From Mesotaenium endlicherianum (Eukaryota), in contig WELA01000930.1 of the NCBI GenBank assembly GCA_009602735.1, positions 1 through 64,000 on the forward strand: a DNA stretch of 64,000 bases. Reading direction: 5' to 3'. Every line of letters starts with the position of its first letter. Positions within the stretch are counted from its first letter, which is position 1. Under the pieces are notes generated by a model. It saw nothing but the letters and a program-made list of their open reading frames with translations, was not told the DNA's origin and did no database searches. Below, in pieces: positions 1 through 64,000 of this stretch. The translations under genes were made by a program, and so were the position numbers.

Positions 1-77
1 AGCAAGCGTAGCGCGCCGAGGGACCTCCTCAAAGCTGCAGCAGGTCCTTCGACTCACTGCGTTCGCTCAGGATGACG
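1..77. repeat. Truncated palindromic REP-like element (CGTC-tagged type)
   Basis: Ends in GCTCAGGATGACG (reverse complement CGTCATCCTGAGC). Internal pairing GAGGGACCT...AGGTCCTTC. The left arm runs off the window. Confidence 0.6.
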
Positions 78-78
78 C

Positions 79-111
79 AAAAAAAAGTCTGACTAATTAA
101 TAGCCAGACTT
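79..111 (-). terminator. Rho-independent terminator of the RRM gene
   Basis: AAGTCTGACTA/TAGCCAGACTT hairpin with an A-run on the + strand (U-tract on the - strand). Confidence 0.75.
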
Positions 112-136
112 AAAATGTAGTGTCAGTTATTGGGAA

Positions 137-532
137 TTAATACCTGTTGTATCCACCACCATTGCCGCCACGATCGCGGTTGTATCCGCCACCGCCGCCA
201 CGGCTTCCGCCGCCGCCATAACCGCCACGGCTTCCACCACCGCCGCCACCAAAGCTTTTCTTTTTAAAGCCGCCTCTCTCGCCTTCAGGACGAGGAGTAG
301 ATTCGTTTACAACGATCTTGCGACCCAGCACTTCTGTATCGTGCAGTCCGCTGATCGCGCTACGCGCAGCTTCATCATCCGCCATTTCAACAAAACCAAA
401 ACCTTTGCTACGGTCGTTGTTGAATTTGTCAGTAACAATCTTAGCGCTTGTTACTTCTCCATAAGGCGCAAAAAGATTTTGCAGGTCTTCGCTGGTCATG
501 TTCCAGTTCAGGTTTCCAACGTAAATGTTCAT
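137..532 (-). CDS. RRM (RNP-1) RNA-binding protein with Gly/Arg-rich tail
   Basis: MNIYVGNL (RNP2), SKGFGFVEM (RNP1), GGGGSRGG tail. Start moved to the ATG at 532. Confidence 0.93.
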   Translation of the reverse strand: MNIYVGNLNWNMTSEDLQNLFAPYGEVTSAKIVTDKFNNDRSKGFGFVEMADDEAARSAISGLHDTEVLGRKIVVNESTPRPEGERGGFKKKSFGGGGGGSRGGYGGGGSRGGGGGYNRDRGGNGGGYNRY

Positions 533-703
533 GTTTGAAAAAAAAATTAAGTGATCAAAAACCAATGAAAAACCAGTAACCAAGAACCCTGAAACATTTA
601 CGTAAAAACGTTCTGAGACATGGAAGAACTGTCATTGGACTCCCGAAGGTAGTGTTTTTATGGAAAAAGCAACTTTTTTTTCGTCAGGCTATTTTTTACC
701 CAC

Positions 704-736
704 AAAAAAGCCCCGCCAGCATGACCGGCAGGGCTT
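704..736 (-). terminator. Terminator of the rpsF-rpsR-rplI operon
   Basis: AAGCCCCGCCAG/CCGGCAGGGCTT stem next to an A6 run. Confidence 0.7.
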
Positions 737-768
737 GAATTTCAATGTCAAAACAGTGAAATGAGCTT

Positions 769-1215
769 TTATTCGCCCACCACCTCAAAATCGATCTCGG
801 TAACCTGTCCGTTGCCGAAGTCAATAGTAGCTTTGTAAGCGCCCAATTCCTTCACCTCACCTACAATAGAGATACGCTTGCGGTCGATCTCGTAACCTTT
901 CTGGTCACGAATAGCACGTGCGATCTGCAGAGAGGTAACAGTACCGAAGATCTTGCCGCTGGTACCGGTTTTAGCGCCAATTTTCACAGGGGCTGCCTTC
1001 AATACCTCGATCACTTTGTTGATCTCAGCCAGCATAATAGCTTCTTTCTTGGCTTTTACCTTCAGGCGCTCTTCGAGCTGCTTCAGGTTGGAAGGGTTGG
1101 CTTCTACCGCAAATTTCCCGGGAATGAGGAAGTTACGGGCATATCCATTCTTTACTGTTACCAGTTCATTACGGCCGCCCAGGTTGTCCACATCCTGAAT
1201 TAAGATTACTTGCAT
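769..1215 (-). CDS. rplI: 50S ribosomal protein L9
   Basis: MQVILIQDVDNLG...VKNGYARNFLIP; follows rpsR. Confidence 0.97.
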   Translation of the reverse strand: MQVILIQDVDNLGGRNELVTVKNGYARNFLIPGKFAVEANPSNLKQLEERLKVKAKKEAIMLAEINKVIEVLKAAPVKIGAKTGTSGKIFGTVTSLQIARAIRDQKGYEIDRKRISIVGEVKELGAYKATIDFGNGQVTEIDFEVVGE

Positions 1216-1266
1216 GATTGATTGTTTAGTTCCCAAGAGCCCAGTCTTTATGATAAACTGTCCTCA

Positions 1267-1294
1267 GTCCACCTACGCCAAGGCTACGGCGGAC
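1267..1294. repeat. Short palindromic REP-like element between rpsR and rplI
   Basis: GTCCACCTACGCCAAGGCTACGGCGGAC, an imperfect hairpin with GTCC/GGAC ends. Confidence 0.45.
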
Positions 1295-1320
1295 AAGTTA
1301 GGGAAGGTTACTAATAAAGT

Positions 1321-1584
1321 TTATTTCAACAGATCAGTTACATAAGGAAGCAGTGCCATCTGACGGGCTTTCTTCACTGCGTCACTTACTTTACGCTGGT
1401 ACTTCAAAGAGTTACCGGAGAGACGGCGGGGCAACAATTTACCCTGCTCGTTCACGAATTTCTTCAGGAACTCGATGTCTTTGTAATCAACGTATTTGAT
1501 GCCGTATTTTTTGAAGCGGCAGAATTTCTTCTTGGGCTTCTCCTGCTTGATCGCGGTCAGGTATTTAATCTCGTTCTTTGCCAT
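1321..1584 (-). CDS. rpsR: 30S ribosomal protein S18
   Basis: [24 protein letters not shown]...[10 protein letters not shown]. Confidence 0.97.
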
Positions 1585-1586
1585 GA

Positions 1587-1940
1587 TTAAGCCTCCGTTT
1601 TTTCAGTTACAGCAAATCCGCCATTTCTTTTCTTGTCGTTGTACTCGACGGCGTATTTATCGAGTCGGGTTACCATGTGGCGCATGATCTGCTCATCGCG
1701 CAACATTTGAATTTTCAACTTTTCGTTGAGTTCAGAAGGAGCTGTGTACTCCAGTACCCAATAGATGCCAGTGGTTTTTTTCTGGATCGGGTAAGCCAGT
1801 GATTTCAAACCCCAGGGAGCGCTGTGCACTGTTGCACCGCCATTCTCAGCGATGAAATCAGCGTACTTTTTCTGAGAAGCTTTGAAATCTTCTTCAGACA
1901 GTACCGGAGTAAAAATCACCATCAATTCGTAATGGTTCAT
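1587..1940 (-). CDS. rpsF: 30S ribosomal protein S6
   Basis: YELMVIFTP...[12 protein letters not shown]. Confidence 0.97.
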
Positions 1941-2023
1941 TACCTGAATTTTTAGTTTATAATTTGGTTTTTCCCAGTGGATCCCGCCAGGGCGGGAAAT
2001 CTGCCAAAACAGATTTGGGGCTG

Positions 2024-2031
2024 CAAAAGTA
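2024..2031 (-). promoter_or_regulatory. Bacteroidota sigmaA -7 box for the rpsF operon
   Basis: TACTTTTG on the - strand, an exact TAnnTTTG match. Confidence 0.7.
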
Positions 2032-2039
2032 GGAAAAAC

Positions 2040-3068
2040 TTATGAATTCTTCAAGAGTACTATAAACACAGGAAAATGATCGCTATACCCCGCCTGGTAG
2101 CTGTTCCCCTCCCAGGTTCTGAGGGGATAGCCCTTGTACCTGCCGCTTTTCTGCATCATATACGGTTTGATGTGTATGTGTTGCCGGTAAAAGAACAACC
2201 CCTCCTTTCGGCGCAACCAGGAAGGGGTAAGCAGGATCTGGTCGAACAAACCCCAGCTATCGCGGTGCGCCAGGGTGCCGATCCCTTTCCGGTAAAGCGC
2301 CAACCAGGGATTGTACAGTTCATCCGGCGCCAATTTCCGGGGATCCCCCCTGGCCTTCAGTACATCCACTACACTTTTATTGTCGGGATTATCGTTCAGA
2401 TCACCCATGACCAATATCCTGGCGGCCGGATCAGCTTGCCGGATTAAGGCAAAATGAGCACGACAGGTGGCGGCTGTAGCTTCCCGGGCAGGAGAGCTCC
2501 GGGCTTCGCCACCACGCCGGCTCGGCCAGTGATTGACATAAATATGCACAGTTTCCCCGTCGAGCAAACCCCTGACATATAAAATATCGCGTGTGAAAAC
2601 AGCATCCTTGCTTTTGCCCGGCAGCGTCACTTGCAACGGGATGCTTTCCTGTGGTTTGAAATATTTCGGCTGGTACAACAAAGCCACATCCACTCCGCGG
2701 CTGTCTCTTGAATCGTAATGGATGAAACGATACTGCCGTTGCTTTAGCAAACTGTGATTTACCAGGTCTTGCAATACGGTATCGTTCTCTATTTCGGCAA
2801 CACCCAGTAACGCAACGCCATCGGGAGAATAATCCGTTCCTATTTCCCGGATCACCGTTGCCAACCTGGTGAGTTTATCGGTATAGATCTTCCCATTGTA
2901 TCTTTTATCACCTGACGGTGTGAACTCATCATCGTTCACAATGGGATTGTCAACCGTATCGTATAGGTTTTCCAGGTTGTAAAACCCCGCAATGTAAACC
3001 CTGTATCTATTCAATTGCACAGCAGCGCAACAAAACAACAAGCAAAAGCAAAGAATGATTTTCAACAC
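2040..3068 (-). CDS. Secreted endonuclease/exonuclease/phosphatase (EEP) family protein
   Basis: Signal peptide; FYNLENLYD, VAEIEN, NHWPSR, MGDLND, FDQI and YSDHFPV motifs. Confidence 0.88.
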   Translation of the reverse strand: MLKIILCFCLLFCCAAVQLNRYRVYIAGFYNLENLYDTVDNPIVNDDEFTPSGDKRYNGKIYTDKLTRLATVIREIGTDYSPDGVALLGVAEIENDTVLQDLVNHSLLKQRQYRFIHYDSRDSRGVDVALLYQPKYFKPQESIPLQVTLPGKSKDAVFTRDILYVRGLLDGETVHIYVNHWPSRRGGEARSSPAREATAATCRAHFALIRQADPAARILVMGDLNDNPDNKSVVDVLKARGDPRKLAPDELYNPWLALYRKGIGTLAHRDSWGLFDQILLTPSWLRRKEGLFFYRQHIHIKPYMMQKSGRYKGYPLRTWEGNSYQAGYSDHFPVFIVLLKNS

Positions 3069-3186
3069 GTTTGTTTTTTCAATAAAACTATTTCCTGCAT
3101 GGCGACTGACATTAAGTAGTTACCGCAAATTTTTCCAGTACCAGTCTGGCCGTAGTCAGTGCACTCATTTTTGAATATCAAAATCA

Positions 3187-5736
3187 ATGCACCTTATGCT
3201 GAAATATTTGCTCTTCCTGGCCGCTTGCCTGTTATGGGGGAACCTGCGGGCTCAAAAAAAACCTGTGGATACACTGGGCATGATGTCTGTACAAGTGAAT
3301 GACGCAGATGCCATGCCTGTGCTGTTGATGGATGAAACGGAGGGTAAACAATCCGGACCTTCATATATGGCTCCATTGCTTACCGCTGCGCGGGATCCTT
3401 TCTATGCAGCGGCAACTTTTCAATTCAGTGCATTCCGCTTTCGCATCCGGGGTTATGAAGGACATTATTTTCAAACCACTATTAACGGATTATCCATGAA
3501 CACTCTTGAAGATGGAAATACGCCCTGGTCGCTATGGAGTGGACTAAACGATGTATTTCGAAATGCCGAAGTAGTAGCAGGTTTACGCAACAGTGACCAT
3601 GTATTTGGTGGTATCGGAGGCTCGCTTGCAATGAATATACGAGCTGCCAGCCAGCGCCGGCGAATGCAGTTCAGTTATGGCATGTCCAACCGCAGCTACA
3701 CACACCGTTGGATGTTCACTTATCATAGCGGTATGCAAAAAAACGGATGGGCTTTTTCTTTTAGTGGCAGCAGGCGATGGGCAGATGAGGGGCATGCACC
3801 CGGAAGTTTTTATGATGGATGGAGCTATTTTATGGGCATCGATAAAAAACTCAGCGAACATCAATCACTCTCGCTGTCTTTTTTCGGTTCCCCTTTGCAA
3901 TATGGCAGGCAAGCTGCCATATTGATGGAATCCATAGCGCTCCTGGGAACAACCAGGTATAATCCTTATTGGGGTTACCAGGGCAGCCGGAAAAGGAATG
4001 CCAATACCAGCATAGCCCACCAGCCTGTGTTATTGCTTACACATGAGATGAAATTGAACCATCACATCAACTGGTTGAATTCTTTTGCATGGATAAGCGG
4101 ATGCCGCAGCAGCACGGGACTTGATTGGTACAAAGCGGCCGATCCAAGGCCAGATTATTATCGTTACCTGCCTTCTTTCCAATCAGATTCATCGCTGCGT
4201 GTGCTTACGGCCGATGCCATCAGGGAGCAAGTATCCCTCCAGCAGATCAACTGGGAAAAATTATACCAGGCAAACAGGGAGTCTGTTGAAACGATCTCTG
4301 ATGTCAATGGCGTAACGGGAAGGAATGTACAGGGACTACGATCGCGTTATATCATCGAAGAAAGGATGAATGCCCAGCAGCGGATACATTTCAGCAGTTT
4401 ACTAGCAATGGAAGCCAGTGAACGTCTTATGTTGAAAGGGGGGATACAGCTCCAATACCAGGCACAGCATCATTACAAAAAATTGAATGACCTGCTGGGC
4501 GGTGAGTTTTATGTGAACTGGAACCAGTTTGCAGAAAGAGATGCGATACAGAATGCCGATGCTATTCAGTACGATCTGGATCAACCCAACCGGATCATCA
4601 GGAAAGGAGATGTGTTTGGATATGATTACAGTTTATTCAGCCGTTCGGGAACTGCATGGATGCAAGCATCTTTTACCGGAAATAAGATCGATGGTTTTGC
4701 TGCTGTATCGCTTACGCATACTGCTTACCAGCGCGAAGGACATGTACGCAATGGGTTATTTCCCGGCGCCTCCTTTGGCAAATCTGATCTTGTTACATTC
4801 AATACCCATGCTGTAAAAGCCGGGTGTACTTATAAGCTGGACGGGCGGCGGTATTTCTTTCTGCATGCAGCATTACTTACCAGGGCGCCGCTTGCTGCCG
4901 ACTTGTTTATTTCACCGCGCACCAGGGATACCAGGCAGGATGTACCGGTCAATGAACAAGTGCAATCAGCCGAGGCAGGCTATGCATGGAATACACCACT
5001 TATCAGGTTCAGGCTAACAAGTTATATCACACGGTCACAAAACGGACTCGACCTTCTTTCATTTTACCACGATGAATACAAAAGCTTTGTGAACTATGCC
5101 ATCAACAACATCGGCAAACTATACTACGGTGTTGAAATCGGAGGAGAAGCACAACTAAATACGAATTGGTCATTGGCTATTGCGGTCTCATTGGGGCGGC
5201 ATTATTATAACAGCCGGCAACAGGTATCAGTGAGCCTGGACAATGATGATTATATAGTGGCCAAAGAAGAAATATACATCCGGAATTTCCGATTGCCCGG
5301 ATCGCCGCAGGAAGCGTATCACACGGAACTGCGTTATCAGTCGTCCCGCTCTTTCTTTTTTAACCTGGCTGCCAATTACAGCAGGCAGCGATGGCTCGAC
5401 ATGAACCCGTTTCGCAGAACCTATACTGCGTTGCAGGGCATAACGGAACAAAGTGAACAATGGAACAAGATCATTGGCCAGACTGTGTTGCCACCCGCAT
5501 TGATCATGAACCTGTTTACTGGTAAGTCATGGTTGCTGCGCACAGCACAAAAAGGCAAATACAGAACATTACAGGGGTATATCAGTGTCAGCAACCTGCT
5601 CAACCAAGTTTTTATAACGGGAGGATATGAACAACTCCGGTTCGATATGACAGAGAAGGATGCGGACAGGTTCCCGCCCAAATTTTATTTCAACCAGGGT
5701 GTTCTTTTTTCAGCAGGACTCAGTTTTCGTCTCTAA
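3187..5736 (+). CDS. Outer-membrane TonB-dependent receptor-like beta-barrel
   Basis: Signal peptide; plug-like FRIRGY...INGLSMN...WSGLND segment; amphipathic strands; C-terminal GLSFRL. Confidence 0.75.
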   Translation: MHLMLKYLLFLAACLLWGNLRAQKKPVDTLGMMSVQVNDADAMPVLLMDETEGKQSGPSYMAPLLTAARDPFYAAATFQFSAFRFRIRGYEGHYFQTTINGLSMNTLEDGNTPWSLWSGLNDVFRNAEVVAGLRNSDHVFGGIGGSLAMNIRAASQRRRMQFSYGMSNRSYTHRWMFTYHSGMQKNGWAFSFSGSRRWADEGHAPGSFYDGWSYFMGIDKKLSEHQSLSLSFFGSPLQYGRQAAILMESIALLGTTRYNPYWGYQGSRKRNANTSIAHQPVLLLTHEMKLNHHINWLNSFAWISGCRSSTGLDWYKAADPRPDYYRYLPSFQSDSSLRVLTADAIREQVSLQQINWEKLYQANRESVETISDVNGVTGRNVQGLRSRYIIEERMNAQQRIHFSSLLAMEASERLMLKGGIQLQYQAQHHYKKLNDLLGGEFYVNWNQFAERDAIQNADAIQYDLDQPNRIIRKGDVFGYDYSLFSRSGTAWMQASFTGNKIDGFAAVSLTHTAYQREGHVRNGLFPGASFGKSDLVTFNTHAVKAGCTYKLDGRRYFFLHAALLTRAPLAADLFISPRTRDTRQDVPVNEQVQSAEAGYAWNTPLIRFRLTSYITRSQNGLDLLSFYHDEYKSFVNYAINNIGKLYYGVEIGGEAQLNTNWSLAIAVSLGRHYYNSRQQVSVSLDNDDYIVAKEEIYIRNFRLPGSPQEAYHTELRYQSSRSFFFNLAANYSRQRWLDMNPFRRTYTALQGITEQSEQWNKIIGQTVLPPALIMNLFTGKSWLLRTAQKGKYRTLQGYISVSNLLNQVFITGGYEQLRFDMTEKDADRFPPKFYFNQGVLFSAGLSFRL

Positions 5737-5750
5737 CTAAAAATAATTGT

Positions 5751-7103
5751 ATGAAAAACCCTTACCATCAATTGACAGGTACAACATTGTTGTTGGCTCC
5801 CATGGTGCTGTTGGTGATCTTCTGTAATAAAAAATGGGATGAACCATCCGGGTTTACCGGGCCGCAGATCAGTGTTACCATGACCATCAAAGAACTGCGT
5901 GAACTGCATGCGCCAGGAGGTTTTGAGCAAATTACTTCCGAACAGGTCATTGCAGGAATTGTAGTGGCAGACGACAGCAAGGATAATTTTTATAAATCTG
6001 TGGTGATACAGGATAGCACTGCGGGAATAACCATCAAAATGGATGGGTACTCTTTGTACAACACTTTTCCCGAAGGCAGTAAACTGTTCATCAGGTTACG
6101 CGGCCTCTGGCTGGGTGAGTATGGGAAAATGTTGCAATTGGGTGGTAGTGTTAACCGTAAAAATCCCACTTCCCCGGAGCTGGGCGGAATTCCGCAGGCA
6201 TTATTCAGCAGGTATTTGGTAAGAGGCCAACTGCAACAGACGGTAACGCCTAAAACGGTGCGGATAGATGAACTGTCCGATGCATGGCAAAGTCAGCTCA
6301 TACGGCTCGAGCAGGTAGAATTTGCTGCATCAGATACTGGGAGACCTTATGCAGATGTGTTGAATAAACAGCCTGTTAACCATGTACTCAAAGCTTGCGG
6401 TGGCGGAAGCATTTATGTGCGGACCAGCCCCTATGCCAAATTTGCCGCCTTACATACACCCAGGGGCAATGGGAGTATCACAGGAATTTACACCGTGTAT
6501 AAAACCGAAAAGCAATTGCTCATCAGGGATACGGGTGATGTGCAAATGAATGAGCTCCGTTGTACTGGAAACGGAACACGCACACTGTTGAGTGAAAATT
6601 TTGGATCACAGGTTGCAGATACTGTTGTGCAACTGCCAGGATGGAAACAGATAACGGAAGCGGGCGACAAAAAATTCATAGCGAAAAAAACCGGAGGAAA
6701 AACCTATGCCGAATTATCGGCCTTCGCCACCGGCCAACCGCAGGTAACCACCTGGTTGATCAGTCCGCCCCTGAATTTCAGCAGCAGTTCCAATGAACAG
6801 CTACAATTCAAAACAAGGGATGGCTACGATAACGGAGCTACGCTGCAAGTATTGGCCTCTACCAATTACGATGGGGGAAATAGTCCCTGGAAAGCTAAAT
6901 GGACCGTACTTTCTGCCCAGGTTGCCAAAGGGTCTGTTACAAACATAGCTGCCAATTGGGTCAGTTCGGGAAACATCAGTCTGCGCAGCTACCGGGGACA
7001 GGTATATATTGCTTTCCGGTACGAAGGTGCCGATCCGCCACAGACGGCCCTTAAAAGGACTACCTTGTTCCAACTCAGCGATATTACCGTTGTGGGAAAC
7101 TAA
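5751..7103 (+). CDS. DUF5689-like OB-fold lipoprotein with C-terminal beta-sandwich (choice-of-anchor J-like)
   Basis: Lipobox-like VIFC; GIVVADD...NFYKSVVIQDSTAGI; WLISP...YIAFRY. Confidence 0.7.
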   Translation: MKNPYHQLTGTTLLLAPMVLLVIFCNKKWDEPSGFTGPQISVTMTIKELRELHAPGGFEQITSEQVIAGIVVADDSKDNFYKSVVIQDSTAGITIKMDGYSLYNTFPEGSKLFIRLRGLWLGEYGKMLQLGGSVNRKNPTSPELGGIPQALFSRYLVRGQLQQTVTPKTVRIDELSDAWQSQLIRLEQVEFAASDTGRPYADVLNKQPVNHVLKACGGGSIYVRTSPYAKFAALHTPRGNGSITGIYTVYKTEKQLLIRDTGDVQMNELRCTGNGTRTLLSENFGSQVADTVVQLPGWKQITEAGDKKFIAKKTGGKTYAELSAFATGQPQVTTWLISPPLNFSSSSNEQLQFKTRDGYDNGATLQVLASTNYDGGNSPWKAKWTVLSAQVAKGSVTNIAANWVSSGNISLRSYRGQVYIAFRYEGADPPQTALKRTTLFQLSDITVVGN

Positions 7104-7166
7104 TGTCATCCTGTCAGCATAGCCTTTTTGGTATTTTCTTTGTTCATTTGCACCGAAAAAACTGAT

Positions 7167-9005
7167 ATGCAAAAAGGCCAGATAAGGGTTCAGACGGAGA
7201 ATATCTTCCCGATCATTAAGAAATTCCTGTATAGTGACCATGAAATATTCCTGCGTGAACTGGTGAGTAATGCTGTGGATGCATCCCAGAAACTGAAAAC
7301 ATTGTCTTCCATCGGGGAGGCAAAAGGAGAACTGGGAGAACTGCGGATCGATGTGGTATTGGATGCCAAAGAAAAAACGCTCAGCATTATCGACCGTGGT
7401 GTGGGTATGACGGGCGAAGAAGTAGATAAATACATCAACCAGGTAGCTTTCAGCGGCGCTGAAGAGTTCGTGAATAAATACAAGGACGCTAATATTATTG
7501 GGCATTTCGGTTTGGGTTTCTACAGCGCCTTCATGGTGAGCGATAAAGTGGAAATCTATACCAAAAGTTTCAAGGAAGGCAGTGGTGTTTTCTGGAGCTG
7601 CGATGGAAGTCCCGAGTTTGAATTGTACAATGTAGATTACAACGAGCGCGGCACCAAGATCGTGCTGCATATCAATGAGGAAAGCGCGGAGTTTCTTGAA
7701 GCCGGTCGTATCAAAGGCATACTGGAAAGGTTTTGTAAGTTCCTGCCCATCCCCATTTATTTTTCAGAAGCAGGTGAAAAGAAAGAAGGAGAAGAGAAAT
7801 CTATCAATAATACCGATCCCATCTGGATCAAAAAGCCTTCGGAACTGGCCAAGGAAGACTATGAAAAATTCTACAGGGAATTGTATCCTTTCGGTGAAAC
7901 GCCTTTATTCTGGATACACCTCAATGTAGATTATCCATTCAACCTTACCGGCGTATTGTATTTTCCCAAGATCAAGCAGAGCTACGAAATACAGAAAGAT
8001 AAAATACAACTCTATTGCAACCAGGTATTCGTTACAGATGAAGTAAAAGATATTGTTCCCGAATTCCTGATGTTACTGCATGGCGTGATTGATAGTCCGG
8101 ATATTCCGCTGAACGTGAGCCGCAGTTACCTGCAAGGCGATCCGAATGTGAAAAAGATCAATGCGCACATTACCAAGAAAGTGGCGGATAAGCTGGAAGA
8201 AATATTCCGCAACGAAAGAACATCTTTCGAAGAGAAATGGGAGAGCCTGGGATTGTTTGTGAAGTACGGTATGATGACCGATGATAAGTTCCTGGAAAAA
8301 GCGAGCAAATTCCTGGTAATGGAAGATGTTGACGGAAAGTTCTATACACTGGACGAATACAAAACGGCTACCGAAACCCTTCAGAAAAACAAAGAAGGTA
8401 AACAGATCATCTTGTATACGACCAACCCGGTTCAGCAGGATGCATACATACAGGCAGCCAAAGAAAAAGGATACCTGGTGGTGAAAATGGAAACCCTGGT
8501 GGATGCCGCTTTCATCAATAACATGGAGATGAAATGGGAAAATACCAGTTTCACACGAGTGGATGCAGATATCGTAGACAACCTGATTGACAAACAGGAG
8601 AGCAGCAATACCGTATTGAGCAAAGAAGAAGAAGAGCAATTGAAAACGTTGTTCACTTTACAAATTGCCGATCTGAATGTTACGACAGAAGTAAAGGGAC
8701 TGAGCACCAACAGCGCGCCTGTAGTGGCTACACGCCCTGAATTCATGCGCCGCATGAAAGATATGGCAGGTGTAGGCGGTGGCGGTATGACTGCGTTCTA
8801 TGCACAAATGCCCGATGAAGTGACCCTGACAGTGAATGGTAACCATCCTATTTACCAGAAGCTTTTGAAAGAAACCAATGCAGATATACAACAGAAACAA
8901 GTGAGAACCCTTGCCGACCTGGCATTGCTTTCGCAAGGATTGCTGAAAGGCAACGACCTTACCAGTTTCATCAACCGTAATGTGGAATTGATGCAAGGAA
9001 ATTAA
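7167..9005 (+). CDS. htpG: Molecular chaperone HtpG (Hsp90)
   Basis: LYSDHEIFLRELVSNAVDA, DRGVGM, GHFGLGFYSAFMV, IPLNVSRSYLQ. Start at the ATG at 7167. Confidence 0.97.
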   Translation: MQKGQIRVQTENIFPIIKKFLYSDHEIFLRELVSNAVDASQKLKTLSSIGEAKGELGELRIDVVLDAKEKTLSIIDRGVGMTGEEVDKYINQVAFSGAEEFVNKYKDANIIGHFGLGFYSAFMVSDKVEIYTKSFKEGSGVFWSCDGSPEFELYNVDYNERGTKIVLHINEESAEFLEAGRIKGILERFCKFLPIPIYFSEAGEKKEGEEKSINNTDPIWIKKPSELAKEDYEKFYRELYPFGETPLFWIHLNVDYPFNLTGVLYFPKIKQSYEIQKDKIQLYCNQVFVTDEVKDIVPEFLMLLHGVIDSPDIPLNVSRSYLQGDPNVKKINAHITKKVADKLEEIFRNERTSFEEKWESLGLFVKYGMMTDDKFLEKASKFLVMEDVDGKFYTLDEYKTATETLQKNKEGKQIILYTTNPVQQDAYIQAAKEKGYLVVKMETLVDAAFINNMEMKWENTSFTRVDADIVDNLIDKQESSNTVLSKEEEEQLKTLFTLQIADLNVTTEVKGLSTNSAPVVATRPEFMRRMKDMAGVGGGGMTAFYAQMPDEVTLTVNGNHPIYQKLLKETNADIQQKQVRTLADLALLSQGLLKGNDLTSFINRNVELMQGN

Positions 9006-9056
9006 TTGGCACTGTACAAATAGCTCAATATGCCAATGAGACGATGCAAAATAATG

Positions 9057-9089
9057 AAAGGCCGTTTACGAAAAGTAAGTGGCCTTTTT
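9057..9089 (+). terminator. htpG terminator
   Basis: AAAGGCC...GGCCTTTTT hairpin plus T-tract. Confidence 0.75.
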
Positions 9090-9103
9090 GTTAATTTCAA
9101 TTT

Positions 9104-10165
9104 ATGCAGGAACAGGCAGGCCCATCATCCATACGCTTAAAAGTGAAGCAGGTCATTCGTGAGACAAAGGATACCCGCTCTTTTATTTTAGAGACTATAG
9201 GAGATGTGCCCTTGCAATACATGCCAGGCCAGTTCCTTACTTTTCTTTTCAGGCAGAGCGGTGGTGCGGAAGCGAGGCGTAGTTATTCCCTTTCTTCAAC
9301 ACCTTTATTGAACGAGCCACTGATGATCACTGTTAAGCGCACAACAAACGGTGAATACTCCCGAAGACTGGTTGATAAAACGAAAGAAGGCGATGAATTG
9401 CTTACGATAGGCGCTTCTGGTTTCTTTACTTTACCAGCAAGGTGGCACCAATACGGGCAACTGATCTTTTTTGCGGCAGGTAGTGGTATTTCACCGGTCT
9501 ATGCGCTTATCAAGACCGTATTGTACAGCAACGACACACTTCGTGTTGTATTGATTTACAGTAACCGTTCTCCCGAAACCACCATATTCTACGAATCGCT
9601 GAAAGCATTGCAGCAGGCTTTTCCGGGAAGGTTTCAGGTGATCTTTTTATTCAGCACGGTTGCCGATCTTTCTAAAGCAAGATTGAATGTAGATCTCCTG
9701 CATCGATTGTTTGGTAGTCAACCTACTGAGCAATTGGGAAAGCAATTGTTCTACTTATGTGGTCCCTTTGAATATATGCGCATGATCACCATTGCATTGC
9801 AAGGTCACGGTGTGCCGCCGGCCAATATCCGAAAGGAAATATTCAATGTAGAGAAGCCACAGAAAAGGCCTGCCCCTCCCGATACGAAGCCACACCAGGT
9901 AAAGCTTTTGCTGGCAGGCAAGGAATATCAATTCGAAGTGCAATACCCTGTTACCATTTTACAAGCAGCCAAATCGTTGCAAATACCTGTTCCTTACAGT
10001 TGCGAAAGCGGCCAATGTGGAACCTGTGCTGCTACTTGCCTGGAAGGAAAGGTTTGGATGTGGCACAATGATGTGTTGTTAGACGATGAGGTAGCCAGCG
10101 GAAGAACGCTCACTTGTACCGGATATCCAGTAGGAGGAGATGTATTGTTGCATGTAGGAACTTAA
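9104..10165 (+). CDS. Ferredoxin-NAD(P) reductase with C-terminal 2Fe-2S domain (PaaE/KshB-like)
   Basis: RSYSLSS (FAD), AAGSGISP (NAD), YLCGP, and the 2Fe-2S motif CESGQCGTC...C. Confidence 0.88.
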   Translation: MQEQAGPSSIRLKVKQVIRETKDTRSFILETIGDVPLQYMPGQFLTFLFRQSGGAEARRSYSLSSTPLLNEPLMITVKRTTNGEYSRRLVDKTKEGDELLTIGASGFFTLPARWHQYGQLIFFAAGSGISPVYALIKTVLYSNDTLRVVLIYSNRSPETTIFYESLKALQQAFPGRFQVIFLFSTVADLSKARLNVDLLHRLFGSQPTEQLGKQLFYLCGPFEYMRMITIALQGHGVPPANIRKEIFNVEKPQKRPAPPDTKPHQVKLLLAGKEYQFEVQYPVTILQAAKSLQIPVPYSCESGQCGTCAATCLEGKVWMWHNDVLLDDEVASGRTLTCTGYPVGGDVLLHVGT

Positions 10166-11871
10166 TGATGTTCCGGGTTGCTTAGATTGAGATCGATGAC
10201 TTTCAACTGCAAATGCTTCTCCCCATTCCATTCATTTTCATCGATGGTGAAAACTATGTCGACAGGTGCGTTCATCTGCAACAAATGGAATTTGGAAGCC
10301 AGGTTGAATCCAATGCCGGTGAAACTGATCCTTTCCTGTTTTACTACAAAGCGGATATGGTGTTCTTTTACAACACGCGAATAACCTGTATCGGTTACGC
10401 GACGGGCAATGAATACGGGCCGCGCATTATCGGGCCCGAAAGGCTCCATCTGTTCCAGTATTTTATAAAGCGATGGAGTGATCTCTGAAAAACGAATGGC
10501 TGCATCAATGACAATCTCCGGTATCAACAAATCATCAGTGATCTGAGCGGCCACTACTTTCTCGAATGCTTCTGAGAAAGGCTGCACATTTTCAGGCAGC
10601 AAAGTCATGCCGGCAGCAGCAAAATGTCCGCCATATCCCAGCAGGTATTCGCGGCAGGCATAGATGGCTTCATAAAGATTGAAACCAGCCACGCTTCTGG
10701 CGCTGCCGGCAACATAATCACCACTGCGTGTGAGTACCACAGTGGGACGATAATATTTTTCAATGAGTCTGCTCGCTACGATACCCACTACACCTTTGTG
10801 CCAATGCTCCTGGTATACGACAGTCGTTTTCCTCTGCAGGTTTTTCTCATCGTTTTCGATCACCGCTAATGCTTCTTCGGTAATGGTGCTGTCGGCTTCC
10901 CGGCGATCGGCATTATCGTTGTGCAACATTTCGGCATAACCAAGCGCAGTTTGGTAATCCTGTTCAATGAAGAGTTGTACGGCTTTCCGTGCATCGTCCA
11001 TCCTTCCCGCTGCATTGACCCTGGGTGCAATCACAAAAACGAGGTTATTGATAGATAGCGGTTTGCTGATACCTGCCAACTGCATGAGTGCCCGTATCCC
11101 GTTATTTGGTGATTCATTCACCTGCCTGAGTCCGTAAAAAGTCAAGGTCCTGTTCTCTCCGGTGATGGGTACAATGTCAGCCGCGATAGCGGTAGCCACC
11201 AGGTCGAGATAGGGGAGATAAGTATCGGCAGGCAGCGATAGTTTTTCACTCAAAGCCATCATCAGCTTGAATCCTACGCCGCAGCCGCAAAGTTCTTTAT
11301 AAGGATAAGGGCAGTCGGCTTGTTTGGGGTTGAGTATGGCTGCCGCTGCAGGTAATACCGGTCCTGGCAAATGGTGGTCGCAAATGACAAAATCGATGCC
11401 CAGTGTTTGTGCATATTCAACCAGTTCTACCGACTTGATTCCACAGTCAAGCGAAATGATCAGTGTAAACCCTTTTTCTTTTGCAAGATCGATACCCGGT
11501 TGTGAAATGCCATAACCTTCACGGTAACGATGTGGAATATAAAAATCTATGCGGTCATAAATAGTATGAAGATAGCGAAAAAGACAGGCTACGGCAGTAG
11601 TTCCATCTACATCATAATCGCCGTAAACCATGATTTTTTCATGACGTTCAAAAGCCAGCATGATACGGTCAACGGCTTTCTGCATGTCTTTCATCAGCCA
11701 GGGACTGTGCAGGTCTGATAGCTGGGGACGGAAATATTGTTTTGCTTTATTAAAGTCATCGATGCCGCGCTGCACCAGTATACCACAGAGCGTCTGATTG
11801 ATTTTCAGCGCTTCATGGAGTGCCAAAGTTTTGGCCTCATCCTGCTTCGCTATTTGCCATCGTTTCTGCAT
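10162..11871 (-). CDS. recJ: Single-stranded-DNA-specific exonuclease RecJ
   Basis: YGDYDVDG, SLDCG, CDHH, PRVNAAGR, GGHFAAAG, EPFGPDN. The ATG overlaps the upstream TGA. Confidence 0.96.
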   Translation of the reverse strand: MQKRWQIAKQDEAKTLALHEALKINQTLCGILVQRGIDDFNKAKQYFRPQLSDLHSPWLMKDMQKAVDRIMLAFERHEKIMVYGDYDVDGTTAVACLFRYLHTIYDRIDFYIPHRYREGYGISQPGIDLAKEKGFTLIISLDCGIKSVELVEYAQTLGIDFVICDHHLPGPVLPAAAAILNPKQADCPYPYKELCGCGVGFKLMMALSEKLSLPADTYLPYLDLVATAIAADIVPITGENRTLTFYGLRQVNESPNNGIRALMQLAGISKPLSINNLVFVIAPRVNAAGRMDDARKAVQLFIEQDYQTALGYAEMLHNDNADRREADSTITEEALAVIENDEKNLQRKTTVVYQEHWHKGVVGIVASRLIEKYYRPTVVLTRSGDYVAGSARSVAGFNLYEAIYACREYLLGYGGHFAAAGMTLLPENVQPFSEAFEKVVAAQITDDLLIPEIVIDAAIRFSEITPSLYKILEQMEPFGPDNARPVFIARRVTDTGYSRVVKEHHIRFVVKQERISFTGIGFNLASKFHLLQMNAPVDIVFTIDENEWNGEKHLQLKVIDLNLSNPEHH

Positions 11872-12833
11872 CAATATTCCCGGTCTGTGGTATAACGCAC
11901 CAGCTCTTCAAGTGCGCTTCGCACAGGCGATTCGGGAAATTCGTGCAGAATGGCCAGGGCCTCATTGCGGTAGCTCAGCATTTTTTCCGTAGCATACCGG
12001 ATACCGCCTGACTGGGTAACCGCGTCGATGACGAATTTCACTTTATCTTTTTGCTGGTTCTCGTTCCTGATGATGTAAATAAGTTTTTTCTTCAGTTCTT
12101 TTTCGCAATGATTGAGGGTATAGATCAAAGGCAGGGTCAGTTTTTTTTCTTTGATGTCGTTACCGGTGGGCTTGCCTATATCCTGGCTGCCATAATCGAA
12201 CAGATCATCTTTTATCTGGAAGGCCATGCCCACTTTTTCACCAAAAAGCCTCATTTTTTCAACAGGTACCGGCGAATCGAAGGTAGTAGAAGCGCCGGCC
12301 GCACAAGCCGATGCCAGCAAAGAGGCGGTTTTGCCGTTAATAATTTCGTAATAAGTGGCTTCTTCCAGGTTAAGTTTTCGTGACTTCTCCATCTGCAACA
12401 GTTCTCCTTCGCTCATTAGTCTTACTGCTTCGGTGAGGATTTCCAATACACGATGATCTTTATTATTGAGTGACAGGAGGAGCCCTTTCGACAGCAAATA
12501 ATCTCCTACCAACACGGCTATTTTGTTTTTCCAAAGCGCATTAATGGAAAAAAATCCCCTTCTTTCCAGGGCATCATCTACTACATCGTCGTGCACCAGG
12601 GTGGCGGTATGGAGCAGTTCAACCAGGGAGGCGGCGCGGTAGCTGCTATCGTTGATATCCCCGCCCAGCTTGGCACTCAGGAGTACGAACATAGGCCGGA
12701 GTTGCTTCCCTTTACGCTTTACTATATACTGCATGATCCGGTCCAGCAGGGCAACCCGGCTCTTCACAGCTTCCCTGAAATGGGATTCAAACCTTACCAA
12801 TTCCTCTGATATGACCTGTTTTGCTAAATTCAT
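11871..12833 (-). CDS. ispB: Polyprenyl diphosphate synthase (IspB-like)
   Basis: GKQLRP, ELLHTATLVHDDVVD, FQIKDDLFD (two DDxxD motifs). Confidence 0.9.
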   Translation of the reverse strand: MNLAKQVISEELVRFESHFREAVKSRVALLDRIMQYIVKRKGKQLRPMFVLLSAKLGGDINDSSYRAASLVELLHTATLVHDDVVDDALERRGFFSINALWKNKIAVLVGDYLLSKGLLLSLNNKDHRVLEILTEAVRLMSEGELLQMEKSRKLNLEEATYYEIINGKTASLLASACAAGASTTFDSPVPVEKMRLFGEKVGMAFQIKDDLFDYGSQDIGKPTGNDIKEKKLTLPLIYTLNHCEKELKKKLIYIIRNENQQKDKVKFVIDAVTQSGGIRYATEKMLSYRNEALAILHEFPESPVRSALEELVRYTTDREY

Positions 12834-13056
12834 TGTCCAAATATGCTGCAATATAGCAGGATAGATACAATATCAGATACAATAAACAGGGGTCAGGCAG
12901 CGTTATTTACTTTATAAATGTCTGTAAACCTGTTCGATGGCCCTTTTGGCTGTGAATAAAAAAAACCTGATAAAAGTTGGATGAATGTCATATACAGCAT
13001 ATTTTTGTCATGTTTTACTTGAGATCGGTTAAATTCTTAAATATCAATTATATCTT

Positions 13057-14592
13057 ATGGCAAGCAAAAAGTTACTTTCAGCCGCAGCGCTGGTCCTGCT
13101 GTTACAGTCGGTCGGTATTGCTCAGACGGATTGGGGTTGGGATTGGAAAGACACATCTAAAATCGCTGTGAAAAACCTTCCACAACACAATGAATTTCTG
13201 AACAATCAATACCCGTACCCGGCGCAGCCCCGTTCTCAGTGGGAACTGGGATTTGGTGCAGGCCCCTCTTTCATTTTCGGAGAGGTAAAAAGTAAAGTAG
13301 GATTTGGTGGTACTATCTCTTTGAGAAAGGCCTTCAGTCATACTTTCTCTTACAGAATTAATTACACTGGTCTGTTGAATTCCGGTGAACCTACTGTTTA
13401 TGGCACTTCTGTTGGTCAGTATGCCTACAAGAGCCAAACACATTCACTGGGTGTAGACCTGATCGCTTCTTTGAACTCCGCCAGTCACTACAGGGGCAAC
13501 CCCAAGACCAACATTTATGTGTTGGCTGGTTACAGCCTGGTAGGGCACAGGGTATTGTATAAGAAACCTGTTGGACCTTTCGCCCAGCCTGGTGGCTACA
13601 ACACCTATTATGGTATTGGCGATCCTAACTCACAGAATGGTCTGATCAACACTTGGTTTGGTGCCAACATTAACGGCAGACAAGGTTGGGCAATTATGCA
13701 CATGGCTACTGCCGGTGCAGGTGTTGCTTTCAAGCTGAACAAGCAGGTTAATCTGGGTCTTGAACAGAAGTTCTACATGGCCGTTCCTGGTTATGATTAC
13801 CTCGACGGTTACAAAGGTGCTAACAGTACTAAAAACGACTTCATCTCTTTCACTACTGCCCGTTTGAACATCAACATCGGCAACACTTCTAAGAGAGTGG
13901 AACCTTTGTGGTGGCTCAACCCCAACAACTATGTATACAACGAGCTGAACTCACCCAAGCACATGAAGATGCCTCCGGTGGTTCTGCCTGACTCTGATGG
14001 TGATGGTGTTACAGATCAGTTCGACCTGGAACCCAACACGCCCAAAGGTGCACGTGTTGATACACATGGCAGAGCAATGGATACTGATGGTGATGGTGTT
14101 CCTGATTACAGGGATAAAGAGCCGCTGACTCCGCTTAACTGCTTCCCTGTGAATGCTGATGGCGTAGGTACTTGTCCTGAGCCTGCATGCTGCAAAGAAA
14201 TCAAAGACATGATGGCTAACATGAAAGCTGCTAAAGCTGAGTGCACCATCGGTGGATTGCCCAGCATCCAGTTCAAAGGAGCAAGCGCTAAACTGTCTAA
14301 AGAAGCACAAGCTTTACTGGCTGATGCAGCTGTTAAGATCAACGCTAATCCTAACTGTAAAGTAAAAGTGATCGGTTACGGTGCTTCAAGCAAAGCTGCT
14401 CAACAGCTGAGCTGGGAGCGTGTAAACGCTGTGATCAAATACCTGGTTGAAAAGCAAGGTGTTGCTGAAAGCAGGTTCATCTTCACTTATGGTCAGAATG
14501 GCGATGCCAACACTGTTGACCTCCAGGGTACAACTGAAGAAGGTCCTAATTCAGTACCGGCTCCTCACCCTAACCTGAAAAGCAGAAAATAA
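13057..14592 (+). CDS. OmpA-family outer membrane protein with TSP3-like Ca-binding repeats
   Basis: Signal peptide, beta-barrel, DSDGDGVTDQFD/DTDGDGVPDYRD repeats, OmpA-C motif LSWERVNAVIKYL. Confidence 0.88.
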   Translation: MASKKLLSAAALVLLLQSVGIAQTDWGWDWKDTSKIAVKNLPQHNEFLNNQYPYPAQPRSQWELGFGAGPSFIFGEVKSKVGFGGTISLRKAFSHTFSYRINYTGLLNSGEPTVYGTSVGQYAYKSQTHSLGVDLIASLNSASHYRGNPKTNIYVLAGYSLVGHRVLYKKPVGPFAQPGGYNTYYGIGDPNSQNGLINTWFGANINGRQGWAIMHMATAGAGVAFKLNKQVNLGLEQKFYMAVPGYDYLDGYKGANSTKNDFISFTTARLNINIGNTSKRVEPLWWLNPNNYVYNELNSPKHMKMPPVVLPDSDGDGVTDQFDLEPNTPKGARVDTHGRAMDTDGDGVPDYRDKEPLTPLNCFPVNADGVGTCPEPACCKEIKDMMANMKAAKAECTIGGLPSIQFKGASAKLSKEAQALLADAAVKINANPNCKVKVIGYGASSKAAQQLSWERVNAVIKYLVEKQGVAESRFIFTYGQNGDANTVDLQGTTEEGPNSVPAPHPNLKSRK

Positions 14593-14625
14593 TCTGAACG
14601 GTTCCTACCGTAAGGATTAAAAATA

Positions 14626-14661
14626 AAAGCCCCGTATCGTAAGATGCGGGGCTTTCTTTTT
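14626..14661. terminator. Likely bidirectional terminator between ompA and the HAD gene
   Basis: AAAGCCCCGTATC/GATGCGGGGCTTT stem flanked by A and T runs. Confidence 0.8.
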
Positions 14662-14690
14662 GTGAAGATGTATTTGATAAGTAGTATGTC

Positions 14691-15350
14691 TTAACTGAGC
14701 AGTCCAAAATGTAACTCGCCAAAATTCTGAAGCGAAGACAAACGTAAATCGGCCGCGCCCCATTTTTCTTCTTTTAATTCTGCAGCGGCGGGTACTACCA
14801 CGCATTTCATACGTGCTGCCTTGGCAGCAATCAATCCGTTGAAAGAATCTTCGAAACAAAGACAGGCAGTAGGATGGCTATTCAGTTCCTGTGCACAGTT
14901 GAGGTATACTTGCGGATGAGGTTTACCGTAATCGAGTAATTCGGCAGAACAGGCAGCGGAAAGAACATCTTTTATACCAGTCATGCGCACCACCAACTCA
15001 ATCAATTCCGGTGGTGAAGAAGTAGCCAGACCGATCTTGAATTCTTTTTTTAGGAAAAAATCAAAAATATAAGGTACACCCTGCATCACCCGTCCTTTGC
15101 GCTCAATTTTATCAAGTACAAGTGAAATGATCTTTTTTTCTGCCCGTAATTGTTCAGAAGGGTCGATTTTGAACCAGGCCAGCCACCATTGTACAAACTC
15201 TCTCGTACGCAAGCCGGTAGTGCTTTTGTATTGTTCATCGGTAAAGGATACGCTATAAGCTGCAAATACTTCTGATGCTGCTTCATTCCATAGTGGCTCG
15301 CTGTCGATCAGCAAACCGTCGATATCGAAAATAACGCTTGTTAACTGCAT
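14691..15350 (-). CDS. HAD-family hexitol/2-deoxyglucose-6-phosphate phosphatase (HxpB-like)
   Basis: FDIDGLLIDSEPLW, GKPHP, FEDS. Confidence 0.85.
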   Translation of the reverse strand: MQLTSVIFDIDGLLIDSEPLWNEAASEVFAAYSVSFTDEQYKSTTGLRTREFVQWWLAWFKIDPSEQLRAEKKIISLVLDKIERKGRVMQGVPYIFDFFLKKEFKIGLATSSPPELIELVVRMTGIKDVLSAACSAELLDYGKPHPQVYLNCAQELNSHPTACLCFEDSFNGLIAAKAARMKCVVVPAAAELKEEKWGAADLRLSSLQNFGELHFGLLS

Positions 15351-15367
15351 AATAAATTATTGAGGAG

Positions 15368-15375
15368 CAAAAGTA
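15368..15375 (-). promoter_or_regulatory. -7 box for the HAD phosphatase gene
   Basis: TACTTTTG on the - strand, 17 nt upstream of the ATG. Confidence 0.6.
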
Positions 15376-15424
15376 TTGGTAGCAAAGCATAGATGCGTAG
15401 AACAAGCTGCTATTTTATCATAAC

Positions 15425-17401
15425 TTATTTACTCATGGCGAGCCTGAACCCGGTGGCATTGTTGCTGAAATCCAACTCATGTCCTTCGCGGTTGGATATG
15501 CGAGACGACCAGGATGATTGCATGAAGGAGCCGCCACGCAATACTTTTTGCGCACTTAACTCAGGGCCTATGGGATTGACACGTGTGCTATGGGAAAAAT
15601 AATCCTCTGCATAATAATCACTGCACCATTCCGATACGTTGCCACTCATATCGTAAAGACCCAACGGATTGGGCTTCTTACCACCAACCGGTGATGTTTT
15701 ATTGGCATTGTCTTTATACCACGCCACTTCGTTGGCATCCCTGCTGCCGGCATAGTAATATGATTTGTCTTCCAGCTTTCCACCTCTTGCGGCATACTCC
15801 CATTCGGCTTCTGTAGGCAGCCTGAATTTTTTGTTGGATAGTTTATTAAGCCGTTCAATGAAATCGTTCGCTGCTTTCCAACTGATCATTTCTACGGGAC
15901 AATTGGGACAATCCTTGAAGAAACTGGGATTATCGTCTTCCATAACCGCCGCCCAAATATGTTGTGTGAGTTCATACTTACTGATATAGAAACTATCCAC
16001 TGTAACAGTAATGGCCGGCTTTTCCCGTGTAGAACAACTCACGCCTACTTCATTGGTACAACCCATCGTAAACTGTCCGCCTTCTACCAATACCATGCTG
16101 CTGTCGAGCTCCTGCAAGGCCGCTGAAAGTGCTGCCGTACCATCATCAACATCATAATTGTTTGCTTTGAGCAGGGCCATAACTTCAGACCGGCTGCCGA
16201 ATTTGGTAAGTAACACCTTGAGTTGTTTTTTCTTTTCTATCCGGCTCATGATTGCAGGAAAGAACCGGGCTCCTTTTTCGATGAACAATTTGATCACATC
16301 GGTATCTGCATTGATGCATGCATGCGCCAGGGGTGTGGCGTAAATCTCTTTATTTTCTGCAAACCGGCCGCCGTAATTGTTGACGCCCACGCCGTGTTCA
16401 AAGAGGTAACGAAAAACAGTGGTATCGCTTTTTACATCGAGTGCATAATCGATGATCCTTTTGCCGCCGATGATCGCTTCTTCCAGGCTGTCTTTCCGGA
16501 TAAAAAAACCAATATCGCTGCTTCGCGATGCCTTCAATGCAATTTCGATATTATCGCTTAGCGGCGCTTTACCTGCCTGAACGGCATCAATGAAACGGTA
16601 AGATTCGTCCCTCGTGATCTTGTCCTGGTCAATTTTGATCTCTTTGAAGAAACGATCCCGTTCATCTTTCATGGTGAAAGCCACTGCAGAATCGGAATAG
16701 TTTTTAACCAGTGATGCCAGTTGATTCTTATCGTTCAGAAAAAGATCCCTGGATTTCAATACCTGGTCAGTAATACCGCTTTCGCCTTTCCTGATCTTTA
16801 TTATCAGCGTTTGCAACGCGGTTTTATCATTGAAAATTTGTTTGATCCAATCCCTGATGCGGCCCTCTGCTTCATTTAAAGAAGCAATATGTTGTTGTTT
16901 GAGCGCTTCCTGTGCTTCTTTTATCCTGCGCAATTCTTCGAGCTTTTCCTGGTGTAACTGATCATCTTTAACAGGGGTATCATCTACTTCCGGAAAAGTA
17001 ATAACGATATTACGCCCTGCGTCTTTATCCTGCACAACGAAAGAAGTATCGTACTGTGTTCCCTGTCCATCACTGAGTGAAATGCGCATTTCATCTGTAT
17101 TGTTGAGCGGGACCCGTTTAGACATCCCAGCCTTGATCTTACCTGCTTCGCTCTCATTGATACTTACGTTGATGGTAGTGCTTTTGCTGGCCTTGAGTAC
17201 CAGGTAAGCAAATGCACCTTCTTTTTTCTCTTCATTATCATCCCGGAATTTTACCTGCGGTTTAGTACCTGTTTTTTTCTTCGAATCAGTACCTGTCTTG
17301 GTATTGGTAGGGGCTTTGATGAGCTGGGCAGCAGCATCCATGACCATCACACAGGCAGCCAGTAAGAAAATGGATTTGAGTAAACAGCGCTTCATAAGCA
17401 T
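15425..17401 (-). CDS. Secreted protein: coiled-coil, ankyrin-like repeats and C-terminal FGE-sulfatase (SUMF1/CLec-fold) domain
   Basis: Signal peptide (..MDAAAQ); TPLAHAC..DVIKLFIEKGA ankyrin-like; GGQFTMG, RLPTEAEWEYAARGG, NPLGLYDMSGNVSEWC, RGGS, GFRLA. Confidence 0.82.
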   Translation of the reverse strand: MLMKRCLLKSIFLLAACVMVMDAAAQLIKAPTNTKTGTDSKKKTGTKPQVKFRDDNEEKKEGAFAYLVLKASKSTTINVSINESEAGKIKAGMSKRVPLNNTDEMRISLSDGQGTQYDTSFVVQDKDAGRNIVITFPEVDDTPVKDDQLHQEKLEELRRIKEAQEALKQQHIASLNEAEGRIRDWIKQIFNDKTALQTLIIKIRKGESGITDQVLKSRDLFLNDKNQLASLVKNYSDSAVAFTMKDERDRFFKEIKIDQDKITRDESYRFIDAVQAGKAPLSDNIEIALKASRSSDIGFFIRKDSLEEAIIGGKRIIDYALDVKSDTTVFRYLFEHGVGVNNYGGRFAENKEIYATPLAHACINADTDVIKLFIEKGARFFPAIMSRIEKKKQLKVLLTKFGSRSEVMALLKANNYDVDDGTAALSAALQELDSSMVLVEGGQFTMGCTNEVGVSCSTREKPAITVTVDSFYISKYELTQHIWAAVMEDDNPSFFKDCPNCPVEMISWKAANDFIERLNKLSNKKFRLPTEAEWEYAARGGKLEDKSYYYAGSRDANEVAWYKDNANKTSPVGGKKPNPLGLYDMSGNVSEWCSDYYAEDYFSHSTRVNPIGPELSAQKVLRGGSFMQSSWSSRISNREGHELDFSNNATGFRLAMSK

Positions 17402-17410
17402 GCAATCGGG

Positions 17411-18931
17411 TTATAGATAATTGTTCAGGTAAATATTGTCCAGCAAAGATTTTTGTTGCAGGAAATCGTATTTGTATCCCGATTCCTTGCGGATGAATTC
17501 GAATTTGATGTCACGGCCGTTTTCTGCATTTTTCAGTTTAATGCCAATGGTGCCATTCAACCTGTTTTCCACATTCACTTCCAGCAGAAATTCTGAGACC
17601 GGTCCAAAAGGCCCTGCTTTGATAGTGCCCAATTTGTGCAGGTCTTCCTGCGGATCCCAGAATTGACATAATTCAATCAAAACGAAATCGGTTTTGCTGG
17701 GGTTGATGCGATACACTTTTTTAGATGAAACAGGCAGGGGTATATTCCGGTGGATCAACAGATCGATTTGTTGCCTGTTGCTGTTCGATAATAATAAGCC
17801 AATATTATAGGTGCTAACACTTCTCAGCTCAATGGGTGTTACCAGCGAACTGCTGCCACTGCTGAACGAAGCAGCATAAAGGGCTGCACCTTTGGCCACG
17901 CTGCTTAAAGGCTGGTGATAAATGAGTTCCTGGTGCGGAGCGATCTTTTGCTTCCAGAAATTATACACCAGCTTGCTGCTCGATGTGCCGCCTATCAATA
18001 CCAGCTTACTGACATCGGTAAATTGCATACCGAGGGAACGCAAACACCTGTTGACGGCCTGTTCTGTTTTGGTAATGAGTTGGGTAGCTCTCGCAGCATA
18101 GCCGTCGTAATAGAAAGTAGATTCGAAAGCATCCCTGCCTATCATGATCCATTTACTGATATTGGCAGGAGTAGCTGCATCATTCAATTCTATTTTGATG
18201 TTTTCTGCAATTTTCTGAACACGGTTATTGGTGAGTTTATCGGAAGGGAAGGGTACGCCAAATGCTTTCTCATAGTCGGCCCGGATGGTTTCCTGTACAA
18301 TCTCATCGAACTCTTTTCCACCTAATTTGTTTACACCATCTTTGGCAATCACATTCAGTTGTGTGCCCGATTTGGTGATGAGTGTAAGGTCGAATGTGCC
18401 GCCGCCAAAATCATAAATGAGTATGATCTCTTCGTCTATTTTTTTGTTACTGCTCCCGTAAAACAGCGCTGCGGCCACGGGCTCTTCCACGATGGCGCTG
18501 AGCTCCAGTTCGGCCAGCCTGGCGGCTTCAATGACAGATTTCCTTTGCACATCGTTGTAATGGGCAGGCACCGTGATCACAGCCTGCTTGAAACCATCGG
18601 GCAGGTACAGCTCCGCATCGTTCTTCACTTTTCGAATAATCAGTGAGGCTACTGTTTCACTGAACCAGGCATTGTTGTCATCGTCGAAATAAACCGGGTC
18701 CTGCGTTCCGAAACTTCTTTTGAAATAGGAGATGATCTGTTTATCCGGCAATGATTCGTAAAGACTTTCTGCAAAGCCACCCGCATAAGCCCGGTTCCCT
18801 TCAATGATGGCAATGGAAGGTGTGATCTGCTGGTCTTTGTTGTTGGCGTCGGGTATCAGCACAGGGCTTCCATCCCTGCTGAGGGTGGCGGCTACTGTAT
18901 TGCTGGTTCCCAGGTCAATGCCCAATACCAT
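17411..18931 (-). CDS. Hsp70-family protein (non-canonical, short, no lid)
   Basis: GIDLGTSNT, VITVPAHYND, EEPVAAALFY, YDFGGGTFD, LGGKEFD, LIGGTS; 506 aa. Confidence 0.9.
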   Translation of the reverse strand: MVLGIDLGTSNTVAATLSRDGSPVLIPDANNKDQQITPSIAIIEGNRAYAGGFAESLYESLPDKQIISYFKRSFGTQDPVYFDDDNNAWFSETVASLIIRKVKNDAELYLPDGFKQAVITVPAHYNDVQRKSVIEAARLAELELSAIVEEPVAAALFYGSSNKKIDEEIILIYDFGGGTFDLTLITKSGTQLNVIAKDGVNKLGGKEFDEIVQETIRADYEKAFGVPFPSDKLTNNRVQKIAENIKIELNDAATPANISKWIMIGRDAFESTFYYDGYAARATQLITKTEQAVNRCLRSLGMQFTDVSKLVLIGGTSSSKLVYNFWKQKIAPHQELIYHQPLSSVAKGAALYAASFSSGSSSLVTPIELRSVSTYNIGLLLSNSNRQQIDLLIHRNIPLPVSSKKVYRINPSKTDFVLIELCQFWDPQEDLHKLGTIKAGPFGPVSEFLLEVNVENRLNGTIGIKLKNAENGRDIKFEFIRKESGYKYDFLQQKSLLDNIYLNNYL

Positions 18932-18933
18932 AG

Positions 18934-20616
18934 CTAAAGTTTTAAATCTTTTTCAATTGCTGTTACCATATTGTTGTACTGAACAACAAGTTTGTCTCGA
19001 ACCTGTGCAGCTGCCTGCACATTGCGCAGCAGCAGGTCCACGCTCATTTGCTGTTTCGCCTGTTGTTTTTTTTCTTCACGCATCCGGTTGGCTTTTTGCA
19101 ACTGTGCCTCCCGGATATTTTTCTCCATCTGCTGGCCGATATTCTGGTTGGTGTCTACCAACCACCGGGCAATATGCGAGGTCCAGTCTTGACTGCTGTC
19201 GCTGAACATGCGCTTTGCTTCTTGTTGCAGTAACTCTTTGGCTTTGTTCAGTTCTTTTTGAAATTCTTCCGCTCTCCTTTTGGGAATGCGTTTGCGTAAG
19301 TCGGATATGCCATAGCCGATCAGCGACAAAGAGATCAGTCCGGTGCTCACTTTAACCCACATGGCCATGTGCTTGAACAGGCTCATATCGCCAGCTGTTG
19401 CAATTACCGAGAGCGGCGCCAGCAATCCGCCGATCACCACTGTTAGTCCTGTATAATCTTTCAGCGCTACCAAATATTCCATAGTGCCTTTTTTAACGAG
19501 CTCACCAGTATAGGTTTTATTCATGTAGCAGAAAGAATGAATGGCCTGTTCTTTATCGGGGAAGAGGGGATAAATCCCCTCAGGATTCACCGCTTTAATA
19601 CCTTTGCTCCTGAGCTGTATGTTCGCCTGTGTAAGCATATCTTCAAAAGAACTTTTGATGAAAGCTTCGTCTTTGCCTAGTTCAGTCCTGATATTGGCTG
19701 ATACAGTAGCAATAAATTGTTCCAGGAAATCTTTAGGGATAGATGCATCCAGCTTCTCTTTTTTCTCCGCTACCGTTTTTTGTTCCAGTTCTGTGAGGCG
19801 ATTGCTTTGTTCAACGGCCACCATAGAAAAGCGGCCTGTATTGGGTTTGTTGAGGTCTTCGTATTTGGCAGTATAACTTTTTTCCAGTTCTTGTGCGGTT
19901 TTCCGGATGAGTTGCCTGAGGTTGATGGTCAGCTCGCTGTTGTTGAGCGCTTCCTCTTCTTTCCGTGTGATATGGGTATTCTGACTCACCAGTAGCTTAC
20001 GGGTTTGCGCGGCCCTGGTTTCCGATGCCAGTATCTCATCTAAAAAAAGGAAGGCCGGTCGGATACTGTTGAGACAGGATAGTTGTTGCAACTGCTCAAG
20101 CGAAGACGGATGAATATCAGCAGTGAGAATAGTTGAAAGGTGTCCGCTATTAACTTTTTCCGGCGGCAGGAAAAAAATCTTGACCGATTGTTCCGATTGA
20201 GCGATGAGGCTTTGAATGTTGTGGGTGTTTCCCAACAGGTCAACCAGGAACATGGCCCGGTAACCATTATTTTCTTTTTTGAAATAACGGATCAGTGCAT
20301 CACACTCCTGCATGGCTTCATCCCAGATGATGAATGCGATGGAAGGGATTGGGTCTTCAAAAACGCGCACCGTATAATTGAGTTCGTTTTTGATCAGGAG
20401 TTTATAAGGAGTTTCATTTTCCTGTAGCGATTGCATGATTTTTTTGCCTGCTGCACTAGCATTGGTGCAACAGAACAGGTCGATATGAAAAGCGGTGTTA
20501 TCGGCAATACGCCTGATTTTCCGGCCAGACTCTTCCAGGAAACCGGCGAAGCTGGATACAGGTAATTCCTTCAGTAATTCATTGAAACCATCAGCGATAT
20601 GAAGCAATTCTTTCAT
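18934..20616 (-). CDS. Coiled-coil membrane protein with dynamin-like architecture and degenerate G domain
   Basis: Long helical ORF with a hydrophobic hairpin (LTVVIGGLLAPLSVIA...GLISLSLIGYGI) and a C-terminal coiled coil. The ORF is solid; the function is inferred. Confidence 0.55.
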   Translation of the reverse strand: MKELLHIADGFNELLKELPVSSFAGFLEESGRKIRRIADNTAFHIDLFCCTNASAAGKKIMQSLQENETPYKLLIKNELNYTVRVFEDPIPSIAFIIWDEAMQECDALIRYFKKENNGYRAMFLVDLLGNTHNIQSLIAQSEQSVKIFFLPPEKVNSGHLSTILTADIHPSSLEQLQQLSCLNSIRPAFLFLDEILASETRAAQTRKLLVSQNTHITRKEEEALNNSELTINLRQLIRKTAQELEKSYTAKYEDLNKPNTGRFSMVAVEQSNRLTELEQKTVAEKKEKLDASIPKDFLEQFIATVSANIRTELGKDEAFIKSSFEDMLTQANIQLRSKGIKAVNPEGIYPLFPDKEQAIHSFCYMNKTYTGELVKKGTMEYLVALKDYTGLTVVIGGLLAPLSVIATAGDMSLFKHMAMWVKVSTGLISLSLIGYGISDLRKRIPKRRAEEFQKELNKAKELLQQEAKRMFSDSSQDWTSHIARWLVDTNQNIGQQMEKNIREAQLQKANRMREEKKQQAKQQMSVDLLLRNVQAAAQVRDKLVVQYNNMVTAIEKDLKL

Positions 20617-20628
20617 GATAGCTGTTGT

Positions 20629-21282
20629 TTAGAATACATCGATCACCACCGTTTTCATGTACTCGCTTTCTTCCACTTCCTGCACAATTTTATGTATGCT
20701 GGTATTATTCAACCGGATGATCAGTTTGGTAACGCCCACCTGTATGGTGTCGTTATTCCCGATCGTTACTTTCTGCGCAATCCTTTGGCTGTTGCCATTG
20801 ATATAAGTGCCGTTTTTGCTGGGCTTTCCTCCATTGCCGGTGGCATCATCGCTGATCACAATCTGCAAAGGATCTACATTGGTCACTTCAAGCAATGCAT
20901 GTGTTCTGCTTACATAAGGATCGTCATCCAATACAATGGTAGGACTGCCGGGCTGTGAATTCCTGCCAATGTAATTCTTGCCATAATACAAGGGAAAGGT
21001 TTTGGCAGATTGGTTCTCGGTATGCCGGATGAGCCAACCGATCTCTGTTTTAGCGGCAGTTGATGCTGGTTTCGCTTCAGATCCTTTCGCCCCAATGAAC
21101 TCTGCCCTCATCTGCTTTACTTTTTCGGTATTGGCAATGTGCAGCTGACGCAGGAATTCATTCGGTGCATTTTCAGAAAGGCGCTGAAAATAAGCTAGCT
21201 TATCGTTCAGGCGCACGCGGATATCGGCATCAGAAGCCGACTCGGGTAGCTCTAAAAATTCGAGCACTTCGTTTCTTGTCAT
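20629..21282 (-). CDS. FHA-domain protein with N-terminal J-domain-like helices
   Basis: FHA motifs IGR, VSRTHA, SKNGTYING; N-terminus VLEFLELPESASDADIR. Confidence 0.85.
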   Translation of the reverse strand: MTRNEVLEFLELPESASDADIRVRLNDKLAYFQRLSENAPNEFLRQLHIANTEKVKQMRAEFIGAKGSEAKPASTAAKTEIGWLIRHTENQSAKTFPLYYGKNYIGRNSQPGSPTIVLDDDPYVSRTHALLEVTNVDPLQIVISDDATGNGGKPSKNGTYINGNSQRIAQKVTIGNNDTIQVGVTKLIIRLNNTSIHKIVQEVEESEYMKTVVIDVF

Positions 21283-21324
21283 AATCACTGTATTTTAATG
21301 GCCACACGATTCCCTGTTACAGGA

Positions 21325-22290
21325 TCAATGGGGCTTGCCAGGTTGTTTTGCAACAGAATCTTGTTGCACCGCCTCCTTTTTCTGCGGGTGTGTCATCATA
21401 ATTGATTTACTGGTATCTGGCTTCATAGGGGAGGAAATCTGTGTATGGCGGTTACCTGATGATCGCTGGTAAGCGTACCAAGCTCCTGCTATCAATAATA
21501 ACAGAAGTAAAACGGGAAATAACCTGCTTTTTGCGGCAACCTTTTTTTTCAGGCTGTTTATGTGCAGGAGGTACATAGAATAATTGTCCTTTGTGTTATT
21601 GCGGCAAAGCGCATCTATGACCTCGCTGTAATTACTAACGGGGTTATAAGGAAATAATATTGTTGCAAAGTGATCTTCTGTGAATTGCTCCATCAGTCCG
21701 TCTGTGCAAAGCAGGAACCAATCATCTTCCCTGATATCGCTAAGCACGGTATAAGTAATATCGGATGGATGCGTATGTGTACTCAGGCTGCGGGTGATAA
21801 CATTCCGCTGCGGATGCACGAGGGCTTCTTTTTCTGTGATCACGCCTTGTGCAACCAGTGTGGCTACCAGTGAATGGTCTTTACTTTTATAAACGGGAAT
21901 GCCATTGCGAAGCTGGTATATCTTGCTATCGCCACACCAGGCGATATAGGCATTGTGCTGACTGAAGAGCAGCAAAGCAAGCGTAGTGCTGGTAGTTGCA
22001 GCCGCAGGGTGGGTAAGAATATAATCGTGTACCTGCTGCTGAAAGGAAGCCAGCGCTTCATCGAGTTTGTTTTTGAAAGCCTGCTCTGAATCGACCATCG
22101 CTGTGGCCAATATGTTATAATAACAACGCGTGGCTATATCAGAAGCCACTTCGCCAAAGCTGCTGCCTCCAACGCCATCGCATACAATGAACAATGGGAT
22201 ATCCTGCGGCAGGTATCTCTTAGGAAGAATGGCGTCTTCCAGGTTTTTTCTGCCACCGATTTCATTCAATGTGAATGCCCTGATGTTCAT
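21325..22290 (-). CDS. PP2C/PPM Ser/Thr phosphatase with C-terminal TM helix
   Basis: RKNLED, VCDGVGG, GDS, DHS, RNVITRSL, LCTDGL, DN; TM segment LFPVLLLLLLIAGAWYAY. Confidence 0.92.
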   Translation of the reverse strand: MNIRAFTLNEIGGRKNLEDAILPKRYLPQDIPLFIVCDGVGGSSFGEVASDIATRCYYNILATAMVDSEQAFKNKLDEALASFQQQVHDYILTHPAAATTSTTLALLLFSQHNAYIAWCGDSKIYQLRNGIPVYKSKDHSLVATLVAQGVITEKEALVHPQRNVITRSLSTHTHPSDITYTVLSDIREDDWFLLCTDGLMEQFTEDHFATILFPYNPVSNYSEVIDALCRNNTKDNYSMYLLHINSLKKKVAAKSRLFPVLLLLLLIAGAWYAYQRSSGNRHTQISSPMKPDTSKSIMMTHPQKKEAVQQDSVAKQPGKPH

Positions 22291-22305
22291 TGTTAGTAAT
22301 TGTTT

Positions 22306-24195
22306 TTATTCAGCTGGATCCGCTGCCAGCCTGAACCCGATGTTTTTATTTCTTTTGCTCATTACTTCTGCATTGCGTGCTTTGGCATGAACAAAAAAGA
22401 TATCATTCTCATAATCGCCGCCCCGCAACACTTTTCCCTGCATGGGGGAGGGTTGCAGGTACGGGCCATACCAATCTTCACACCATTCATACACATTGCC
22501 CAGCATATCATAGATGCCATGCGCATTCGCCTGCCGGGTACCCACCTGGTGCGCTTTTTTGTTGGAATTCGTAACATTCCAGCTAACAATATTCAATGCA
22601 GTTTGTTCTTCCGTAGCAGCAGTATTCAACGCTGCAAACTCCCATTCTGCATCGGCAGGTAAACGGAATTGTTTGAAAGGAAATGTTTTGCCTTGTGCTT
22701 TCATTGCCGATAACAGTTTGTTGAGTTGCGCAATGAAAGCTTTCGCATCTTCCCATGAAATACTGTCGGCCGGGAAAAGCGATAGGCTGGTATCTGTGTA
22801 GCGGTTGTCTTTCATGATCGTTTTCCACTCAGCCTGTGTCAGCTCATAGGCATCGAGCAGGAAAGGTTTTACAGTAACGGGATGCTCCGGACCATCGAGG
22901 TTCCGTTTGGGATCATTGGTGCCCATGGTAAAACTGCCTCCCCGGATATATTTCATAGAGGAAGCCAATGCAGACAATACCTGTTCCTGTTTTGTATCTA
23001 CTATGGATTTATTGATAAGATTGCCCGGTGCAAAATATTTGCTGTATGCCCAGTATCCGAATCCCGCCATTGCGAGTACTATCACTATTGAAAACAACAC
23101 GGCCCCTGTTTTTTTCTTTTTAACAGGTACTGTTTCCAGTTCTTTCGGCTTCTTTGTTTTCACGATAGTCACTGCGCCATTGCTTTCATCTGGCACGATA
23201 TGTTCGGCGGTCTTTTTTTTGCCTGCCTGCTTTTTACTCTTAGCAATATGAGTGGCTACCGGTATGGAAATTTCCAGTGTTTCATCGTTGGAATCAGTGG
23301 AAGTACCAACAAAATGCAGCAACGCTGTGGATTGATCCTGCTGGTTTTTGAAAAGACCGATCAATTCATCGATGTTGCTGGTCCGTTTGTTGGCATCGGA
23401 AACAATGCATTTGCGCAGTACCGACCTGAAAGGCTCTTCCAGTTTATCCAACCTATCACCAATGCCTTCAGCATTGACGATCTTAGATATCATTTGCGCG
23501 GCCGATGTATCGCCGGAACGGGAACCAAAAAGCATATTGCCCGTGAGCAGGTAATAGGCAGTAACGCCAAAAGCCCAGATATCTACATTATAACTGATCT
23601 TTTTATTGATGCCATACTTTTCCGGGTTGAATTGCTCGGGCGCCATGTATTCAATAGTACCCAGGAGTATGGAGGCGCTGGCCTGGCTGGAATCGGCATT
23701 CTTGCTGATACCAAAGTCGGCGATCTTGGCCACCAGCCTGTTCTGCTTATCCCGTCCCAGCAGGATATTCTGCGGCTTAATGTCGCGATGGATCATGCCC
23801 TCATTGTGCAGGTATTTCAATCCCTCCAATACATCAATCAACAATTTTTTGAGTTGCTCGGTGGTGAGCGGATGCTGGCTCATATAGGTCTTGAGCTGAC
23901 CTTCCTGCACAAATTCCATCACACCGATCTGCACGTCTTCTTCCTGGCCATGCAAATTGCGGCTGGCCAGGGTTTCCACACCATAATATTTAACGATGTT
24001 GGGATGAGATAAAGTGATGGCTTTTTTGATCTCGTTGATGATGGTGTACTTGTTGGACTGCTCCTGCGGATGGAAGAACTTCAAAGCCACCGGCATTTCC
24101 AGTATCTTGTCATACGCTTTGTAAACGGTAGCAAAGCCACCTTTCCCCAGCAGATCCATTTGCGGATCATAGACGTATTTGTTCAGTATTTCCAT
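22306..24195 (-). CDS. Hanks-type Ser/Thr kinase - TM - FGE-sulfatase domain fusion
   Basis: LGKGGFATVY, VALK, HRDIKPQN, DFG, YMAPE, DIWAFG; TM AVLFSIVIVLAMAGFGYW; GIYDMLGNVYEWC, GFRLA. Confidence 0.93.
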   Translation of the reverse strand: MEILNKYVYDPQMDLLGKGGFATVYKAYDKILEMPVALKFFHPQEQSNKYTIINEIKKAITLSHPNIVKYYGVETLASRNLHGQEEDVQIGVMEFVQEGQLKTYMSQHPLTTEQLKKLLIDVLEGLKYLHNEGMIHRDIKPQNILLGRDKQNRLVAKIADFGISKNADSSQASASILLGTIEYMAPEQFNPEKYGINKKISYNVDIWAFGVTAYYLLTGNMLFGSRSGDTSAAQMISKIVNAEGIGDRLDKLEEPFRSVLRKCIVSDANKRTSNIDELIGLFKNQQDQSTALLHFVGTSTDSNDETLEISIPVATHIAKSKKQAGKKKTAEHIVPDESNGAVTIVKTKKPKELETVPVKKKKTGAVLFSIVIVLAMAGFGYWAYSKYFAPGNLINKSIVDTKQEQVLSALASSMKYIRGGSFTMGTNDPKRNLDGPEHPVTVKPFLLDAYELTQAEWKTIMKDNRYTDTSLSLFPADSISWEDAKAFIAQLNKLLSAMKAQGKTFPFKQFRLPADAEWEFAALNTAATEEQTALNIVSWNVTNSNKKAHQVGTRQANAHGIYDMLGNVYEWCEDWYGPYLQPSPMQGKVLRGGDYENDIFFVHAKARNAEVMSKRNKNIGFRLAADPAE

Positions 24196-24262
24196 GCGGT
24201 CTAAGCAGTATTTAAATATACTCTTTTACGCTTAGAATACCATAGGTGAAAACCCTTACGTA

Positions 24263-24778
24263 TTATTTGGCATTGAGGAAAGCCTTCAATTCTATGGCAT
24301 CATTGGGTTTCATTTTGCCGGCCAGGATCAGGCGGATTTGTCTTCTCCGCAGGGCGCCATCGTATAGCAGTTTTTCTTCATCTGTTTCGGGGGTCAGGGA
24401 AGGTACCTGACGAGGCTTCCCATTGGGGTCGAGGGCTACGAAAGTGAAGAATGCTTCATTGCTTTCGTATTTATACTGATGGAGGAGGTCTTCTCCCCAT
24501 ACTTTGAGGTGTATTTCCATGGAAGTGTTGAAAGCCCTGCAAACCTTGGCTTCAATGTGCACTACATTGCCCAGTTTGATGGGATTTTTAAAGCTCAGGT
24601 TATCAACCGAAGCGGTCATGCTGGGTGCATTGCAATGTTTACCGGCAGCTATTCCGGCGGCAATGTCCATCCAGTACATCAGCCGTCCCCCCATGAGGTT
24701 TCCAAAAGTATTGGTATCGTTGGGCAATACCAGCTCGTTCATAGCGGTGAAACTCTCTGAGGGCTTTTTAACTTCCAT
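24263..24778 (-). CDS. Acyl-CoA thioesterase (hotdog, YciA-like)
   Basis: VLPNDTNTFGNLMGGRLMYWMD, TASVD, FTFVALD. Confidence 0.9.
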   Translation of the reverse strand: MEVKKPSESFTAMNELVLPNDTNTFGNLMGGRLMYWMDIAAGIAAGKHCNAPSMTASVDNLSFKNPIKLGNVVHIEAKVCRAFNTSMEIHLKVWGEDLLHQYKYESNEAFFTFVALDPNGKPRQVPSLTPETDEEKLLYDGALRRRQIRLILAGKMKPNDAIELKAFLNAK

Positions 24779-24794
24779 GGGGATGATTTGAGCG

Positions 24795-24802
24795 CAAAGA
24801 TA
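24795..24802 (-). promoter_or_regulatory. -7 box for the thioesterase gene
   Basis: TATCTTTG on the - strand. Confidence 0.6.
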
Positions 24803-24822
24803 AGAGAGTTAAGAGTTAAGCT

Positions 24823-25920
24823 TTACACGATTACTGATTCAAGGCCTGCTAAGTAGCTTTCATCTACATCGGCGCCGATGCCGGGTGTTTCAGGCAACAG
24901 CAGTTGCATACCCTGATAGCTAACACCACCGGTAACGGGATCGGTCAGGTGGCCCAGCAGGCAGGTATCGAGGTCATAAAACCGGATATTATCGTGTGCC
25001 ATGGCAAAATGCACTTTGGCGGTGAGGGCCAGCCGGCTTTCCAGCATACCGCCCAACATACAGCTGATACCGTTGCTTTCAGCCACCCGGTTGATCTGCC
25101 TGGCTTCTTGTATGCCGCCACTTTTGGCGAATTTGATATTGATATAGTGGCAGGCTTTATTACGTATGAGCCGCTCGGCATCATGATGAGTGAAAACGCT
25201 TTCATCGGCCATAATGGGAATGGGTGAACGGCGGCATAATTCCGGCAGCCATTCATCATTCCATTTGCGCATGGGCTGCTCGCAAAATTCAATACCGTAC
25301 CCGGCCAGGGCAGTGAGGATTTTAAGGGCTTCTTCATAACTCCATCCCTGGTTGGCATCAATGCGCAATTGAATGTCTCCGCCAATGGATTGCCGGATCT
25401 GCCTGATCCTTTCTATATCAGTGGCGGGGTCTTTTCCCAGCTTTACCTTGATGATGTTCACGCCTTTGGCTTTGAAAGCAAGCGCCTGTTCCGCCATTTT
25501 TTCGGGCGTGTCGATACCGATGGTAAGATCGGATTCGATGGACTTTTGTTTTCCCCCGAGGAAGCGGTACAGGGGCTGAGCGGCCGCTTTAGCAGCAATA
25601 TCATGCAGGGCCAGGTCGAACGCACTTTTAGCGGTATAGTTGCCGGCAGTGAAAAGATCCAGTTCCTGCATCCGGTCACTGATGGCAAGGGCGGACTTAT
25701 CTTTCCATAACGTTGCAAAATCTTTGGCCATTTCAAAGCAGGTAGCCTGTGTTTCACCGGCGATCATGGGAAAAGCGGAACATTCGCCCACACCGCTTAT
25801 CCCTTCGCTTGTATGGATGCGGATGAACAGGTTCTGTGCCGAACGCATGGTGCCGGTTGCAATGGTAAAGGGCGCCATGGGAATGGAGTATTTGTAAATT
25901 TCCGTTCGTGTAATAAGCAT
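24823..25920 (-). CDS. Dipeptide epimerase (L-Ala-D/L-Glu epimerase, enolase superfamily)
   Basis: KVKLG, IDANQGW, EQP, MADES, NIKFAK, DLD. Confidence 0.88.
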   Translation of the reverse strand: MLITRTEIYKYSIPMAPFTIATGTMRSAQNLFIRIHTSEGISGVGECSAFPMIAGETQATCFEMAKDFATLWKDKSALAISDRMQELDLFTAGNYTAKSAFDLALHDIAAKAAAQPLYRFLGGKQKSIESDLTIGIDTPEKMAEQALAFKAKGVNIIKVKLGKDPATDIERIRQIRQSIGGDIQLRIDANQGWSYEEALKILTALAGYGIEFCEQPMRKWNDEWLPELCRRSPIPIMADESVFTHHDAERLIRNKACHYINIKFAKSGGIQEARQINRVAESNGISCMLGGMLESRLALTAKVHFAMAHDNIRFYDLDTCLLGHLTDPVTGGVSYQGMQLLLPETPGIGADVDESYLAGLESVIV

Positions 25921-25989
25921 CTGCGAATTTGCGGATTTTTTCCCAAAAGCTTTTTTACTTAGCAGGAAGCATCCGATATTCGTGCTCGA

Positions 25990-27192
25990 ATGACAAATTG
26001 GAAAATGAGTATATCCTTTGATAATACCGAAAATGCATTCGCATATAAGAGCGATAAGGACCTGAAAGGAGCCAGGTTTTTATTCAATACCATGGGTTAT
26101 CCCTGGTTTGTGCAAGTGGGTACCCGTCTTACCCCTTTTATCATGAGAACCGGCCTGCCGGTGCATGGGATCATACGCAAGACCATTTTCAAACAGTTTG
26201 TGGGCGGAGAGACCCTGGAAGAGACAGCCGCTGTAGGTGAAATATTGGGTAAATATGGCGTAGATGTGATCCTGGATTATGGCGTGGAAGGCAAAGATGG
26301 AGAAGCAAGTTTCGATCATGCCACCGATGAATTCATACGGGTGATCAATTATGCAGCTACACAAAAGAATATCCCCTTTATCAGTGTTAAGATCACCGGC
26401 CTGGCACGTTTCAAACTTCTGCAAACGCTGAATGAGGCGCCACGCCTGCGTAGCGGCATTCATGATCATGAAGCGGAGATCAACGAGTGGGACAGGGTAA
26501 GGGAGAGAATGTACGCCATCTGTGAGGTAGCTGCAGAAAAAAATATCGGTGTACTGGTAGATGCGGAAGAAAGCTGGATACAGGACCCGATTGACCGGCT
26601 TACCATGGAGATGATGGAAATCTTCAACAAGGATAAAGTCATTGTTTACAATACACTGCAGTTGTACCGTCACGACAGATTGCATTTTCTTACCATATCC
26701 CAACAGATCGCTAAAGAGAAAGGGTTCAAGCTGGGTATGAAACTGGTGCGGGGTGCTTATATGGAAAAAGAACGGGCGCGTGCAGCAGAGAAAGGTTATC
26801 CTTCACCCATACAGCCCGACAAAGACAGTACCGACAGGGATTATAACCTGGCGTTAAAATATTGCATCGAACACCTGGAAGAGATCGCCATCATTGTAGC
26901 CACGCATAACGAAGCCAGTTGTCTCTATGTAGTGGAATTGCTGAACGAAAAAGGTATTTCCCATCAACATCCGCATGTTCATTTTTCACAGCTGTACGGT
27001 ATGAGCGATAACATCACGTTCAACCTGGCTAAAGACGGACTGCGTGTAAGCAAATACCTGCCTTTTGGTCCCATTCGTGATGTGATCCCGTACCTTATGC
27101 GCCGGGCCCAGGAAAACAGCAGTGTAAGCGGACAAACAGGCCGTGAACTGGGATTGATCAAAAAAGAACTCCTGCGCCGGAAACAGGTGTAA
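25990..27192 (+). CDS. Monofunctional proline dehydrogenase
   Basis: [35 protein letters not shown]. The start may instead be 26005. Confidence 0.92.
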
Positions 27193-27259
27193 ACAGGTTC
27201 TCCCCAGGCTGTTCAAATCATTCTTTTTATCATCACCAACAGTGGCGTACTTTGCAGGC

Positions 27260-28054
27260 ATGCAACAATACCTTCAATTACTCCAACATATATTGGATCA
27301 TGGTCATGCGAAGACCGATCGCACCGGTACCGGCACGATCAGTTGTTTCGGTTACCAGATGCGCTTCAACTTACAAGAAGGGTTTCCGTTGGTGACCACT
27401 AAGAAACTGCACCTCAAGAGCATTATTTATGAGTTGTTGTGGTTCCTGAAAGGGGAAACCAACATACATTATCTGAATGAGCACGGGGTGAATATCTGGA
27501 ATGAATGGGCAGATGCCGAGGGGAACCTGGGGCCGGTGTATGGCAAGCAATGGCGCAGTTGGGAAGGGACCGATGGCCAAACGATTGACCAGATCAGTGA
27601 TGTGGTGGCGCAGATCAAAAAAAATCCCGATAGCCGGCGCCTGATTGTCAGCGCCTGGAATGTAGCCGACCTGCCCAAAATGGCGTTGATGCCTTGTCAC
27701 AATATGTTCCAGTTTTATGTGGCCGACGGCAAACTCAGTTGCCAGTTATACCAGCGCAGCGCCGATGTGTTCCTGGGCGTGCCTTTCAATATTGCATCGT
27801 ATGCTTTGCTTACTATGATGATGGCACAGGCAACAGGTTTGCAGTATGGAGATTTTGTACACAGCTTCGGTGATGTGCACCTGTACAACAACCATATTGA
27901 ACAGGCTGCGCTTCAGTTGAGCCGCAAACCTTATCCATTGCCGGTGATGAAACTGAACCCGGAGGTGAAAGACATTTTTGGTTTCCGTTACGAAGATTTT
28001 ACATTAGAGAACTACCAGTTCCATCCGCATATCAAGGCGCCGGTAGCGGTATAG
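27260..28054 (+). CDS. thyA: Thymidylate synthase
   Basis: [27 protein letters not shown]. Confidence 0.98.
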
Positions 28055-28070
28055 ATTTAAAACAGATGGC

Positions 28071-28565
28071 ATGATCATTTCTCTTGTTGTAGCAGCGGCA
28101 GCAAACAATGTAATCGGTAGGGATAACCGGTTGCTCTGGCGCCTGCCCAATGACCTGAAATTTTTTCGCGACACTACCTGGGCGATGCCGGTAGTGATGG
28201 GGAGGAAAACCTTTGAGTCCTTATCGGGCAAGGCTTTGAAAGGAAGGATGAATATTGTGATCACAAGACAAAGCGGTTGGACGGCAGAAGGTGTTTCCAT
28301 AGCACACGACCTCGATGAAGCCATCGCGTTGGCTGCCAAAGCAAATTATGAGGAGCTGTTTGTGATCGGTGGCGGCGAAATTTATCGTGAGGCGATGAAC
28401 AGGGCAGATCGTATTTATCTTACCAGGGTATACACTGAAATAGCGGGTGATACTTTTTTTCCGGTAATAGACGAACAACAATGGGAGCTGGCATCCGAAG
28501 AACGGATGGAAGCCGATGCCAAACATGCATACGCCTACAGCTTTCAATTATGGAAAAGAAAATGA
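28071..28565 (+). CDS. folA: Dihydrofolate reductase
   Basis: NNVIG, LPNDLKFF, VMGRKTF, VIGGGEIY, GDTFFP. Confidence 0.96.
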   Translation: MIISLVVAAAANNVIGRDNRLLWRLPNDLKFFRDTTWAMPVVMGRKTFESLSGKALKGRMNIVITRQSGWTAEGVSIAHDLDEAIALAAKANYEELFVIGGGEIYREAMNRADRIYLTRVYTEIAGDTFFPVIDEQQWELASEERMEADAKHAYAYSFQLWKRK

Positions 28566-28578
28566 CAAAACGGTTCGT

Positions 28579-29376
28579 ATGTATTCTCCCCTGCAACTAG
28601 GCATCAAATACCTGAAATATTATGCAACAGCATCCAACGGAAAGGGGCATGGGGTGCATTCGCCTTTTGTATTTGAATTCATCACCCGGGTGCTGAACGA
28701 CGACCGGCAGTTTTATGCCTATCAACCCATAGAGAACCTGCGCAAGTTATTGCTGGCCGATACCAGAACGGTTGCTGTAAAAGACCTTGGAGCAGGGTCA
28801 CGTGTAGAAAAAACACAAAGCCGGTTGGTGAAACAGATAGCGCATTCATCGCTCAAACCCGCACGCTTCAGCCAGTTGCTGTTTCGCATGGTGGATTTTT
28901 ATCAGCCACGCATTGTGCTGGAAATGGGTACTTCCCTGGGCGTTACCACTGCTTATCTTGCTGCTGCTGGCAACAATGCACGGATCATTACAATGGAAGG
29001 GGCCGGAGAAGTGGCCGCGCTGGCAAAAAAGAATTTTGAAAAACTGCAGATCAGTAATGCAGAAATGCTGGAAGGTAATTTCGATGATACCCTGCCGGGC
29101 TTGCTGGACCGCGAAAAGCGACTTGATTTTGTATTCATTGACGGCAATCACCGTTACGAGCCCACAGTGCGTTATTTTCACCAACTCTTGCCGGCCTTAC
29201 ACGAATACAGCATACTGGTTTTTGACGATATACACTGGAGCAAAGAGATGGAACAGGCATGGAATGATATCTGCAAACACGAGGCGGTTAACCTGACGAT
29301 CGACCTGTTTTTCATCGGGTTGGTTTTTTTCAGGAAAGAGAACAGGGAAAAGCAACATTTTAGCATTCGTTTTTGA
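28579..29376 (+). CDS. Class I SAM-dependent methyltransferase
   Basis: GHGVHSPFVF, LEMGTSLG, FIDGNH, FDDIHWS. Confidence 0.85.
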   Translation: MYSPLQLGIKYLKYYATASNGKGHGVHSPFVFEFITRVLNDDRQFYAYQPIENLRKLLLADTRTVAVKDLGAGSRVEKTQSRLVKQIAHSSLKPARFSQLLFRMVDFYQPRIVLEMGTSLGVTTAYLAAAGNNARIITMEGAGEVAALAKKNFEKLQISNAEMLEGNFDDTLPGLLDREKRLDFVFIDGNHRYEPTVRYFHQLLPALHEYSILVFDDIHWSKEMEQAWNDICKHEAVNLTIDLFFIGLVFFRKENREKQHFSIRF

Positions 29377-29408
29377 TATCTGAACGAAAAAAAGCATAAT
29401 TTGAATCC

Positions 29409-30545
29409 ATGATTGTTGGAATACTGAAAGAGCAGCATGGCGACAAGCGAGTTTCTCTCTTACCTGAACAGGCACAGGCATTGGCAGCAAAAAAAGTGCA
29501 GGTAATGGTTGAGTCTAATGCAGGCGCTGCTGCCTTCGCTTCCGACGATGCGTATCGTGCCGTACATATTCCAACCGTATCGCGAAAAGAGTTATTACAA
29601 CAGAGCGATGTACTCCTTTCCATTCATCCGTTAAGCACCACAGACCTGGAACTGATCAAACCGCATGCTGTTGTCATTGGTGTTTTTCAACCCCTGTTTA
29701 ACCATGCATTGATGAAAGAATGGGCACAGCGTTCGCTCACTACATTCAGCCTCGATATGATTCCCCGCACCACACGTGCACAAAGCATGGATGTGTTGAG
29801 CAGCCAGGCAAATATTGCCGGCTACCGCTCTGTATTGCTGGCAGCCACTTTGTTTCCCCGTTATTTTCCCATGTTCATGACGGCCGCAGGTAGCATTGCG
29901 CCGGCCAAGGTATTGATATTGGGAGCCGGTGTGGCAGGATTGCAGGCCATTGCTACAGCGCGTAGACTCGGAGCAGTAGTTGAAGTGTCGGATACCAGGC
30001 CTGCAGTAAAGGAAGAAGTGATGAGCCTTGGGGCCAAATTTATAGAAGTGGATGGAGCGGCCGATGCTTCCAAAGCAGGGGGCTATGCAGTAGAACAGAC
30101 AGAAGAATACAAACAGAAACAACAGGAGCGATTGGCTGCTTCGGTTGCAAAGTCCGACATCATCATCACAACCGCACAGATACCGGGAAAGAAAGCGCCC
30201 TTATTAATTTCGGAAGCAATGCTGGATACCATGAAACCCGGCAGCGTGATCATAGACCTGGCTGCTTCCACCGGGGGAAATGTATTCGCTGCCCGTAACA
30301 ACGAAACAGTGCAACGCAACGGCGTTACCATTGTTGGCAACAGCAACCTGGCAGCTGATATGCCCTTCGATGCAAGCAAACTCTATGGAAAGAACGTACT
30401 GAACTTTTTACAACTGATCACTGGTGCCGATGCGGAACTCCAACTGAATTTTGACGATGATATTGTAAAAGGAAGCTGCATCACACACGGAGGTAATATC
30501 GTGCACGAAAGAGTGGAACAACTGGTAGGTTCATCATACGCTTAA
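29409..30545 (+). CDS. pntA: NAD(P) transhydrogenase subunit alpha, domain I
   Basis: RAQSMDVLSSQANIAGY, GAGVAGLQA, GGYA. Confidence 0.95.
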   Translation: MIVGILKEQHGDKRVSLLPEQAQALAAKKVQVMVESNAGAAAFASDDAYRAVHIPTVSRKELLQQSDVLLSIHPLSTTDLELIKPHAVVIGVFQPLFNHALMKEWAQRSLTTFSLDMIPRTTRAQSMDVLSSQANIAGYRSVLLAATLFPRYFPMFMTAAGSIAPAKVLILGAGVAGLQAIATARRLGAVVEVSDTRPAVKEEVMSLGAKFIEVDGAADASKAGGYAVEQTEEYKQKQQERLAASVAKSDIIITTAQIPGKKAPLLISEAMLDTMKPGSVIIDLAASTGGNVFAARNNETVQRNGVTIVGNSNLAADMPFDASKLYGKNVLNFLQLITGADAELQLNFDDDIVKGSCITHGGNIVHERVEQLVGSSYA

Positions 30546-30554
30546 TATTGTTTT

Positions 30555-30863
30555 ATGGAAAGTTTTTTCGATTGGGTACACGACAATCATGCGATCATCT
30601 ACATCGTGATCTTATCTATTTTCCTGGGTATTGAAGTGATCGGACGCGTACCGAGCGTGTTGCACACCCCGTTGATGAGCGGCGCCAATGCCATACACGG
30701 CGTGGTGATCATCGGCGCCATTATTGTGATGGGAAGGGTTGACCCCGATAATTACATTGCATTGATCATAGGTTTCCTGGCAGTGATTTTAGGAACGTTG
30801 AATGTGGTGGGAGGTTTTATGGTTACAGACAGGATGCTTGAAATGTTTAAGAAGAAAAAATAG
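30555..30863 (+). CDS. NAD(P) transhydrogenase subunit alpha, membrane part (PntAb)
   Basis: LHTPLMSGANAIHG, NVVGGFMVTDRML. Confidence 0.93.
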   Translation: MESFFDWVHDNHAIIYIVILSIFLGIEVIGRVPSVLHTPLMSGANAIHGVVIIGAIIVMGRVDPDNYIALIIGFLAVILGTLNVVGGFMVTDRMLEMFKKKK

Positions 30864-30865
30864 CT

Positions 30866-32263
30866 ATGGGATTGAGCCTGCTTTCATTCATTTACCTGGT
30901 AGGGTCGGTAACTTTTATCCTGGGGTTGAAGATGTTATCGCATCCCGATACGGCCAGGAAAGGCAACCTGGTAGCCGCGGCCGGCATGACGCTGGCCATT
31001 ATCGGCACCATTTTCTTGTATGAAGAAAATGGAGAACGGTTGCACAATCACCTGTGGATATTCGGCGGATTGCTCATCGGCAGCATTACCGGATGGATAG
31101 CCGCAAAGAAAGTGAAGATGACGGCCATGCCCGAAATGGTCAGTCTTTTCAATGGAATGGGCGGCGCCTGCGCGGCACTGATTTCCATCAATGAATATGG
31201 TCACCTCGTTGGTCGTGATGCAGCACAAGGAACCCTGCTTACTATTTTATTGGGACTGATCATAGGATCGGTATCGTTTGCCGGCAGTATCATTGCCTGG
31301 GGTAAACTGAACGGCCGCATCAAAGATTTTGCTTTCAAAGGACAACAGATAGGCAATATCATATTGCTGTTGTTGACGCTGGCTGCGGCAGCATACCTGC
31401 TCTTCAACCTGAACAACGATAATTATTGGTTGTTCTATATCATTTTTGTTGCAGCATTGGTATATGGTGTAATGTTTGTGCTACCCATCGGTGGCGCCGA
31501 TATGCCGGTCGTGATCTCTTTATTGAACTCTTTCACAGGCGTAGCAGCTGCCTGCGGCGGATTCCTGTATAATAACCAGGTGATGCTTACCGGAGGTATA
31601 TTGGTAGGCGCTGCCGGTACCCTGCTTACGATGCTCATGTGCAAAGCCATGAACCGCAGTCTTACCAATGTGCTCATCGGTTCTTTTGGCGGCAGCAGTG
31701 CCGCTGCGGCAGGTACCAAAGGAGAACAGGGTAGCTACAAAGAAATATCCCTGTCAGATGCTGCTGTATGTATGAGCTATGCCAATAAAGTGATGATCGT
31801 GCCTGGTTACGGTCTTGCAGTGGCACAGGCGCAACATGTATGCCATGAACTGGAAAAATTACTGGAAGAAAAAGGAGTGGAAGTGAAATATGCCATTCAC
31901 CCGGTAGCCGGAAGGATGCCCGGACACATGAACGTATTGTTGGCGGAAGCCGATGTGAGTTATGATAAACTGCTTGAAATGGAGCAGGCGAATGACGAAT
32001 TCAAAACCTCCGATGTAGTGTTGGTATTAGGCGCCAATGATGTAGTCAATCCTGCCGCTAAATCAGATCCTGCGTCTCCTATTTACGGAATGCCCATATT
32101 GGAAGTAGAGCAGGCCAAAACGGTTATCGTAAACAAACGAAGCATGAAGCCCGGTTATGCCGGCATTGAAAACGCACTCTTCTTTCAACCCAAAACCTCG
32201 ATGTTGTTTGGCGATGCCAAAGCGGCTTTGCAGAAACTGGTAGCGGAGATCAAGAATGCCTGA
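30866..32263 (+). CDS. pntB: NAD(P) transhydrogenase subunit beta
   Basis: IGGADMPVVISLLNS, HPVAGRMPGHMNVLLAEA. Confidence 0.96.
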   Translation: MGLSLLSFIYLVGSVTFILGLKMLSHPDTARKGNLVAAAGMTLAIIGTIFLYEENGERLHNHLWIFGGLLIGSITGWIAAKKVKMTAMPEMVSLFNGMGGACAALISINEYGHLVGRDAAQGTLLTILLGLIIGSVSFAGSIIAWGKLNGRIKDFAFKGQQIGNIILLLLTLAAAAYLLFNLNNDNYWLFYIIFVAALVYGVMFVLPIGGADMPVVISLLNSFTGVAAACGGFLYNNQVMLTGGILVGAAGTLLTMLMCKAMNRSLTNVLIGSFGGSSAAAAGTKGEQGSYKEISLSDAAVCMSYANKVMIVPGYGLAVAQAQHVCHELEKLLEEKGVEVKYAIHPVAGRMPGHMNVLLAEADVSYDKLLEMEQANDEFKTSDVVLVLGANDVVNPAAKSDPASPIYGMPILEVEQAKTVIVNKRSMKPGYAGIENALFFQPKTSMLFGDAKAALQKLVAEIKNA

Positions 32264-32290
32264 CTTTCTATCATTGCGCCATTTTCACAT

Positions 32291-32298
32291 TACATTTG
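32291..32298 (+). promoter_or_regulatory. -7 box directly upstream of the rRNA methyltransferase ATG
   Basis: TACATTTG followed by 3 nt and then ATG. Confidence 0.55.
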
Positions 32299-32301
32299 TA
32301 G

Positions 32302-33663
32302 ATGACCCTTCCCCAGTCATTCCTGGATTCGCTGGAAAAAGCAAAAGGCTTCGACCGGGTTGCTTTTGAAGCAGCGCATACAACCGGTGAACAGGTAACT
32401 TCTATCAGGCGGAATCCTTTCAAAAAGGAAAATAATGCTTCGTTACCCGAAGGAGTGCAGGTGCCCTGGTGTCTGCAAGGTCTGTACCTTGAAGAACGCC
32501 CCTCTTTCACATTCGATCCGGCTTTTCATGCGGGCGCTTATTATGTACAGGAAGCCAGCAGTATGTTCATCTGGTATGTGCTGGAACAGTTGATTGGCGG
32601 TAAAACGGCCGGAAAAAAAGTGCTGGACCTTTGTGCTGCGCCGGGAGGCAAAAGTACATTGCTCAGTACTTATTTTAAAGACGGATTGCTCGTGGCCAAC
32701 GAAGTGATCAAAACACGCGCGGCTGTGTTGGTGGAAAACATCACCAAATGGGGAACAACGCCTGTGGTTGTTACGAATAACGACCCGGTACATTTTCAAT
32801 CACTGCCTGCTTATTTCGATGTAATGATGGTGGATGCGCCTTGCAGCGGCAGCGGCCTTTTCCGGAAAGATCCTTCGGCCATAGCGGAATGGAGTGAAGA
32901 CAATGTGCAGTTGTGCAGCCAGCGGCAACAAAGGATACTGGCCGATGTGCTGCCTGCACTCAAACAGGATGGATTGCTCCTGTATTCTACCTGTTCTTAT
33001 TCGGTGGAAGAAGATGAAGCGATTGCCGATTGGCTCGTTGATGAAATGGGCATGGAATCTGTGCAACTGCAATTACCGGCAGCATGGGCTATTGTAGAAA
33101 CCAATTCTCCCCGGCATCAGGCAAAGGGTTATCGTTTCTATCCCGATAAAATAAAAGGAGAAGGTTTTTTTATAAGTGTATTCCGGCAAAAGAAAGGTAT
33201 CGTTGGTGCAGGAAAGAAACAAAAGGAACCGGCTTTACCCCAACCATCCCGGCAAGAGATGCAAATGCTGCAGGCATTCATGCCGAACCTGACCGATGTT
33301 GTTTTTTTCAAACAGGCAGATGCCATTCGTTGTATATCCGAGCCTTGGTGGCAGGACCTGAAACTGTTGGCGGGTCAGTTGTATATTAAAAAAGCAGGAA
33401 CAGAACTGGGCAGCATCAAAGGGCGTGATATCGTTCCATCGCATGAACTGGCATTAAGTTTGTTACCCATCGATCATTTCCCGGCTATTGATTTGCCAAG
33501 GGAAGAGGCTTTACAATACCTCCGCCGGAAAGAGTTCCGGGTAGATGCCAAACATGGATGGAATATAATAAGATATGACCATTTGCCGTTAGGATGGGTG
33601 AAAATATTACCGAACCGCATCAATAATTACTACCCGGCAGCATGGAGAATATTAAAAGATTAG
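32302..33663 (+). CDS. RsmF/NOL1-NOP2-Sun family rRNA m5C methyltransferase
   Basis: YVQEASSM, DLCAAPGGKS, DAPCSG, YSTCS, NNYYP. Confidence 0.9.
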   Translation: MTLPQSFLDSLEKAKGFDRVAFEAAHTTGEQVTSIRRNPFKKENNASLPEGVQVPWCLQGLYLEERPSFTFDPAFHAGAYYVQEASSMFIWYVLEQLIGGKTAGKKVLDLCAAPGGKSTLLSTYFKDGLLVANEVIKTRAAVLVENITKWGTTPVVVTNNDPVHFQSLPAYFDVMMVDAPCSGSGLFRKDPSAIAEWSEDNVQLCSQRQQRILADVLPALKQDGLLLYSTCSYSVEEDEAIADWLVDEMGMESVQLQLPAAWAIVETNSPRHQAKGYRFYPDKIKGEGFFISVFRQKKGIVGAGKKQKEPALPQPSRQEMQMLQAFMPNLTDVVFFKQADAIRCISEPWWQDLKLLAGQLYIKKAGTELGSIKGRDIVPSHELALSLLPIDHFPAIDLPREEALQYLRRKEFRVDAKHGWNIIRYDHLPLGWVKILPNRINNYYPAAWRILKD

Positions 33664-33692
33664 ATTTGCAACATTGCAATCCACAGAAACGT

Positions 33693-34664
33693 ATGAAAAA
33701 TTTTGGTTGGCTGATCGTTTGTTTTTTTGTTGTGAGTACCGCGCAGGCCCAGGAAAAACTGGTAGCCCTGGGGAAAGCGCCTGCGCTCTATGTTAAACAT
33801 AAAGTGGCCGGAGGAGAAGTACTGTCAGGTATTGCCAGTCATTATGGAACCACTTCCATACAGTTGGCCAAATTCAACGGCATCAAAGTAGCTACCCTGC
33901 TCAAAAAAGGAATGATCCTGAAGATACCCCTTACGCGCAATAACCTGGCGCAGGGGCAGTCAGCCAGCTTCAACGAACCGGTGTATCACACGGTTGCCAA
34001 AGGAGATAATCTTTTTCATATCAGCCAGTCGTTCAATAATGTGAACATACAATTACTGCGCGACTGGAACGGTTTGAAAAGAGATGTTATCCGCGATGGA
34101 CAGTTGTTGATCGTAGGCTATCTCAAAGGAGGAAAAAGAAATGAAGTGGCGGCTGCTCCGGCTGTAACAGCACCAGTTGATGCACCTCCTGCATCTGTTA
34201 ATACCAGCACACCTGCTCCGGTTGCGAAGAAAAACCAGCAACCACCGGTTACAGAACCGAAAAAAGAATCGGTTGAAGTAAAAAACGAAGCGCCGCAACA
34301 ACAGACTGCCAATGCCGATATCAAATACGACCCCAAACCGGGTGATGAAGGATATTTCGCACTTCAATTTGCCAACCACCCCGAGACAGCGACGCAGCAA
34401 TTCCATTCGGGTGATGCGGGCATTTTTAAGACCATCAGCGGGTGGACAGACCGTAAGTTTTATGTGTTGATGAATGATGTGCCTCCGGGAACCATTGTTC
34501 GCATCACTTCTACTAGCAACAAAAGTATTTGCGCCAAAGTGCTCGACAAACTCGTGGAAACCAAAGGAGGGGCGGGCTTGTTGCTGCGCATGAGTAATGC
34601 GGCGGCTGTGGCGCTCGACATGACGGATGGTAAATCGACGGTTTCCGTTACTTATTTTGAATAA
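33693..34664 (+). CDS. LysM x2 peptidoglycan-binding protein with C-terminal DPBB/RlpA-like domain
   Basis: Signal peptide; HKVAGGEVLSGIA and HTVAKGDNLFHIS LysM repeats; PGTIVRIT...MSNAAAVAL. Confidence 0.75.
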   Translation: MKNFGWLIVCFFVVSTAQAQEKLVALGKAPALYVKHKVAGGEVLSGIASHYGTTSIQLAKFNGIKVATLLKKGMILKIPLTRNNLAQGQSASFNEPVYHTVAKGDNLFHISQSFNNVNIQLLRDWNGLKRDVIRDGQLLIVGYLKGGKRNEVAAAPAVTAPVDAPPASVNTSTPAPVAKKNQQPPVTEPKKESVEVKNEAPQQQTANADIKYDPKPGDEGYFALQFANHPETATQQFHSGDAGIFKTISGWTDRKFYVLMNDVPPGTIVRITSTSNKSICAKVLDKLVETKGGAGLLLRMSNAAAVALDMTDGKSTVSVTYFE

Positions 34665-34668
34665 CAGT

Positions 34669-35631
34669 TTATGATGCCTGCAACCGGTAACCGCGCAGGA
34701 ATTCGGCTACGGGCATTCTTTTCTTTCCTTCGAGCTGAAGGTCCAGCAAGTGAATAAAGCCATCTTTACAGGCAAACTTCAGGTAAGTTTTACCATCGGT
34801 AAATACAGCGCCGGGTATATGTTGGTGATCAACCAGTTCTTTTGAACTTTTGAAGAGTTTCAAAATTTTTCCATCCAGCATGGTCAGTGCGCCGGGAAAG
34901 GGAGAAAGGCCGCGGATGCGATTGTGGATCTGTGCTGCTGTCTCCGTCCAGTTGATGCGACAATCTTCTGTAAACAGCTTGGGCGCATGCTTTAATTGAT
35001 CCGGTCCGGGGAACGCCGATTGATCTTTTTCTTCCAATGATCCGTCCAGTAAACTTTGTAAAGTTTCTACCAACAAGGAGGCGCCGATGATTTTCATGCG
35101 ATCGTGTACTTCGCCCGCTGTTTCATCTTCACCAATAGGAAAACTTTTTTGCAGCAATATATTGCCCGTGTCGATCGCATGCTGCAATTTGAAAGTGGTA
35201 ACACCGGTAGTTGTTTCTCCGTTGATGATGGCCCAGTTGATGGGAGCGGCGCCACGGTATTGAGGCAACAAAGAACCATGTACATTGATGGTACCCACAG
35301 GAGGCATATTCCAAACGGCCTCCGGTAACATCCGGAACGCTACTACTATTTGAACATGTGCCTGCAAAGCGCTGAGCGCTGCCAGGAAAGCAGGGTCTCT
35401 CAGCTTTTCGGGTTGCAATACTGTCAACCCTTTTTCAAGCGCATATTTTTTTACGGCGCTGGTGGTTGGTTTCATACCTCTGCCGGCAGGTTTATCGGGA
35501 GCCGTCACAACACCCACCACCGAAAATCCGGCGTTGAGCAATGCATCCAATGAAGCCACGGCGAACTCCGGAGTACCCATGAATACAATACGTAAATCCT
35601 TCCTGGTGAGGGGCGAAAGGGTATTTGTCAT
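34669..35631 (-). CDS. fmt: Methionyl-tRNA formyltransferase
   Basis: IVFMGTPEFA, NVHGSLLPQYRGAAPI, DTG. Start at the ATG at 35631. Confidence 0.97.
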   Translation of the reverse strand: MTNTLSPLTRKDLRIVFMGTPEFAVASLDALLNAGFSVVGVVTAPDKPAGRGMKPTTSAVKKYALEKGLTVLQPEKLRDPAFLAALSALQAHVQIVVAFRMLPEAVWNMPPVGTINVHGSLLPQYRGAAPINWAIINGETTTGVTTFKLQHAIDTGNILLQKSFPIGEDETAGEVHDRMKIIGASLLVETLQSLLDGSLEEKDQSAFPGPDQLKHAPKLFTEDCRINWTETAAQIHNRIRGLSPFPGALTMLDGKILKLFKSSKELVDHQHIPGAVFTDGKTYLKFACKDGFIHLLDLQLEGKKRMPVAEFLRGYRLQAS

Positions 35632-35730
35632 GCTGCAAAAGTAGCCGTTAGTTGATGAAACCAAAATAGTTCTCCTTACATGCAGCCCCGATTGTACTTT
35701 TACACATAATTTAATGACAATACAAGACAC

Positions 35731-36186
35731 ATGCAACAAGTAAAAAAAGGTGATAAAGTAAAAGTGCATTATCACGGTAAATTAACCGATGGTACCACAT
35801 TTGATTCTTCAGCGGGAAGGGAGCCACTTGAATTTGAAGTGGGAGGCGGAATGGTGATACCTGGTTTCGACAATGGTGTTACAGGAATGGCCATTGGAGA
35901 GAAAAAGACCATTCATATTCCGGTAGCCGAAGCATACGGACCCAAGCAGGAAGATATGATCATGGATTTTCCCAAAGACCGTTTCCCTGACGATATGGTA
36001 CCGGAAGTGGGCATGCAATTGAACATGAGCAATGGTGCAGGACAACATATCCCGGTACGTATTGTTGCAATAAAAGATGAGGTGGTGGTATTGGATGCCA
36101 ACCATCCGCTGGCGGGAGAAGATCTCGTCTTCGACCTGGAATTGGTAGCGATCGAAGGAGGAAGTCCTTTGATCATCATGCCCTGA
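35731..36186 (+). CDS. slyD: FKBP-type peptidyl-prolyl isomerase (SlyD/FkpB-like)
   Basis: [22 protein letters not shown]. Confidence 0.85.
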
Positions 36187-36238
36187 TAAAAAAAAGCGTG
36201 AGGAGTATCTATTGATCCATCTCCTCACGCTTTTTTAT
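36187..36238. terminator. Bidirectional terminator between convergent genes
   Basis: AAAAAAGCGTGAGGAG...CTCCTCACGCTTTTTT perfect stem. Confidence 0.85.
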
Positions 36239-36252
36239 AGCCCAACTAACGC

Positions 36253-36801
36253 TCAGCTCTTTTTCTTCATCCACCATCCCAGCCAGATACCTGTTACGCC
36301 CCAAGCTACCAAAGCATCGATCAGGTGCGCATTGATATCTTTCGTCTGGAACCAGATATGCATCGTATATGCCGAGTTGAGGAACACGATCAACCCGATA
36401 AACACAGAAGAAAGGAAGATGGTTCCGAACGACGGACCATTCAGTTTGGAGAATATCCAGCAAGCCAGCCATACCATCACCAGGTTTACCAAAAATCCTC
36501 TTCCCATATTGCTGCCCATGTCACTCTTCATGGCCTTATGATAATAAACCTGTGCCCATGGTTTACCCGTAGCCGCTTCACCCATTTTTTTCTGGTCTTC
36601 CATGGAAGTTCCGTCAGGGAAAGAAGGCAGCATATAAGCGCCATCTTCTGAGAATTGAGCGCTGAGGTAACTCAGGATACTGTCCTGCTTCGGCGTATAC
36701 TGTGCACCTTGTCTGTGCAAACCGGTTACCGTCCAGGAAAGGAACTGCCAGAGAAAAATGATGATGGCGCCTACGAGGGCGCCGACGATGGTTTTTTTCA
36801 T
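36253..36801 (-). CDS. Hypothetical four-TM membrane protein
   Basis: Four hydrophobic segments; ends at the bidirectional terminator. Confidence 0.7.
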   Translation of the reverse strand: MKKTIVGALVGAIIIFLWQFLSWTVTGLHRQGAQYTPKQDSILSYLSAQFSEDGAYMLPSFPDGTSMEDQKKMGEAATGKPWAQVYYHKAMKSDMGSNMGRGFLVNLVMVWLACWIFSKLNGPSFGTIFLSSVFIGLIVFLNSAYTMHIWFQTKDINAHLIDALVAWGVTGIWLGWWMKKKS

Positions 36802-36855
36802 ATATAGGGGTTTGGTTATGCAAACAAAATAAACAATGTGATTGGCTTTTGCAAT

Positions 36856-36949
36856 AGTTGTTAGATGTTAGTTGATAGTTGTCAGATGTTGTTTATTTTG
36901 TACGGGTAATGAAATTTTTCTAACAACTAACATCCAACAACTGACAACT
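36856..36949. repeat. Inverted arrays of 7-mer tandem repeats
   Basis: Five AGWTGWY units (36856-36890) and four complementary RACAWCY units (36922-36949). Confidence 0.75.
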
Positions 36950-36952
36950 CAC

Positions 36953-38200
36953 ATGGCAACTGGTTACCCATACACAGTTACAGAACGATTCCTGCGTTAT
37001 GTGCAGGTAGATACCCAAAGCGATCCGCACAGCAATTCTTTCCCCAGTACCAATAAGCAAAAAGACCTGTCTTCCATATTGGCAGCAGAATTGAAAGCCA
37101 TGGGCATTGAAGATGCCATGATGGACGAATATGGGTATGTATATGCCACGATTCCTGCTACTACTTCGAAACCAGTGCCTGTCATTTGTTTCTGCAGTCA
37201 CGTAGATACAGCGCCGGATTGCAGCGGTACAGGTGTAAAGCCGATCCTGCACGAATCTTATGATGGCAGGGATATTGCATTGCCCGATGACCAGGAACAG
37301 ATAATCCGTGTTGCAACCTATCCTTATCTCAAAACACATATTGGCCAGCCTGTGATCACGGCCAGTGGCACCACTTTGCTGGGTGCTGATGATAAAAGCG
37401 GCGTAGCCATCATCATGGACCTGGCGCATTACCTGGTTACGCATCCTGAAATAAAGCATGGTACCATCAAATTGTTATTCACGCCCGATGAAGAAGTTGG
37501 ACAAGGTACGGCCAAACTCGATCTGTCAAAATTGGGAGCATCCGTTGCCTATACATTGGACGGAGGTGAGCTGGGTAGTTTTGAAGATGAAACTTTCAGC
37601 GCAGATGGTGTGCGTATTACGGTACAAGGTGTCATTGCACATCCAGGTTATGCAAAGAACAAACTGGTAAATGCCTTGAAGATCGCAGGAGAGATACTCG
37701 CTGCATTACCTAAGAACGAATGGGCTCCTGAGGTTACGGAGAAACGGGAAGGATTTGTACATCCTGTTGGCATAAATGGAATTGCTGAGAAAGCAACGAT
37801 CGAATTCATTGTGCGTGATTTTGATACTGCGAAACTGGCAGTATATGAAAACAGGTTGAAGCAGATGGCAATAGCCGTGCTGGGTCAATATCCTGGCGCC
37901 ACCATGGAATTTGAAGTAACGGAACAGTACCGGAACATGAAAGAAATACTGGACCTGCATCCGCACATCAGTGCATATGCAGCTGAAGCCTACCGGCGCG
38001 CGGGAGTGGATATGATCAAAGAACCCATCCGGGGCGGAACAGATGGCAGCCGGCTGAGCTTTATGGGATTGCCCTGTCCGAATATTTTCACCGGCATGCA
38101 AGCCATTCACAGCAAACACGAATGGATCGGTGTGCGTGATATGGAAAAAGCGGTTGATGTGTTGACGCAGCTTGTGCAGGTATGGGAAGAGCGATCCTGA
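36953..38200 (+). CDS. pepT: Peptidase T (M20B tripeptide aminopeptidase)
   Basis: SHVDT, LGADDKSG, FTPDEEVG, IRGGTDG, HS. Confidence 0.95.
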   Translation: MATGYPYTVTERFLRYVQVDTQSDPHSNSFPSTNKQKDLSSILAAELKAMGIEDAMMDEYGYVYATIPATTSKPVPVICFCSHVDTAPDCSGTGVKPILHESYDGRDIALPDDQEQIIRVATYPYLKTHIGQPVITASGTTLLGADDKSGVAIIMDLAHYLVTHPEIKHGTIKLLFTPDEEVGQGTAKLDLSKLGASVAYTLDGGELGSFEDETFSADGVRITVQGVIAHPGYAKNKLVNALKIAGEILAALPKNEWAPEVTEKREGFVHPVGINGIAEKATIEFIVRDFDTAKLAVYENRLKQMAIAVLGQYPGATMEFEVTEQYRNMKEILDLHPHISAYAAEAYRRAGVDMIKEPIRGGTDGSRLSFMGLPCPNIFTGMQAIHSKHEWIGVRDMEKAVDVLTQLVQVWEERS

Positions 38201-38246
38201 AAAAAAAAGGTGGACTCGTTGCAAAACCAAAAGAATGCCTTAGATT

Positions 38247-38267
38247 TAAGTGTTGATTATACATTTA
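38247..38267. promoter_or_regulatory. Putative NrtR/AraR-type operator upstream of GMC1
   Basis: TAAGTGT-TGATTAT-ACATTTA, a GT-N7-AC palindrome. Confidence 0.55.
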
Positions 38268-38299
38268 ACATCAACAATCTTATCTAAAATATCATTGCT

Positions 38300-40015
38300 A
38301 TGCCCAACGATTCATTGCACATCAACAACAAAGCAACTACACAAAATACTTACGACGCCATTGTAATAGGCTCGGGCATCAGCGGCGGATGGGCCGCAAA
38401 AGAATTGACCGAAAAAGGGTTGAAAGTATTGATGCTCGAAAGAGGAAAACAACATGAGCACATCAAAGATTATGCGACTGCGAATAAAGATCCCTGGCAG
38501 TTTGAACACAGGGGCCGGACCACTGCAGAACAAAGAAAAAAATATCCGGTTATACATAGGGGGTGGGCGGCCAGCGAAGCTGTGATGGATGCCTGGGTAA
38601 ATGAAGAAGATTGTCCGTATACGGAAATCAAACCCTTCACCTGGTGGCGTAGTTACCGGATGGGAGGACGATCTGTTTTATGGGGCAGGCAGAGCTACCG
38701 GTTGAGCGATCTTGATTTTGAAGCCAATGCCAAAGAAGGCGTTGGGGTTGACTGGCCCATTCGTTACAAAGACATTGCACCCTGGTACGATCATGTAGAA
38801 AAATTTGCGGGCATCAGCGGTTCGCTGGAAGGTTTGCCGCACCTGCCCGACGGGCAATTCCTTCCGCCAATGGATCTTAACTGTGTGGAGAAAGATGTAG
38901 CGGCCCGTATCAAAACACAATACAAGGGAGCCAGGCACCTGATCATCGGCAGGGTGGCCAACTTAACGGCGCCCATTCCGGGAAGGACCCAGTGCCAGTT
39001 CCGCAACAGGTGTTGGGAGGGATGTCCGTTCGGTGGCTATTTCAGCACGCAATCTTCTACTTTACCCGCAGCCATGAAAACGGGTAATTTAACGGTGCGT
39101 CCCGATGCTATTGTAACAAGGCTGCTATACGATAAAGACAGTAAAAAAGTGAAAGGCGTGGAAGTACTGGATGCTGTCAACAACAAGACTTATGTATACC
39201 ATGCGAAGATCGTATTCCTCAATGCATCTGCGTTGAACTCTGCATGGGTATTGTTCAATACCGCCACGGATATTTGGCCGGGCGGACTGGGCAGCAGCAG
39301 TGGCGAATTGGGGCATAATGTGATGGATCATCATTATAACCTGGGGGCAAGTGGCCAGGTAGAAGGCTATGAAGACAAATATTATTATGGCAGACGGGCC
39401 AATGGATTTTATATTCCCCGGTTTGTAAATATCGGCAGCGACAAAAGAGACTACCTGCGAGGCTTTGGCTACCAGGGAGGGGCCAGCAGGGCAGGATGGA
39501 GCCGGAGCGTTGCAGAATTAGAGATAGGTGCGGGATTCAAAGAAGCGCTCACCGAGCCGGGCGGCTGGAGCATTGGCGCTACAGGGTTTGGTGAAATCCT
39601 GCCTTATCATGAAAACAAGATCATGCTGGATGCGAACCGGAAAGACAAATGGGGATTACCGGTGCTGGCCATGGATTGTGAGTTGAGGGAAAACGAATTG
39701 AAAATGCGGAAAGATATTGTAGCGGAAATGAAAGCTATGCTTGAAGCATCGGGCGTGAAACAAGTGAATACCTGGGACCAGGGGCATGCGATCGGACATG
39801 GTATCCACGAAATGGGAACAGCCCGTATGGGAAGAGATCCGAAGACATCGGTACTGAATGGCCATAACCAGGTGTGGGATGCGCCGAATGTATTCGTTAC
39901 CGATGGCGCGTGCATGGTTTCTTCAGCCTGCCAGAATCCTTCACTCACTTATATGGCATTAACGGCCAGGGCAGCCAACTATGCGGTAGACGAATTAAAG
40001 AAGGGAAACTTGTAA
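38300..40015 (+). CDS. GMC-family FAD oxidoreductase (glucoside 3-dehydrogenase-like), copy 1
   Basis: VIGSGISGGWAAKEL, CQFRNRCWEGC Fe-S motif, IHEMGTARMG, QNPSLT. Confidence 0.9.
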   Translation: MPNDSLHINNKATTQNTYDAIVIGSGISGGWAAKELTEKGLKVLMLERGKQHEHIKDYATANKDPWQFEHRGRTTAEQRKKYPVIHRGWAASEAVMDAWVNEEDCPYTEIKPFTWWRSYRMGGRSVLWGRQSYRLSDLDFEANAKEGVGVDWPIRYKDIAPWYDHVEKFAGISGSLEGLPHLPDGQFLPPMDLNCVEKDVAARIKTQYKGARHLIIGRVANLTAPIPGRTQCQFRNRCWEGCPFGGYFSTQSSTLPAAMKTGNLTVRPDAIVTRLLYDKDSKKVKGVEVLDAVNNKTYVYHAKIVFLNASALNSAWVLFNTATDIWPGGLGSSSGELGHNVMDHHYNLGASGQVEGYEDKYYYGRRANGFYIPRFVNIGSDKRDYLRGFGYQGGASRAGWSRSVAELEIGAGFKEALTEPGGWSIGATGFGEILPYHENKIMLDANRKDKWGLPVLAMDCELRENELKMRKDIVAEMKAMLEASGVKQVNTWDQGHAIGHGIHEMGTARMGRDPKTSVLNGHNQVWDAPNVFVTDGACMVSSACQNPSLTYMALTARAANYAVDELKKGNL

Positions 40016-40025
40016 GAAGCAAGGA

Positions 40026-40916
40026 TCAGAAAAATATCCTGGCTTCAGATGTATAGGTTTTTTTAAACTCTTTGGGAGTACAGCCTTTCTTCTTTTTAAA
40101 GGTATGGTTGAAATTAGAGATATTGTTGAACCCGCAGGTGTAAGCAATCTCTGCAACAGATTGTGTGGTATTGATGAGCATACGTGAGGCATGACCAAGA
40201 CGGATATCGGTCATGCGTTCAATAAAAGTCATGCCGGTACGGGCTTTGAAAAAGCGGCTGAAAGCAGATTCCGCCATATTGGTCAGGGCAGCTACTTCTG
40301 ACAGGGAAACGGGTCTTTGAAAATGTTCATTCATGTATTCCATTACTTTTTCTATACGCCGGCTGTTGTAAGAAAGGTGTTCGGTATTACTGAAAGTGGT
40401 GTTGGCGAGCAAACGCGTATGCCGGGAAATAGATAATTCATGCAGGATGGACATTAATTCAAGCACCGATTCAAAGCCCTCTTTTTTATAGAGGCGCATG
40501 ATGCGATAGGAAAGCAATTTCGCTGTTTCATAAGAAAACAAAACACCCCTTTGTGCTTTCTCCAGCATATTACGCATAGCAGCCAATTGGCTACGTTGCA
40601 GAAAACTTTCTTCGAAAAGGTCGTGGTGAAACTGGATGGTTACTTCTGTGATATCGGTGTTATCGCATTTATGCTGAAACCAGGCATGTTGCAGCTCCGG
40701 ACCAATGAGCACCAGTTCAAGATCGGCAATCTCTTCTATATTATCTCCTACCACACGCCTGATTCCTTTGCCGTTTGTGATAAAGTTCAGTTCGAACGCT
40801 TTGTGGTAATGAATGGGCAAATCGAAAACACTCTTGTTTTTATTGAAAAAAACATGGAAGCAATCAGATTGAGCAAGCGGTGTGAACTCCTGCAATATTT
40901 CTCTTTGTGCAGCCAA
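40026..40916 (-). CDS. AraC-family transcriptional regulator
   Basis: Cupin N-terminus (IHYH), HTH FSRFFK...CGFNNISNFN...TPKEF; TTG start. Confidence 0.9.
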   Translation of the reverse strand: MAAQREILQEFTPLAQSDCFHVFFNKNKSVFDLPIHYHKAFELNFITNGKGIRRVVGDNIEEIADLELVLIGPELQHAWFQHKCDNTDITEVTIQFHHDLFEESFLQRSQLAAMRNMLEKAQRGVLFSYETAKLLSYRIMRLYKKEGFESVLELMSILHELSISRHTRLLANTTFSNTEHLSYNSRRIEKVMEYMNEHFQRPVSLSEVAALTNMAESAFSRFFKARTGMTFIERMTDIRLGHASRMLINTTQSVAEIAYTCGFNNISNFNHTFKKKKGCTPKEFKKTYTSEARIFF

Positions 40917-41112
40917 TAGAAAAAAGTTTATGCGATAGTTTTATTCAGGACGAACTCGTTTTCTAATATCGGTAATTATTTAGACAAAACTTGCTTTTGA
41001 TATGCTGCACCATAATAGAAGCTGGAATGCTTATGAATGCTTGTTAGTATAATATTGACAATAAAATATTTTTATCTTTAACTTATATTCTACACCTCAT
41101 ACTGTAACGATT

Positions 41113-42837
41113 ATGCCAGATACTTCTTCGGTTGCTCCAGCCGTTCATTCAACTACTACTGCGTCTCATTCTTATGATGCCATTGTGATTGGCTCGGGTA
41201 TCAGTGGCGGATGGGCCGCCAAAGAACTCTGTGAAAAAGGCTTGAAAACATTATTGCTCGAAAGAGGGCGCGATGTGGTACACCTGAAAGATTATCCTAC
41301 TGCCACCAAGAACCCCTGGGATTTTCCGCACCGCGGTAAAATGCCGGATGCATTTATCAAGGAAAATCCGGTGCTTACCAAATGTTATGCGTTGAGCGAA
41401 GCTAGTGAACATTTCTTTGTGAAAGACCACCAGCATCCTTATATCCAGGAAGCGCCTTTCGATTGGATACGTGGTTATCAGGTAGGTGGTAAATCTTTAT
41501 TGTGGGCGCGTGCCACGCAGCGCTGGAGCCGCTTTGATTTTGAGGGACCTGCCAGGGATGGTTTTGCGGTGGACTGGCCCATCCGGTATGAAGACCTGGC
41601 GCCATGGTATTCCCATGTAGAGCTTTTTGCCGGTATCAGTGGTAATAAAGATGGGTTGGAAACCCTTCCGGATGGTGAATTTCTTCCACCCTGGGAAATG
41701 AATTGTGCTGAGAAAGAACTGCAGCAAAAGATAATGGCAAATTATAAAGACCGGTACGTGGTACAGGGGCGATGTGCGCATCTTACCAAACCGAATGCAA
41801 TTCACCTGCAACAAGGCAGGGGGCAGTGCCAGGCCAGGAATTTGTGTGAACGGGGGTGTCCTTTCGGAGGATATTTCAGCTCCAATTCCTCTACTATTCC
41901 CTGGGCGCAAAAAACAGGAAACCTTACGCTGCGGCCCGATTCGGTTGTGCATTCCATCATTTATGATGAGCAGCAGGGTAAAGCTACAGGTGTGCGGGTG
42001 ATCGATGCAGTTACCAGGAAGGCAACGGAATTTTTTGCGAAAATCATTTTTGTGAATGCTGCATGTTTGAATACGAATTTGATCTTATTGAATTCGGTTT
42101 CACGGCGTTTTCCAAACGGATTGGGAAATGACAGTGGTTTATTGGGCAAATACGTAGCTTTTCACAATTACCGGGGAACCCTTACGGCCAATTATGATGG
42201 GCCGAAAGACAAATATTATTATGGCCGCAAGCCAACGGCGGCCATGATGCCCAACTTCAGGAATGTGTACCGGCAGGAAATGGATTTTCTCCGCGGTTAT
42301 ATGGTGCATTTCAGCGCGAGCAGGGGCCGGGCTTCAGCAGAGGGTATTGGTGGTAATTATAAAGATGCCATCACAGAAGCAGGCGACTGGCATATTTTTA
42401 TGATGATGCAGGGTGAAACCATTCCCAAAGAGACCAATCACCTGCGTTTGAGTAAAGACCAGAAAGATGAATGGGGTATCCCGCAACTCGTTGTTTCGGT
42501 AAAGTATGATGAAAACGATGAGAAGCTGCTCAAAGATTTCCTGGAACAGGGTGCTGAGATGCTGCAAAAAGCAGGGGCATCGGATATCCGGCCGAACGAC
42601 AGTAAACAGGCGCCTGGATTAGATATACATGAAATGGGAGGTGTACGCATGGGACATGACCCCAAGACTTCTTTACTCAATCGCTGGAATCAGTTGCACC
42701 ATTGTAACAATGTATTTGTTACTGACGGTGCTTGTATGACTTCTGTGAGTACACAGAATCCCTCGCTGACCTTCATGGCCATTACAGCCAGGGCAGCCAA
42801 TCATGCGGTGGAGGAATTGAAGAAAGGGAATTTGTAA
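41113..42837 (+). CDS. GMC-family FAD oxidoreductase, copy 2
   Basis: VIGSGISGGWAAKEL, CQARNLCERGC, IHEMGGVRMG, QNPSLT. Confidence 0.9.
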   Translation: MPDTSSVAPAVHSTTTASHSYDAIVIGSGISGGWAAKELCEKGLKTLLLERGRDVVHLKDYPTATKNPWDFPHRGKMPDAFIKENPVLTKCYALSEASEHFFVKDHQHPYIQEAPFDWIRGYQVGGKSLLWARATQRWSRFDFEGPARDGFAVDWPIRYEDLAPWYSHVELFAGISGNKDGLETLPDGEFLPPWEMNCAEKELQQKIMANYKDRYVVQGRCAHLTKPNAIHLQQGRGQCQARNLCERGCPFGGYFSSNSSTIPWAQKTGNLTLRPDSVVHSIIYDEQQGKATGVRVIDAVTRKATEFFAKIIFVNAACLNTNLILLNSVSRRFPNGLGNDSGLLGKYVAFHNYRGTLTANYDGPKDKYYYGRKPTAAMMPNFRNVYRQEMDFLRGYMVHFSASRGRASAEGIGGNYKDAITEAGDWHIFMMMQGETIPKETNHLRLSKDQKDEWGIPQLVVSVKYDENDEKLLKDFLEQGAEMLQKAGASDIRPNDSKQAPGLDIHEMGGVRMGHDPKTSLLNRWNQLHHCNNVFVTDGACMTSVSTQNPSLTFMAITARAANHAVEELKKGNL

Positions 42838-42849
42838 ATCCCTGATTTT

Positions 42850-42870
42850 ATTGTGTATTTTTTACACTAT
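42850..42870. promoter_or_regulatory. Putative NrtR/AraR-type operator upstream of susC
   Basis: ATTGTGT-ATTTTTT-ACACTAT, i.e. GTGT-N7-ACAC. Confidence 0.6.
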
Positions 42871-42986
42871 CAATAGGGCAAAATACTACAACAAAATGTT
42901 AAAAAAGGACAGATGCTTCTTAAGCAATCGTTTTAAATTGCGTGTTGTAACGCTATTCGTCTATATCTAATTAACCCAACATTGCT

Positions 42987-45900
42987 ATGCCAACGAGAAA
43001 AAAACTACTCGCAAGGACCGTCATGCTTGCGATCCTCTTTGCGCTACTCAGCGCGGGCGCGTACGCCCAAAAAAGCCTCTCAGGTAAGGTAACAAACAAA
43101 GCCAATGGCCAGCCCATTGCAGGTGCTACCGTTCAATTGAAAGGTACTACCACAGTTGCTGTTACCAATGCTGAAGGTGTTTTTTCCATTCCTACCAAGG
43201 GTACCAGCGGTACTTTGGTAGTTTCTGTTATCGGTTTTGAACCTGTAGAACAGTCTATCAGTGGAAAAATCACTTTCAATTTTGCGCTATCAGAAACTAT
43301 CAGCCAGTTGAATGAAGTACTGGTTACCGGTTATTCTGTCCAGCGAAAAAAAGACATCACCGGTTCAGTATCTGTGGTGAATGTAAGAGACCTGAAAGCA
43401 GTGCCGGCAGGAAGTGGCGAACAACTCCTGCAAGGCCGGGCTTCCGGTGTCAACGTTATCACTTCAGGTCAACCAGGATCGGGCAGTAATATCCGTATCC
43501 GCGGTATTACTTCATTCGGTAATGTGGATCCCTTATACATCATTGATGGTGTGCAGGGAAGCATACGCGACCTCAACGCCAATGACATTGAGTCTATCCA
43601 GGTGTTGAAAGATGCGGGTGCTGCTTCAATTTATGGTGTGCGTGGTTCTAATGGAGTTATCATTGTAACTACGAAAAGGGGAAAATCAGGTAAAGCCACT
43701 GTTACTTATGATGCCTATGTGGGTACCCAACGCCCGGCTTCAGGTAATCCATTCCATTTGCTGAATACGCAGGAAATGGCAACAGCTACCTGGGCAGCTT
43801 TAAAAAATTCCGGACAAACACTAACCCATCCCCAGTACGGTTCAGGAGCTACTCCAATTATCCCCGATTACATCCTGGCAGGTGGTACTGCAGGAATTGT
43901 TGGATCAAGTCCGGCTACCGATCCATCTTTGTATAATATTGATTTCAGTAAACCCATTTATCAGATTGTACAGGCCAACAAGGTGGGCACAGACTGGTTT
44001 CATGAGATATTCAAGCCCGCAATGATACAGAGTCATACCGTTTCTGCCAGTGGGGGTAATGAAAAAAACACTTATTTATTTTCCCTGGGTTATTTAAACC
44101 AACAGGGCACCTTGATGAATACTTATCTGAAAAGGTATTCAGCACGTGTAAATACTACATTTAATATTAAGAACAACATCAGGGTGGGGGAAAACCTGTT
44201 CATCTATGCCAGGGAAAACCCTCAGATCGGCAACCTAAGTGAGGGAAATGAAATCTCTATGAGTTATCGTGAGCAGCCCATCATCCCGGTGTATGATATC
44301 AAAGGAGGATTTGCGGGTACTGCTGCTAAAGGCTTGGGTAATGCGCAGAATCCTGTAGCTATGCGAGTGAGGGCCGCTGATAACAAAGGATATTCCTGGG
44401 ACATACAAGGTAACGCCTATGCAGAAGTAGATTTCCTGCGTCATTTGACTGCCAGGACTTCTTTTGGTGGTACACTTGATAACTTCTATTATTACTATTA
44501 TGGTTACCGCAGTTATGAGAATGCGGAGAACAACGGTTCCAATTCATTCAGCGAAAATGCCGGCTACAACCGTTCATGGACCTGGACCAATACAGTAACC
44601 TATAGCAATGTTTTTGCTGAGAAACACAATGTAAAAGCGCTGGCGGGTATAGAAGCAGTAGAGTCGTATGGCCGTGGTGTAGGTGGTGGAGCATTGGGAT
44701 TCTTTACGGATAATCCGAATTTCCGCACCCTTAGCAATGGTTCATCTGGTTTTACCAATTACAGCAACGTATACCAGAATTCATTGTATTCTTTATTCGG
44801 CAGAGTGGATTATGCTTATAATGATAAATACCTGCTTAGCGGAACCATCAGAAGAGATGGATCTTCCAGGTTTGGTGCAGATAAACGTTATGGTATATTC
44901 CCGGCCTTTTCATTGGGATGGCGTATATCCCGTGAATCTTTCCTCAGGGATGTATCATGGATATCTGACCTGAAACTGCGTGGAAGCTGGGGTAAACTGG
45001 GCAACCAGTTGAACGTAAATCCGGCCAATGCTTTCAGTCTTTATGGTGGTGGACCGGGATCATCTTATTATGATATCAATGGAACCAGCACCAGTTCTGT
45101 ACAAGGCTTTATTGCTACCCGTATCGGTAACCCAAAAACAGGTTGGGAAGAGGATGTGTTAACGAATTTTGGCTTGGATGCGGCATTGTTCAAAAACAAA
45201 CTGGACATCTCTTTTGAATACTATAAAAAATCGATCAATGGATTATTGTTCACTGACCAGGCTCCTGCAACAGTAGGTGGTGCTACCCTGCCCGTTGTAA
45301 ACATCGGTAATATTGAGAATAAAGGTTTTGATTTCTCCGCTACTTATCATGGAACTGCTTCAAAAGACCTCAAGTTCGATATCGGTTTGATTGTAACCAC
45401 TTATAAGAGCAATATCACTGATATTCCAGGACAATACTTTGAAGCGGGTGGCTCACGTATCGGAAATTTTGTTCGGAATGCAGTAGGTCACCCCATTGGC
45501 GCTTTTTATGGCTATGATGTAGTAGGGCTGTTCAGCGGTGCCGATGATGTAAGTAAATCTGCTACTCAAAAATTTGCTGCTCCGGGTCGATTCAAATACC
45601 GTGATGTGAACGGAGATGGCAAGATCACTGCTGATGACAGAACCTTTTTCGGTGACCCCAACCCCAAGTTCACAGGTGGGTTAAATCTGAACGTATCGTA
45701 TAAAGATTTTGATTTGTCCATGTTCATGTATGGTTCTTTCGGCAATGACGTGATTAACTATGTCCGTTACTGGACGGATTTCTATCCTTCTTTCCAGGGA
45801 GTGAAGAGCAAGGATATGCTGTACGGTTCTTGGACACCCAGCAACACCGGGGCCAAAACACCCATTATTGAGAACGAATCTAACTTCAGCAACAATGGCG

Positions 45901-46166
45901 TTGTGAACTCTTACTATAAAGAGGATGGTTCTTATCTCAGGTGTAAATCACTGATCCTGGGCTATACCATACCTTCTACCACACTGAAAAAATGGGGTAT
46001 CGAAAAATTCAGGATATACTTGCAAGCGGCTAACCTGTTTACGATTACCAAGTACACGGGTCTGGATCCCGAGCTGTCTGGTTCCAACGCAGCATTCGGC
46101 ATCGATTATGGTAACTACCCCAATAATCAGAAAAATTATAATGTGGGTGTAAGTGTTACATTCTAA
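42987..46166 (+). CDS. susC: SusC/RagA TonB-linked outer membrane transporter
   Basis: DIESIQVLKDAGAASIYGVRGSNGVIIVTTK, RRDGSSRF, C-terminal F. Confidence 0.95.
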   Translation: MPTRKKLLARTVMLAILFALLSAGAYAQKSLSGKVTNKANGQPIAGATVQLKGTTTVAVTNAEGVFSIPTKGTSGTLVVSVIGFEPVEQSISGKITFNFALSETISQLNEVLVTGYSVQRKKDITGSVSVVNVRDLKAVPAGSGEQLLQGRASGVNVITSGQPGSGSNIRIRGITSFGNVDPLYIIDGVQGSIRDLNANDIESIQVLKDAGAASIYGVRGSNGVIIVTTKRGKSGKATVTYDAYVGTQRPASGNPFHLLNTQEMATATWAALKNSGQTLTHPQYGSGATPIIPDYILAGGTAGIVGSSPATDPSLYNIDFSKPIYQIVQANKVGTDWFHEIFKPAMIQSHTVSASGGNEKNTYLFSLGYLNQQGTLMNTYLKRYSARVNTTFNIKNNIRVGENLFIYARENPQIGNLSEGNEISMSYREQPIIPVYDIKGGFAGTAAKGLGNAQNPVAMRVRAADNKGYSWDIQGNAYAEVDFLRHLTARTSFGGTLDNFYYYYYGYRSYENAENNGSNSFSENAGYNRSWTWTNTVTYSNVFAEKHNVKALAGIEAVESYGRGVGGGALGFFTDNPNFRTLSNGSSGFTNYSNVYQNSLYSLFGRVDYAYNDKYLLSGTIRRDGSSRFGADKRYGIFPAFSLGWRISRESFLRDVSWISDLKLRGSWGKLGNQLNVNPANAFSLYGGGPGSSYYDINGTSTSSVQGFIATRIGNPKTGWEEDVLTNFGLDAALFKNKLDISFEYYKKSINGLLFTDQAPATVGGATLPVVNIGNIENKGFDFSATYHGTASKDLKFDIGLIVTTYKSNITDIPGQYFEAGGSRIGNFVRNAVGHPIGAFYGYDVVGLFSGADDVSKSATQKFAAPGRFKYRDVNGDGKITADDRTFFGDPNPKFTGGLNLNVSYKDFDLSMFMYGSFGNDVINYVRYWTDFYPSFQGVKSKDMLYGSWTPSNTGAKTPIIENESNFSNNGVVNSYYKEDGSYLRCKSLILGYTIPSTTLKKWGIEKFRIYLQAANLFTITKYTGLDPELSGSNAAFGIDYGNYPNNQKNYNVGVSVTF

Positions 46167-46196
46167 CCTTAATCCATTAAATGAAAAAAATTAAAT

Positions 46197-47924
46197 ATGA
46201 AAAAGTTTAGAATTCGAATATTAATCGTTGGAATAGCTGCAACACTTACCATGTTCTATGCTTGTTCCAAAAACTTTTTGGAGAAAGCTCCATTGGGTTC
46301 TCTGGATGAATCAACACTGGCTACCAAAGCGGGTGTTGACGGATTGCTGATTGGCGCTTATCACTTAGTGAGCGGCTTTGGTGGTGCAGGTGGCGGCTGG
46401 CAAACAGCAGCTTCCAACTGGGTATATGGTGGCGTGGCAAGTGATGATGCTTACAAAGGATCTGACCCTGGAGACCAGCCAGATATTGTACCCATTGAAA
46501 CCTATACTTCCAACGCATCCAACGGCTACTTTAACCAGAAATGGCAGGCAGTGTATGATGCTGTACAGCGGTGTAACTCTGTGTTGCGTGTAATGGCTAA
46601 AGCTTCTGACATTTCTGATGCAGATAAAAAAAGGATTGCCGCTGAAGCCCGCTTTTTAAGGGCGCACTTTCATTTTGAGGCAAAGAAAATGTGGAATAAA
46701 GTGCCTTATATAGATGAAAGCATCACTTATGCAGCGGGCAATTACAATGTGCCTAATGACAAAGACATCTGGCCCAACATAGAAGCCGATTTCCAGTATG
46801 CAATAGACAACCTTCCTGCTACGCAGACTGCAGTGGGGCGTGCCAACAAATGGGCTGCAATGGCATATTTAGCCAAAGTGTACATGTTTGAAAAGCAATA
46901 CGCTAAAGCATTGCCCCTTTTGAATAATGTGATAGCTAATGGAACTACAGCTTCTGGAAAAAAATATGCCCTGGTAAATTTTTCTGATAACTTCAATGCA
47001 GAAACAAAGAATAGTGCGGAAGCCGTATTTTCTGTACAACAATCTGTTAATGATAACTCTAATGGCAATAATGGTGGTTGGGGCGATGTATTGAACTTTC
47101 CTTATAATGGAGGCCCGGGTGGCTGTTGCGGATTCTACCAGCCTTCTCAAAGCCTGGTGAACTCTTACAAGGTAGATCCGATTACCGGTTTGCCTTTGCT
47201 GGACACCTGGAACAGTACCGATGTTAAGAACGACCAGGGCCTGAAGTCTACAGATCCGTTTACACCCGAAACGGGACCATTGGATCCCCGTCTTGACTGG
47301 ACTGTAGGCAGAAGAGGCCTTCCTTACCTGGATTGGGGTAATCACCCCGGTAACGACTGGATTCGTGATCAGAACAACGGTGGCCCTTATGCTCCGAAGA
47401 AAAATGTGTATTATAAACGCCAGGAAGGTTCCTTAACCGACAAATCATTCTGGACCAATGGCGTTACTGCCAATAACTATACCATTATCCGTTTTGCTGA
47501 TGTATTGCTTTGGGCAGCTGAGTGTGAAGTGGAAATAGGTAGCCTGGTCAATGCAATGAACTATGTGAACCAGGTAAGGAGCCGTGCTGCTAATCCCAAT
47601 GGATGGGTGAAAAACTCGAGCGGCTCGCCCGCAGCTAATTATATGGTTGGCCTTTATCTGGTATTCCCTGATCAGGCCTATGCCCGTAAAGCTGTCCGTT
47701 TTGAAAGAAAACTGGAGCTGGCTATGGAAGGACACCGCCATTTCGATCTCGTGCGTTATGGTACGGCGGCTACAGAACTGAATGCATATATGGCTAAGGA
47801 GAAACAATACCGCACTTATTTTAATGGTAAATCCTTTACTGCTGGAGTAAGTGAGTATTTCCCTATTCCGCAATCACAAATAGATCTTAGTAAAGGAACA
47901 CTTAAACAGAATCCTGGTTATTGA
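46197..47924 (+). CDS. susD: SusD/RagB lipoprotein
   Basis: Lipobox YAC, AEARFLRA, IRFADVLL, ERKLELAMEGHR, QNPGY. Confidence 0.95.
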   Translation: MKKFRIRILIVGIAATLTMFYACSKNFLEKAPLGSLDESTLATKAGVDGLLIGAYHLVSGFGGAGGGWQTAASNWVYGGVASDDAYKGSDPGDQPDIVPIETYTSNASNGYFNQKWQAVYDAVQRCNSVLRVMAKASDISDADKKRIAAEARFLRAHFHFEAKKMWNKVPYIDESITYAAGNYNVPNDKDIWPNIEADFQYAIDNLPATQTAVGRANKWAAMAYLAKVYMFEKQYAKALPLLNNVIANGTTASGKKYALVNFSDNFNAETKNSAEAVFSVQQSVNDNSNGNNGGWGDVLNFPYNGGPGGCCGFYQPSQSLVNSYKVDPITGLPLLDTWNSTDVKNDQGLKSTDPFTPETGPLDPRLDWTVGRRGLPYLDWGNHPGNDWIRDQNNGGPYAPKKNVYYKRQEGSLTDKSFWTNGVTANNYTIIRFADVLLWAAECEVEIGSLVNAMNYVNQVRSRAANPNGWVKNSSGSPAANYMVGLYLVFPDQAYARKAVRFERKLELAMEGHRHFDLVRYGTAATELNAYMAKEKQYRTYFNGKSFTAGVSEYFPIPQSQIDLSKGTLKQNPGY

Positions 47925-47948
47925 TCAATTGATTGATTAAATTATGTG

Positions 47949-47977
47949 AGAGGTAGGGTACTGCTCTACCTCTTTTC
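47949..47977 (+). terminator. Hairpin or weak terminator after susD
   Basis: AGAGGTAGGG/CTCTACCTCT stem followed by TTTC. Confidence 0.55.
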
Positions 47978-48013
47978 ATTTATTTTAGTACTTCCAGATT
48001 CAACATTGCACAA

Positions 48014-51000
48014 ATGCTACGGAATACCAGGTATCTTATATTACTATTCGCCGCTATACCCTTCTTTTTGCTATCGTCCTGCAAAAGTAAAGCTCCTCTT
48101 TTCAGCCGTCTGACCTCAGATCAAACGAATATTCATTTCAATAATCAGATCACTGAAACGGACTCGATCAATGTGCTTGATTTTGAAAATGTATATAACG
48201 GCGGTGGTGTAGGTGTGGGTGATTTCAACAACGATGGGCTACCCGATCTTTATTTTACAGGCAATCTCGTTTCCAATAAACTTTATCTGAACAAAGGGGG
48301 ATTCAAATTTGATGATATTACTGCGCAGGCAGGTGTAACAGGAGGTGGGAAATGGTGTCGTGGGGTTGCCGTAGTTGATATCAATAATGATGGTTGGATG
48401 GATATCTATGTGTGTGCTACGCTGAAAAAAAATCCAGCCTTGAGAGAAAGTTTGCTATATATCAATCAAGGGGTTGACAAAAAAGGAATACCCCATTTCA
48501 AAGAGATGGCAAAAGAATACGGGTTGGCCGATACCAGTCACAATACACAAGCTGCTTTTTTCGATTACGACAATGATGGAGATCTTGATGTGTACATTGC
48601 GACGAACGAAATCATCAAATACGATTATCCCAATCGATTCAGGCCTATTTTGAAAGACGGGAGCCATCCGAGTACTGATAAGTTGTATCGCAACGATTGG
48701 GATTCATCACTTGGGCACCCGGTATTCACCAATGTATCCAAAGGAGCAGGCATATTGATAGAAGGATATTCACATGCAGTAACGATTGCTGATATTAATA
48801 AAGATGGATGGAAAGATATCTATGTGACGAATGACTATCTGTCGAACGATTTGTTATGGATCAATAATCATGATGGCACATTTACAGAGAAACTTTCTAC
48901 CTATTTCAAACATACATCTGCCAATGCCATGGGGAATGATATTGTAGATATTAATAACGATGGGCTGGCAGATGTGATTACATTGGACATGAACCCGGAA
49001 GATAATTACCGGAAAAAAATGATGCTCAATCCCAATAGTTATCAAACTTATCAGAATAGCGACTATTTTGGCTACTCTTACCAGTATGTGCGTAATACGC
49101 TTCAGTTGAATCAAGGGCCAAGGGTACTGCAAAATGATACCATTGGAGATCCTGTATTCGGCGAGGTCTCTTTTTATGCAGGTATTGCTGAAACCGACTG
49201 GAGCTGGGCACCGGTGGTGGCAGATTTTGATAATGATGGCAACCGGGACATCATCATTACCAATGGCTTTCCAAAAGATGTCACGGATCATGACTTTGTA
49301 ACATTCCGCAATGAGTCTTATTCGATAGCAACAAAGAAGCAGCTGTTGGAACAAATACCTGCTGTGAAAATTCACAATTATGCATTTAAAAACAATGGGA
49401 ACCTTCATTTCACCAACGCATCCAGTGAATGGGGCATGAATACACCCAGTTTTTCAAATGGAGCGGTTTATGTTGACCTGGATAATGACGGTGATCTTGA
49501 TCTGGTAGTCAACAACATCAACGACGAAGCGATGGTGTATAAAAATAACAGCAGGGAAAGAGACAGTACCACCACCCGTTTCCTGAATATTCGTTTTGAT
49601 GGCACAGCGCAGAACAAAAACGGACTGGGTGTCTGGGCCGATATTTATTATGACCACGGGCAACACCAGGTATGGGAAAATACACCTTATAGGGGATACC
49701 TCTCATCTATGGATAACCGCATTCATTTTGGACTGGGAACTACTACTACGATCGATTCGGTTTGCATCACATGGCCGGATGGGAAAAAACAGCGACTAGA
49801 TCATGTGCGGGCGGATCAATGGTTGACAATAAAAGCATCAGATGCTCAAATGAATACATTACCCCCTCCTGCTTTATTAGCATCAGACGCGCTATTCAAA
49901 GAAGTGACGGGCTCGCTTGATATTCATTATCAACACGAAGAAAGAGATTTTATCGATTTTAATATTCAGAAACTGATACCGCATAAACTATCTGAATATG
50001 GTCCCGGTATGGCTGTTGGCGATGTTGATGGTAATGGATTAGATGATATTATAATAGGAGGATCTTTTGGGAACGCTACTCAGATATTGCTCCAACAACC
50101 CAATGGTAAGTTTGTACAAAAAAATATTCAATCTGATAAAGGCTTTGGAGCCAAACAATGGGAAGACCTTGGATTGTTGTTATTTGATGCCGATGGAGAT
50201 GGTGATCTGGACTTATATATTGCTGCGGGCGGCTTCGAGAATGAACACAATACACCTGTATATCAGGACAAACTGTATGTAAATGATGGTAAAGGAAACT
50301 TTACATTAGATACAGTAGCGCTCCCGAAAAATTTTACCAGCAAATTCTGTGTGCGTGCCATTGATTACGATAAAGACGGAGACCTTGATCTTTTCATCGC
50401 AGGACGTGTAGATCCCTGGAACTATCCCAAACCAGTTTCCAGTTTCATCTACCGTAACGATTCCAAAGACGGCCATATCAAGTTTACCGATATTACCCAA
50501 CAAGTAGCCAAAGACCTCACCAACATTGGCATGGTATGCGACGCAGTCTTTACCGATTTTGATAACGATGGTTGGCCCGACCTGGTGCTGGCAGGAGAGT
50601 GGATGCCGCTGACTTTCCTGAAAAATAACAAAGGAGTCTTTACCAATGTAACCGCTCAATCTGGTATCAGCAACCAATTAGGCTGGTGGAATACCATTGC
50701 AGCCGGTGATTTTGACAACGATGGCCGTATTGATTATGTTGTGGGCAACCTGGGACAAAACTCATTTTACCGTGCTTCTGATCAATACCCTGTTTCCATT
50801 TACGCCAAAGATTTTGACAACAATGGCAGCCTCGATGCTTTTCCATCATTGTACCTGCCGGCTACCATCACCGATCCAACGAAGAAAGAATTCCCCGCGC
50901 AGAACCGGGATGATGTGGTGAAGCAGATGATTAGTATGCGAACGAAATTTCAGAACTACAAATCATTTGCTACCGCTACTATGGACCAGTTGTTCACCAA

Positions 51001-51607
51001 AGAACAACTGCAGGGAGCATTGATACTACATGCCAACCAATTCAATTCCTGTTTTGTAAAAAATGAAGGTAATGGCCGTTTCAGCCTGCATCCTTTGCCG
51101 GCCCAGGCGCAATTCTCTGTGCTGAATGGCATGCTGGTAGAAGATTTCGACGGAGACGGCAACCTGGATGTTTTGATCAATGGCAACGATTATGGTACGG
51201 AGGTTTCCGTAGGGCGTTATGATGCTTTAAACGGCTTGCTGCTGAAAGGAAACGGCAAAGGAGATTTTGCGCCGATGTCTATTTTGCAGAGCGGCATTTT
51301 CATACCCGGCAACGGTAAAGCGTTGGCCAAACTGCGGTCAGCTTCCGGTAAATGCCTGGTAGCAGCCACGCAGAACAGGGGGCCTTTGAAAGTCTTTGAA
51401 GAAAAACAACCCGTTCGTTGCGTAGTACTGCAACCAAATGATGTGTTTGCTGTTATTCAATACAAAAACGGAAAAAAACAAAAACGGGAGATTGGTTACG
51501 GCGTTTCTTTCCTGTCGCAGTCAGCCAGGTTCCTGAATATTGAAGCCGGTGTGCAATCCGTTATTATTACAGACAATAGAGGGGCGTCGCGTTCGGTTCC
51601 TCTTTAA
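48014..51607 (+). CDS. FG-GAP/VCBS repeat lipoprotein with ASPIC/UnbV domain
   Basis: Lipobox LSSC; many DxDxDGxxD repeats; RGYLSS..IHFGLG...ITWPDG. Confidence 0.88.
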   Translation: MLRNTRYLILLFAAIPFFLLSSCKSKAPLFSRLTSDQTNIHFNNQITETDSINVLDFENVYNGGGVGVGDFNNDGLPDLYFTGNLVSNKLYLNKGGFKFDDITAQAGVTGGGKWCRGVAVVDINNDGWMDIYVCATLKKNPALRESLLYINQGVDKKGIPHFKEMAKEYGLADTSHNTQAAFFDYDNDGDLDVYIATNEIIKYDYPNRFRPILKDGSHPSTDKLYRNDWDSSLGHPVFTNVSKGAGILIEGYSHAVTIADINKDGWKDIYVTNDYLSNDLLWINNHDGTFTEKLSTYFKHTSANAMGNDIVDINNDGLADVITLDMNPEDNYRKKMMLNPNSYQTYQNSDYFGYSYQYVRNTLQLNQGPRVLQNDTIGDPVFGEVSFYAGIAETDWSWAPVVADFDNDGNRDIIITNGFPKDVTDHDFVTFRNESYSIATKKQLLEQIPAVKIHNYAFKNNGNLHFTNASSEWGMNTPSFSNGAVYVDLDNDGDLDLVVNNINDEAMVYKNNSRERDSTTTRFLNIRFDGTAQNKNGLGVWADIYYDHGQHQVWENTPYRGYLSSMDNRIHFGLGTTTTIDSVCITWPDGKKQRLDHVRADQWLTIKASDAQMNTLPPPALLASDALFKEVTGSLDIHYQHEERDFIDFNIQKLIPHKLSEYGPGMAVGDVDGNGLDDIIIGGSFGNATQILLQQPNGKFVQKNIQSDKGFGAKQWEDLGLLLFDADGDGDLDLYIAAGGFENEHNTPVYQDKLYVNDGKGNFTLDTVALPKNFTSKFCVRAIDYDKDGDLDLFIAGRVDPWNYPKPVSSFIYRNDSKDGHIKFTDITQQVAKDLTNIGMVCDAVFTDFDNDGWPDLVLAGEWMPLTFLKNNKGVFTNVTAQSGISNQLGWWNTIAAGDFDNDGRIDYVVGNLGQNSFYRASDQYPVSIYAKDFDNNGSLDAFPSLYLPATITDPTKKEFPAQNRDDVVKQMISMRTKFQNYKSFATATMDQLFTKEQLQGALILHANQFNSCFVKNEGNGRFSLHPLPAQAQFSVLNGMLVEDFDGDGNLDVLINGNDYGTEVSVGRYDALNGLLLKGNGKGDFAPMSILQSGIFIPGNGKALAKLRSASGKCLVAATQNRGPLKVFEEKQPVRCVVLQPNDVFAVIQYKNGKKQKREIGYGVSFLSQSARFLNIEAGVQSVIITDNRGASRSVPL

Positions 51608-51617
51608 TAAGCTGCTT

Positions 51618-52937
51618 ATGTCAAGAAAATTATTATTTCTATTCCTGATAACAAGCGTGTGCATTGCACTGGTAACTGCCTGCGGAAATAAATCCCAAAA
51701 ACCTATGGATGATGCCCAGGTAATGCACAACAGCCAGGATTTGCTTACGCAGATCATTATCTATGACGTGTTTACTCCTCCGGTGAGCAGCCGTATTTAT
51801 GTTTATTCTTCGTTGGCCGCCTATGAAGCCATCCGCTATGCAAAACCAGGGAATGCATCGCTGACTGCCCGTTTGCGTGGATTTAAGCCTATGCCTGAAC
51901 CGGAAAAAAACAAGAACTACAACTTCACGTTGGCGGCCACCAAAGCCTTTTTTACGGTGGTGCACAAAGTGGTGTTTTCACTGGATTCATTAAAGCATTT
52001 CGAAGAAACTACTTTCAACGATTTCAAAGACCGTATGGATGCAGATACGTATCAACGCTCTGTTGCTTTTGGTGAAGCGGTTGGTAAAGCAGTGTTGGAG
52101 AGGGCTAATGCAGACGGGTATATTAAGTCGAGAGGCAAACCCAAATTCCTCGGCAGCAATGCGCCGGGCAAATGGCGCCCAACGCCTCCTGATTATATGG
52201 ATGGCGTAGAATGGTGCTGGAATACCATGAAACCCCTGGTGCTGGACTCCGCTGCACAGTTCATGCCGCCCCGGCCTCCTGCATATAGCACAGATACCAA
52301 CAGCGCTTTCTTCAGGGCCAATAAAGAAGTGTATACGATTGGAAAGACGCTCACAGGCGAACAAAAGACCATTGCCAGGTATTGGGATGATAATCCTTTT
52401 GTAGTGGAACATTCCGGGCACATGATGTTCGGCAATAAAAAGATCACGCCTGCCGGCCACTGGATGGGCATTACAGCAATTGCAGCAAAACAATCGCATG
52501 CCGATGCTGTTAAAACAGCTAAGTCTTATGCGCTTACGGCCATTGCTTTGTATGATGCATTTATTTCGTGCTGGGATGAGAAATATCGCAGCAATGTGAT
52601 CCGGCCGGTTACCGTGATCAATGAATTCATCGACAGGAACTGGGTTCCGTTCCTGCAAACACCGCCCTTTCCGGAATATACCAGCGGGCACAGTACCATC
52701 ACTGCATCGGCGGCAACAGCGCTCACTGCTTTGTATGGCGATCATTTTGCTTTCCAGGATACCAGCGACTTGCATTACATAGGTATGCAACGTCATTTCA
52801 ATTCATTTCAGGATGCAGCGGCAGAAGCTTCTATCAGCCGTGTGTACGGAGGTATCCATTACCGTCATAGTGTAGACATTGGCGCCGAGTCCGGTAAAAA
52901 AGTAGGTGCTTTGGTAGTAGATAAACTGTTGAAATAA
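51618..52937 (+). CDS. Vanadium-dependent haloperoxidase / PAP2 family lipoprotein
   Basis: Lipobox VTAC; KYRSNVIRP, PPFPEYTSGH, SRVYGGIH. Confidence 0.85.
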   Translation: MSRKLLFLFLITSVCIALVTACGNKSQKPMDDAQVMHNSQDLLTQIIIYDVFTPPVSSRIYVYSSLAAYEAIRYAKPGNASLTARLRGFKPMPEPEKNKNYNFTLAATKAFFTVVHKVVFSLDSLKHFEETTFNDFKDRMDADTYQRSVAFGEAVGKAVLERANADGYIKSRGKPKFLGSNAPGKWRPTPPDYMDGVEWCWNTMKPLVLDSAAQFMPPRPPAYSTDTNSAFFRANKEVYTIGKTLTGEQKTIARYWDDNPFVVEHSGHMMFGNKKITPAGHWMGITAIAAKQSHADAVKTAKSYALTAIALYDAFISCWDEKYRSNVIRPVTVINEFIDRNWVPFLQTPPFPEYTSGHSTITASAATALTALYGDHFAFQDTSDLHYIGMQRHFNSFQDAAAEASISRVYGGIHYRHSVDIGAESGKKVGALVVDKLLK

Positions 52938-52945
52938 AACCGTCT

Positions 52946-53629
52946 TCAACCCCATTGAAAAGAAAAACCATTGGGCAAACCCAGTGATGTTTCTGACAAA
53001 CGCAGGTGTGTGAAATCAGGTATCACCAGCACAGCGCCTTCGGCCAGCAATCCTTTTTCGGCCGCAGCATTGCCGATGCCAATGGCATGCATACCGGCGG
53101 CAACCGCTGAACGGATACCACTCACGGCATCTTCAAAGACAAGACATTGAGCAGGAGACAGGTTCAACTGCTCAGCCATTTTCCGGTAAGGTTCAGGATC
53201 GGGTTTGCCTTTTGTTACATCATGCGCCGTAACAAAAGAAATAAATGATTGCTCCAGCCCATGCTTTTGCAACATCTGCACCATGCGGCTTTTGTGGGAA
53301 CTGGTCACTACCCCGGTGGTGATTTTTTGTTTGCGAAGGAACTGGATGAATGATACAACACCTGTAATGGCGGCCGGATTTATTTCATTGTTGAGCGCAT
53401 CGGCTGCATGCCTGATGGCTTGTTTGGTAGCTTCGGTAACATGAGGAAACAAAACCTGGATGGTCTCAGTACCTTTCCTGCCATGAATATGCATGCGCAC
53501 CAACTCATCTGTGAGCGCTACATTTTCCCTGGCAGCCCATCGGTGCCAGAATTTTTCAATTTCCGGGTTGGAATCAATGATCACTCCGTCGAGATCGAAA
53601 ATGACTGCTTTGATAATAGGGGCCGACAT
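52946..53629 (-). CDS. HAD-family sugar phosphatase / beta-phosphoglucomutase-like
   Basis: FDLDGVIIDS, GKPDPEPY, VFEDA. Confidence 0.85.
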   Translation of the reverse strand: MSAPIIKAVIFDLDGVIIDSNPEIEKFWHRWAARENVALTDELVRMHIHGRKGTETIQVLFPHVTEATKQAIRHAADALNNEINPAAITGVVSFIQFLRKQKITTGVVTSSHKSRMVQMLQKHGLEQSFISFVTAHDVTKGKPDPEPYRKMAEQLNLSPAQCLVFEDAVSGIRSAVAAGMHAIGIGNAAAEKGLLAEGAVLVIPDFTHLRLSETSLGLPNGFSFQWG

Positions 53630-53648
53630 ACTTTGTTTTTAGTTCGCT

Positions 53649-54422
53649 TCACCATCCACCCTGCAATCCTTCCAGCAGGGCTTGTTGGTATTTACGCAAA
53701 TTGAATGAATAAAGATAGGGCGCTTTGTGAGCGCCGCCCTTTCGTGTTTCTTTCAACCTTCGCAGGATGCCATAGCTGTTCATGCGCCGCTGAAAATTTC
53801 TACGATCGAGTTTTTTACCAAGGATGGTTTCGTACAGGGTTTGCAATTCAGGCATGGTAAACTTATCAGGTAACAAGTTATAACCGATGGGCTGGTAGTT
53901 CAATTGCTGGCGCAGTGTCTCCAATGCTTTGTCCAGGATTTGCCTGTGATCCATGAACAGGTTACCGATGTCGTGGAGATGCTGCCACTCACAGGCAACA
54001 GAAGTATTGTCGGGCATAGGCGTTACGTGCGAAAATTCAACCAGTGCATAAAAACCCACGGTAATGAAACGGTTCAGCAACCAATGGTCTTTTTCAGCCT
54101 GTATACCCAATTTTTTTAGCCTGTTTGAATGGTATTTCCGGTCCGACCTGGCAGGGTCGCCGAACACATGAAATTGTTGCAGGAAAATATCATTGATACC
54201 GGTGCGTTCCTGTAATACCCTTGTTGCGGCAGCCTCCAGCGCTTCATCCTTATAAACAAATCCTCCCGGAAGGGCCCAATGATCGGTATGCTCCATTTTG
54301 AGCAGCAATACTTTCAACTGGTTATCGTGAAAACCAAAGATCACACAGTCCAGCGAAAGGCCCGGGTGGAACAATTTTCCACCTTTTTCCATAAACTCAC
54401 GAATGTTCTTTAGTGTTCGCAT
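53649..54422 (-). CDS. NUDIX + winged-helix transcriptional regulator (NrtR/AraR-like)
   Basis: DCVIFGF, WALPGGFV..E..AA.RVL.ERTG, FTMPELQ, LDRRNFQR. Confidence 0.9.
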   Translation of the reverse strand: MRTLKNIREFMEKGGKLFHPGLSLDCVIFGFHDNQLKVLLLKMEHTDHWALPGGFVYKDEALEAAATRVLQERTGINDIFLQQFHVFGDPARSDRKYHSNRLKKLGIQAEKDHWLLNRFITVGFYALVEFSHVTPMPDNTSVACEWQHLHDIGNLFMDHRQILDKALETLRQQLNYQPIGYNLLPDKFTMPELQTLYETILGKKLDRRNFQRRMNSYGILRRLKETRKGGAHKAPYLYSFNLRKYQQALLEGLQGGW

Positions 54423-54488
54423 ACCACACCGAAAATAAGCGAAACCTTCCTGCCAAACAATTTTGAAATTGGATCAGAAATGATTATC

Positions 54489-54509
54489 ATTGTGTCATAA
54501 CGACGCATT
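54489..54509. promoter_or_regulatory. Putative NrtR/AraR-type operator between the regulator and GH3
   Basis: ATTGTGT-CATAACG-ACGCATT, a GT-N7-AC palindrome in the divergent promoter region. Confidence 0.65.
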
Positions 54510-54523
54510 GAAAAACTAACCCC

Positions 54524-56431
54524 ATGAAACAGCTTGCCATTTCTACGCGGTTCAGGTGGTGGATTGCTGCACCCCTGCTGCTGGTTTCCTTTTGCTGGAA
54601 ACCCATTATTACCCAAGCCCAGCCTGCTTTCCGAGACTTGAACAAGAACGGGAAAATGGATGTGTATGAAGACAAAACGCAGCCTGTCGAAGCGCGCGTG
54701 AACAACCTGCTTTCACAGATGACACTGGAAGAAAAAGCAGGTATGCTATTCATCAATGGTGCAAGGATCAACGACGACGGCTCCCTGGAGGAGAAGCCGG
54801 CGAAAGGCATGTTTGCTTTTGCGCCCACTGCTCCCAAACTGATGCGGGAAAAATTAATGAACCATTTCAACCTCTGGCAGGTGCCGGGTATCCACGCACT
54901 GGCCACCTGGTACAACAATGTACAGCGCCTGGCAGAAAGTACGCGACTGGGAATACCGGTGACCATCGCTTCCGATCCGAGGCATGCCTTCAGCAGCAGC
55001 ATTTTTGCGATGGCAGCTAATGGGTTCTCGCTTTGGTGTGAACCATTAGGCTTTGCCGCCATCGGCGATGAAGCATTCACCAGGAAGTTTGCAGATGTGG
55101 TAAGACAGGAATATATTGCTGTGGGTATACGCGAAGCGTTGCATCCGATGGCCGACCTGTCTACCGAACCACGCTGGCCACGCATCAGCGGTACGTTTGG
55201 AGAAGACGCACAGCTCTCCGCAAAAATGACCTATGCTTATGTAGAAGGACTGCAAGGCGCTAAACTCGGTAGCACCAGTGTGGCGGCCATGACCAAACAT
55301 TTTTCCGGCGGTGGTCCTCAGAAAGAAGGACTCGACCCTCATTTTGCATTCCAGAAAGGACAGGTTTATCCCGGCAAGAATTTCAATTATCACCTGATCC
55401 CATTCGAAGCCGCTTTCAAAGCCCATACGGCCGCTATCATGCCTTATTATGGCGTACCGATGAACCAGACCGATGAGAATGTAGGATTCTCTTATAATAA
55501 AGCGATCATTACCGGCTTGTTACGCAATAAGTATCATTACGATGGAGTGGTATGTACCGATTGGGGCCTGGTCACAGATGCGCATATGGGATCTTATGTG
55601 TGGCCGGCACGTGCCTGGGGTGTTGAAAATTTATCCGCAGAAGAAAGGGTATTGAAGATCATCAATGCCGGCGTAGACCAGTTCGGTGGAGAAAACCTGC
55701 CGGAGATCGTTATTCAACTGGTGAAAGAAGGTAAGCTCAAAGAAAGCCGGATCGATGTTTCTGTAAAGAGATTATTACGACAGAAATTCGAACTGGGACT
55801 TTTTGACAATCCTTATGTAGATGTGGAGAAAGCCACACAGATCGTAGGAAAAGAGGCTTTCCGCAAACTCGGCGATGAATCCCAGCGCAGGTCCATGATC
55901 TTATTGAAGAATCAATCGAATACCCTTCCTTTAACAGCAGGAAAGCTGAAAATCTATGTGGAGCACATCGACCCCAAAGTAGCTGCGGAATATGGTACAG
56001 TGGTAGAAAAACCTGAACAGGCCGATCTGGCGATCATCCGGCTGAATACACCCTGGGTACCAGCCGACACTGCCAATTTCCTGGCCAAAATGTTCCATCA
56101 TGGCGATCTCGATTTCAAAGGAGCGGTGAAAGATAATATCCTTCATTTGCTGAATACAGTGCCTACGATCGTGGATATTTTTCTCGACCGCCCGGCCGTG
56201 ATACCGGAAATCAGCGCCAAGGCCAAAGGACTGCTGGCAGATTTCGGTGCAAGTGACGCCGCAGTTCTCGATGTGGTCTTTGGTAAATACCACCCGGGTG
56301 GTAAACTGCCTTTTGAACTGCCTTCTTCCATGGAAGCTGTTCGTAATCAGAAAGAAGACCTGCCCCATGACTCCAAGGATCCATTGTATCCTTTCGGGTT
56401 TGGATTACATTATTCATCCTTAAAAAAATAA
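54524..56431 (+). CDS. Glycoside hydrolase family 3 (beta-glucosidase-like), secreted
   Basis: MTLEEKAG, TRLGIP, TKHF, VCTDW nucleophile motif, GKLPFELP. Confidence 0.92.
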   Translation: MKQLAISTRFRWWIAAPLLLVSFCWKPIITQAQPAFRDLNKNGKMDVYEDKTQPVEARVNNLLSQMTLEEKAGMLFINGARINDDGSLEEKPAKGMFAFAPTAPKLMREKLMNHFNLWQVPGIHALATWYNNVQRLAESTRLGIPVTIASDPRHAFSSSIFAMAANGFSLWCEPLGFAAIGDEAFTRKFADVVRQEYIAVGIREALHPMADLSTEPRWPRISGTFGEDAQLSAKMTYAYVEGLQGAKLGSTSVAAMTKHFSGGGPQKEGLDPHFAFQKGQVYPGKNFNYHLIPFEAAFKAHTAAIMPYYGVPMNQTDENVGFSYNKAIITGLLRNKYHYDGVVCTDWGLVTDAHMGSYVWPARAWGVENLSAEERVLKIINAGVDQFGGENLPEIVIQLVKEGKLKESRIDVSVKRLLRQKFELGLFDNPYVDVEKATQIVGKEAFRKLGDESQRRSMILLKNQSNTLPLTAGKLKIYVEHIDPKVAAEYGTVVEKPEQADLAIIRLNTPWVPADTANFLAKMFHHGDLDFKGAVKDNILHLLNTVPTIVDIFLDRPAVIPEISAKAKGLLADFGASDAAVLDVVFGKYHPGGKLPFELPSSMEAVRNQKEDLPHDSKDPLYPFGFGLHYSSLKK

Positions 56432-56432
56432 T

Positions 56433-57356
56433 ATGCACAACAGAAGATCCTTCCTCAAACAAACATCTGCGTTGGCGCTTGGCAGCCTGCTGCTGAACAA
56501 GGAAATGCTGGCCGCAGATTTCAAGAAAAAATATCCTGGTATAGGCCTGCAATTGTTCACACTTTTTGGTGTGATAGACCAGGATGTGCCCGGCAGCTTG
56601 CAAAAAATAGCCGATACCGGTTATAAAGAAATTGAATCGGCATTCAGCAGAAAGGGCGGGTATTATGGAATGAAGCCCAAAGAGTTTGCTGCCATGCTTA
56701 AAGACAAAGGCATGAACTGGCGGTCACATCATGTGCTGGGCGCTCCTTTTAAAATGCCGCCCGGCGCCAAAATGCCAACAGGTGCCGATGGCAAACCCAT
56801 CACCATACCACCAATGAGGAACCTGCGCGACAATTACCAGGAATTGGTAGATGAAGTTGCAGAAGGCGGAGCTACTTACCTGGTATGTGCGAGCACACCG
56901 TTTGAAACAACAGAAGAACTCAAAACTTCCATAGAAGTATTGAATAAAACATCAGAGGCAGCCCAAAAAGCCGGCTTGCTGTTTGCTTACCATAACCACG
57001 ACAGGGAATTCAAAGACCATAACGGTGTGATTCCTTATGACCTGTTGTTATCAGAAACCGATGCCGATAAAATGAAGATGGAATTGGACCTGGCCTGGAC
57101 CATCAAGGCAGGAAAAGATCCGGTAGAAATGTTCAAACAACATCCTGGCCGCTTCCATTTATGGCATGTGAAAGACCTCGATGCAACGCATGAACACATA
57201 CTAGAAGTAGGAACAGGTTCCATCGATTTCAAGCGCATTTTTGCACATGCGCATACATCCGGTATGAAATATTTCTTCGTAGAACAGGATGGGGCGCCGA
57301 AGCCTTTTGAGAACATCGCTACCAGCTATCGTAATATTCATCAGCTGTTGCAATAA
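56433..57356 (+). CDS. Tat-exported sugar phosphate isomerase/epimerase (xylose-isomerase-like TIM barrel)
   Basis: RRSFLK twin-Arg signal; YHNHDREF, MELD, HVKD, FVEQD. Confidence 0.88.
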   Translation: MHNRRSFLKQTSALALGSLLLNKEMLAADFKKKYPGIGLQLFTLFGVIDQDVPGSLQKIADTGYKEIESAFSRKGGYYGMKPKEFAAMLKDKGMNWRSHHVLGAPFKMPPGAKMPTGADGKPITIPPMRNLRDNYQELVDEVAEGGATYLVCASTPFETTEELKTSIEVLNKTSEAAQKAGLLFAYHNHDREFKDHNGVIPYDLLLSETDADKMKMELDLAWTIKAGKDPVEMFKQHPGRFHLWHVKDLDATHEHILEVGTGSIDFKRIFAHAHTSGMKYFFVEQDGAPKPFENIATSYRNIHQLLQ

Positions 57357-57381
57357 ACAACAGCTGATGAATAGGTATGCA

Positions 57382-57702
57382 TTACCGCGCCTGGATAGAA
57401 TCGTAGACAACTACCTTATTCCACAGGTGTTTGCAGGTGTCTATAAAATGCAAGTGAATCGGATCGATCTGGTAGGCATCCTGATCTTCCTGGTTGGCAA
57501 ATACTGCCAGCCAGGAAAATGCGTAACTGGTATCAATGACGTCGCGGTTGGTGCCTGCAGGTATGCCAATATGGAATTGTTGTATAGAAGGCACTTTACT
57601 TAATGCCTGTAAACCCGCCAGCAATGCTGCATGATCTTCCTGGCTGACTGGATTGCCGAGCCAGAAATAAACATGGTGTACGAAAAGGTCTTGTGTTAGC
57701 AT
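57382..57702 (-). CDS. Dabb (stress-responsive A/B barrel) protein
   Basis: FVHHVYFWL...YQIDPIH...VVVYDS. Confidence 0.85.
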   Translation of the reverse strand: MLTQDLFVHHVYFWLGNPVSQEDHAALLAGLQALSKVPSIQQFHIGIPAGTNRDVIDTSYAFSWLAVFANQEDQDAYQIDPIHLHFIDTCKHLWNKVVVYDSIQAR

Positions 57703-57707
57703 GATAT

Positions 57708-58901
57708 TTATTCTATTGTTCTTTCTGTTATTTTTCCGGTTTGTTTGTGTTTGAGGATTATCTTTTTTGCACCGAAGTGGGTCATTTCTTCTTTGATGAG
57801 ATAATGTTCGGCGTCGTAAGGTACGAGGTGACTTTCTTTAGTCAATCCTGTTTGTCCGCGCCAGATATCCAGTTTCACCGGCTCCCATATTTTAGTTTTC
57901 GCTGAGCGGTAAGCTGCATCCAAAATAGCATTCACCACGTAACCGTCGTAAAAAGTTTCTTTAGGAGCAACACCCTTTTCCATCGCATTGAACATGTCCA
58001 TGAACATGTGATTATAGCCCAGTTCGTTCAGTTCATCGCCAACAGGGAATAGCCAGCCAGTATTGCTTTCGGCTTTCTCTGCAATATAATCGCCGCCCTT
58101 ACCGGTGGTGAACATATCAAAGCCGGTGCGCAGGAAACTGTTGATCCAGATGGTGCCTTCGGTTCCCATCACTTCATCGCGCAGGTCGAGGCCGCCGCGG
58201 AAAGTCCAGCTCACTTCAAACTGGCCAATAGCGCCGTTCTCATATTTCACCAATCCAATGGCATGGTCTTCTGCATCGATGGGTTTTACCTGTGTATCGG
58301 CCCAACACATAACTTCAAGGGGTTTGATGTCTTTACCAATATAACTGCGGGTGATCTCCACGCAATGGCAACCCAGGTCGAGTATACAGCCGCCGCCTGC
58401 CTGTTCAATATCCCAGAACCATTCGCTGTGCGGACCAGGATGTGTTTCCCTCGACTTGGCCCACAATATCCTTCCAAGCGCACCGTTCTTCACGCTCTCG
58501 GAAGCTTTGATGAATTTGGGTGTATATACCAGGTCTTCCAGGTAACCATTAAAAATACCCGCTGCTTCTACGGCCAGTAACATGCGCTTGGCTTCTTCGG
58601 CATTGCGTCCGAGCGGTTTGGTGGTCATCACCGCTTTTTTGTGTTTGCAGCACAACATCACCGCTTCTTCATGCAGGTTATTGGGTAAAGAGATGCATAC
58701 AATGTCCACATCCGGATGTGCAATGGCTTCTTCCATTTTAATGGTCCAGTGCGTGCATCCATAATCTGCTGCAAATTTCCGGGCGCTTTCTTCACGACGG
58801 GAATAAATGCTGATCACTTTATCACGGCTTCTGTAACCTTGCAGGGAATCGGCATAAAACCTGCCAATGAACCCCGAGCCAAGCATGGCAATTCTTTTCA
58901 T
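57708..58901 (-). CDS. Gfo/Idh/MocA NAD(P)-dependent oxidoreductase
   Basis: GSGFIG, LPNNLH, TKP, GGGCILDLGCH. Confidence 0.9.
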   Translation of the reverse strand: MKRIAMLGSGFIGRFYADSLQGYRSRDKVISIYSRREESARKFAADYGCTHWTIKMEEAIAHPDVDIVCISLPNNLHEEAVMLCCKHKKAVMTTKPLGRNAEEAKRMLLAVEAAGIFNGYLEDLVYTPKFIKASESVKNGALGRILWAKSRETHPGPHSEWFWDIEQAGGGCILDLGCHCVEITRSYIGKDIKPLEVMCWADTQVKPIDAEDHAIGLVKYENGAIGQFEVSWTFRGGLDLRDEVMGTEGTIWINSFLRTGFDMFTTGKGGDYIAEKAESNTGWLFPVGDELNELGYNHMFMDMFNAMEKGVAPKETFYDGYVVNAILDAAYRSAKTKIWEPVKLDIWRGQTGLTKESHLVPYDAEHYLIKEEMTHFGAKKIILKHKQTGKITERTIE

Positions 58902-58934
58902 CTCTTAGTATTTATCGTTTTTAAATCAGGAAGA

Positions 58935-60122
58935 TCAGGCTTCCTTTTTTTCTTTGAAGAATAAAATAAAATACAGCAATACGCCGAGGGCAATATAGGC
59001 AGGCACAAACCAGATTTGTTGCCAGTTATGCAGTTGGCCATTCTTGTGCTGGTCTACAATATACCCGCTAAAACCGGTACCGATGAACATGCCTAATCCG
59101 TATGTAGCAAACGTAAACAGCCCCTGCGCAGCATTCTTGATTTTCTCACCTGCTTTTTTCTCGGTATACATATAACCGGTAACAAAAAAGAAATCATAGC
59201 AAACACCATGCAGTATAATACCGGCATACAACATCCAGGTACCTGTATCGATATTGCCATAAGCAAAACAGAGATAACGCAGTATCCAGGCCGTCATGCC
59301 CAGCAGGATCATTTTTTTAACACCAATGCGATTGAATAAAAAAGGAATGGCCAATATGAAAACGGCTTCCGATACCTGTCCGAGTGTCATTTTACCCGCC
59401 GCATTCGAAAACCCGATCTCGTTGAGAAACGGATTGGCAAAACCATAATAAAAAGAAAGCGGAATACACACCAATATGGCAGCAATGAAAAAGATGAGGT
59501 AAGGTCTGTTCCTGAATAATACAAAAGCGGCTGCTCCCAGCGCTTTGGATGCGGTAACATTGTCGGCTGCCGCTTTGGGTGGTGTATGGGGTAGCACGAA
59601 ACTGAACAGGCCCAGTCCAGCAGATACGGCCGCTGCCATATAAAAAGTGGACGATGTTTTTTCTATGCCCAGTTTACCAATGAAGAGGCCGGCTACGATC
59701 CATCCCAGCGTACCGAATACCCTTATCCAGGGAAACTGTTTGCCGGGATTGTTCATTTGTGTGAAAGCTACGTTATTGCTCAGCGCAATAGTAGGCATGT
59801 AGAGCAGGGAATAGGCCAGGATGATCCAATAAAAAGCATCGTTGTTTTCTATTTTGGTGGCCAGGAACAACAAGGCACCGCCAACCAGGTGCAATACACC
59901 CATAATGCGTTGTGCGGCGAAGAAACGGTCGGCTATCAATCCCACAAAAAAAGGAGAGATCATGGTGGCAATGGCCAGTGCGCTGTAAGCAGCGCCGATC
60001 TGGAAGCCACTGGCGTGTAAATGTTCGCCCATATAAGTGCCCATGGTCACATACCAGGCGCCCCAGATAAAATATTCGAAGAACATCATGATGGCCAGCA
60101 GGAAACCAGTTCTGTTTTTCAT
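58935..60122 (-). CDS. MFS nucleoside:H+ symporter-family permease
   Basis: About 12 TM helices; FFVGLIADRFF, IRVFGTLGW, LHGVCYDFFF. Confidence 0.88.
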   Translation of the reverse strand: MKNRTGFLLAIMMFFEYFIWGAWYVTMGTYMGEHLHASGFQIGAAYSALAIATMISPFFVGLIADRFFAAQRIMGVLHLVGGALLFLATKIENNDAFYWIILAYSLLYMPTIALSNNVAFTQMNNPGKQFPWIRVFGTLGWIVAGLFIGKLGIEKTSSTFYMAAAVSAGLGLFSFVLPHTPPKAAADNVTASKALGAAAFVLFRNRPYLIFFIAAILVCIPLSFYYGFANPFLNEIGFSNAAGKMTLGQVSEAVFILAIPFLFNRIGVKKMILLGMTAWILRYLCFAYGNIDTGTWMLYAGIILHGVCYDFFFVTGYMYTEKKAGEKIKNAAQGLFTFATYGLGMFIGTGFSGYIVDQHKNGQLHNWQQIWFVPAYIALGVLLYFILFFKEKKEA

Positions 60123-60238
60123 TTTCTTTCGTTAGATTTAATCCGTGTTTAACGGCATTTTGTGCGTGTTCAATATAGGGATAATTGACAAGTAAAAGTT
60201 AACCCATCGCGATTATTTCTTGATATCAAACCTCATCC

Positions 60239-61255
60239 ATGAAAAAACGATTGCTTGTGTTTGCGGCAGCCTGTATGGTTTGTATGGCTGTTGCCGCACA
60301 ACAGCCCGATAGTACTTACGCCGAAAAACTAGGCTTCCCCAAAGGAGCCAGGGTACTCATCTTACACGTAGATGATGTAGGCATGTCGTATGATTCCAAT
60401 GAAGGAGCTATTAAAGCCATGACAGAAGGCGTCGCTACTTCCTGTAGCGTGATGATGCCTTGTCCCTGGGTGCCGGCCTTTGTACATTATTACAAAGAAC
60501 ACCCAAAGTTGGATGTAGGATTACACCTCACGCTTACGGCAGAATGGAAGGGTTACCGGTGGGGACCGCTTTCGGGAAAAAAGGTCACCCCCGGACTGGT
60601 AGATGGGGAAGGTGCACTCTGGCCTTCTGTTGCAGCAGTGGTAGAACATGCGAGTGCAGCGGAAGTAGGGACAGAAATTGCTGCACAACTGGAAAGGGCC
60701 AGGAACATGGGTTTTGAGCCTACACACCTCGATACACACATGGGAACATTACTGGCCAAGCCGGATTTTGCGCAACAATACATAGAACTGGGCATCAGGA
60801 ACCATATCCCTGTTATGGTGCCCGGAGGTCATGCGAAACTGATCAGTGAACAGGCGCAGGCATCCGAAGCATTACTACAACAAATGCGGCAGGCAGGTAA
60901 AATGCTTTGGGCCAGCGGACTGCCCGTACTGGATGATCTGCACAACGGCAGTTATGGCGATAAAATTCCACAGGAATTGCAGGGCGATGATGCCAAAATA
61001 CAAGCGTTTAAAACACAGCAATACATCAAAGGTATCCGTTCATTGCTACCCGGACTTACCATGATGATCATGCATTGTACCGCTACTACAGAAGTATTTC
61101 CGCATATTTCCGATTCAGGTCCCGTTCGCCGGGGCGATATGCTGGCGATGTTAGACCCGGCATTGAAAAAAGCGATCCAGGATGAAGGTATCATACTTAC
61201 TACCTGGCGGGAAGTCAAAGAAAGAAGAGAGAAATTAAACAGAACCAATCCATAA
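60239..61255 (+). CDS. ChbG/YdjC-family carbohydrate deacetylase, secreted
   Basis: Signal peptide; LHVDDVG, GLHLTL, HLDTHMG, MH. Confidence 0.85.
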   Translation: MKKRLLVFAAACMVCMAVAAQQPDSTYAEKLGFPKGARVLILHVDDVGMSYDSNEGAIKAMTEGVATSCSVMMPCPWVPAFVHYYKEHPKLDVGLHLTLTAEWKGYRWGPLSGKKVTPGLVDGEGALWPSVAAVVEHASAAEVGTEIAAQLERARNMGFEPTHLDTHMGTLLAKPDFAQQYIELGIRNHIPVMVPGGHAKLISEQAQASEALLQQMRQAGKMLWASGLPVLDDLHNGSYGDKIPQELQGDDAKIQAFKTQQYIKGIRSLLPGLTMMIMHCTATTEVFPHISDSGPVRRGDMLAMLDPALKKAIQDEGIILTTWREVKERREKLNRTNP

Positions 61256-61266
61256 CCATCATCATC

Positions 61267-61992
61267 ATGAAAAAATTATTATTATCGTCCTGCCTTGCTT
61301 TAATGGCACTGATCAGTTTGTCTTTCATCAATTTTAAGAAAACGCCGAAAGTATTGGTGTTTGCACGTACCGTAAAATATCATCACGCTTCTATACCCAA
61401 GGGACTCGCAGCGATACAGCAATTGGGAAAAGAACATCATTTCGATGTGGATACTACTACCGATGCCAACCTGTTCACTGCGGATAACCTGAAAAAATAT
61501 GCAGCAGTGGTATTCCTGAGCACTACAGGGGATGTGCTGAACGATGAACAACAAACAGCCTTTGAACAGTATATCCGTTCAGGTGGCGGTTTTGTAGGCG
61601 TGCATGCGGCCACTGATACCGAATACGATTGGCCCTGGTACAATCAACTGGTAGGAGCCTATTTCAAAAGTCACCCCAAGCAACAGGAAGCTGTGCTCCA
61701 TATTGTAGACCATTCGCATCTTTCTACCAAACATTTACCGGCAGAGTGGAAGCGTAAAGACGAGTGGTATAATTTCAAAAGCATACAACCCAACCTGCAC
61801 ATACTGATCACCATCGATGAAAAATCTTATACAGGAGGAGAAAACGGCGATCTCCATCCCATGGCATGGTATCATGATTTTGATGGAGGGCATGCTTTTT
61901 ATACAGAGTTGGGTCATACTGATGAATCCTATGCAGATCCATTGTACCTGCAACATTTGTACGGAGGCATTGCATCGGTAATGAAAAAATAG
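61267..61992 (+). CDS. ThuA-like (trehalose utilisation) domain protein
   Basis: YHHASI, GGGFVGVHAATD, DEWY, FYTELGH. Confidence 0.88.
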   Translation: MKKLLLSSCLALMALISLSFINFKKTPKVLVFARTVKYHHASIPKGLAAIQQLGKEHHFDVDTTTDANLFTADNLKKYAAVVFLSTTGDVLNDEQQTAFEQYIRSGGGFVGVHAATDTEYDWPWYNQLVGAYFKSHPKQQEAVLHIVDHSHLSTKHLPAEWKRKDEWYNFKSIQPNLHILITIDEKSYTGGENGDLHPMAWYHDFDGGHAFYTELGHTDESYADPLYLQHLYGGIASVMKK

Positions 61993-62008
61993 AGATCAAT
62001 CTTTGTAC

Positions 62009-63181
62009 ATGAAAAGCAGTGATTCAAGAAGGCTTTCCTGGATAATCGGATGCGGACTTCTTTTGGTAGCAGCTTGCCAAATGCCAGGTAAAAAAACAAC
62101 AGCGCCGGTGTCAGACAGTTCCTGGGCGTTGTTAGGTTTCGAAAAACTCGATAGTGTTAATCCGGTGCTGATGCCAGGTACCGGCCGGTTCATCGATCCC
62201 ATACGCCAACAACCAATCTTTTGGGAAGAAAAAGATGTATTCAATCCTGCCATTGTAGTGCGCAATGATACCGTATACATGCTCTATCGTGCGCAGGACA
62301 AGATCGGATTGCCCGGTGGCACTTCTCGTATTGGATTAGCTTACAGCACCGATGCAATGCATTTTACGCGATTAGCCACACCGGTACTGTATCCAGATAA
62401 AGATGCCTATCAACAATATGAATGGGAAGGCGGCTGCGAAGATCCCAGGATCATAGAAGATGATAAAGGCATCTACTATATGACGTACACTGCTTTCGAT
62501 GGTAAAACAGCCAGGTTAATGGTCGCGGTTTCAAATGATTTGCTGCATTGGACCAAACAGGGACCGGCTTTTGCAACCGCTTATGAGGGCAGGTACCTGA
62601 ATGCATGGTCGAAATCGGGATCCATTGTATCACGGTACACAAAAGGAAAGATCATCGCAACAAAGATTCATGGTAAATATTGGATGTATTGGGGCGATAA
62701 ATTCATTTATGCAGCTACTTCAGATGACCTGATTCACTGGACTCCTATTGAAATGGCTGCCGGTGAACAACCTTCGGCTCCTTTAAAGGGAGAAGCGAAA
62801 CAAACGCCACGGTTAAAAATTGTGGTGGCTACACGCGATGGTAAATTCGACTGCGATCTTGTAGAATCCGGCCCACCTGCCATGCTTACAGACAGCGGCA
62901 TTTTGCTGATCTATAACAGCCGCAATATTCCTGCCATCGGCGATACGAGTTTGCCTGAAGGCACTTATGCAGCAGGACAGGCATTACTAAATAAAGACAA
63001 CCCTTTGCAATTGAACAAAAGGTTGTCGCATCATTTCATGCACCCCGATAAACCTTATGAAATCAATGGCCAGGTAAACCGGGTATGTTTTTTAGAGGGA
63101 TTGGCTCAATTCCATAACCAGTGGTTTTTGTATTATGGCACAGCCGATTCCAAAATAGCAGTAGCGAGGTCCGGTTATTAA
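62009..63181 (+). CDS. Glycoside hydrolase family 130 lipoprotein (probable hydrolytic beta-mannosidase subgroup)
   Basis: Lipobox VAAC; VFNPA, LYRA, GCEDPR, ESGPP, YYGTADS. Confidence 0.82.
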   Translation: MKSSDSRRLSWIIGCGLLLVAACQMPGKKTTAPVSDSSWALLGFEKLDSVNPVLMPGTGRFIDPIRQQPIFWEEKDVFNPAIVVRNDTVYMLYRAQDKIGLPGGTSRIGLAYSTDAMHFTRLATPVLYPDKDAYQQYEWEGGCEDPRIIEDDKGIYYMTYTAFDGKTARLMVAVSNDLLHWTKQGPAFATAYEGRYLNAWSKSGSIVSRYTKGKIIATKIHGKYWMYWGDKFIYAATSDDLIHWTPIEMAAGEQPSAPLKGEAKQTPRLKIVVATRDGKFDCDLVESGPPAMLTDSGILLIYNSRNIPAIGDTSLPEGTYAAGQALLNKDNPLQLNKRLSHHFMHPDKPYEINGQVNRVCFLEGLAQFHNQWFLYYGTADSKIAVARSGY

Positions 63182-63203
63182 TTGTGCACGTAATTCCTAT
63201 GCA

Positions 63204-64000
63204 TCAGCATTTTTCCAATGCCTGCAAAATATCCTCGAGGATATCGTCTTTGTGCTCAAGGCCAACGCTGATGCGGATCAGTCCGGGCGTAATATTCACG
63301 GCCTGTCTTTCTTCTTCGCTAAGCTTGGCATGCGTGGTGCTCGCAGGATGTGAAGCAATGCTGCGTGTATCGCCGAGGTTGGCAGTCAATGATAAAATAT
63401 CGAGCGCATCAAGGAACTTGCGGCCTGCTTCAATGCCTCCTTTTAGTTCAAAACAGACGATCCCGCCTCCGTTCTGCATTTGTTTTACAGCAATTGCATG
63501 CTGCGGATGACTTTTGAGGAAAGGATATTTGAGCCAGCTTAGCTTCGGATGTTTCTCCAGCTTTTCTGCGATATAGTGTGCATTGGCTGCATGACGTTCC
63601 ATGCGCACTTCGAGCGTTTCCATGCTGCGGCTCAATACCCATGCATTGAAAGGAGAGAGGGCGGGGCCGGTACTGCGGCAAAAAAGATAAATATCCTTGA
63701 TCAGATCTTTGCGGCCAACTACCACACCACCCAAAACGCGTCCCTGTCCGTCGAGCCACTTGGTGGCGGAATGCACCACAAGATCAGCGCCATAGGCAAT
63801 GGGCTGTTGAGCCACCGGGGTAGCGAAGCAATTATCCACGTTCAGGATGATCTTGTGCTTTTTAGCCAATTTGCCGATCATTTCCAGGTCCAGTATGTCA
63901 AGCCCCGGGTTGGTGGGCGTTTCAAGGTAGATCATCTTTGTATTGGGCCGGATGGCAGCTTCCCATTCGGCTTCCGTGGCCGTGGCGCTCACATAACTAT
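63204..64000 (-). CDS. metZ: O-succinylhomoserine sulfhydrylase / trans-sulfuration PLP enzyme (5'-truncated by the window)
   Basis: ETPTNP, VDNCF, HSATKWLDGQGR, NLGD, HPASTTH, RISVGLE. The frame is open to the window edge. Confidence 0.8.
   Translation of the reverse strand, partial: SYVSATATEAEWEAAIRPNTKMIYLETPTNPGLDILDLEMIGKLAKKHKIILNVDNCFATPVAQQPIAYGADLVVHSATKWLDGQGRVLGGVVVGRKDLIKDIYLFCRSTGPALSPFNAWVLSRSMETLEVRMERHAANAHYIAEKLEKHPKLSWLKYPFLKSHPQHAIAVKQMQNGGGIVCFELKGGIEAGRKFLDALDILSLTANLGDTRSIASHPASTTHAKLSEEERQAVNITPGLIRISVGLEHKDDILEDILQALEKC

What the first reader, a model, noticed from the sequence alone, without database searches (positions are those of the whole stretch)
15425..24195. 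Six-gene kinase / PP2C / J-FHA / dynamin-like / Hsp70 / secreted ankyrin-FGE operon: candidate undescribed phospho-regulated chaperone and membrane-remodelling system
Seen: six co-oriented minus-strand ORFs with gaps of only 15, 42, 12, 2 and 9 nt, sitting between two housekeeping genes (acyl-CoA thioesterase and a HAD phosphatase) that have their own -7 boxes. Known: a Hanks kinase, a PP2C phosphatase and an FHA domain form a complete phosphothreonine writer/eraser/reader set, and J-domains activate Hsp70s. Inference: an extracytoplasmic cue is sensed by the two FGE/CLec domains. The kinase then creates pThr sites that recruit the J-FHA adaptor and, through it, a dedicated Hsp70 to a dynamin-like membrane protein. 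Envelope-stress repair, contact signalling or anti-phage/conflict roles are all plausible. I do not recognise this combination as a named system.
Basis: partly seen in the sequence, partly recalled or inferred. Interest (0 to 1): 0.9.

Follow-up and report, generated by a model that had tools for sequence, protein, structure and literature searches.

The report
Kinase-switched Hsp70 and GTPase-dead dynamin operon
Six tightly packed genes, kept together in a few unrelated Bacteroidota, join a kinase-phosphatase switch of the kind that fires bacterial injection weapons after membrane damage to a dynamin-shaped membrane protein lacking its GTP-binding motifs and a private Hsp70 chaperone, which likely powers it instead; relatives add a long rod protein that this strain has lost.

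Summary
The six genes, gaps and flanks are as described. The set is conserved: 12 loci (Chitinophagaceae and one Pedobacter) keep kinase, PP2C, J-like/FHA, the 560-aa protein and Hsp70 in order where the contig allows. Across 22 loci the 560-aa gene has its own Hsp70 beside it in 21. It has a dynamin fold (best Foldseek hits BDLP, Cj-DLP1/2, IniA, LeoA), but none of 161 full-length homologues has a P-loop in place. The J-like domain has xAP instead of HPD (14 of 14). The Hsp70 keeps its ATPase motifs but lacks the lid, the DnaK linker and the J-contact arginine (18 of 18). (1) Ten of the 12 loci carry a seventh gene, a 14-residue-repeat coiled-coil rod, half with a phage-fibre S74 chaperone; this lineage has lost it. 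(2) The same kinase/PP2C/J-FHA/FGE genes end T6SS clusters in two family genomes, like PpkA/PppA/Fha1/TagR, while 0 of 10 dynamin-operon genomes tested encode TssC. Best reading (0.45): an envelope-damage switch that sends an insulated Hsp70 to assemble or recycle a GTPase-dead membrane scaffold. No description was found; nothing functional is shown.

The parts
22306..24195 (-). Hanks Ser/Thr kinase (aa 14-273), one TM helix (aa 365-383), C-terminal FGE-sulfatase-like domain (aa 414-624), predicted periplasmic; swapped for MORN or Sel1 repeats in relatives
   Evidence: (GKGGF, VALK, HRDIKPQN, DFG, APE present)
21325..22290 (-). PP2C phosphatase with a C-terminal TM helix (about aa 251-272)
   Evidence: RKNLED, CDGVGG, TDG, DNYS
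21283..21324 (.). 42-nt gap where 10 of 12 related loci carry the 14-residue-repeat coiled-coil rod gene; absent here
20629..21282 (-). J-like helical domain (aa 1-65, loop ENAPN in place of HPD) fused to an FHA domain (aa 80-192; IGR, SRTHA, SKNGT) and a conserved hydrophobic C-terminal tail
18934..20616 (-). Dynamin-fold membrane protein without GTPase motifs: neck helix, shrunken alpha/beta pseudo-G domain (aa 41-168), helical trunk, hydrophobic hairpin/paddle (about aa 378-445)
17411..18931 (-). Dedicated lid-less Hsp70: ATPase motifs kept; lobe IB shortened; DnaK linker and J-contact Arg replaced
15425..17401 (-). Exported protein: predicted signal peptide, helical region, weak ankyrin repeats, C-terminal FGE-sulfatase-like domain (aa 435-655); TagR-like by domain
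   Evidence: signal peptide read from sequence
24263..24778 (-). Flank: acyl-CoA thioesterase (4HBT), not part of the system
14691..15350 (-). Flank: HAD hydrolase, not part of the system

Best explanation
The operon likely encodes an envelope-damage response in which a membrane kinase/phosphatase switch would recruit, through a J-like/FHA adaptor, a private Hsp70 ATPase that likely assembles or recycles a dynamin-shaped membrane scaffold lacking GTPase motifs. Shown: gene order and conservation, domain content, intact kinase/PP2C/FHA/Hsp70-ATPase motifs, a dynamin-like predicted fold without G1-G4, loss of HPD together with loss of the Hsp70 J-contact Arg, linker and lid, purifying selection on all six genes, and reuse of the same switch genes in T6SS clusters. 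Inferred: (1) the two periplasmic FGE domains cluster on envelope damage and dimerise the kinase, as TagR does for PpkA; (2) phosphothreonine docks J-FHA and PP2C resets it; (3) the xAP J-like domain stimulates only the cognate Hsp70, insulating the pair from DnaK/DnaJ; (4) Hsp70 ATP hydrolysis replaces GTP hydrolysis in cycling the pseudo-dynamin on the inner membrane, which patches or reshapes the damaged site; (5) the rod of relatives is an accessory scaffold or tether that this lineage does without.
For: Cognate Hsp70 lies beside the 560-aa gene in 21 of 22 loci; the 22nd contig ends inside the gene. Their trees agree (Mantel Spearman 0.93 on 18 loci, 0 of 2000 permutations; kin share history, so this shows co-inheritance only). 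Foldseek ranks 1-7 and 9 are bacterial dynamins (E 2e-6 to 2e-4). VIA lists MxB stalk, MFN2, dynamin and IniA at Z 10-11. All 6 Atlas feature rows shown with a Pfam family carry Dynamin_N or MMR_HSR1. The most conserved P560 columns are in trunk and paddle; window-versus-G699 dN/dS is 0.03-0.14 there and 0.44 in the pseudo-G domain. xAP in 14 of 14 J-like domains; no Arg at the DnaK J-contact position in 18 of 18 Hsp70s. J-FHA, kinase-FGE and PP2C end TssC/TssN/TssO clusters in G115 and G104, and those kinases fall inside the dynamin-operon kinase group (94/90, below the starred level). TagR has an FGE domain and membrane damage drives TagQ/R-PpkA-Fha1 (PMC13713981, passages). TssC was not found in 10 of 10 carrier genomes, against 45 of 301 family genomes.
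Against: No interaction, activity or phenotype is shown. The J-like domain also occurs in 4 genomes (G104, G115, G185, G009) where neither the cognate Hsp70 nor the 560-aa protein was found, so it need not be this Hsp70's cofactor. J homology is weak: HH probability 43%, 28 columns, and the fold search was filled by FHA. Dynamin TM-scores are low (0.18-0.30), the top VIA hit is a designed helical bundle, and the N-domain matches receiver domains about as well as a small GTPase. Distant P560-Hsp70 loci (L017, L031-L036) show no PP2C or FHA gene in the DNA held, so the switch is not part of the universal core. The absence of T6SS in carriers is compatible with chance at a 15% base rate.
Confidence: 0.45

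Rival explanations
1. Anti-phage or anti-invader defence: periplasmic sensors detect phage or a competitor, and the Hsp70/pseudo-dynamin pair blocks DNA entry, delays lysis or kills the cell.
For: Rare and patchy: 4 of 301 family genomes, 2 of 61 genus genomes, 1 convincing match in 401 phylum genomes. The sensor domain is swappable (FGE, MORN, Sel1). Hsp70, PP2C/kinase and FGS domains occur in GTPase-centred conflict systems (PMC7159879, passages and section 29).
Against: No PADLOC model matches P560, Hsp70, J-FHA or the exported protein; only generic kinase and weak PP2C hits. It sits at a fixed housekeeping site shared with L003 and L004, with ordinary GC and GC3. FGE domains are under purifying selection (dN/dS 0.05-0.09). 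No nuclease, NADase or pore effector is present.
Confidence: 0.2
2. A machine for building, holding or exporting the long coiled-coil rod (a tether, nanotube scaffold or contact device). Hsp70 and the pseudo-dynamin are its chaperone and membrane seat, and the window's operon has lost the cargo.
For: A 14-residue-period rod lies in 10 of 12 kinase-type loci and beside 2 distant P560-Hsp70 pairs (L032, L034). Five of the ten end in an S74-type chaperone (Pfam for L003, L005, L007 and G219; motif for L008), a trimerising domain of phage fibres (recalled). The T6SS parallel suggests a switch that assembles a structure.
Against: The rod is absent from G001 and the closed genome G699, while the same search finds it in 3 of 3 controls. 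All six genes stay under purifying selection between these rod-less lineages. The rod has no visible signal peptide.
Confidence: 0.2
3. Two independent modules share a promoter: a mobile kinase/PP2C/FHA/FGE cassette and an Hsp70/pseudo-dynamin pair, with no direct wiring between them.
For: The switch genes occur with T6SS without the pair. The pair occurs without the switch, with a TM-anchored J-like protein instead (L017, L031, L032, L034).
Against: The same xAP J-like domain accompanies the pair in both subtypes (16 of 22 loci; 5 of the 6 without it are contigs under 4 kb or cut near the gene). In this subtype it is fused to the phospho-reader. The order is kept down to 32% P560 identity.
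Confidence: 0.12

Closest known systems
T6SS threonine phosphorylation pathway of Pseudomonas aeruginosa H1-T6SS (PpkA, PppA, Fha1, TagR; PMC13713981, passages seen)
   Same: Membrane Hanks kinase, membrane PP2C, FHA protein and periplasmic FGE-domain protein; the same Bacteroidota gene subfamily ends T6SS clusters in G104 and G115
   Different: No TssC in the carrier genomes; FHA is fused to a J-like domain; the kinase carries its own FGE domain; the output genes are Hsp70 and a pseudo-dynamin; TagQ/S/T equivalents were not looked for
Cyanobacterial 'chaperone clade' of bacterial dynamin-like proteins (PMC5827413, passages seen)
   Same: A dynamin-like gene with a DnaK-domain gene directly downstream
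   Different: Those proteins were selected for an intact GTPase domain (GxxxxGKS/T); this family has none. The passages seen mention no kinase, phosphatase, FHA or rod.
Mycobacterial iniBAC envelope-stress operon (PMC5760070, passages seen) and tandem DLP pairs such as Cj-DLP1/2 (PMC6104087, passages seen)
   Same: Dynamin fold (IniA and Cj-DLP1/2 among the top Foldseek hits); a size-variable, dispensable companion gene (iniB); a dnaK-like gene in the M. smegmatis locus; envelope-stress role
   Different: Paired active GTPases under transcriptional control by IniR, versus a single GTPase-less protein under an apparent phospho-switch
GAP1-N2 GTPase-centric conflict systems (PMC7159879, section 29 read)
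   Same: Themes with Hsp70 plus DnaJ/GrpE, or kinase plus PP2C; membrane-proximal; FGS domains
   Different: Built on TRAFAC GTPases, GAP1 and FNIII repeats, none seen here; the Hsp70 and kinase themes are non-overlapping there; mainly Actinobacteria and Firmicutes; 'dynamin' does not occur in the main text

Membership tests
Bacterial dynamin-like GTPases | G1-G4 motifs (GxxxxGKS/T, T, DxxG, N/TxxD) | tested here: not met
   Of 161 full-length homologues, 4 match a P-loop pattern, none after strand 1; the N-domain alignment shows no conserved motif; no Dynamin_N among the 25 of 31 families shown for 42 members
Bacterial dynamin-like GTPases | Neck/trunk helical bundles with a membrane paddle behind an alpha/beta head | tested here: met
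   AF2 model pLDDT 84.6; Foldseek top hits BDLP, Cj-DLP, IniA, LeoA; VIA; Atlas; low TM-scores noted
Bacterial dynamin-like GTPases | Encoded as a pair with a second DLP | tested here: not met
   No second DLP seen in the 12 kinase-type loci. G001's three Dynamin_N hits are P-loop-only matches; two read as Era- and Der-like, the third was not opened
Bacterial dynamin-like GTPases | Nucleotide-dependent membrane remodelling | not testable with these tools
   needs liposome assays
J-domain proteins | HPD motif between helices II and III | tested here: not met
   A-P invariant and HPD absent in 14 of 14
J-domain proteins | J-domain fold/homology | tested here: inconclusive
   Three helices of J-like lengths; HH 43%, E 2.6e-4 over 28 columns; fold search dominated by FHA
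DnaK-type Hsp70 | Actin-fold ATPase motifs (GIDLGT, catalytic Lys and Glu, DxGGGTFD, GG) | tested here: met
   kept in 18 of 18 against G001 DnaK; Pfam HSP70 E 4e-57
DnaK-type Hsp70 | Hydrophobic interdomain linker, J-contact Arg, helical lid | tested here: not met
   all three replaced or missing in 18 of 18 (residue roles recalled); below NCBIfam DnaK cut-offs; separate clade from DnaK/HscA
T6SS threonine phosphorylation pathway | Membrane kinase + PP2C + FHA + FGE-domain periplasmic protein | tested here: met
T6SS threonine phosphorylation pathway | A T6SS in the genome to regulate | tested here: not met
   TssC not found in G001, G699, G219, G019, G157 or the genomes of L003, L004, L005, L007, L010; the family search rang in 45 of 301 relatives
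GAP1/DO-GTPase conflict systems | One or two TRAFAC GTPases with GAP1 | tested here: not met
   No GTPase family in Pfam/NCBIfam scans of the six genes; GAP1 not searched separately
Known anti-phage systems (PADLOC 2023, e.g. dynamin-based Eleos) | Match of core proteins to system models | tested here: inconclusive
   0 models for P560, Hsp70, J-FHA and Ank-FGE; generic kinase hits only; presence of Eleos models in the library not checked

The most novel reading that the evidence does not exclude
A dynamin-family membrane machine that has swapped its GTPase motor for an external, insulated Hsp70/J pair (xAP instead of HPD), gated by the same phospho-switch that arms T6SS: a second, non-injecting output of the membrane-attack sensor, which in most carriers also deploys a 70-110 nm coiled-coil rod, often with a phage-fibre chaperone.
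Probability: 0.3. Interest if true: 0.9.

Novelty: new variant of a known kind. Interest (0 to 1): 0.74.

Why it matters
GTP motifs are treated as the defining part of dynamins, and HPD as essential for J-domains. A family that has lost both in step with its own Hsp70 offers a direct test of whether a chaperone ATPase can power a dynamin scaffold and how an Hsp70/J pair is insulated from DnaK. It also suggests that the T6SS damage-sensing kinase module is portable and used by Bacteroidota both on T6SS and on a different machine. Cultured carriers exist (Sediminibacterium ginsengisoli DSM 22335, Pedobacter metabolipauper DSM 19035), and the natural six-gene and seven-gene versions make the rod's role testable.

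Tried and rejected
Assembly collapse as the cause of the missing rod: rejected. Four runs give one unbroken contig (possibly the source DNA), the closed genome G699 has the same junction, and no repeat array lies there. Rod elsewhere in the genome: not found in G001 by protein, S74 family or profile. Phage or plasmid carriage: no P560 relative in viral contigs or plasmids, single-protein queries only. Sequence link to solved dynamins: none by phmmer or profile. A second homologue search with distant members gave 5 hits and no Pfam domain. Expression: contigs of four RNA libraries cover scattered parts of the operon at low depth; no silent control was laid, so this shows neither transcription nor co-transcription. 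Retroelement-type hypervariation of the FGE domains: not supported (dN/dS 0.05-0.09); no search for a reverse transcriptase was made. Mutual exclusion with T6SS: 0 of 10 carriers is not significant at a 15% base rate. The sigma-70 promoter/terminator scan was uninformative. Complex prediction (Hsp70 ATPase domain with P560) was not available, so no verdict. The Atlas look-up of the rod did not complete. PMC8508118 (FGE-like T6SS immunity proteins) is not held; only its title was seen, in a reference list. Literature searches found no description of this gene set; subscription papers and supplements (such as the source data of PMC7159879) were not seen.
Full report
Observation. The six co-oriented ORFs and their gaps (15, 42, 12, 2, 9 nt) are real. 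They lie between a thioesterase and a HAD gene, each preceded by a TAnnTTTG box. No own genome is held; G001 is identical over 13 kb. In 5 of 5 congeners examined the site reads thioesterase, acyltransferase, HAD with no operon. L003 and L004 have the operon at this same site. GC and GC3 match the neighbours. It is therefore an old, patchily kept locus, not a fresh island. By the titles of relatives the host is a Chitinophagaceae member (inference).

The parts. The kinase has all catalytic motifs, one TM helix and a C-terminal FGE-like domain. The PP2C has its metal-binding motifs and a TM helix. The FHA domain has the GR, SxxH and NG motifs (motif roles recalled) and the FHA fold (Z 14.6, rmsd 1.9, 104 aligned). 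The last gene has a signal-peptide-like start, weak ankyrin repeats and a second FGE domain. Neither FGE domain shows Cys in the C-terminal RGG stretch (read), so a binding role is inferred.

The 560-aa protein. It has no Pfam or PDB sequence match. Its model (pLDDT 84.6, pTM 0.51, 42 sequences) has a short alpha/beta head, long helical bundles and a hydrophobic hairpin. Foldseek ranks bacterial dynamins first (BDLP E 2e-6; Cj-DLP1/2, IniA, LeoA), with TM-scores of only 0.18-0.30. VIA gives a designed bundle first (Z 12.1), then MxB stalk, MFN2, dynamin, Drp1, Fzo1 and IniA (Z 10-11); the head matches receiver domains (Z up to 9.4) and Arl13B (Z 8.4). The Atlas agrees on dynamin and shows Pfam-less look-alike clusters in Cyanobacteriota and Actinomycetota. 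A profile finds 273 representatives at E <= 0.001. Among 161 full-length homologues none has a P-loop after strand 1. The head is the least conserved part (22-38% identity against 44-66% elsewhere in three relatives; dN/dS 0.44). I call it a pseudo-dynamin.

Hsp70 and J. Against G001's DnaK, 18 of 18 operon Hsp70s keep the ATPase motifs but lack the lid, the VLLLDV linker and the arginine of the RRIVNEP stretch that contacts HPD (that role is recalled). They form one clade apart from DnaK and HscA. The N-terminal domain of the FHA protein aligns with DnaJ helices I-II and has an invariant AP where HPD would be (14 of 14). The homology itself is weak. I looked at this loop after an earlier AI note (e1-4432314) mentioned a TNAPT motif; the counts are my own.

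Conservation. Of 22 P560 loci fetched, 21 have the cognate Hsp70 next to it (one with a gene inserted; the 22nd contig ends in the gene), and 16 have the J-like gene. Twelve are of the window's subtype, with FHA fused to J (window/G001, G699, L003-L010, L015, L016; L007 and L015 are close kin, as are G001 and G699). The kinase is seen in 10 and PP2C in 11; the rest are cut by contig ends. The kinase's outer domain is FGE in 7, Sel1 in 2 and MORN in 1. Distant loci use a TM-anchored J-like protein. The system is rare: 4 of 301 family, 2 of 61 genus and 1 convincing of 401 phylum genomes.

The missing gene. Ten of the 12 loci have, before J-FHA, a 300-870-aa protein (one is cut by the contig end) with a 14-residue period (identity at lag 14: 0.33-0.71), few Pro, and no visible signal peptide. 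Five end in an S74 chaperone. Similar rods lie near two distant pairs. If fully helical they span about 70-110 nm. The window's lineage lacks the gene, for real, yet its six genes stay under purifying selection (dN/dS 0.00-0.20 outside the pseudo-G domain; one pairwise comparison).

The T6SS link. The J-like profile hit 8 of 301 family genomes. Four lack the pair. In three of them J-FHA closes a T6SS cluster (TssN and TssO in G185 and G115, TssC in G115 and G104); kinase-FGE and PP2C follow it in G115 and G104, plus a free FGE gene in G104. Only 3 of the 45 TssC-positive genomes had such a hit, so it is not general in T6SS of this family. The T6SS kinases group among the dynamin-operon kinases. 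In P. aeruginosa, membrane damage drives the FGE protein TagR to engage PpkA, which phosphorylates Fha1, opposed by PppA (PMC13713981, passages). No carrier tested has TssC (0 of 10), so here the switch must have another output; the adjacent genes are the obvious candidates. The same finding cuts against an obligatory J-Hsp70 pairing, since the xAP domain persists without the cognate Hsp70.

Mechanism and verdict. Most likely an envelope-damage switch routes a private Hsp70 to a GTPase-dead membrane scaffold (0.45). Rivals are anti-phage defence (0.2), a rod-building machine whose cargo is lost here (0.2), and two unlinked modules (0.12). An Hsp70 controlling assembly of a membrane-remodelling polymer has a precedent in chloroplast Hsc70 and VIPP1 (PMC12798727, search listing only). 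Dynamin-plus-DnaK neighbourhoods are known (PMC5827413, PMC5760070; passages), with active GTPases. Eight searches found no paper on this gene set. Earlier AI notes of this scan describe look-alike cores in other genomes; they are not independent support. Verdict: real, conserved, apparently undescribed; a new variant of dynamin-Hsp70 loci; interest 0.74.

Noticed in passing
L072:3001-10691, L074:40-14025, L075:5023-19992: Bacteroidota T6SS clusters ending in a J-like/FHA gene, two with kinase-FGE and PP2C: a candidate PpkA/PppA/Fha-type control of subtype iii T6SS. One search listed no paper on it; those papers were not read.
   Followed up: partly
L073:792-11781: An xAP J-like/TPR gene divergent from SrfB, Virul_Fac and S8 peptidase genes in G009, which lacks the cognate Hsp70 and P560.
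   Followed up: no
L037:1-1785, L038:2717-8491, L039:3-1226: Distant P560 genes with long low-complexity C-tails lie divergent from very long acidic decapeptide-repeat proteins; L037 also has two kinases, one with TPR and caspase domains.
   Followed up: no
window:15351-15424: The acyltransferase gene found before HAD in 5 of 5 congeners and in L003/L004 is missing here and in G699.
   Followed up: partly
window:20629-20660: J-FHA ends in a conserved hydrophobic strand (EYMKTVVIDVF-like in 11 of 11) that loosely resembles the DnaK linker that the cognate Hsp70 has lost; it might dock in trans.
   Followed up: no
L002:865-1848: G001 has a third, stand-alone FGE-domain gene elsewhere in the genome (Pfam E 5e-41); a probably related contig shares two 24-25-nt stretches with the operon's FGE genes.
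   Followed up: partly
L005:13242-21614: In Pedobacter the operon runs on into two unknown exported proteins, a TPR-like protein and a MoxR/vWA (Bat-like) set.
   Followed up: no
L049:127-2625: G219 has a further 832-aa Hsp70-domain protein unrelated to this clade.
   Followed up: no
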